NCBI RefSeq assembly: GCF_000148385.1 | Contig: NC_014537.1 | Coordinates: 630,001-662,000 of the forward strand | Reading direction: 5' to 3' | Length of the DNA stretch: 32,000 nt | DNA from: Vulcanisaeta distributa DSM 14429 | GTDB lineage: Archaea; Thermoproteota; Thermoprotei; Thermoproteales; Thermocladiaceae | Shown: piece after piece, positions 1 to 32,000 of the stretch | Numbering within the stretch: position 1 is the stretch's first letter | How the letters are laid out: each line of letters begins with the position of its first letter | Program-made: the position numbers and the translations under genes | The notes under the pieces: generated by a model | The model's input: only the letters and a program-made list of their open reading frames with translations | Database searches by the model: none | Told to the model about the DNA's origin: nothing

Positions 1-1420
<1,420 letters not shown>

Positions 1421-1478
1421 GGGTGGTGGTTTGGTCAGGGTGGGTGCCACCCAACCCCCTTTGAACACCCCATCCCCA
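1421..1478 (-). other. 16S-23S internal transcribed spacer, ~58 nt, no tRNA
   Basis: This is the gap between the 16S 3' end (GGATCACCTCCTCT) and the start of 23S homology. It is too short to hold a tRNA. It contains the 3' half of the 16S processing stem (see findings). Confidence 0.7.
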
Positions 1479-2992
<1,514 letters not shown>

Positions 2993-3124
2993 TTGGGGAT
3001 GGGGTTTGTTCGGGGGTTGGGTTTGGGTGTGGTTGGGGTTGGATCATCCCCAACCCTCCGCCCGGGCTGTTCCCGGGTGGTTTGGTTGGGGACTCATTGT
3101 GCGGTTGGTTTCCTTGTTTTTGTG

Positions 3125-3140
3125 TTTTATAAGTTTTTTC
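3125..3140 (-). promoter_or_regulatory. Putative rRNA operon promoter (BRE + TATA box)
   Basis: The minus strand reads GAAAAAA-CTTATAAAA (purine-rich BRE plus TATA). It lies ~130 nt upstream of the 16S 5' end and just downstream of the helicase stop codon. A second AT-rich box (AATAATATTACTTT, reverse complement of 3149-3162) could be a tandem promoter. Confidence 0.5.
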
Positions 3141-3159
3141 TTCGTGGGTTAAAGTAATA

Positions 3160-6000
3160 TTATTCGTTCCAGAATGGTTTTGTTTTTTGGTATTGTCGTT
3201 CTGCCTCTAGTATTTGTTGGTAGAGTTCCTGCTCTGTCTTTGCCTTTGGTAGGACTTTCCTGATTGCTGTTGTTGGTCCTACCCCGTGCGCTGCTAGGGC
3301 TATTATGGCTTTTTTGCCGTATTGTAGGACCGCCAGGGCTGTTTGTGTTAGTTCCTGCCACTTCTCCTGCTCTTCCCTCGTTAGTCTTTGGTTTCTCCTC
3401 GCCTTCCTGACTATTTCATAGGTCCTTGCTGGGTCTTCCCCGTACTTCAACACGGCTATCTGCCTCATTCCGCACCTTGGGCATTTGACCTGCTCGGGCA
3501 CGTACTTGACCTTCATTGTTACGTGCCACCCGCAGTTTAGGCATAGTAGTGTTACCTCCCTTTCCTCGATTCTTTTCTTTAGTAGTTGTAGTATTGTGGT
3601 TGTTGGTATTCCCTGGACTGCAGCGTCAATTTTGGCGGCTTGGTTTATGATGTGTTGGGCTATTGGTGTGTACTGTTCCACCTTAATAATCCTCACCGCT
3701 GTTTTGCCCTCCCTAATGCTGTTTATGAGTTGTCTGAGTGGTGTTGGGTTTATTTTCTCGGTGAGTATTTCCCTAATGACTTCCCTGTCCACTACCGTGT
3801 CCCTGAGCGCCGCTGCGAGTCTCTCGATGTTTACGTCGACGGACTCCCTGGGCAATACCCCGAACCTCCTGGCCACGTGTATGAACCTGTACTTGTACAG
3901 CCTCGTGCTTCTCACGGCCTCCCTTAACTCCCCCTCTACGTAGTCTGGGCTTTGGTTTAGGGCTTCGGTTATTGCCTGGGGTGGTATGCTTATTGGTGTT
4001 GTTATGAGTGCCCTGTATGGGTCCGTCACGTAGGTCACGGCAACCCTATACCTCTGCCCAATGTATCTGGCTAGGTATAGGGCCAATGCCTGGTTTCCCT
4101 TGGTTCCTAGGCATGCGTGGATCACGAAGTCCCTACCCCTCCATTCAATGGTTACCGTGTCCGGGAAACCCATGACCCCCGTGCTGACTTGCTGTCTCAA
4201 TTCCTCAATGAGTGGCGTTGGGGCGCCTCCCGCTGGGTACTTGGTCAGTACGGGCGTTGGGTCCTCGCCGTTCGCCACAGCCTTCATCAACTCCTCCCTT
4301 AGCCTGCATACTTCCTGCGCCACTTCCGTTGGTACTGGTATTTCCTCGCCGATCCAGGTGGGCACTGCGTTTAGGACCTGGTTCAGTGGTTCTAGTACGA
4401 CCTCGCTCTTCCCTCGGTCGATACCCACTATCCTCCAGGGCCTGCCCGCCAGTATTATCTGTGTCCCAGGCTCCACGGTTTCCACGAATTCCTCGTCGAG
4501 CTCGCCGATTGCCCTATTCGTTATCATGTCCCTAGCCCTGTAGTGTTTTTGGTCTGGTATCATGGATATGTTCTCGAAGTAGTACCTGTGGAGTCCTCTC
4601 CTTGGTGTTATTGTTCCGTCCTCGTTAACCCTAATGAGTCTGTTGCCCTCCATGAACCTCAGGACCTCCATGAGCTCATCACGCGTCAACCCTCTGTATG
4701 GGTGTGCCCTCCTGACGGTGTCTAGGACGTCGCCCACCGTCAATGCCCTGCCCTCCACCTTGGCCTCAATCACCATGCCAGCGACCTGGTGGTGGAGTAC
4801 GTCGAGCGCCTTTTCGTGGTACTCAACTTCCCGCTCTAGTTCGTTGTTTAGGGCCCTCCTGGCTATTACTAATGATTCTAAGTAGTCGTCTGTGTCCCTG
4901 GTTATTACGTGGCCGATAGCCCTCCTGCCAAGCCTATGCCCGCTCCTGCCGACCCTCTGGATTAGCTTCGTGACCTGCCTAGGGCTTGAGTATTGGATTA
5001 CGGCGTCTACGTGCCCAATGTCTATGCCCAGCTCTAGGCTTGACGTGGTCACCACAGCCCTGACCCTACCACCCCTCAGACCCTCCTCAAGCCCCTCCCT
5101 CTCCTCCCTGTCCAGCGAGCCATGGTAAACACCCACGGCGTTGCTACCGAGAACCCTACCTAGCCTATGCCCCAGTAATTCTGCCTCGTCCCTAGTGTTT
5201 GTGAAGACCAGGGTAGCCCTATGACCACTTACTATCTCGGCTATCCTCCTGACCCTCGCCGCTACCTCGGGCATTGTGCTTAACTCCTCAGCCAGGCCCA
5301 CGTCCTCCTCAGATGCCTCTGGGTACTCGACACTTATCTCCATCTCCCTACTGACGTCCACACTCACCACCTCAACCCACCTACCCACGCCGGCTAGGAA
5401 TTGACCCGCCAGCTCCGTGTTTCCGATGGTTGCCGAGAGCCCGATCCTCTGGTACTCACCGGCTATGTTCACGAGCCTCTCCAGGGCTATGGATAGTTGG
5501 GCGCCCCTCTCGTCATTCATCAACTCATGGAGCTCATCGACCACAACCCACCTAACATTCCTGAGAGCCCTCCTCATACTCCTCATCACGAGTATTACCT
5601 GCAGGGTCTCCGGCGTGGTTATGAGTATGGTGGGTGGCTCCCTAACCTGCCTCCTACGCTCGCTCTCTGGGGTGTCGCCGTGCCTAACCGCCGTGGTTAT
5701 GCCAAGCCTACTGGCTATTTCCCTGAGCCTAATGTTCACGTCCCTATTTAGGGCCCTGGCTGGCGTTATGTATATCGCAGCGACGCCGCCCGTCAAGCCC
5801 TCGCTCAGTATTTTGCTCATTATTGGGAACATGGCTGCCTCGGTCTTGCCGCTGCCCGTGGGTGCGGTGATTAGGACGTTGACGCCACTGAGCACCCTGG
5901 GTATTGCCCTCTCCTGGACCGGCGTTGGCTCTAGGTAGCCGAACCCCTCAATTACATCCACAAGCCTTGGGTGTAGGTGCTCCCTCCAGAAATTGCTCAT
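3160..6000 (-). CDS. lhr: Lhr-type (large helicase-related) ATP-dependent DEAD/DEAH-box helicase with C-terminal zinc ribbon
   Basis: Superfamily-2 helicase motifs are present in order: Q-motif PTPVQ, motif I APTGSGKT, motif II DELH, motif III SAT, motif V TSSLELGIDIG and motif VI QRVGRSGHR. They are followed by a long Lhr-like C-terminal extension and a CxxC...CxxC pair (CLNCG...CPRCG). The ORF is open to a TTG at 6066. The first ATG (6000, MSNFWREHL...) matches typical Lhr N-termini better. Confidence 0.88.
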   Translation of the reverse strand: MSNFWREHLHPRLVDVIEGFGYLEPTPVQERAIPRVLSGVNVLITAPTGSGKTEAAMFPIMSKILSEGLTGGVAAIYITPARALNRDVNIRLREIASRLGITTAVRHGDTPESERRRQVREPPTILITTPETLQVILVMRSMRRALRNVRWVVVDELHELMNDERGAQLSIALERLVNIAGEYQRIGLSATIGNTELAGQFLAGVGRWVEVVSVDVSREMEISVEYPEASEEDVGLAEELSTMPEVAARVRRIAEIVSGHRATLVFTNTRDEAELLGHRLGRVLGSNAVGVYHGSLDREEREGLEEGLRGGRVRAVVTTSSLELGIDIGHVDAVIQYSSPRQVTKLIQRVGRSGHRLGRRAIGHVITRDTDDYLESLVIARRALNNELEREVEYHEKALDVLHHQVAGMVIEAKVEGRALTVGDVLDTVRRAHPYRGLTRDELMEVLRFMEGNRLIRVNEDGTITPRRGLHRYYFENISMIPDQKHYRARDMITNRAIGELDEEFVETVEPGTQIILAGRPWRIVGIDRGKSEVVLEPLNQVLNAVPTWIGEEIPVPTEVAQEVCRLREELMKAVANGEDPTPVLTKYPAGGAPTPLIEELRQQVSTGVMGFPDTVTIEWRGRDFVIHACLGTKGNQALALYLARYIGQRYRVAVTYVTDPYRALITTPISIPPQAITEALNQSPDYVEGELREAVRSTRLYKYRFIHVARRFGVLPRESVDVNIERLAAALRDTVVDREVIREILTEKINPTPLRQLINSIREGKTAVRIIKVEQYTPIAQHIINQAAKIDAAVQGIPTTTILQLLKKRIEEREVTLLCLNCGWHVTMKVKYVPEQVKCPRCGMRQIAVLKYGEDPARTYEIVRKARRNQRLTREEQEKWQELTQTALAVLQYGKKAIIALAAHGVGPTTAIRKVLPKAKTEQELYQQILEAERQYQKTKPFWNE

Positions 6001-6125
6001 TAACGCTTCAGCAAGGGGGTTGGGTTCCCCGGGCTTTATGAGTCTGTCTACCCGCTTCACAGGCAATGCGTTGGTTGGGGCTTATTGGCTGTGTTTAGTG
6101 GGTATTTCAGTGTTCGAGTTTGGCA

Positions 6126-6140
6126 AAAGTAATATAAATA
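6126..6140 (+). promoter_or_regulatory. Putative TATA box for ParA-like gene 1
   Basis: AAAGTAATATAAATA lies 26-40 nt upstream of the ATG at 6166, the spacing expected for a leaderless crenarchaeal transcript. Confidence 0.4.
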
Positions 6141-6165
6141 CTGCCCTGAGACGAACACAATTGAA

Positions 6166-6954
6166 ATGCTGATAGTTGTTACGAGTGGGTCGAAGGGTGG
6201 GACGGGGAAGAGTACGGTTGCCCTTGGCCTATCGGCGATTCTTTCGCTTAGGGGTTTTGGTCATGAGTTGTTTGATTATTCCTGTAGCCTTGGTGTGTGT
6301 ACTGGCGTTTATTACTACCTTAGTGACTTTGTTGATGGCATTAATAGGTTGTCCAAACTGGTTAGGGTTAGGCAGAGGTTGCCGCCCCAGGGTTATGGGG
6401 GGTTGGCGATTGTTGATTTGCCGCCCATGAGCCTTGCCCAGCCCGAGTTTGTTGATTTGTTGGGTAGGGCTGACGTGCTCGTTGTGGTTAGTTCCTACGA
6501 GCCTGACTCCGTGGTCTCCGTGGAGAGGGTTCTCGAGGCCTACCCAGGCAGTAGGGTTGTTAGGGTTTGTAATAGGATGCCCACGGAGGGTTGCAAGCAC
6601 TACCTCAAGGTCACGCCTGAGTCCCCGTTCTTCGTAATTGGGGAGCCCACCAACTTCAGGACGTTCAGTGAGTTGGTTGGTGAGCTTGGGTTCCCTGGCG
6701 AGGGTAGGTTTGAGAGGGTTGGTAGGCAGTTCGTGGTTAATGGAGTTAGGGCTAAGCTCGTGGCCCGTTGGGACCCATACGCCATAGTCGGCGTTGAGGT
6801 TTCGCAGAAGTGGTACTACGCCCTCATGCCCTTCACAAGGCCAATGGAGGACTTGGTGTCCATGGCCCACCAAATGCTCGGCCCAACATACCTATTCAAG
6901 CTGGGCCTCGCGGACAACGCAATAACCAGGTTGTTCAGAGCCATTAAGCACTGA
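6166..6954 (+). CDS. ParA/MinD-family P-loop ATPase (paralogue 1) with ~100-aa C-terminal extension
   Basis: The N-terminus MLIVVTSGSKGGTGKSTVALGL carries the deviant Walker A KGGxGK[ST] with the signature lysine. A Walker B-like LAIVDLPP is present. The C-terminal ~100 aa has no motif I recognise. Confidence 0.8.
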   Translation: MLIVVTSGSKGGTGKSTVALGLSAILSLRGFGHELFDYSCSLGVCTGVYYYLSDFVDGINRLSKLVRVRQRLPPQGYGGLAIVDLPPMSLAQPEFVDLLGRADVLVVVSSYEPDSVVSVERVLEAYPGSRVVRVCNRMPTEGCKHYLKVTPESPFFVIGEPTNFRTFSELVGELGFPGEGRFERVGRQFVVNGVRAKLVARWDPYAIVGVEVSQKWYYALMPFTRPMEDLVSMAHQMLGPTYLFKLGLADNAITRLFRAIKH

Positions 6955-7028
6955 GTTGCACCAGGTTTGGCGCAACGCAGTTTCTACGATGCACAATCCT
7001 AATTAGGCCTTGGGCCATTGATTAACGC

Positions 7029-7388
7029 ATGGCGGTGATACCGAGCTCCGTTAATCCGTACGCCGCGGCTGAATCGGCAATCCAGGGCGTTGTGAGTAGT
7101 ACCGTTGATTTCATGGCCTTCGTGGCCGCAGTACTCATATTAATAACCATAGCGGGCCTAAGCCTCATTGGCTTCCTGGCCCTCGTTCAGTCACTGATTG
7201 GCTACTCACTCATTGAGTGGTCGAGCATTAGGCGCATTATTGGTGCCCTAGTCGCCATGGGCGTGGTCTTCGTCCTACTAATGGGCATATTACCCACCGT
7301 ACTGAACTCTGTGGGTTTGACGGCGATAGCCACAGCCCTTAGCAATTTCATGGCTATGGTGATGAGCCACCTATCATCGCTCATCTAG
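7029..7388 (+). CDS. Small hydrophobic membrane protein (119 aa), unknown function
   Basis: It has a ~25-aa polar N-terminus, then a long hydrophobic helix (FMAFVAAVLILITIAGLSLIGFLALV), a short basic loop (SSIRRI) and a second long hydrophobic stretch. It is co-directional with ParA-like 1 and 75 nt downstream of it. Confidence 0.6.
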   Translation: MAVIPSSVNPYAAAESAIQGVVSSTVDFMAFVAAVLILITIAGLSLIGFLALVQSLIGYSLIEWSSIRRIIGALVAMGVVFVLLMGILPTVLNSVGLTAIATALSNFMAMVMSHLSSLI

Positions 7389-7392
7389 GTCA

Positions 7393-8028
7393 TTACCCGA
7401 GGACTACCTTCATTAAATTCCTGACGTAATTCCTAATCCTCTCCGCAACCTCCAGCTGATTACTGGCGCCCTCCACGTACGGTATCACCACGGTCATGCC
7501 CTCCACCCTTAGGTTCTCCCTGACCATGTTCATGGCGTAGACCATGTGCTTCGTGCCAACCCTCGGTATGGTCCTCCTTATCAACTCCTCCCTCTCCCTG
7601 GTCAGCGGTATTAGTAGCTTGTCCGCAGCCTCTATCGCGCCCATCGTCAGTCCCAGGTTCACGGCACTCATGGTGTCTATCACGAGGTCATCCACACCGT
7701 ACTTACTAACCAGGGTCTTCTCCAACGCCCTAAGCATCCTTTGCACCTCACCTGGTGCTATCTCACTCAATTGCCTCAGCTCCAGGTACTCCCTATGCCT
7801 TATTGGTATGACCACGTTCCCATCCCTCACATACATCATGTACCTGCCACCACGCACGCTATCTATTATGTCCACCCTCGGGTTAAGGCCCAGGAGTAGG
7901 GATAGGGAGCGGTTGTCCGGGCTTAGGTCCATGTACGCCACGTTCTTCGTACTCATTAGTAGGGCCAGCGTTATTGTTGTTTTCCCCACCCCACCAACAT
8001 TGCCGCTTGTGACTGTTATTATCGTCAT
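7393..8028 (-). CDS. ParA/MinD-family ATPase (paralogue 2), atypical Walker A lacking the signature lysine
   Basis: MTIITVTSGNVGGVGKTTITLAL has a P-loop GGVGKT, but the position of the KGG signature lysine reads N-V. Also present are YMDLSPD (the A' Asp) and a Walker B LVIDTMS. The start overlaps the upstream gene's stop by ATGA. Confidence 0.75.
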   Translation of the reverse strand: MTIITVTSGNVGGVGKTTITLALLMSTKNVAYMDLSPDNRSLSLLLGLNPRVDIIDSVRGGRYMMYVRDGNVVIPIRHREYLELRQLSEIAPGEVQRMLRALEKTLVSKYGVDDLVIDTMSAVNLGLTMGAIEAADKLLIPLTREREELIRRTIPRVGTKHMVYAMNMVRENLRVEGMTVVIPYVEGASNQLEVAERIRNYVRNLMKVVLG

Positions 8029-8375
8029 AACCTCCTCCTTAACTCCTCGAGTTTGTTTAGTAAGTTTTCGATCTCGCCCAGGGTTTTCACGATCTCGCTC
8101 AACGTGTTTATGTAGTTCTCTATCGTGGGTTTCATCTGCGTGAGTTTGTCTAGGTCGTTCTTGATACTCATTACCTCCTCAATCCTCCTACTCAGCTCAT
8201 CTATGTAGCTCCTTAGGTCCGTTAGGTTTTGTTGATGGGTCGGTGGTTGGGTATTCACTGCCTGGATTGTGTTTGTGGGTAGTCCGAACTCGTCCTTACC
8301 CTCATCCTCTATCACAAGCTCCTCCTCAATCTCCTCATTACCCGTTAATTTCCTCCTTTTACCCAGCCCGAACAT
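8025..8375 (-). CDS. Small coiled-coil protein (116 aa), acidic N-terminus, unknown function
   Basis: The C-terminal 60 aa has a heptad-like pattern (LRSYIDELSRRIEEVMSIKNDLDKLTQMKPTIENYINTLSEIVKTLGEIENLLNKLEELRRRL). It has a 4-nt ATGA overlap with ParA-like 2. A TATA-like AAACTAATTAAT lies ~25 nt upstream. Confidence 0.6.
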   Translation of the reverse strand: MFGLGKRRKLTGNEEIEEELVIEDEGKDEFGLPTNTIQAVNTQPPTHQQNLTDLRSYIDELSRRIEEVMSIKNDLDKLTQMKPTIENYINTLSEIVKTLGEIENLLNKLEELRRRL

Positions 8376-8451
8376 GATTACTTAACCGAGGCCCTCATTA
8401 ATTAGTTTTACCCCCAAGCAACTTATTAAGGGGGTTTGTTTATGGCTTTTT

Positions 8452-9963
8452 ATGGGCTTGTTTCACAGTCGTTCTGTGGGTGGGGTTGATGGTGAGGTTG
8501 TGTTTAGTCGTAGGGTCTCGTTTCGCGGCTTCCCAAGTACCGTGACCATCTACAGCACTGTCTGGGGTAGTGGCTGCTTTGTTGATGTGGGTGATTCCGT
8601 ACTCCCCGGCATTGACTCCTTTGACCTTGAGTCCTTCGTTGTGAGGTACATGCCTAAGGTTAGGGATGCCGTGATTAGGGGTGTTTCGAGGGGTTTGGGC
8701 TTTGAGGATGCCGTGGTTAACGCCCTTAGGGTTGAAGTCAGTAATTACCTGAGGAGTGCCGGCGTTGATGCCTCTGGCGATGATCTTGATAAGTGGGCAT
8801 CACTCCTGTTTAGGGGGTTGTATAACTACGGTGCCCTGGAGCCCGTGATGGCCGTAGGCGATGAGGTTGGCCTCACCGACATTTACGTAACCCCCAACGC
8901 CAGGGTTCACTTTAAGTTGAGTAGTCTTGGTGATTGCCAGTCGAGTATTGTGCCTAGCACCAGGGAGGTTGAGCTCTTGGTGAGTGTCATTGGCGATAGG
9001 GTTGGGGTCTACCCAACCTATTATAACCCATCCATCGAGGCTTACGATAGGGCCCATAGGCCAATGCTTAGGGTGAGTGTTGATTCATTCGACGTTACGG
9101 ATAGGACCAGGGTGAGTATTAGGGTCTTCCCCACCAGGGCTTGGAAACTAACTGACATGGTTAGGCTGGGCTCCATTGACGCTAGGTTGGCCGCCTACCT
9201 ATGGCTGGCGCTCGAGGTTGGTGTCCCTGTCCTGGTGATTGGGCCCGCGGGCTCTGGGAAGACGAGCATGTCGGCGGCCCTGATGTCCGCGTTGCCACCT
9301 AGCACGGTGATTGCCAAGGTTGAGGATATCGACGAGGTCCTGCTGCCCCAGGAGTTGGTTAGTGATTATGCTGGTGGTGTCATTCCGCTGCTTAGTCGTG
9401 AGGGTCATGGGGCGGGTGTTAGGCCCATACCACTCTTCCAGAGGCTTGTTCATGCGCTTAGGGTTGGTGCTGATTACATATTTGTTAATGAGGTTAGGGG
9501 TCCGGAGGACACGAGGGCGTGGCTCCACGCCATAATGAGTGGGCAGGTGGGTGGTGCAACCACGATGCATGCTGGTGGTGTTGAGGAGGCCATTGTTAGG
9601 CTTAGGGAGTATGGTGTGCCCATTGACTTGGTTAGGTTATTGGTCGTTCTCATGGGTAGGTTCGAGGTTGGTGGTAGGGTTGTTAGGAGGGTTGTGGGTG
9701 TGTGGGTTGTGGATGGTGGTAAGCCCCTGGTTGCCTGGGATGGGGCTTTGCATGAGGATGTCCTGGTTAAGTTCCTGGGTGGGCGTGTTGGTGAGGACTT
9801 CGTGATTAGGGAGGTGGGTGATAGGGAGGCGTTCCTTAGGCATTACTCGGGCTTCGACATTGATGAGACTGAGTGGGTTAGGTTGATAGCCCTGTTCCAC
9901 AGGGCTAGGGACCTGGTCATGCCGAGGGAGGTCAAGAGCGACGTTGTTTTTGATGAGTCCTAA
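8452..9963 (+). CDS. Type II/IV secretion-family ATPase (FlaI/PilB/TadA/VirB11-like, archaeal pilus-assembly type)
   Basis: Four family motifs are present: Walker A VIGPAGSGKTS, Asp box AKVEDIDEV, Walker B IFVNEVRGPED and His box GGATTMHAGG. The N-terminal ~250 aa has the usual G-x-LEP...DIYV pattern of archaeal FlaI-like proteins. The TATA-like ACTTATTAAG (8421-8430) is 22-31 nt upstream of the ATG. Confidence 0.85.
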   Translation: MGLFHSRSVGGVDGEVVFSRRVSFRGFPSTVTIYSTVWGSGCFVDVGDSVLPGIDSFDLESFVVRYMPKVRDAVIRGVSRGLGFEDAVVNALRVEVSNYLRSAGVDASGDDLDKWASLLFRGLYNYGALEPVMAVGDEVGLTDIYVTPNARVHFKLSSLGDCQSSIVPSTREVELLVSVIGDRVGVYPTYYNPSIEAYDRAHRPMLRVSVDSFDVTDRTRVSIRVFPTRAWKLTDMVRLGSIDARLAAYLWLALEVGVPVLVIGPAGSGKTSMSAALMSALPPSTVIAKVEDIDEVLLPQELVSDYAGGVIPLLSREGHGAGVRPIPLFQRLVHALRVGADYIFVNEVRGPEDTRAWLHAIMSGQVGGATTMHAGGVEEAIVRLREYGVPIDLVRLLVVLMGRFEVGGRVVRRVVGVWVVDGGKPLVAWDGALHEDVLVKFLGGRVGEDFVIREVGDREAFLRHYSGFDIDETEWVRLIALFHRARDLVMPREVKSDVVFDES

Positions 9964-10258
9964 CCCTAACCAGTAACTGCCTCGCCAACTCATTAATGTC
10001 GAGTTGATTCGGGTAATTACTAACCAGGACCTCCCTACCAATCCTCAGCGCCCTCCTAACCTCATCATCAACCGCGCCCAAACCCCTCAAAGCCTGCTCC
10101 AGTAGCCTCAACCCATTGCTCACGTAAACCTCCACCGCGCCCCTACTCGGCCTGACACCCCCAACCCCAAGCCTCGGCCTATTACTAATCCTCCTCATGA
10201 GCCTCATGATCTCCTCATCCTCATACTCATTAACGACCTTCCTACGCAGGAACCTCAT
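9932..10258 (-). CDS. Small basic protein (108 aa), possible DNA-binding partner of ParA-like 3
   Basis: The ATG at 10258 overlaps the TGA of the upstream ParA gene (ATGA), which suggests translational coupling. The protein is Arg-rich (MRFLRRKVV..., ...RVRTHQKQRRS). Its 3' end overlaps the convergent ATPase gene by 32 nt. The ORF track starts it at a TTG at 10270. Confidence 0.5.
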   Translation of the reverse strand: MRFLRRKVVNEYEDEEIMRLMRRISNRPRLGVGGVRPSRGAVEVYVSNGLRLLEQALRGLGAVDDEVRRALRIGREVLVSNYPNQLDINELARQLLVRVRTHQKQRRS

Positions 10259-11034
10259 GGGCTCACCCAAACCCTCTCCGCATTCAACCTCTCCAGCAAC
10301 GCCGCCAACTCATCAATCGCCCTCCTGAACTGACCCAGCCCCGGGTCCTTGACCAGGTAGGGTATTGAGCCCAGTCGCCACGCAGCCTCAATCGCCGGGT
10401 TCCTGAGTATCTTCACCACGTTCTTAACACCAATGTCTAGGTTACCCCTTATACTCGATAACTTATTCAACACCACAACCCCCTCCCTACCTGGGACTAC
10501 CGCCGACGCGTACTCAAGCATGCTACCGAGCCACCCCATGCCGCCTGGCTCGTCCGTGGCCACCAGCGTTATCACGTCGGCACTACCCACCAGCGAGGTT
10601 ATGAGCCCTGGGTTCAGTGCTGGTGATAGGGCCGGTGTGTCTATTAGTATGAAGTTGGGCTTAACCCTGTAATTGCCTATCCCCTTAATTAGTGATGAGA
10701 CCCTCGAGCTCAGGACCGCAGTGCTCGGTAATGCACTGTATGGGTTTGTGATGGGTGATGCGCCAGGTGGTATGACCTTTATATTCCCCACAACCCCATC
10801 CTCAATGAATGCCGTAGAGACCTTAACGGTCTTCGTAACCCCCATAATGTACGTCAAAGCCCCATTAACACTACCCGGGTTGTTCACGCCTAAGACCTTG
10901 GATGCGGTGGCGTTTGGGTCCAGGTCAATGAGCCAGGTCCTGTACCCCCTCATCGCCAGTGCCGTGGCTAGGCTCGTGATTATCAATGTCTTACCAACAC
11001 CACCCTTCTGGCTTAGGAACAATACAGTCAACAC
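10255..11034 (-). CDS. ParA/MinD-family ATPase (paralogue 3)
   Basis: MLTVLFLSQKGGVGKTLIITSLATALAMRG carries a canonical deviant Walker A. Also present are LIDLDPNATAS (A' motif) and a Walker B ILIDTPA. Confidence 0.85.
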   Translation of the reverse strand: MLTVLFLSQKGGVGKTLIITSLATALAMRGYRTWLIDLDPNATASKVLGVNNPGSVNGALTYIMGVTKTVKVSTAFIEDGVVGNIKVIPPGASPITNPYSALPSTAVLSSRVSSLIKGIGNYRVKPNFILIDTPALSPALNPGLITSLVGSADVITLVATDEPGGMGWLGSMLEYASAVVPGREGVVVLNKLSSIRGNLDIGVKNVVKILRNPAIEAAWRLGSIPYLVKDPGLGQFRRAIDELAALLERLNAERVWVSP

Positions 11035-11073
11035 AGGTCTTAACTACGCATGGCATTATTAAGGCTTTACCCA

Positions 11074-12195
11074 TTAGGCCATTGTCAGGGCTATGTACGT
11101 GACCACCAGCGGTACGGTGGCGTACATACCCGTGGTTACGGAGTCAAGCACATAACCACTCATGAAGCCCCCGATTATGACCGTGGGAAGCATAAACTGG
11201 AGCATGGCAACACCCCCAGGTACCTGGGCCGCTATTAACCTCGTTATTACGAGAATAACCTCCATCAGGGCTAGGGACACGATGATTGAGGCGTACCCAA
11301 TCCTCCTGGCTTCCATTACGGAATTCACCACGTGGGTTAGTGATGTTACGGCCACGTTAATCACGTCCGGCCTCCCCATGCCCGTGACCGCGACCACCCT
11401 GGCATACTCACTAATGAAGCCCTCAAGCCAATTCCTGGACCGGGCCTGATCAAGCCTTAGGGTGACCGCCGCCCTCATGACCCTATTAACCGCGGTGTGC
11501 CTCAACTCATTAATCGCCCTAACCCTCCCAACATACCAGTTGAGGCTTAGGCCTAGGAAGGCTGTGGAGAAGACTAACCAGGTGAGTGCTATTGACCTGG
11601 TGATTACGTAGATAGGCACAGACAACGCCAGCGCAATCCCCATGTACCTAGTCAATTCATTATCAATAGGGACAAGGCCCGGGTCAAGGTTCCAACCCAG
11701 CAATGCCGTTATTGGGGCGGCCGAGGCGTAGGTCATCACTAGGTATGTGGTTGGGTTCATGTTTAGGGCCCTACTCACGAGGACTATCGTCATGGGCACC
11801 ATGGCCAGCGTAATCACGGTGAGGGTGTCAAGTAGTATTACCAAGTCCCTGTAATCACCCCTCAACCTGCCCAGGTAATCATCGAGCTCCCTGAGTATGT
11901 AAAGAATTGCCGTGCCGGGTTCAATACCCAGTCTCTCGGCGTTGACCATAGCCTCGAGCATACTCCCGAGGCCTCCTACGTACTTCGTGATCGGCTCATT
12001 CATTGAAATCACGGCCCTAGCCATTAGCAATCGCCTAACTAGTGGGCGGTTAATGCTTAGCCTTTGGGCCTCGTTTATGAGCGTGTCCAGCACCCTACTC
12101 ACTGGCTGCGCCAGGAATAGTGGTGTTGCGAGCATCATGAGCAGTGCCTCCTCGAGCCTAGCCCTGAGCCAGGGCTTTATTGGGCCTGGACCCAT
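11074..12195 (-). CDS. Polytopic membrane protein, TadC/FlaJ/PilC (T2SS-F)-like pilus platform protein
   Basis: The layout is two repeats of a helical cytoplasmic segment followed by hydrophobic helices, as in GspF/TadC/FlaJ. It lies in a locus with the secretion ATPase and a pilin. The ORF is open to a TTG at 12213. The ATG at 12195 sits 25 nt from the shared TATA centre. The family call rests on topology and context only. Confidence 0.6.
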   Translation of the reverse strand: MGPGPIKPWLRARLEEALLMMLATPLFLAQPVSRVLDTLINEAQRLSINRPLVRRLLMARAVISMNEPITKYVGGLGSMLEAMVNAERLGIEPGTAILYILRELDDYLGRLRGDYRDLVILLDTLTVITLAMVPMTIVLVSRALNMNPTTYLVMTYASAAPITALLGWNLDPGLVPIDNELTRYMGIALALSVPIYVITRSIALTWLVFSTAFLGLSLNWYVGRVRAINELRHTAVNRVMRAAVTLRLDQARSRNWLEGFISEYARVVAVTGMGRPDVINVAVTSLTHVVNSVMEARRIGYASIIVSLALMEVILVITRLIAAQVPGGVAMLQFMLPTVIIGGFMSGYVLDSVTTGMYATVPLVVTYIALTMA

Positions 12196-12240
12196 GGGTT
12201 TATGTATGGGCAATACTTAAAAGGTGTATCCCCATGGGTT
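12191..12240. promoter_or_regulatory. Shared divergent promoter: central TATA-like TACTTAAAAGG flanked by two exact CCCATGGGTT copies 40 bp apart
   Basis: CCCATGGGTT occurs at 12191-12200 and 12231-12240, and CCCATGGG is itself a palindrome. The TATA-like box at 12214-12224 lies ~25 nt from both divergent ATGs (12195 minus, 12245 plus). Confidence 0.5.
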
Positions 12241-12244
12241 AATT

Positions 12245-12670
12245 ATGCGTAGTAGGGGTGAGTTATCGCCCTTGGTCTCCGTCATAATTGCGGCGGTACT
12301 CATAGTCGTTGGTGTGGCGCTAGTGATGATTTTCTACCACGGCGCAAAGGCAATGGGGCAGCACGCCCTTAGCGCCCCTAACGTTGAGGTCTCGGGCAGC
12401 ATGTCGGCGTCCACGGGCGTGGTGACGATAAACATCTATAACGCCGGCACAACGCAACTAACGATTAGTGGTGTTAAGGTGTATGGTCCTAGTGGCTCGA
12501 TACTCGATTGTTCTTGGAGCGGTGTTGGCGCCGTGGTGGCTGCTGGCGGTAGTTACGGGGTTGTTGGTCAGTGCACTGGTGTTGAGGCTGGCGTCACATA
12601 CACGGTGGTTATTACTTTGAATGGCACAGGTGGCTCATTGGCTGAGTCCCTTACCATAACCGCCTCGTGA
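12245..12670 (+). CDS. Archaeal type IV pilin-like protein (class III signal peptide)
   Basis: The N-terminus MRSRGELSPLVSVIIAAVLIVVGVALVMIF has a short basic leader, an R-G cleavage-type motif and a ~22-aa hydrophobic helix, as in archaeal DUF1628-type pilins. The rest is Gly/Ser/Thr/Val-rich and beta-strand-like. The ORF track starts at a GTG at 12224; the ATG at 12245 fits a leaderless start. Confidence 0.7.
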   Translation: MRSRGELSPLVSVIIAAVLIVVGVALVMIFYHGAKAMGQHALSAPNVEVSGSMSASTGVVTINIYNAGTTQLTISGVKVYGPSGSILDCSWSGVGAVVAAGGSYGVVGQCTGVEAGVTYTVVITLNGTGGSLAESLTITAS

Positions 12671-12763
12671 CACTTCACGCGTTTTAATGAATCAAAATAA
12701 TAATAAGTTGATATTAAATTTGCCCAGACCATTTAATAATTGGCTTGGTGGCATTACCGTGGG

Positions 12764-13060
12764 TTAGCCCTGTATTTTGTCTCGCCACTTGTTTATTAGT
12801 TCGTTTATTTTCCTTGCCATTTCTATGTCTAGTTGTGTGACTCCGCCTTCGTCGTGCGTGGTTAGTTTTAGTGTTAGGTGTTTCCAGGTTATTACCATGT
12901 CTGGGTGGTGCTCCTCCGCCTCGGCTATTTGGGCTAGTTGGTTTATGAAGGCTATGCAGTCCATGAATGCCTTGAACTCCAACTCCCTGACTACGTAGTT
13001 GCCCTCCAGTCTCCAGCCCTGTGGTAGGGACTTCATGACCTCCTCCCTGGTGAGTGGCAT
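12764..13060 (-). CDS. Pterin-4-alpha-carbinolamine dehydratase (PCD/DCoH family)
   Basis: The family signature AEEHHPDMVITWKHLTLKLTTHDEGGVT is present, and the size (98 aa) is typical. Confidence 0.85.
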   Translation of the reverse strand: MPLTREEVMKSLPQGWRLEGNYVVRELEFKAFMDCIAFINQLAQIAEAEEHHPDMVITWKHLTLKLTTHDEGGVTQLDIEMARKINELINKWRDKIQG

Positions 13061-13099
13061 GCGTATGTGGTTCGGCGCCGCCCTTTAATACCCGGCGCG

Positions 13100-13609
13100 T
13101 TAACCCGTTCGCTCACTACCGTGGGTCCTTTGCACCGCGTAGGTGTGCTCTGGGGCTTGGCCGAGCATCCTCATTGCGTGCCTGGTCAGTTCCTCAGTGC
13201 CTATGTTCCTTATTAGCCCCTCCACCACGTTGATCCAAGCGTTGAAGGATTCCTTGCTTGGCGTGCTGCAGGTTATTGAGCCTAGGCTCGGCACCTGTGC
13301 CTTGTATAACTCGGCGAGTTTCCCCGCCTCCCTTGGCACCAGTATTACTACGCTGGGTGTGTTGCAGCCTGGCGTTAGTACCGTCGCGTCGAAGTACTCC
13401 TCAAGCCCTGAATCCTCTATTATCCACAGCACCGCGTCTATGTTTAGGCTTGGCCGTAGGATTATCCAGGCAATGTCCGTGATCGGCCTCTCGAAGATTA
13501 GGTCAAAGCCCTTGAAGTTGCTTAACACCGTGCACCAGTAATTAACTATGTCCAGGCTATCCGTGTCTGGGCATGTTGGGTTATTGTCGCTGACCAATAC
13601 CCTGACCAT
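13100..13609 (-). CDS. Hypothetical protein (169 aa)
   Basis: This is a long ORF with ordinary amino-acid composition, co-directional with the PCD gene and 39 nt upstream of it. I recognised no motif. Confidence 0.5.
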   Translation of the reverse strand: MVRVLVSDNNPTCPDTDSLDIVNYWCTVLSNFKGFDLIFERPITDIAWIILRPSLNIDAVLWIIEDSGLEEYFDATVLTPGCNTPSVVILVPREAGKLAELYKAQVPSLGSITCSTPSKESFNAWINVVEGLIRNIGTEELTRHAMRMLGQAPEHTYAVQRTHGSERTG

Positions 13610-14009
13610 TACCGATCACCCACTTACCGAAGGCGCTGTTTTCCACGTTAATAACTCCATTGCCAATGCGATCCTTAATCCAATGGAGTGCATCATCAAT
13701 AATTAAGTCCCGAGTCATCAGCAAAACTATGTTCAGCTACTAAATAAAAGCATTTCGATGGTTAATGACGAGATTTTTAAATAACTTCGCCCATGAATAC
13801 CACCCCACCCAACAATGAACTAACTCACGTTGTTAGGTTAATGCTACCCAGGAGTGATTCTGCGATGCGGGCGGGGCCTTAAATAGTGCGTTGGTGCCAG
13901 GGATTTACCGCCACTTATTATGAAGAGAAACCACCAAGCAGAGGATCAACCGTCCTAATGATGGCTCAATAAGTACGTGGTTGATTTTGCTCAGTTCCTC
14001 ATTAGTGTA

Positions 14010-14483
14010 TTAATACGTTATTGTTATTTGGCCTGCTACCCCGTCGTATATTAGGAGGATGTTGCGTAGTATGTCGTGGCCTATCAACGCCCTGTATTGC
14101 TGTGCTGATAGGTCTACGGCTGCGACGGTCACGTTGTCAAGCACTATCCTAGCCCTCACGTCCGGTACGTTTGAGAATAGTATGAGCCTAACTAGGTACA
14201 GTGGGACTGTTACTTGACCGCTCGCCGTGGCTGAGTTAACCGTGCCATACGGTGGATAACCAAGTTGGTTCAGTACATTCTTGTCAATTGACGTGATTGA
14301 GGCGCCGGTATCAATCAACGCAATTACATTCCTAACGTTGTTTAGGGTTATACCCCTGCTTTGGGCGAAGCTCTGAACAACACCTGCTGGTTTTACGTCA
14401 ATCATTATTACGGGCCCATTTATCCTAAGGACATCGGCGGGCAAGGCGTTCGGTGATGCGTAGTTAATCCTAACTATGGGCAT
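14010..14483 (-). CDS. Retropepsin-like (clan AA) aspartic protease
   Basis: The catalytic motif ALIDTGAS is present, with the downstream LIGHDIL motif at the expected spacing. The ~150-aa single-lobe size implies a homodimeric retropepsin-type enzyme. Confidence 0.75.
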   Translation of the reverse strand: MPIVRINYASPNALPADVLRINGPVIMIDVKPAGVVQSFAQSRGITLNNVRNVIALIDTGASITSIDKNVLNQLGYPPYGTVNSATASGQVTVPLYLVRLILFSNVPDVRARIVLDNVTVAAVDLSAQQYRALIGHDILRNILLIYDGVAGQITITY

Positions 14484-14762
14484 TCACGGCACCTGGACTA
14501 TATCTAATCCGAGCGCGTGCGTTGGTGAGTAGTGCTGTGGTTGCTCCTCCTCAACCCTCTGAATTATGAAGTGCCCATTAATGCCAAACCTCTCAAGCGC
14601 GTGTTTATAGGCTTCCTCAAGACTATCAAACACACCCTGCACCTCGCCGTCTTTCACTACCACGTACTTACCCCTATACCTAACCAGCAACTCAGGCAAC
14701 TTAGCCTTAAAAGCCTCATACTCCCTAACAACCCAATCAGGCGCACTAACGAAGAAGGACAT
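14484..14762 (-). CDS. Small antitoxin-like protein (DUF5678-like K-Y-V-V-V/D-G-E-V pattern), coupled to the aspartic protease
   Basis: Its stop codon (14484-14486) directly abuts the protease ATG (14481-14483). The core GKYVVVKDGEVQGVFDSLEEAYKHALERFG resembles small archaeal antitoxin-like domains. The start is probably the ATG at 14762 (MSFFVSAPDW), with TTTATTAA ~25 nt upstream. The ORF is open to 14831. Confidence 0.55.
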   Translation of the reverse strand: MSFFVSAPDWVVREYEAFKAKLPELLVRYRGKYVVVKDGEVQGVFDSLEEAYKHALERFGINGHFIIQRVEEEQPQHYSPTHALGLDIVQVP

Positions 14763-15265
14763 AAAGACGATACCCTCAAAACTCCTTAATAAAGCCTGCC
14801 CATGCCCACCTGGACTGAGATGAGACCTCATTAATTAATTCATCGGTATAAGCATGGAATATTGAAAAAGAGGTTACCTCCTCACCTCTGAGTCTCCTGT
14901 TAACCCGCGGGCTAATGACGATTTTAATTTAATTTCGTTGAAAATACTAGGTAAGGACCTCATTAAGTGGTTAACAAGCCCCTGGAGTGTTGTTAAGGCA
15001 TGGAAGCCCCAAGAATTGACTACTGAGGCACGTCCCTTTAGGCCTGGGTGCATTGGGAATGGGTGGGGCAAGTGGACGGTGAGTAGCGAGGCGGTGTACG
15101 CCCCAATTATCATTGCCTTAACGTAGCATCGAGGTTATCACTAACCACGTGCCAGGTCTTCCCTCCAGTTACTTATGGATAGGCAGGTGCTTGGGTCTCC
15201 CGAGAGTTACTGACGTGGCGTGGGAACAAAGCCATAAGTTTTATTTGAGGAATTGATTGCAGGCA

Positions 15266-16378
15266 TCACTCCTCCGGTAGGAATCTCCTGATTATGGCGT
15301 AGTATAGGGTTACTGTGAATATTGCCGTGAACACAAGCGTTGATAGGAGCATTGTGTACATGGCGATTAGGGGTAGTGGTATGAGCGTGTTTAGTAATTG
15401 GGTTATTGGTATGCCTGAGCTACCACTTAGGAATAGGTATGGGTACCTGGAACCGTCGTTGACGTACTCCATGAGCACGAGTATTGCCTCGGCCAGGACA
15501 CCGGTGCTAATGACGGCGGGCCTAACGACCCTACCCCTCATCACGGTGTAGAAGGCGTATATGGCCGTGACCCCCAGGGCTATGGTTAGGGCTATGGCCG
15601 CGTAGAAGGCTGGGTAGAAGAGTGCCGTGCCTGGGTCATAACCCAGCAGTGGGCCTGCGATATTGCTTACTATGTATGGGTCGTACTTCTCAAGCACCGT
15701 GAAGTAATAAGCCCCCGCAATGGCCTGTGGCACGAGTAGGGCTAGGCCGGTCCCCAGGGCTATCCTCATGCCCTCAATGTTCATGTTCCTCCTGGTGGCC
15801 AGTACTGAGGCTGTTACGAAGGCCCCGATGTCCATGGCGCCAATGAGTGTGTGGGCTATGAGTGGTGGGTATACTGGGTTTGAGAAGGCGGTCAGTGGGT
15901 TGGTCATTGTGTACTGTGGGTAGTCGAGGCCCGCGAAGAGGTACCTGAAGCCCACTGGGACGAGGAGTACGGATATGGCGAGTGGTATGCCAATTAGGCT
16001 GTGAGTCCTTGGGTTGACCCTACCCCACAGGTGCCAGTAGATGGCTATGAGTGGTATACTCACTAGGATCCCCACGAGGGCTATGGCTATTGGGTAGAAG
16101 TAGACCTTCGTGAATATTGCGGTCATTGATGGGAAGAGCCCAGCCATGAAAACGGTCAGTATCGTGCCCCAGACACCGCCGAAGAGCTCCGTCACCACCA
16201 TGAGCCTGAACATGTCCCTGGCCACAGACTCGAGGCCTAGGTCCCTGTGTAGGTAGGCCAGGTACCTTGTCACCACCGTGAGTACCGTGGCCCCTATTAT
16301 CACGTTAACAAACACAAGGTGCATCTCAAGGGCGAAGCCCAGCACGGCGAAGGAGAGCAGGGCAAGGTAACTACTCAT
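15266..16378 (-). CDS. Cytochrome bd oxidase second subunit, CydA-like (CydA') rather than canonical CydB
   Basis: This polytopic membrane protein overlaps the cydA stop by 8 nt. Its N-terminal helices align by eye with CydA: EMHLVFVNVIIG against YLHAVFVSFTLG, and GGVWGTILTVF against GAVTGTIVEFG. Confidence 0.7.
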   Translation of the reverse strand: MSSYLALLSFAVLGFALEMHLVFVNVIIGATVLTVVTRYLAYLHRDLGLESVARDMFRLMVVTELFGGVWGTILTVFMAGLFPSMTAIFTKVYFYPIAIALVGILVSIPLIAIYWHLWGRVNPRTHSLIGIPLAISVLLVPVGFRYLFAGLDYPQYTMTNPLTAFSNPVYPPLIAHTLIGAMDIGAFVTASVLATRRNMNIEGMRIALGTGLALLVPQAIAGAYYFTVLEKYDPYIVSNIAGPLLGYDPGTALFYPAFYAAIALTIALGVTAIYAFYTVMRGRVVRPAVISTGVLAEAILVLMEYVNDGSRYPYLFLSGSSGIPITQLLNTLIPLPLIAMYTMLLSTLVFTAIFTVTLYYAIIRRFLPEE

Positions 16379-18029
16379 GACCACCCACCCCAGCCAACTC
16401 CCTAAACCTGTCCAGGAGGCTCGGCCTAGTGGCTACGTAGTACATCGCCAGGGCCCCCACGACAGCTATCGCAAGTAGTACGGCGACTACGAATGCCACG
16501 AAGCCCGGCGTTATTGCGTCGACCGTCACCACCTCGTTGGTGGTTATCAAACCATAGACCGTCCACGGCTGCCTACCAATCTCCCTAGCGGCCCACCCAG
16601 CCGTGGCTGCTACTGCAGATAGCACTGCCATCGCCGAGGCCAGGAAGGGCATTACATTGTCGGCGCCTATCAGGACGCCCAGTATTTCGTTATTTATGAA
16701 GTCAGTTATTGCCGATAGCACGGGTACCCTGACGAGGTACGTGAATAGGGCAAGCACCGCGGCCACTGCGAGTAGTATTCCGGCGCCAATCATTGTGTAG
16801 TAAAACGCGCTGACCAACGGCGCCAGGGGTTCCATGGAGAGTACCGCGGCCTCACAGTTCTGGGCTAGGGTCACGTTGGCCAGAGGACCGAGATAGCCCA
16901 GCATCCCTGGGTCAAGCTCGCTGTAAAGCTGGCCGAAGGTGGTGTTGCCCAGCGCCCTGCATTGGCTTAGGTAGTACTGGAACCCGTAGAGTGGGTGGTA
17001 TGGGTTTCCATAGGCGAACAGCGCCTCCACGGGGTCGTAGTACTCATACCCATAGACCCCTGAACCGCCCGTCAGTGTGGTTAATGCCGTGAACTTAAGC
17101 GGTTGGTACGCCACCACGTCATCGCCCATGAAGTGCCCCAGCACGATTGGCTCGATGAGGAGCACCACGGCGAGTATCCAGAGGAGGGGCTTTAGTAGCT
17201 TGATGTACTTATTGTCGTGGGTCCTGAAGAACCTAATCGATACGGCCAACGCCACAGCCCCAACGCCAATTGCGTAGGCCGCGAACAATGTGTGTAATGT
17301 GGTCACTATGGCGTCTGGGTTGACCATGGGCAACCATGGGTTCGTGAGGTACGTACCCACCAGCGAGGTGAAGTTCATGCTTGTCAGCGCCACGGAGCCT
17401 GAGCCATTGATTGCGTAGTGCAGGAGGAGCGCGGCTAGGTTTAGTGTTGCGGTTAGGTTTGCGGCGTCCGGACCATAACCCGGTAGGAATGGGTATAGCG
17501 CATGCGGTATCCCGCCCAATCCCCAGGGCGTGTTCATCCACGCGTTTGCCGTGAGTATGAAGTACCCGGATAGTGAGCCAAGGAGCCACGCAGTGATTAA
17601 TATGCCGAGTGTGTACCCCGCCCTCCACCTGCCTATGGCTATGATGAAGAGCACCACTAGGACTGCCTCGCCTATGAAGGCTATGGTGGCCTCATAGAGG
17701 AGTGGGATGAAGGCTGAGGAGGAGAAGAGTAGTATGCTCGTTGGCCATATGTCCAGTAGGCCGAACTCCACTATCGTGCCTGTGACGGCGCCGAGGGCGA
17801 AGTTCACGGCCCAGACCATGGTTAGTGTCTTGGAGTAGTTTAGGAATAGTGCGTCGCCGGTCCTATACCACTTAATGAGCCAGGCGAGTATGGCTAGTGG
17901 GAAGCCCAGTGTGAATGATACGAAGACCGCGTGCAGGTAAATGCCGAGTATCGTCATGACCATCGCGTTATTAACGTTGGCGCTATGCACATAAAGCTCA
18001 TTGAGTATGCCCAGGGTTGAAACGCCCAT
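16371..18029 (-). CDS. cydA: Cytochrome bd-type quinol oxidase subunit I (CydA)
   Basis: It has a conserved His in helix 1 (GIYLHAVFVSFTLGFPL), the motif AVNFALGAVTGTIVEFG, a long periplasmic Q-loop-like region, and C-terminal helices with GWAAREIGRQPW. The ORF track starts at a TTG at 18050; the first ATG is at 18029. Confidence 0.88.
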   Translation of the reverse strand: MGVSTLGILNELYVHSANVNNAMVMTILGIYLHAVFVSFTLGFPLAILAWLIKWYRTGDALFLNYSKTLTMVWAVNFALGAVTGTIVEFGLLDIWPTSILLFSSSAFIPLLYEATIAFIGEAVLVVLFIIAIGRWRAGYTLGILITAWLLGSLSGYFILTANAWMNTPWGLGGIPHALYPFLPGYGPDAANLTATLNLAALLLHYAINGSGSVALTSMNFTSLVGTYLTNPWLPMVNPDAIVTTLHTLFAAYAIGVGAVALAVSIRFFRTHDNKYIKLLKPLLWILAVVLLIEPIVLGHFMGDDVVAYQPLKFTALTTLTGGSGVYGYEYYDPVEALFAYGNPYHPLYGFQYYLSQCRALGNTTFGQLYSELDPGMLGYLGPLANVTLAQNCEAAVLSMEPLAPLVSAFYYTMIGAGILLAVAAVLALFTYLVRVPVLSAITDFINNEILGVLIGADNVMPFLASAMAVLSAVAATAGWAAREIGRQPWTVYGLITTNEVVTVDAITPGFVAFVVAVLLAIAVVGALAMYYVATRPSLLDRFRELAGVGGHE

Positions 18030-18209
18030 TTGGGTCGAGGTATTACCCAAGCCCCTAATTAAAAATGCTTAAGTGTCGTTTGGTCATTGTAATTGGCGAT
18101 TCCCAGTTAAATTCATTGGCGATGGGGCTTAGATTTATTTACTGTCCAGTAATATTCAACTGAATATTCCGTGTCACAACCCCAGCAAAAGTTTTTCTCT
18201 ACCTAGGCT

Positions 18210-19166
18210 ATGTATAGCCCCGTGAATTACTGGCTTGCCATTGTGAGGGAGAGGGTCTTCATGGGCATTATCGAGACAGGCCTATTTGGTTGCCGTGATC
18301 CGGAGTGCGGCCTCTTAATGATTAGGATTAAGCCCGGCACCCGCCTGGTGCTCTTTGTGAGTGGCTTTGGTTGTAAGTCCTACTGCAAGTCCTTCGTGGG
18401 TGTCTTCGAGGTTGTTGGTGATTGGGTTAAGGCCAATAGGAAGTTGAATGATTGGTCCTACGTTGTTGAGGTTAAGCCCGTTGTCCTCGGCAGGGTTGAG
18501 CTTGGTAGTGTTGCTGGTAAGCTATCGTTTACTAAGGGTAGGAGGAGCATTACTGAGGCTTTGCACTCAGTTGATCCATCGAACCCGAGGGCGATGCCCA
18601 TGCCCGTTGAGGATGCGGAGTTGATAATTAAGGAGTTGAGGAGTCAGTCAACGCCTAAGCCGGTGATTGAGGTTTTGGGGGCTTCTAAGGGCGGTGCTAG
18701 GGAGGTTGTTGGTGGGATTAGTTCGGCGGGTGCTGGGGCAGGTGCCGAGGCTCAGGGCGTTAGTGAGGTGGTGACGTTGTTGAGGGAGGCGGCTCAATTG
18801 TTTGGTTATTACCCGGTCAGTGATGTGGATGTTGGTGGGTATAGACTGGGGCTTGCCTGGTGGGGTAATGAGGATGAGTATAGGGATGGGTTGGCACCGT
18901 TGGCTGTGTTTGAGGTTGTTGATAACCCTGAGCAGGCGTTGGCGAGGCTTAAGCATGCGAGGGATAGGTGGAGGGGTGTTAGGCTGTACGCAGTTGTTAG
19001 GGATGAGGGTGTGAGGAGGGAGTTGGAGAGGGTGTTGAGGGGCTCATTCCATGAGCTTAGGAGGAAAGTTAGGGTGATAATGCTTGACGAGCTCAGGGGG
19101 CTCGTTCAGGACCTTAAGAGGCATGGTGAGTTGGTTAGGGAGTTCGTGATGCTTGATAAGGATTAG
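18210..19166 (+). CDS. EVE/PUA-like (COG1673-type) domain protein with Gly/Ala linker and uncharacterised C-terminal domain
   Basis: The N-terminus NYWLAIVRERVFMGIIETGLFGC...IKPGTRLVLFVS...FVGVFEVVG follows the archaeal EVE/PUA-like pattern (YW-hydrophobic, FG/WG, KPGD, FYV). A low-complexity linker (GGISSAGAGAGAEAQG) follows. The C-terminal ~130 aa has alternating E...D...E-V-V strands that vaguely resemble a restriction-endonuclease fold. Confidence 0.5.
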   Translation: MYSPVNYWLAIVRERVFMGIIETGLFGCRDPECGLLMIRIKPGTRLVLFVSGFGCKSYCKSFVGVFEVVGDWVKANRKLNDWSYVVEVKPVVLGRVELGSVAGKLSFTKGRRSITEALHSVDPSNPRAMPMPVEDAELIIKELRSQSTPKPVIEVLGASKGGAREVVGGISSAGAGAGAEAQGVSEVVTLLREAAQLFGYYPVSDVDVGGYRLGLAWWGNEDEYRDGLAPLAVFEVVDNPEQALARLKHARDRWRGVRLYAVVRDEGVRRELERVLRGSFHELRRKVRVIMLDELRGLVQDLKRHGELVREFVMLDKD

Positions 19167-19213
19167 GCATTATCATCTAAATAGCCTATTGTGGCCGCGG
19201 TAATGTTTATATA

Positions 19214-20524
19214 ATGCACTGGCGATTTAATAACGTGACTGGGAGGGCAATTACCGAGGAGGTTAACGTTAGGGCCATGGTTGGTGGTATGCTTGGCTGG
19301 ATGGTTGATGTCTTCGACTTAACACTGGTCCTATTCATAGCCTCAGTCCTCGGTATATACTTCTTCCCACCAACGAATCTAATCGCCAGGTTACTCTTCG
19401 TCTTCGCCTCATACTCGCTGACCCTGCTTGCCAGGCCTTTGGGTGGTATTATATTTGGTCACGTGGCCGATAGGATTGGTAGGAGGCTCACCATGATGGT
19501 CACGTTAATGGGTTTGGGCATATCCTCAGCCTTAACCGGCGCGTTACCCACTTATCAAGAGGTTGGCTTATTGGCCACCGTGCTCTTCGTACTACTTAGG
19601 CTCCTGGTCGGCGTGTTCGTTGGCGGTGAGGTGAGTGGTTCGCACCTTGTGGCTATTGAGAGTTCATCACCCAGGTATAGGGGCTTGGTTAGTGGTGTAA
19701 TCGAGAGCGGTTATTACTGGGGGTATGCACTCGCGGCATTCACCTTCGCTTCGCTAAGGGATTACTTCGGCACAAGGGCCTTCGTGGCCTATGGCTGGAG
19801 GTATGCCTTCCTCATAGGCCTCGTGGTCGCCGTAGTAGGCATCCTACTGAGGCTCACGGTTGATGAACCAAGCATATACAGGGAATTGAAGAGTGCCGGT
19901 AGGGTTTCTAGGGCACCCGTCATTGAGTTCTTTAGGAGGGGTTACCGCGATGCGTTAATAGCCCTACTCCTACTCGCCGGAATCTTCTGGGTTGCCTATG
20001 CAACCCTCGGCTTCCTACCAACATACTTACAAACCTTCCTAAGGATGCCCCTATCCACGGTGTTCTGGGGATTGACCTACGCATCACTCATTGGCGGTGT
20101 GATAACGATAATTGGTGGCGTGTTGAGTAATGTGATTAGGAGGAAGTACGCATTCCTATACTACTCATTAATAGGTATTATACTCGCCTATCCATTAACG
20201 GTGGTTTTGAGGAGTTCCTTCTCAGCCCTCGTGGTCTCAGCCGGCATTTTAACGAGTGTAATGGGTACGGGCGGTGTCATGCTCGTGTACCTAGCCGAGC
20301 TATTCCCAACCCGGTTCAGGGGCTCCGCAATAGGCTTCCTGTGGAACATGGCCTCCATAGGGGCCACGGCAGCCCTACTCACCGCGCCATTCTGGCTCAG
20401 GCTAGGCCTCGTGATTGGCTACTCGGTAATGCTCATCGTTGGGTTCGTAATAGCAATAGTGGGCACCGCAATAACCCGTGATAACACAGGCATTGAGTTG
20501 AGGAGGCTCGATGAAGTCTCGTAA
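19214..20524 (+). CDS. Major facilitator superfamily transporter (metabolite:H+ symporter-like)
   Basis: There are about 12 predicted hydrophobic helices and the MFS loop 2-3 motif GHVADRIGRRLTMM. The true start may be later: a GTG at 19235 or an ATG at 19277. Confidence 0.85.
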   Translation: MHWRFNNVTGRAITEEVNVRAMVGGMLGWMVDVFDLTLVLFIASVLGIYFFPPTNLIARLLFVFASYSLTLLARPLGGIIFGHVADRIGRRLTMMVTLMGLGISSALTGALPTYQEVGLLATVLFVLLRLLVGVFVGGEVSGSHLVAIESSSPRYRGLVSGVIESGYYWGYALAAFTFASLRDYFGTRAFVAYGWRYAFLIGLVVAVVGILLRLTVDEPSIYRELKSAGRVSRAPVIEFFRRGYRDALIALLLLAGIFWVAYATLGFLPTYLQTFLRMPLSTVFWGLTYASLIGGVITIIGGVLSNVIRRKYAFLYYSLIGIILAYPLTVVLRSSFSALVVSAGILTSVMGTGGVMLVYLAELFPTRFRGSAIGFLWNMASIGATAALLTAPFWLRLGLVIGYSVMLIVGFVIAIVGTAITRDNTGIELRRLDEVS

Positions 20525-20690
20525 ATTAGCCATGGAATTTATCTTAAAGTTCTCGTGGTTTCATGTCTATTTTAATTAAGTTGTAATTCCAATTTCTTAG
20601 GCCAGAGTCCCAGCAATTACGCGGTCTAACCACCTTGGAGACTCCTCGTCATACTTAAGTAGGGTAGCTCATAATTACATTAATGGGGGC

Positions 20691-21725
20691 ATGCTTATTC
20701 ATATTTGCCATAGGCTCGATGAGTGCCTAGATAGGGCTAGGGTCCTTAGTGGCTTAACATCATTTAACGCAGCGACTGGGTTTGTTGATTATGATGGGTT
20801 ATCGTACGTACTTAATTACCTGGGGGGTATTGGTGATGTTAGGGTTGTGGTTGGTGACTTGGGTTCAATACCGAGGGTTATCTATGAGAGGTGGCGTGAT
20901 GTGATTAGGGTGTATCGAAGGCTACACACTAAGCTTTACTTACTTGGTAATGGTGTTGCCATTGTCGGTAGTGCTAATTTGACGGTTGGTGGTCTTTATG
21001 GTAATGTTGAGTTGAATGTCTTAATAAAGAATGGGGAGCTTTACGGTCAATTAATGAGGTATTTTGAGGAATTGTGGCTTAATGCTAAGCCGCTTACTGA
21101 GGATTACGTGGAGGATGTCGAGGAGGTCGAGGTTAGGAATACGAAGCGCAGCGCCGCTGGGTTTGTGAGTGAGGTGAATAGGGCATTACTAAGCATTTTG
21201 GGTGTCGATGAGGAGTGTTTAACCACGTTTAACCCAAGGCAGTGCGCGGCGATGGTTGCCGAGGCCATTAATAAGAGGTTCCGTGATTGTGAGGACCCTC
21301 CTGAGAGCTGTGTTGTGGCTGCTGTTGCTGAGGAATTGAACCTGAAGGTTAATGAGCTAGCTAGGCAGTTAATAAGCGGGCCTGGTTCAGCCGTTGTCGC
21401 AGGGCACCCGTTGTGTTGGGTTAAGGCCTTTATTAACCTGTTAAGGGCTGGTCGTGTAGGTGTTGAGGAGTTGAGTAGTGGTGTTAGGATTTACGAGGCC
21501 ATGGTTAGGGAGGCGTCGCGGGAATGCCCTGGCAGGGCTGGGGAGCTGGCCCGTGAAGAGCTCGTGAGGCTTCATGATGAGCGTTATAGGGATGACTATG
21601 TCAGGTGGAAGATACCATATAGGTTATTGCCGCTTGCCCTGGTGCTCCCAATCATTGGCTGTAGGTTGGTTGGTATTCGTAGGAGGGACGGTAGTGTGTT
21701 AAGGAGGTTGGCCTGTAATCAGTAG
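20691..21725 (+). CDS. PLD-family (single HKD motif) nuclease-like protein with Cys-rich C-terminal half
   Basis: HTKLYLLGNGVAIVGSANLT matches HxK(x)4(x)6GSxN of the phospholipase D / Nuc / BfiI superfamily, in one copy only. The C-terminal ~200 aa is unassigned and contains several Cys (EECL...RQC...RDCEDPPESC). Confidence 0.6.
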   Translation: MLIHICHRLDECLDRARVLSGLTSFNAATGFVDYDGLSYVLNYLGGIGDVRVVVGDLGSIPRVIYERWRDVIRVYRRLHTKLYLLGNGVAIVGSANLTVGGLYGNVELNVLIKNGELYGQLMRYFEELWLNAKPLTEDYVEDVEEVEVRNTKRSAAGFVSEVNRALLSILGVDEECLTTFNPRQCAAMVAEAINKRFRDCEDPPESCVVAAVAEELNLKVNELARQLISGPGSAVVAGHPLCWVKAFINLLRAGRVGVEELSSGVRIYEAMVREASRECPGRAGELAREELVRLHDERYRDDYVRWKIPYRLLPLALVLPIIGCRLVGIRRRDGSVLRRLACNQ

Positions 21726-21753
21726 GGTAGCTCTGTGTGTTGGTTGTTTAGGG

Positions 21754-22299
21754 TCATAGGCATGGCGTTGAGTCACCCATCAATTCCCTTAACTGCTTTA
21801 TACAGGGGTGTTTCGGGTCTAAGTGATTAATTATGGTTCTATAATCCTCCTCCCTAATTGATATTATTGAGAATTGCATGTGGTCCTGCCAACCACCACG
21901 ACCACTCCTTGCCTTGTTTGTGATGAAGTATAAATTATTTAATACGAGATAAATGCCCACAGCGCCTATGTAAATGTCGTTAAGCTTCTCAATCCCTATT
22001 AACATATTGAATTTATTCTTCGGATTCCACTCATTAACGGCTGGGTGATCGGGACGCAATAAACCACTACTCCTAACTCTATAAGGTCCTAAGAATACCC
22101 TCTGGCACCTATTGGGTGCGTTAACTATCCTCACCCTCAACGATCTAACGTAGAAGATCATGAGATCGCCGGGTTTCACGAGGTCCCTTGCCGTAATTCC
22201 GTACTTCTCATCATCAACGCCAAACACGCAATACCTTAGGCAGGTGATAAGGTTTTGCGGACTAGTGGTAAAGACCCAGTGCATGCCGGTGTTGTCCAT
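21754..22299 (-). CDS. EVE/PUA-like (COG1673-type) domain protein, stand-alone
   Basis: MHWVFTTSPQNLITCLRYCVFGV...LVKPGDLMIFYV...FSIISIREEDYRTI matches the archaeal EVE/PUA-like pattern over its whole length. It is convergent with the PLD-like gene (28-nt gap). Confidence 0.55.
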   Translation of the reverse strand: MDNTGMHWVFTTSPQNLITCLRYCVFGVDDEKYGITARDLVKPGDLMIFYVRSLRVRIVNAPNRCQRVFLGPYRVRSSGLLRPDHPAVNEWNPKNKFNMLIGIEKLNDIYIGAVGIYLVLNNLYFITNKARSGRGGWQDHMQFSIISIREEDYRTIINHLDPKHPCIKQLRELMGDSTPCL

Positions 22300-22423
22300 T
22301 AATGATTTTTACCATAGGTCAAATATAATGTTTAATCAATGGAGAGCACCTCTAATTGCTCAGTGCTGTGGTGATCCATGATAACCAGGTATCAATGCCT
22401 TAAAACCATAAATCATTTCTTAA

Positions 22424-22858
22424 TTAGGAAATTTCTAGGCCCAGGGACTTTAACACGGCTCTCATAATGTCAACAGCCCTCCTAGCCATGCCCAGGGCAG
22501 CTTCGGCGTCACCTCGGCTGTATATTTCCCAGGGAGTTAATCCACGTTCAGGCTCTCCATACGTGCTCCTACCATGCTCGGGCGCCAACCTCCTCACTAT
22601 CACCGCTAATTCACTTACCAATTCCGTTAAATTCCTCGGTAGGTTAGCCATTACATCCTCCAACTCGCCAGACGGGTCATGACTCCAACTCGGTATCCTA
22701 TAAATGGCTATGACGGCCTTAGCCGCGTTTTCAGCAGACAACTGCGCAGCGGCGACGGTGCCCCTCCAATCACCCCGACTGAATGCCTCATTGGCCTCCC
22801 TGAGGTAGTTAATGGCTAGCCTATACCTGTAATTGACCTCATCGATTGGGTCATACAT
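22424..22858 (-). CDS. HEPN domain protein (toxin-type partner of MNT)
   Basis: It is all-helical, has the Rx4H motif (RRLAPEH followed by STYG), and overlaps the upstream nucleotidyltransferase gene by 8 nt. Confidence 0.8.
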   Translation of the reverse strand: MYDPIDEVNYRYRLAINYLREANEAFSRGDWRGTVAAAQLSAENAAKAVIAIYRIPSWSHDPSGELEDVMANLPRNLTELVSELAVIVRRLAPEHGRSTYGEPERGLTPWEIYSRGDAEAALGMARRAVDIMRAVLKSLGLEIS

Positions 22859-23315
22859 TAACCCTCACCGACTTAATCATCGGCCTTCCATCAGCCCTCA
22901 TCCACCCATACTTCCCATCCCTAGTCCTATACCTGACCAGGCCCTCATTCTCTATGAATTTAATCACGGAATCCTTAAAACGCCTCAGGTCACCATACCT
23001 ATCACAGATTATTACCCCATCCCACGCCATGTTGATTGCCAACGCCGTCAATTTACCGCTGAGCTCGCTCCTCCTCATATCTACCAGTGTTATATCGCGC
23101 TTAACGAATCGCCTAAGCACCTCATAGGCCCTAGCCCTAACATCTAACCCGCTCAGCGTGTTGAATAGTACCATTACGTCAACATCACTATCCTCACGTG
23201 CCTCACCCCTCGCCCAGCTACCAAAGAGCATGAGCCCAAGGAACTCATCGCCGAACTCACCCTCTAAGTCCCTGCATGCCATCCTCAGTAAGTTGATAAG
23301 CTCATTAAGGTTCAC
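22851..23315 (-). CDS. Minimal nucleotidyltransferase (MNT, Pol-beta superfamily)
   Basis: LMLFGSWARGEAREDSDVDVMVLF matches the GSxxRGx(n)SDxDxxV signature. Confidence 0.85.
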   Translation of the reverse strand: MNLNELINLLRMACRDLEGEFGDEFLGLMLFGSWARGEAREDSDVDVMVLFNTLSGLDVRARAYEVLRRFVKRDITLVDMRRSELSGKLTALAINMAWDGVIICDRYGDLRRFKDSVIKFIENEGLVRYRTRDGKYGWMRADGRPMIKSVRVNV

Positions 23316-23525
23316 GAATCCTCATTAATTGAGTGTTGCTGGCCTTTATATTCATTTATTCACAAACCTCGCATAAACGTCTTCTCTTCCTTTCTTCCTT
23401 AACTCATAAGGAATGCCTAAGCCCTTACACTTATGTGATGACGCTAAGTAAGGCCTTTTCGAGCCACCTCGCTCAACATCATTGAGCGGTCAATATTTTT
23501 AAATCCTGTTATGTTGTGATCATTG

Positions 23526-23831
23526 ATGAATGTAAGATCAGTGCTATCTATGGTCACCGTGGTTGTTGCGGTGGTTATTGTCTTGTTTGTGGTTATGTAC
23601 CTCCTCACGCCTAGGTACCCACCTCCGGGCATAACCATTGTTCCTAGTATTGATTATGGCTTCCTCCCCTGCAATGACCACTTCGTTATCATTCCTGGCG
23701 ACTCGATGGTTGCCCCCATTATCACGTTCATGGTGATGTTGCAGCTAATGGTGTGTGATTTACATGGCTTTTCCAGCGAGTATAGTCAGCGAGGCTCTAA
23801 CGGCGTTATCGAAGCTATCAAACCTCAGTGA
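23526..23831 (+). CDS. Hypothetical small protein with N-terminal transmembrane or signal-anchor helix
   Basis: MNVRSVLSMVTVVVAVVIVLFVVMYLL is the hydrophobic N-terminus. The TATA-like ATATTTTTAAAT lies 22-30 nt upstream of the ATG. Coding quality is uncertain. Confidence 0.35.
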   Translation: MNVRSVLSMVTVVVAVVIVLFVVMYLLTPRYPPPGITIVPSIDYGFLPCNDHFVIIPGDSMVAPIITFMVMLQLMVCDLHGFSSEYSQRGSNGVIEAIKPQ

Positions 23832-23857
23832 TGCCTTGATCATGGGCGTGTACATCG

Positions 23858-24058
23858 ATGGAAAAATTAATCGCAAGCACCAACAATCCAGGTCCAATAC
23901 CTGGCCTGAAGTTTACTGTTAGCCATCCCAATGGCACGATTTCCGTGGGTTACACAAGTGACGGTGTCTTCTTCCAAACGACTAACCTAACGAGTGGTGA
24001 TGTAATAACCGTTGTGATTTACTCGGCAGTGCCCTATGCATTACCTCGTGTGCCGTGA
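23858..24058 (+). CDS. Hypothetical small beta-rich protein (66 aa)
   Basis: This ORF follows the previous one by 26 nt but in a different frame. It could be the remnant of a longer frameshifted gene. Confidence 0.25.
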   Translation: MEKLIASTNNPGPIPGLKFTVSHPNGTISVGYTSDGVFFQTTNLTSGDVITVVIYSAVPYALPRVP

Positions 24059-24532
24059 CCAACGAGAGTGAGGAGGTTGAGTTGATGGTTAGGAATAATT
24101 AGATTGGTGTGATGGGCATAACCAACGGCACACCAACGGCTGAACAACTCTACGTGGAGGGCAAATACATAACGGAGGTGCCCATAATCTAGTAATAAAC
24201 GTTATAAGCCTAATAAGCCGACTACCACAGGAACTAACACCAAACCTCCTAGCAAGCGCAAGACCACTAGCCATTGAATACGCACCATCATTCGCAATCG
24301 GGCAATCACTACCACTAACAGGCAATAGACGATGAGCATGTCAGACAAACTCAAGATTGCATTAATCCTTGCCCTTTGAGGATCATGATAATGCTGTCCT
24401 GCTTTATTTGCTTTATGAGCGCATAAATTATTAGGAGCGTAGTTGGTATTGGGTATGGTTAATGCAGTATCCTGCTTTAGTTGTGTAATAATTATCAAAT
24501 AGTCAGGGGTTTACTGAGTGGCGTGATTGGCC

Positions 24533-25021
24533 ATGGGTGGGTTTAGGGAGGAGCTTAATGGTGCCGTTAGGTTGATTAATTCGGTGTTAATTGTGCAGGT
24601 TATTTCCATGGTCATTAGCGTAATTGCCCTTTACCTAATTCATGACTTAATTGTTCATGCATCATTAATGGCATTATCAATGGTCCTCCTCGTGGCGGCG
24701 TTGATAGACTTGCTTAGGGTGCTCAGTAAGGTTAAGGAGCTATACCTCACTAGGATTAGGGATGCTATTTGGACCCATAAGGCGGCCCTCGACGTGAATA
24801 GGGAAAGTAGGGAGTTGTGGGTTAGGGCTAGGGACTACGTCATGGCCCTCCTAATCATGGTCATAGCATCACTATCGTTAACACCGTACTTACTGATTAA
24901 GTCGTTAGGCCTGGCACCACCTTACTGCGTAATTACCTGGGTAAACCTCGCCCTGCTAGTAACCACCTCGCTCACAGAGGTTTACGTAATAGCCAGGGTG
25001 GAGTGCTCAATATGGATTTAA
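24533..25021 (+). CDS. Hypothetical membrane protein (about 4 helices)
   Basis: It has four hydrophobic segments separated by a charged helical region (KVKELYLTRIRDAIWTHKAALDVNRESRELWVRARD). I recognised no motif. Confidence 0.5.
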   Translation: MGGFREELNGAVRLINSVLIVQVISMVISVIALYLIHDLIVHASLMALSMVLLVAALIDLLRVLSKVKELYLTRIRDAIWTHKAALDVNRESRELWVRARDYVMALLIMVIASLSLTPYLLIKSLGLAPPYCVITWVNLALLVTTSLTEVYVIARVECSIWI

Positions 25022-25148
25022 CGATGAGTTAACGCGCCAACGGGATAACATCGCAATGGGGGTTCCCAGTAAGATGAGATGCGGCGCTATAAAGGCGATG
25101 ACGACCTAAAATGCCCACGGGTTAAAAACAAAATAACGACTGTGTTGG

Positions 25149-25266
25149 TGGGGCCGCCGGGATTTGAACCCGGGATCACTCGGGCTCGCGTCTGCTACGT
25201 TGATCCCGAGCCGAGCCTCAGGCGTGGTTGAACCCACGTATCCTAGCCAGGCTAGACTACGGCCCC
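25149..25266 (-). tRNA. tRNA-Pro (anticodon CGG) with two introns (25/26, 23 nt, at 25217-25239; 37/38, 20 nt, at 25185-25204)
   Basis: The inferred mature sequence is GGGGCCG-UA-GUCU-AGCCUGGCUA-GGAU-G-CUCGG-CUCGGGC-CCGAG-UGAUC-CCGGG-UUCAAAU-CCCGG-CGGCCCC-A (75 nt). It has U8, A14, G18G19, U33, G37 and a T-loop UUCAAAU. Both introns lie in bulge-helix-bulge motifs. ACCA is encoded (25146-25149). A TATA-like CTTAAATT lies ~25 nt upstream. Confidence 0.85.
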
Positions 25267-25430
25267 GCCAAGGAGTTGGTTTAGGGGAATTTAAGTTTTC
25301 CGTGTTTTACCCGTGAGGTTGTTTTTCATGGTTATTGTTTAAATAATTATTTAAATAATTTCGCCATATTTACCGGGGTTTTAATGAGTAAATTTTTAAA
25401 TAAAAGTGTTAATTGGGGTGTTGATGGGTC

Positions 25431-26075
25431 ATGGGTGGTGTTGAGCTTGTTAGGGTTTATGGGGGGCAGTTGTTTCATGAGGTGGAGGTTTTTGGTCTTA
25501 GGCGTAGCTTGCCTATAGTGCCTATTGGCTTTGGTTTGTGGATTGCCTCGGATGCCGGGCTTGTGCTTGGTGATGTGGAGTTCATTGGTAAGGCTAGTCA
25601 TGAGGTCGCCAGGGTTGTGAGGCAGTACGACCCGGATGTCATCGTTACGGCCGAGGCCAAGGCCATTGCCATGGCCTATGAAGTGGCTAAGAACCTCGGC
25701 CACGGCAGATTCGTGGCCGTTAGGAAGAGTGTTAAGGGCTACATGAGGGGCTACATTACTGAGAACGTGAAGTCAATAACAACCAGGAAGCCTCAAACCC
25801 TCGTACTCACTAACGAGGATGCGGAGTTTATCAGGGGTAGGAGGGTGTGCCTATTTGATGATGTCGTGTCCACGGGTAGCACCATGGGGGCTCTAGAGAG
25901 GCTCGTCAACAGGGTTGGTGGTGAGGTTGTTTGTAAGGCGTGTATTTGGCGTGAGGGTCCCTGGTACACATCCAACGACCTGGTGTTCTTCGATTACCTG
26001 CCAATCTACGTCTCGAGGGAGCTATACAGTAGATTCATAGGTGGGTCACCCATTGGGGTGGTAGGCGGTGAGTGA
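25431..26075 (+). CDS. Type I phosphoribosyltransferase (adenine/purine PRTase-like)
   Basis: The PRPP-binding motif VCLFDDVVSTGSTMGA is present. The gene overlaps the downstream purP by 8 nt. A TATA-like AAATTTTTAAATAAAA lies 25-40 nt upstream. Confidence 0.75.
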   Translation: MGGVELVRVYGGQLFHEVEVFGLRRSLPIVPIGFGLWIASDAGLVLGDVEFIGKASHEVARVVRQYDPDVIVTAEAKAIAMAYEVAKNLGHGRFVAVRKSVKGYMRGYITENVKSITTRKPQTLVLTNEDAEFIRGRRVCLFDDVVSTGSTMGALERLVNRVGGEVVCKACIWREGPWYTSNDLVFFDYLPIYVSRELYSRFIGGSPIGVVGGE

Positions 26076-27129
26076 GGTCCTTGCTAGGTATGACCTGGAT
26101 AGGGTCACCATAGCCACGCTGGCCAGCCACTCATCGCTCCAGATATTCCACGGAGCTAAGCTTGAGGGCTTTGGGACCGTGGCCATCGTGCCCAGGGATA
26201 GGCTTTGGTTTTATGAGCAGTTTAGGCACTTGATTGACCACTTCATAGTCCTTAACAACTGGAGGGAGTTGTGTAGCCCCGACGTGGTCAGGAAGCTCCA
26301 ATCGTTGAATGCCATATTGGTGCCCCACGGTAGTTACGTGGAGTACGTGGGTCTTGACTGCGCCGAGGGTATTGAGTTGCCCATCTTTGGGCTTAGGGGC
26401 TTATTTAGGGTTGAGAGTGACCAGTGGGCTAAGATGGACCTTCTCAGGAGGGCTGGTATACCAATACCGAGGCTTTTCAGTGTTGGTGATGATGTTGATG
26501 GGCCCGTGATAGTCAAGTTACCGGGTGCGAAGGGTGGTAGGGGTTATTTCATAGCTAGGTCTGGGGAGGAGGTTGCCAGGGGCGTTGAGGAGAGGGTTAA
26601 GGAAGGCTTGGTAAAGACGCCCAAGGACGCCATTGTGCAGGAGTATCTAATAGGCGTTCCAGTATACATACATTACTTCCACAGCCCAATACTGGGTAGG
26701 GTGGAGATATTGGGCGCCGACATTAGGTATGAAACCAATATTGATGGCTTAAGGAGGCTAACGCCGGATATTATCGTGGAGATGGGCCTAAAGCCCACCT
26801 TTGTCGTTGTGGGGAACATACCGCTTGTACTTAGGGAGAGCCTACTACCCAGGGTCCTCGACTATGGCATTAGGTTTGTTGAGGAGACCAGGAGAAGCCT
26901 ACCACCCGGAGTCATTGGGCCCTTCTCCCTGGAGGGGGTCATAGACGATGAGGCTAATATAAGGATCTTCGAGTTCTCAGGAAGGATTGTTGCCGGGACT
27001 AACCTATACGTTTACGGTAGCCCATACTCATACCTCTACTGGGGTGAGCCCATGAGCATGGGTAGGAGGATTGCTAGGGAGATTAGGATGGCCATTGAGA
27101 AGGACGAGCTCAATAGGGTGGTCACATGA
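26068..27129 (+). CDS. purP: 5-formaminoimidazole-4-carboxamide ribonucleotide (FAICAR) synthetase PurP, ATP-grasp (paralogue 1)
   Basis: It shows end-to-end resemblance to archaeal PurP: [77 protein letters not shown] and [11 protein letters not shown]. Confidence 0.9.
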
Positions 27130-28235
27130 GGTACAGCGCTGGGAACTTACTGAGTGGTTACAGGCTCGGCGTGGATTCAGTGCACATAGTAGCCATAGCA
27201 AGCCACTCCGCACTTGACGTGTTTGATGGGGCTAAGGATGAGGGCTTTAGGACAGTAGCCGTTTGCCAGAGGGGTAGGGAGACGGCGTACCTCAGGTTTA
27301 AGAGGGTTGTTGACGTACCATTAATACTTGATAAGTACGCCGACGTGGCTAGGGAGGACGTCGTGGGTAAGCTCAGGTCGTTAAACGCCATATTCGTGCC
27401 CAATAGGAGCTTCTCCGTCTACGTGGGCTACGACACGATAGAGGACAGTTTCCCCGTGCCCATATTCGGCAATAGGTACCTGCTCAGGTATGAGGAGAGG
27501 GTTGGGGATAAGACGTACTACAGGATCCTAGATCTTGCGGGAATTAGGAGACCAAGGACCTACGCCTCGCCTGATGACATTGATAGGCCCGTGATGGTTA
27601 AGATGCCCCACGCGAGGAAGAGGGTTGAGAGGGGGTTCTTCGTTGCCGTGGATAGAGAGGATTTCTGGAGGAAGTTTAGGAAGCTCGTTAGTGATGGGGT
27701 GGTGAGTGAGGGTGACCTTAACAGGGCGTCGATTGAGGAGTTAATTGTTGGGGCTCACTTCAACGTTAATTACTTCAGGAGTATCGCAAGGGATGAGGTG
27801 GAGATTCTCAGTATTGACAGGAGAATTCAGACGAACCTTGACGGGCTATTGAGGCTCACGGCTGATGTGCAGTTGGAGATTAGGGACTACCTCGATGTGG
27901 AGATGATCGAGATTGGTCATGAGCCGGCCACCATCAGGGAGAGCGAGCTTAATAGGCTCTTTGAGGTGGGCGATAGGTTCGTCAAGGCCACCGAGGAGGT
28001 TGAGCCGCCGGGTGTCATTGGTCCATTTACACTACAGTTGATAGTTACCTCGGACCTCGATATAGTGGTCTTCGACGTGGCCCTCAGGATTGGTGGTGGC
28101 ACGAACATATACATGGGCGTCGGCAGTCAATATAGTAAGCTATACTTCGGTAGACCCATAAGTATGGGTAGGAGGGTCGCCATGGAGATTAGGGAGTGCC
28201 TTGAGGGTAATTGCTTGGATAGGGTGGTGACTTAG
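27126..28235 (+). CDS. purP: PurP-family ATP-grasp protein (paralogue 2)
   Basis: It has the same motif series in diverged form: [52 protein letters not shown] and ISMGRRVAMEI. Its start overlaps paralogue 1 by ATGA. Confidence 0.85.
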   Translation: MRYSAGNLLSGYRLGVDSVHIVAIASHSALDVFDGAKDEGFRTVAVCQRGRETAYLRFKRVVDVPLILDKYADVAREDVVGKLRSLNAIFVPNRSFSVYVGYDTIEDSFPVPIFGNRYLLRYEERVGDKTYYRILDLAGIRRPRTYASPDDIDRPVMVKMPHARKRVERGFFVAVDREDFWRKFRKLVSDGVVSEGDLNRASIEELIVGAHFNVNYFRSIARDEVEILSIDRRIQTNLDGLLRLTADVQLEIRDYLDVEMIEIGHEPATIRESELNRLFEVGDRFVKATEEVEPPGVIGPFTLQLIVTSDLDIVVFDVALRIGGGTNIYMGVGSQYSKLYFGRPISMGRRVAMEIRECLEGNCLDRVVT

Positions 28236-29767
28236 CCTATTGCATGCCTTATCAACGCCATCTCAACCATGTACTTAACAGCGTCATCCTCCTTACCCTC
28301 AACCAATGAATTAATGAATAATTGAGTCAACAACTCATGCTTTCTACTATCGTAGTCGCTGGGCCCTGTTTTAATGCCCATCTCCTCAAGCGTCTTAATA
28401 TCTCTCTTAACCATGTCAATGACCTCCCTGGTGATCCCAAAGGAATTACCTAATTTCGTGAGCATGTCCAGGCACTCGTGGCATACGTACCTAGCCGCCA
28501 TGCTTAGGTCATGCCTTAGGTTTACATAGGCCTCACTCAACGCTGAATACTCCCTATCACTCAATTCATTAATTGTGGAAACACCCAACACCTCAGGCGG
28601 TATGCCTAACGAATATAGCGCAGCAACGAACGTGATAGCCCTAGGAAGAACCACGCCCCTAAAGCCCCTGCTGTAGCCGAATAGGCCTATGTGCAATTTC
28701 CTGGCTCTCCTCCTAGGTACGTAGTTTGAAACCCTATTTATAACGTTCGCAAGTCCCTCAATCTCCCTTTGGTAATTAACCACGTACTTATTAATTACGT
28801 TAATGAGCACCCCATGGTTAGGAATATCACAGCCACCGTCCGGCTTCCTATTGTTCAGCTTCGAAATGGCGTTAATGACCTCACCCTCTGGGTAGTCGTA
28901 CCTAAATGCCGACTGAACGGTGAAGGTGTGTACGCATGGGTACTCCCTAACGACGTTATCCACGTTGTGTGGCGTTAAGTTGCCCCTAAATGGTGTTGGG
29001 CCAACGCCAATTATTGGGTATATCTCAAGCCCAAGTTCCCTGCCCAGGTTCAACGCCTTATTGAGGGCTATTTTCGCCATGAGGACTGCGGGTATTAAGC
29101 CGTAGTTCATTGCTGGGTCCGACCTGGCTATGAATATCCTAAGGTAGCTCGGCCTAACCACCCTCCAATAACCAATGATTATTTTGCCAACATTAAGCAT
29201 TGAGCCCAGGTCCTCTATGAGGGGTATCACGTCTATTGTGCTCGGCCTAACACTGCCCAGGACATCCATGACCCTGACACCAGGGGTTAACTCAATGAAT
29301 GCCTTACCGGCGACGACCCTCTCGTAATACCTATACGTAAATACGAGTTCCTCGGCCCTCGAGGTTAATGGAAGTATTACCTGGAATACCCCATTAATGT
29401 CATCAGTGCCATAGAACTCCCTGGCCACATCGTAGGCCGTGGGTATTAACTCAAGGGCTTGCGAAAATAGCTTCTTCTCGGCGGTCTCAGCCCAGGGATT
29501 CGGCAACCTAAGTGTCAAATACACGTCCCTGCCTAGGACGTGATCCCTGAAGAAGCCTGGGTACCTACTGAGTAGTTTCCTGACCACGTAGATATCCACG
29601 TCCTTACCCTCGAAGTCCCACATGACCTCATGACAACCATATAGACTGTATGCTAGGTAAGCCTCGTGAACCTCGTCATCCCCCTGGATAATACTATCCC
29701 TAGCCCAGTCAGGTACTCTGGCGTTGTCCGGGTGCTGCGTGCACATGCTCCTTGGAATGAGGTTCAT
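28232..29767 (-). CDS. ppcA: Archaeal-type phosphoenolpyruvate carboxylase (atPEPC)
   Basis: The N-terminal signature IPRSMCTQHPDN is present, and the 511-aa length is typical of atPEPC rather than the ~900-aa bacterial enzyme. Confidence 0.85.
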   Translation of the reverse strand: MNLIPRSMCTQHPDNARVPDWARDSIIQGDDEVHEAYLAYSLYGCHEVMWDFEGKDVDIYVVRKLLSRYPGFFRDHVLGRDVYLTLRLPNPWAETAEKKLFSQALELIPTAYDVAREFYGTDDINGVFQVILPLTSRAEELVFTYRYYERVVAGKAFIELTPGVRVMDVLGSVRPSTIDVIPLIEDLGSMLNVGKIIIGYWRVVRPSYLRIFIARSDPAMNYGLIPAVLMAKIALNKALNLGRELGLEIYPIIGVGPTPFRGNLTPHNVDNVVREYPCVHTFTVQSAFRYDYPEGEVINAISKLNNRKPDGGCDIPNHGVLINVINKYVVNYQREIEGLANVINRVSNYVPRRRARKLHIGLFGYSRGFRGVVLPRAITFVAALYSLGIPPEVLGVSTINELSDREYSALSEAYVNLRHDLSMAARYVCHECLDMLTKLGNSFGITREVIDMVKRDIKTLEEMGIKTGPSDYDSRKHELLTQLFINSLVEGKEDDAVKYMVEMALIRHAIG

Positions 29768-29850
29768 GGCTAGGTGGTTAATGGGGCGCTGCTTAATAAG
29801 TTATACTTATTTTATATAAATTCGTCGATTAAATATATAGAATTAGTCAA

Positions 29851-30774
29851 TTAATGAATGCGAGACACTGGGTAGCTACCCAGTAGCTTCACGTAGACGG
29901 CAACCCTACTCAATTCGTTAAATGCCCTTGAGCACTCCTCATCGGATAATTGGCACTCGGTCTCGAGTAGGAAGTCGTAACCCCAGGGACTACTCCTATT
30001 GGGCCTTGAGTAGATCATTGATAGGTTAATGCCGAACTCCGCAAAGGGCTTCAACGCATTAAATAGGGAACCCGGCCTATTGGGTACTGAGAATATTGCC
30101 AATGTCCTATCCCCCGACCTGTTCATGTGCCTTGAGATCACCAGGAACCTCGTGTAGTTTGGGTTATCCTCAATGCCACAAACCAGTGGTTTAAGCCCGT
30201 AAAGCTCGGCCCCAATCCTAGACGCAATCGCCGCCCTATGCCTATGCCCCTTAATTAGCCTTAGCGCCTCCGAAGTTGATTGCGTATAACTTATTGATGC
30301 ATTTAACCTGGTTATGAAGTTGAGCGCCTCATTAATTGCATGTGGGTGTGAGTAAACCTCCCTAATCTCGCTCAGTTCAACACCATCATTAACCACTAGG
30401 CATAGGGTTACCCTGTGATCAATGGCGTAATTAACATAGACATTCCACCTAACCAGGGCATCCATGGACTCACCAACAACCCCCGCCTGATTATTCTCTA
30501 TGGGTATTACACCGAAGCCATAATCACCCTGGTAAACACCCCTAACCACATCACTTATTGACCTGAGTGGCGTGAGTACCGCCCCCTTACCAAACAATTG
30601 AACTGCAACCTCATGGGAGTAACTACCCTCAGGCCCCAGGTAGGCAATCCTATCATTATTAATTAATAACTCACTCACAAACCTGAGGAGTAACGGATCA
30701 TGAATTGACTGCATAAGCTCCGTAACCCTCACAACACCCCCATACTTAATTAATAAATCCCTCAACCTGCCCAA
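29851..30774 (-). CDS. pheA: Prephenate dehydratase (PDT domain + ACT domain)
   Basis: It has IAYLGPEGSYSHEVA (PDT N-terminus), TRFLVIS, and an ACT region with IYSRPNRSSPWGYDFLLE (ESRP-type motif). The start is uncertain: TTG at 30774 or ATG at 30714. There is no chorismate mutase domain. Confidence 0.85.
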   Translation of the reverse strand: MGRLRDLLIKYGGVVRVTELMQSIHDPLLLRFVSELLINNDRIAYLGPEGSYSHEVAVQLFGKGAVLTPLRSISDVVRGVYQGDYGFGVIPIENNQAGVVGESMDALVRWNVYVNYAIDHRVTLCLVVNDGVELSEIREVYSHPHAINEALNFITRLNASISYTQSTSEALRLIKGHRHRAAIASRIGAELYGLKPLVCGIEDNPNYTRFLVISRHMNRSGDRTLAIFSVPNRPGSLFNALKPFAEFGINLSMIYSRPNRSSPWGYDFLLETECQLSDEECSRAFNELSRVAVYVKLLGSYPVSRIH

Positions 30775-30902
30775 CTCCTCCTCAACCCTAACTATTGCGG
30801 TAATTAGCTCTGAAATTCCTGGTTAACCACGTAATTACCTATTGACTATACTTTATAAATATTACCATGGCATTAACTACTTATTATATTTTCAATCGGC
30901 AA

Positions 30903-32000
30903 TTACCTATAAAGGACGTCCTCGCCTGCGAGCTTAACCATGAGCATGTCCCTAACCCTACCACTTAATGCCCTGAGTAATTCCCTATTGCCAATTATTG
31001 ACTGTAATGAGTATATGCCGGCTGCACCAAGGAGTTGGGCAATCTCCCTCTTAATGCCCGTTAGGAACCTCATTAGCCTAAGCCTAAAGTCCTCAATACT
31101 CTCATAACCATGCAGAGCCCTCTCCACAAAACCGCTTATGATGACCGCATCCGCGCCAAGGGCCACCAACTTAACAATATCACCACTACTCCTAACGCTG
31201 GGCATGTGTATTATCAAGTCCACGTAATCCCTAACACCCCTCCTCCTAAGCTCCAAATCAAGCCTCACCAGGATTGCCTCTGGGTGGTCATCACTAACGT
31301 CAATTATCACGCCACTAAACCGACTAACACCCCTCACCAACTCATTCACCGCATTACTAACCTCATCAACACCTGTGACCTTCAGGTACGTGGGCACGTC
31401 AATGCCAGACCCAACCCGCCCTGCATGATCAATCACAAGCGCGCCCAAGCCATTCACGTACCTATCCCACATAACTCTCATCAAGTGCTTATTATCTGTC
31501 ACGTCCACGCCCTCGAGATCTATCATCACGGAGTTCGCCCTGACCACGAATTTAGCGGCCTTAATGAGGTCATCATCCCAGGTCCTTGGAGGCTTAATTA
31601 TCACTGGCATGGAGAGCCACAGCCTACCGCCGGCGAGTATCGTTGAGACGTCTATGTCCTCCCTATATGGGTCTATGGCTGGCTTCGTGACTTGGGCACC
31701 ATCAAACCTAAGCCAATCAATCAACCTCTTCGGAGGCTCAACCTCAGGGGGTCCATTACTACCCATGCTGACTATGACCACGTCACCGCTCCTCACGAGT
31801 TGTGTCACGTATATTGAGTAGTCAGGGGTCCAGACATCGCCCTTGCTCGTAATATCACCATCACCGGTATCGCAATTTACGCTCTTAATGCCCAGCACCC
31901 TAGCCGTGACCTCATCAATACAGTGACCCCGTAATAGGTCCCTCCTACCCACAAGCCTCCTAACATCGTCAATACCCAGGTGGTCCAGGATTAACCTTAA
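30903..32000 (-). CDS. Hypothetical protein, 5' end outside the window; FMN/TIM-barrel-like C-terminal motif
   Basis: The frame stays open from 31952 to the window edge (...LILDHLGIDDVRRLVGRRDLL...). The motif SSGDIVKLVALGADAVIISG resembles the phosphate-binding strand of FMN-dependent TIM barrels (glutamate-synthase domain 2, alpha-hydroxyacid oxidase type). Other catalytic signatures were not seen. Confidence 0.55.
   Translation of the reverse strand, partial: LRLILDHLGIDDVRRLVGRRDLLRGHCIDEVTARVLGIKSVNCDTGDGDITSKGDVWTPDYSIYVTQLVRSGDVVIVSMGSNGPPEVEPPKRLIDWLRFDGAQVTKPAIDPYREDIDVSTILAGGRLWLSMPVIIKPPRTWDDDLIKAAKFVVRANSVMIDLEGVDVTDNKHLMRVMWDRYVNGLGALVIDHAGRVGSGIDVPTYLKVTGVDEVSNAVNELVRGVSRFSGVIIDVSDDHPEAILVRLDLELRRRGVRDYVDLIIHMPSVRSSGDIVKLVALGADAVIISGFVERALHGYESIEDFRLRLMRFLTGIKREIAQLLGAAGIYSLQSIIGNRELLRALSGRVRDMLMVKLAGEDVLYR

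Follow-up and report, generated by a model that had tools for sequence, protein, structure and literature searches.

The 4G pilus loci of Thermoproteales (Pyrobaculum and Thermoproteus; arCOG05605–05612), a subclade whose pili are also described in a 2026 preprint, surround a secretion ATPase, a TadC protein, and a pilin with a dedicated FleN/MinD ATPase and several small cytoplasmic proteins of α-helical type (Makarova et al. 2016, PMC4858521). The diverged secretion ATPase of these loci lies beside the FleN/MinD-like ATPase (arCOG05608), whose gene is directly preceded by that of a small α-helical protein (arCOG05607), and a 112-aa α-helical cytoplasmic protein (arCOG05610) separates the ATPase from a diverged 7-TM TadC of about 398 aa. 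A 148-aa PilA-type pilin and, at the edge, an "alpha/beta cytoplasmic protein" (arCOG05605) are also present, and beyond these the loci extend through genes for numerous minor pilins and large Ig-rich adhesin or S-layer-like proteins (arCOG05613–05619).

Bacterial Tad/Flp loci hold one ParA/MinD-class protein together with a CpaF/TadA-type ATPase, a platform (TadB/C, recognizable T2SSF members), and a small pilin. TadZ/CpaE, which carries an N-terminal receiver-like domain, localizes the Tad machine. Regulators of the FlhG/FleN and MinD type, such as Haloferax MinD4, are usually single, and in archaea their genes mostly lie outside the filament operon; how many filament machines form, and where, is under the control of this family (2026 preprint among the sources). 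The Sulfolobales Ups system (upsXEFAB) is also a small ATPase-platform-pilin system with a nearby Lhr-type helicase; its assembly platform is reported to be UpsF.

Within the window, a 32,000-nucleotide stretch of the Vulcanisaeta distributa DSM 14429 genome, positions 6166–12670 hold a cluster of nine genes (GenBank proteins ADN50046–ADN50054) with a coding density of 96%. We propose, with a probability of about 0.6, that this is a chromosomal, Vulcanisaeta-specific type IV filament assembly locus in which three ParA/MinD-class proteins serve as dedicated positioning or number factors. Its features are as follows:

6166–6954, forward strand: ParA-like 1, 262 aa (ADN50046), a divergent ParA/MinD-class P-loop protein
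7029–7388, forward strand: 119-aa membrane protein, very hydrophobic, two to three TM helices by hydropathy
7393–8028, reverse strand: ParA-like 2, 211 aa (ADN50048), MinD/FleN-like
8025–8375, reverse strand: 116-aa acidic coiled-coil protein, ATGA-coupled to ParA-like 2
8376–8451, between divergent genes: control region of 76 bp separating the coiled-coil/ParA-like 2 unit from the ATPase gene
8452–9963, forward strand: FlaI/GspE/PilB/VirB11-superfamily ATPase, 503 aa (ADN50050)
9932–10258, reverse strand: 108-aa very basic protein, pI ~11, likely start ATG 10258, ATGA-coupled to ParA-like 3
10255–11034, reverse strand: ParA-like 3, 259 or 255 aa (ADN50052), a typical small ParA/Soj-type ATPase
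11074–12213, reverse strand: polytopic membrane protein, 379 aa, probably 373 aa from ATG 12195
12196–12244, between divergent genes: control region of 49 bp separating the membrane-protein operon from the pilin gene
12224–12670, forward strand: type IV pilin, 141 aa from the likely ATG 12245

These nine ORFs, with their strands and both ATGA overlaps, agree with an earlier note on this DNA, although its gene lengths stand only in part, as the likely starts given above yield 108, 373, and 141 aa for the final three of the small or membrane genes. An Lhr-type helicase flanks the cluster on one side and housekeeping genes on the other, after the pilin. The order of all nine genes is kept in each of the six further Vulcanisaeta-like assemblies examined (L002, L003+L004, L005, L009, L013, and, by locus-tag numbering, strain JCM 16161), bearing out the claim that the ParA genes are syntenic with the pilus genes in related genomes. 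The cluster genes are under purifying selection, with dN/dS of 0.11–0.38 for every gene with an estimable dS. Operon-like coupling is seen in the two ATGA overlaps and in the 40-bp gap between the membrane protein gene and ParA-like 3. In the 76-bp control region, putative A+T-rich TATA-like boxes lie ~25 nt from each start codon, and the 49-bp region holds a single near-palindromic putative TATA-like element, CTTAAAAG, ~25 nt from both start codons.

The product of 8452–9963 is firmly assigned by its sequence to the T2SSE/FlaI family of secretion ATPases. All four motifs claimed earlier are present (Walker A GPAGSGKTS, Asp box KVEDIDE, Walker B DYIFVNEVRG, and His box TTMHAG), and all four are matched in the alignment with Archaeoglobus GspE (PDB 2OAP, E 4e-24). 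The protein matches Pfam T2SSE at 2.7e-18, NCBIfam FlaI at 4.9e-29, TadA-like at 6.6e-23, and BasE at 6e-17, and, among PDB chains, FlaI at 2e-18, CpaF at 4e-9, and VirB11 at 1e-7; TrbB is also matched. The V. distributa genome encodes seven such ATPases, which are included in the census of Makarova et al. 2016 (PMC4858521), and in the tree of that study the ATPase of this locus has two candidate identities, GI 307595032 or the pair 307594784/325969018 in clade 4G. Pili of this strain have been reported to "rise terminally or laterally" (PMC3035369); given seven such ATPases, these need not stem from this locus.

At the other end of the cluster, the product of 12224–12670 is firmly identified as an archaeal type IV pilin with a class III signal (SRG/ELSP), as the earlier note had read it. 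Behind the signal come a hydrophobic helix at the N-terminus and a C-terminal domain rich in β-structure, in which two cysteines are conserved; UniRef lists the protein as "Archaeal Type IV pilin N-terminal domain," and there is a weak BasC match (0.026). Its closest solved relative is the pilin of the flagellar-like type IV pilus of Pyrobaculum calidifontis (PDB 8FK7; PMC10334743), aligned from end to end at an E value of only 0.0023; both cysteines here align with the two that are joined by an intramolecular disulfide in 8FK7. The P. calidifontis pilus locus, however, contains a KaiC/FlaH-like ATPase, in place of which the Vulcanisaeta locus has ParA/MinD-like ones. As noted earlier, the cluster is not an archaellum operon: KaiC/FlaH, FlaF/G, and prepilin peptidase families are absent from the Pfam and NCBIfam matches of the nine proteins, and also from the precomputed Pfam matches of the flanking genes.

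The 379-aa membrane protein occupies the position expected of the platform. By hydropathy and topology, it comprises a cytoplasmic helical domain (residues 1–122), about four TM helices, a second cytoplasmic helical domain (228–302), and three further TM helices; both soluble domains are rich in Lys and Arg. The earlier claim of TadC/FlaJ likeness is not supported by sequence, and the T2SS-F match that the earlier note itself had required of 11074–12213 was not obtained: similarity to T2SSF, TadC, or FlaJ was absent from Pfam, NCBIfam, PDB profile, and hhalign comparisons and from a HMMER profile search run exhaustively against 1.84 billion proteins. The AlphaFold model, with a pLDDT of 40, is too poor to use, and homologs of this orphan family are detected only in Vulcanisaeta, down to 50% identity, which sets it apart from the TadC of 4G loci. 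From its position and its ~7-TM layout with two cytoplasmic domains, the protein is most likely the membrane platform, as a TadC/FlaJ protein that has diverged very far or as a substitute for such a protein. The minimal type IV pilus core proposed earlier is confirmed for ATPase and pilin, with a probable platform assigned by position and topology.

ParA-like 1, 2, and 3 can be firmly placed in the ParA/MinD class of P-loop proteins from motif alignment and from Pfam, NCBIfam, PDB, and PHROG matches, in agreement with the three distinct ATPases and the Walker A strings (KGGTGKS, NVGGVGKT, and KGGVGKT) reported earlier. The order of core motifs is conserved, and all three begin directly with the P-loop, in contrast to TadZ/CpaE with its receiver-like domain. 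Compared with one another, they reach E values of only ~1e-4 to 1e-2 (5e-4 by BLASTP between ParA-like 1 and 3), and the paralogs are therefore not recent duplicates.

ParA-like 1 has the Walker A motif SKGGTGKST, with the signature lysine, and a Walker B-like AIVDLPP; four of its cysteines are invariant, its C-terminal half is divergent, and its dN/dS is 0.15. Its Pfam assignment is sub-threshold, as CbiA is matched at 2.3e-4, below the cut-off, in the N-terminal part only. FleN is matched in the PDB at 4e-3 across residues 3–123, and the UniRef name is "CobQ/CobB/MinD/ParA nucleotide binding domain." The 119-aa membrane protein gene starts 74 bp downstream; its product is 73–88% conserved in orthologous loci and yielded zero matches in Pfam, NCBIfam, PHROGs, and PDB.

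ParA-like 2 is the one paralog whose Walker A motif, GNVGGVGKTT, is without the signature lysine of the deviant Walker A, and for this reason it is probably a slow or non-hydrolyzing switch. Its Switch I (DLSPDNRS) and Walker B (LVIDT) motifs are kept in orthologs, and it matches CbiA at 1.5e-5 (at the cut-off), NCBIfam MinD at 2e-7, PDB MinD at 1e-3 and FleN at 1e-2, and the PHROG ParA-like family at 1e-4. FleN and MinD are the best solved relatives of ParA-like 1 and 2. At 8025–8028, the stop codon of the 116-aa coiled-coil protein overlaps the ParA-like 2 start; this small protein, with only weak coiled-coil-type matches in Pfam and NCBIfam, starts with a basic tip (MFGLGKRRK) and continues into an acidic stretch, and its N-terminus is conserved as MF.LGKKK in L005 and L009.

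ParA-like 3 (motifs SQKGGVGKT, LIDLDPN, and ILIDTP) lies on the same strand as the membrane protein gene and 40 bp downstream of it, a conserved arrangement. It matches Pfam AAA_31 at 4e-14 and CbiA at 2e-13, and PDB Soj, ParF, and ArsA at ~1e-6. Its stop codon overlaps the start of the 108-aa protein at 10255–10258. The latter, with homologs in Vulcanisaeta only, has ~38 disordered basic/acidic N-terminal residues (MRFLRRK...EDEEI), and residues 39–106 are predicted to form a three-helix bundle (AlphaFold2 pLDDT ~90). With its small, very basic partner, ParA-like 3 is also reminiscent of a type Ib DNA-partition cassette.

In our proposed reading, the FlaI/GspE-family ATPase would act as a hexamer to power extraction of the pilin from the membrane and its polymerization, the pilin presumably being processed by a prepilin peptidase encoded outside the locus. 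The 7-TM protein would form the membrane platform, co-transcribed with ParA-like 3 and divergent from the pilin over the 49-bp shared promoter region. ParA-like 1–3 would be accessory factors dedicated to the machine rather than DNA-segregation proteins and, by analogy with TadZ/CpaE, FlhG/FleN, MinD4, and arCOG05608, most likely decide the site and number of assembled machines. Partners that activate or anchor ParA/MinD proteins usually have a short basic N-terminal peptide with an acidic stretch behind it. This conserved pattern makes the 116-aa and 108-aa proteins candidate partners of ParA-like 2 and ParA-like 3, and the 119-aa membrane protein could tether ParA-like 1. A FlhF- or MinE-like partner is not recognizable in the locus.

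A rather unlikely alternative is a genuine machine whose task differs from that of an ordinary adhesion pilus and which is Ups-like or bindosome-like (subclade 4I), acting, for example, in DNA-damage-induced aggregation and DNA exchange or in surface-complex assembly, with the ParA-like proteins coupling to DNA handling. Candidate GI 307595032 is sister to a Sulfolobales clade that apparently holds UpsE, so that proximity of the ATPase to Ups is possible, and the Vulcanisaeta component that Table S5 links to it is said to have an "R motif followed by SP," consistent with SRGELSP; the weak BasC and BasE matches point the same way. At every orthologous locus examined, the neighboring gene in divergent orientation encodes the Lhr-type helicase; the ups operon of S. 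acidocaldarius (saci_1493–1496b) has an Lhr-type helicase gene, saci_1500, a few genes away, and that helicase is required following UV. However, the 4G pair is just as compatible with the divergence, the two helicases differ in type (aLhr1 with a C-terminal Cys motif here, aLhr2 for saci_1500), and ParA genes are absent from Ups loci.

The earlier note had also suggested fusion with a SegAB-like module, which the analysis does not support. That a ParA module, especially ParA-like 3 with the 108-aa protein, is a SegAB or plasmid type Ib segregation cassette, in or co-opted beside the pilus locus, seems quite unlikely. ParA-like 3 is indeed a canonical small ParA (NCBIfam ParA_partition 2e-12; PHROG ParA-like partition 1.7e-21), and its small, ATGA-coupled partner, with its high pI and basic tails, recalls ParF/ParG-type pairs. 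However, direct or inverted repeat arrays and centromere-like repeats were not found in the locus, where intergenic regions of 40–99 bp leave no room for them; the partner is predicted to be an all-helical bundle rather than ribbon-helix-helix and matches no SegB, ParG, or ParB structure, nor significantly any other PDB entry, by sequence or fold; and ParA-like 3 is only 26–33% similar to plasmid ParAs and tied by its conserved co-orientation to the membrane protein gene.

A conjugation-type (T4SS, Ted-like) apparatus, with a VirB11-like ATPase, a VirB6/TedA-like 7-TM protein, a VirB2/TedC-like 119-aa protein, and VirC1-like ParAs, is very unlikely. Ted loci of Thermoproteales, Vulcanisaeta included, commonly carry MinD/ParA (VirC1-like) proteins and the 7-TM TedA (PMC9905601), and the VirB11 and TrbB matches, the ~7-TM protein without T2SSF signal, and the hydrophobic 119-aa protein would all be compatible with one. 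Yet the defining VirB4/HerA-like ATPase of Ted/Ced is absent from the window, the locus ATPase is far closer to GspE, FlaI, and CpaF (1e-24 to 1e-9) than to VirB11, the 119-aa protein resembles no solved chain, and the block includes a bona fide class III signal type IV pilin. Fortuitous adjacency or an integrated mobile element, with ParA and pilus genes functionally unlinked, would accord with the alternating strands, the five transcription units, and a cluster GC of 0.53 against a published genome mean of 0.454, but is exceedingly improbable: the gene order is identical down to ~50% protein identity (49–74% for the nine proteins of the most distant assembly) while the flank opposite the helicase differs in L005 and L009, the helicase and the rest of the window share the raised GC, the membrane protein belongs to the ParA-like 3 operon, and no integrase, flanking tRNA, or plasmid or phage match was found at the cluster.

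Returning to the filament assembly locus with dedicated positioning factors, published descriptions indicate that the 4G loci, from the same archaeal order, closely resemble it in protein sizes and relative positions. Pilus loci with a MinD-like ATPase are already catalogued, and the earlier statement that no described system is known, made for three ParA paralogs in one pilus locus, is too strong; three such paralogs per locus, by contrast, are mentioned neither by Makarova et al. 2016 (PMC4858521) nor in the 2026 preprint. The minor pilins and adhesins into which 4G loci continue are absent here, and where 4G and Tad loci have one recognized MinD-like or ParA/MinD-class protein, and Ups loci none, Vulcanisaeta has three. 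Three ParA paralogs in one pilus locus represent an unusual elaboration of a pilus type catalogued in related archaea.

The nine open reading frames between positions 6166 and 12670 are all present as the earlier note described them, with a coding fraction of 96%, and make up five transcription units on alternating strands. In order, they encode ParA-like 1, a 119-aa protein, ParA-like 2, a 116-aa protein, an ATPase, a 108-aa protein, ParA-like 3, a 379-aa membrane protein, and a pilin (GenBank products ADN50046-ADN50054, from the chromosome of Vulcanisaeta distributa DSM 14429). The two ATGA overlaps proposed for the block, at 8025-8028 and 10255-10258, are likewise confirmed. For three of the genes, gene callers and GenBank favor marginally shorter versions of 108, 373, and 141 aa. 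The block is set among the following features:

1-1426: 23S rRNA; the window begins within the rRNA operon
1480-2991: 16S rRNA
3160-6066, minus strand: Lhr-type helicase of 968 aa with a C-terminal Cys-rich motif (aLhr1-like)
6166-12670, alternating strands: the nine-gene block
14010-14483, minus strand: retropepsin-like aspartic protease of 157 aa (Asp_protease_2 / gag-asp_proteas), 1.3 kb past the pilin gene

The helicase gene and the ParA-like 1 gene diverge across 99 bp, and housekeeping genes lie 3′ of the block (pterin-4a dehydratase, cytochrome bd, two PurP paralogues, PEP carboxylase, and prephenate dehydratase). The retropepsin-like gene falls outside the conserved block, being missing from the matching flank in two of the orthologous loci (L005 and L009). 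Between positions 3000 and 32,000, there is no step in GC content at the locus borders: the locus (0.534), the helicase gene (0.547), and the remaining window (0.499) all exceed the published genome mean of 45.4% (PMC3035369). Farther along the window, two overlapping minus-strand genes at 22424-23315, one for a HEPN-domain protein and the other for a minimal nucleotidyltransferase, form a pair typical of HEPN/MNT toxin-antitoxin-like modules, and a 118-nt tRNA at 25149-25266 on the minus strand (Rfam, 39 bits), which is absent from the ARAGORN output, presumably contains an intron.

The gene for the 379-aa membrane protein is the first of an operon shared with ParA-like 3, and the pilin gene lies opposite across 49 bp. 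A lone near-palindromic, A+T-rich element at 12196-12244, CTTAAAAG, sits ~25 nt from each of the two divergent start codons, which suggests one TATA region common to the two units and putatively leaderless transcripts. The locus also contains an exact 16-nt inverted repeat whose copies, ACTGGTTAGGGTTAGG at 6357-6372 and CCTAACCCTAACCAGT at 9959-9974, are 3.6 kb apart. Both copies yield the peptide LVRVR, one in ParA-like 1 and the other at the C terminus of the 108-aa protein; the repeat probably arose by chance through codon use, though it is unexpected in 7 kb.

The product of 8452-9963 is a secretion ATPase of the PilB/GspE/FlaI/VirB11 superfamily, as the earlier note had proposed. It matches Pfam T2SSE at 2.7e-18 (66 bits; cut-off, 24.9) and NCBIfam FlaI at 4.9e-29; in the PDB, it matches Archaeoglobus GspE (2OAP, 4e-24), FlaI (2e-18), CpaF (4e-9), and VirB11 (1e-7). 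The Walker A motif, Asp box, Walker B motif, and His box all align to 2OAP. The assignment of the last gene to a pilin with a class III signal peptide also holds: its N terminus, SRG|ELSPLVSVIIAAVLIVVG, has the pattern expected of an archaeal class III signal and is kept among orthologs, and the UniRef name of the product likewise refers to the N-terminal domain of archaeal type IV pilins. Pfam returned no match for this protein, which aligns over its full length to the flagellar-like type IV pilus pilin of Pyrobaculum calidifontis (8FK7, E 0.0023). Its two cysteines align with a pair that forms a disulfide in that structure (PMC10334743). FlaH/ArlH (KaiC-like), FlaF/G, FlaX or FlaCDE, and archaellin are all absent from the nine proteins scanned and from the Pfam hits precomputed for the flanking genes, in agreement with the view that this is not an archaellum operon; archaellum families do appear in two true archaellum loci included for comparison (L010 and L011). 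No prepilin peptidase was found among the window genes scanned or those with precomputed Pfam hits; archaeal type IV pilus (T4P) loci generally depend on one encoded elsewhere.

The third component of the proposed pilus core, a TadC/FlaJ-like platform protein at 11074-12213, was not borne out. Neither the 379-aa protein nor its orthologs (all eight scanned) matched T2SSF or any other family in Pfam or NCBIfam, a PDB profile search gave no match, and an exhaustive HMMER profile search over 1.84 billion representative proteins recovered only the protein's own family. Alignment with hhalign to five T2SSF/FlaJ proteins from related loci, singly and as a profile, gave probabilities below 1%, and comparison of the N-terminal with the C-terminal half for an internal duplication gave 0.2%. 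Because the family alignments are shallow (Neff 1.8), remote kinship with T2SSF/TadC/FlaJ could escape such searches. An AlphaFold2 model built from eight sequences was unusable (pLDDT 40). With all sequence and profile searches negative, we did not retain TadC/FlaJ homology. The protein consists of a K/R-rich helical domain (residues 1-122), ~4 transmembrane segments, a second K/R-rich helical domain (228-302), and 3 further transmembrane segments. An "x-G-x-x-P ... helix ... R ... TM" pattern, recognized by eye, recurs in both cytoplasmic domains, and the best hhalign segment, itself non-significant, lies at this pattern; the repeat is a hint, and no more than that, of TadC/FlaJ kinship. The architecture and gene position would suit a platform protein, for which we consider this family a candidate.

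All three ParA-like proteins share the motif order P-loop, switch I, hhhhD, and aD-hhhh in an alignment with MinD, and family matches and alignments bear out their proposed membership of the ParA/MinD class; against the curated Pfam threshold, ParA-like 3 is clear, ParA-like 2 is exactly at it, and ParA-like 1 is below. ParA-like 3 has the profile of a canonical small ParA (AAA_31 4e-14, 53.4 bits against a cut-off of 27; ParA_partition 2e-12; PHROG ParA-like 1.7e-21). ParA-like 2 is classed by its matches as MinD/FleN-like (CbiA, 25.4 bits at a cut-off of 25.4; NCBIfam MinD 2e-7; PDB MinD 1e-3 over residues 3-145). Its Walker A motif, GNVGGVGKTT, has valine at the signature-lysine position in every ortholog, although the protein otherwise retains the signature of the fold; it is a divergent and probably hydrolysis-impaired member. 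The lysine is present in the deviant Walker A motifs of ParA-like 1 (SKGGTGKS) and ParA-like 3 (QKGGVGKT). ParA-like 1, the most divergent of the three (Pfam score 21.6), aligns with FleN from Walker A through Walker B and is connected to ParA-like 3 by BLASTP. The three are only remotely alike and hence are not recent tandem duplicates.

ParA-like 1 further contains four cysteines, C40, C45, C135, and C143 (CxxxxC and CxxxxxxxC), that are invariant in all orthologs and have no equivalent in ParA-like 2 or ParA-like 3. These could bind a metal or an Fe-S cluster, as happens in relatives of the Mrp/NBP35 type, or could pair as disulfides. MinD-like membrane anchoring through C-terminal amphipathic helices was also considered. 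ParA-like 1 and ParA-like 2 have high hydrophobic moments there, and the ITRLFRAIKH segment of ParA-like 1 was aligned by MAFFT to the E. coli MinD tail; the former measure is crude, and neither observation is relied on here.

Three small proteins accompany these ATPases. The 119-aa protein is extremely hydrophobic, with no relatives in any library searched and no matching solved chain. The 116-aa protein (8025-8375) is acidic and ends in a coiled coil, and the 108-aa protein (9932-10258) has a pI of ~11. AlphaFold2 predicts residues 39-106 of the latter as a three-helix bundle (pLDDT ~90) following a disordered N terminus; nothing similar was found in the PDB by sequence or by fold (Foldseek, no match below E 0.9). 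A ribbon-helix-helix fold, suggested by the sequence pattern, was discarded because the predicted bundle is confidently all-helical and has no Foldseek match in the PDB. The two soluble partners, otherwise unrelated, both begin with six to nine basic residues, after which comes an acidic run with EEI (MFGLGKRRK...EEIEEE in the 116-aa protein and MRFLRRK...EDEEI in the 108-aa protein), a feature kept across orthologs. In partners of the ParB, ParG, and MinE type, N-terminal basic peptides usually contact and activate the ParA/MinD ATPase, and by analogy, the basic peptides seen here may serve as contact or activation elements for their respective ATPases.

The block is conserved as a unit. All nine genes occur in identical order and orientation in V. 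distributa JCM 11216 and JCM 11217 (L002 and L003+L004), in a Vulcanisaeta metagenome-assembled genome (L005), and in two JGI hot-spring contigs (L009 and L013); strain JCM 16161 also carries the nine-gene run, as judged by consecutive locus tags. Per-protein identity to the most distant lineage is 49-74%, and dN/dS ranges from 0.11 to 0.38, although dS is saturated in two of the genes. In the JCM 11216 and JCM 11217 drafts (L002, 7665-14269; L003, 3-3878), many frameshifts break the matches into several frames, most likely reflecting sequencing errors rather than pseudogenization. The Lhr helicase flank is conserved and adjoins the block in L005, L009, and L013, and the opposite flank varies by lineage. 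A genome scan and word-indexed protein searches found no counterpart of the block outside Vulcanisaeta, where the protein searches returned only a few distant metagenomic ATPases. The nearest non-Vulcanisaeta relatives of the ATPase (29-36% identity) come from loci that lack ParA genes, either plain ATPase+T2SSF loci or archaellum operons.

A published survey of 168 archaeal genomes lists seven clade-4 ATPases for V. distributa and, in loci of ATPase subclade 4G, small cytoplasmic α-helical proteins to which it assigns no function (PMC4858521). One such 4G run in P. calidifontis (GI 126458957 to 126458949) is listed there as an alpha/beta cytoplasmic protein, an α-helical protein, a small α-helical protein, FleN, the ATPase, an unlisted gene, a 112-aa α-helical protein, a 398-aa TadC, and a 148-aa pilin (PMC4858521). 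Compared by description only, and as far as that listing goes, this run is strikingly like the Vulcanisaeta block in sizes and layout. In the survey's tree, two V. distributa/V. moutnovskia ATPase pairs match 86% identity (~0.16 substitutions per site), leaving two candidate positions for the ATPase of the block: 307594784, within 4G, and 307595032, near subclade 4I beside a Sulfolobales clade that apparently holds UpsE. The earlier note knew of no described system of this kind. This stands for three ParA-type genes in one locus, of which we found no mention in either the survey or a 2026 preprint on Thermoproteales pili; it does not stand for the combination of a MinD-like ATPase with small helical proteins in pilus loci of Thermoproteales, a general pattern that the literature already describes. 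Within this catalogued kind of archaeal pilus locus, the block is notable for three distinct genes of the ParA/MinD class, each with a likely partner of its own, and for an orphan membrane protein at the platform position.

Overall, the original observation is confirmed and its interpretation partly supported. The best-supported interpretation is that the block encodes a type IV filament machine and that the locus's own ParA/MinD-class proteins would set where it is assembled or in how many copies. In favor of this are the operon that ParA-like 3 shares with the membrane protein, strict co-conservation, and the precedents of TadZ/CpaE, FlhG/FleN, MinD4, and arCOG05608, the FleN/MinD-like ATPase of 4G loci. 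In TadZ/CpaE, a receiver-like domain precedes the ParA-like ATPase domain; in contrast, this domain is missing from all three proteins described here, in each of which the P-loop starts within the first 17 residues. V. distributa is a non-motile rod whose pili "rise terminally or laterally" (PMC3035369), a remark that agrees with the positioning of filaments.

Among other roles, the conserved Lhr helicase neighbor and one of the two candidate tree placements, 307595032, hint at a possible Ups-like function related to DNA damage; in S. acidocaldarius, the Lhr-type helicase saci_1500, which is required after UV exposure, is encoded a few genes away from the ups pilus operon. DNA segregation by a SegAB or type Ib partition cassette, which the earlier note had raised as a fusion with the filament, is a weak alternative: the intergenic regions are tiny, centromere-like repeat arrays are absent, and the 108-aa partner is not recognizably DNA-binding, its predicted three-helix bundle having no β-strand and matching no solved structure. 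Similarly weak is a conjugation-type apparatus related to Ted/Ced, given that the defining VirB4/HerA-like ATPase was not found in the window, that the 119-aa protein resembles no solved chain, and that a true type IV pilin belongs to the block. A mobile-element origin is unlikely, with no plasmid DNA match and only generic ParA matches among PHROGs.

A more specific form of filament positioning, to which we assign a probability of roughly one in four, is that three non-redundant ParA/MinD switches, each with its own partner, jointly set filament site and number, and that the platform belongs to a new family with no detectable relation to TadC/FlaJ. The switches would comprise a canonical ParA-like 3, a ParA-like 2 without the signature lysine, and a cysteine-rich, possibly membrane-tethered ParA-like 1.

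ParA/MinD ATPases are a general prokaryotic means of placing large structures; to our knowledge, the placement of pili in archaea is almost unstudied. The reach of the finding is limited by the confinement of the block to one genus, Vulcanisaeta, for which we know of no genetic tools. The orphan 379-aa family may be a hidden platform protein. Because motor, filament subunit, candidate platform, and three ParA/MinD proteins with likely partners are contained in nine genes, the block is a compact candidate for reconstitution, which could show how partners and ATPases pair up for activation and which of them binds the motor.
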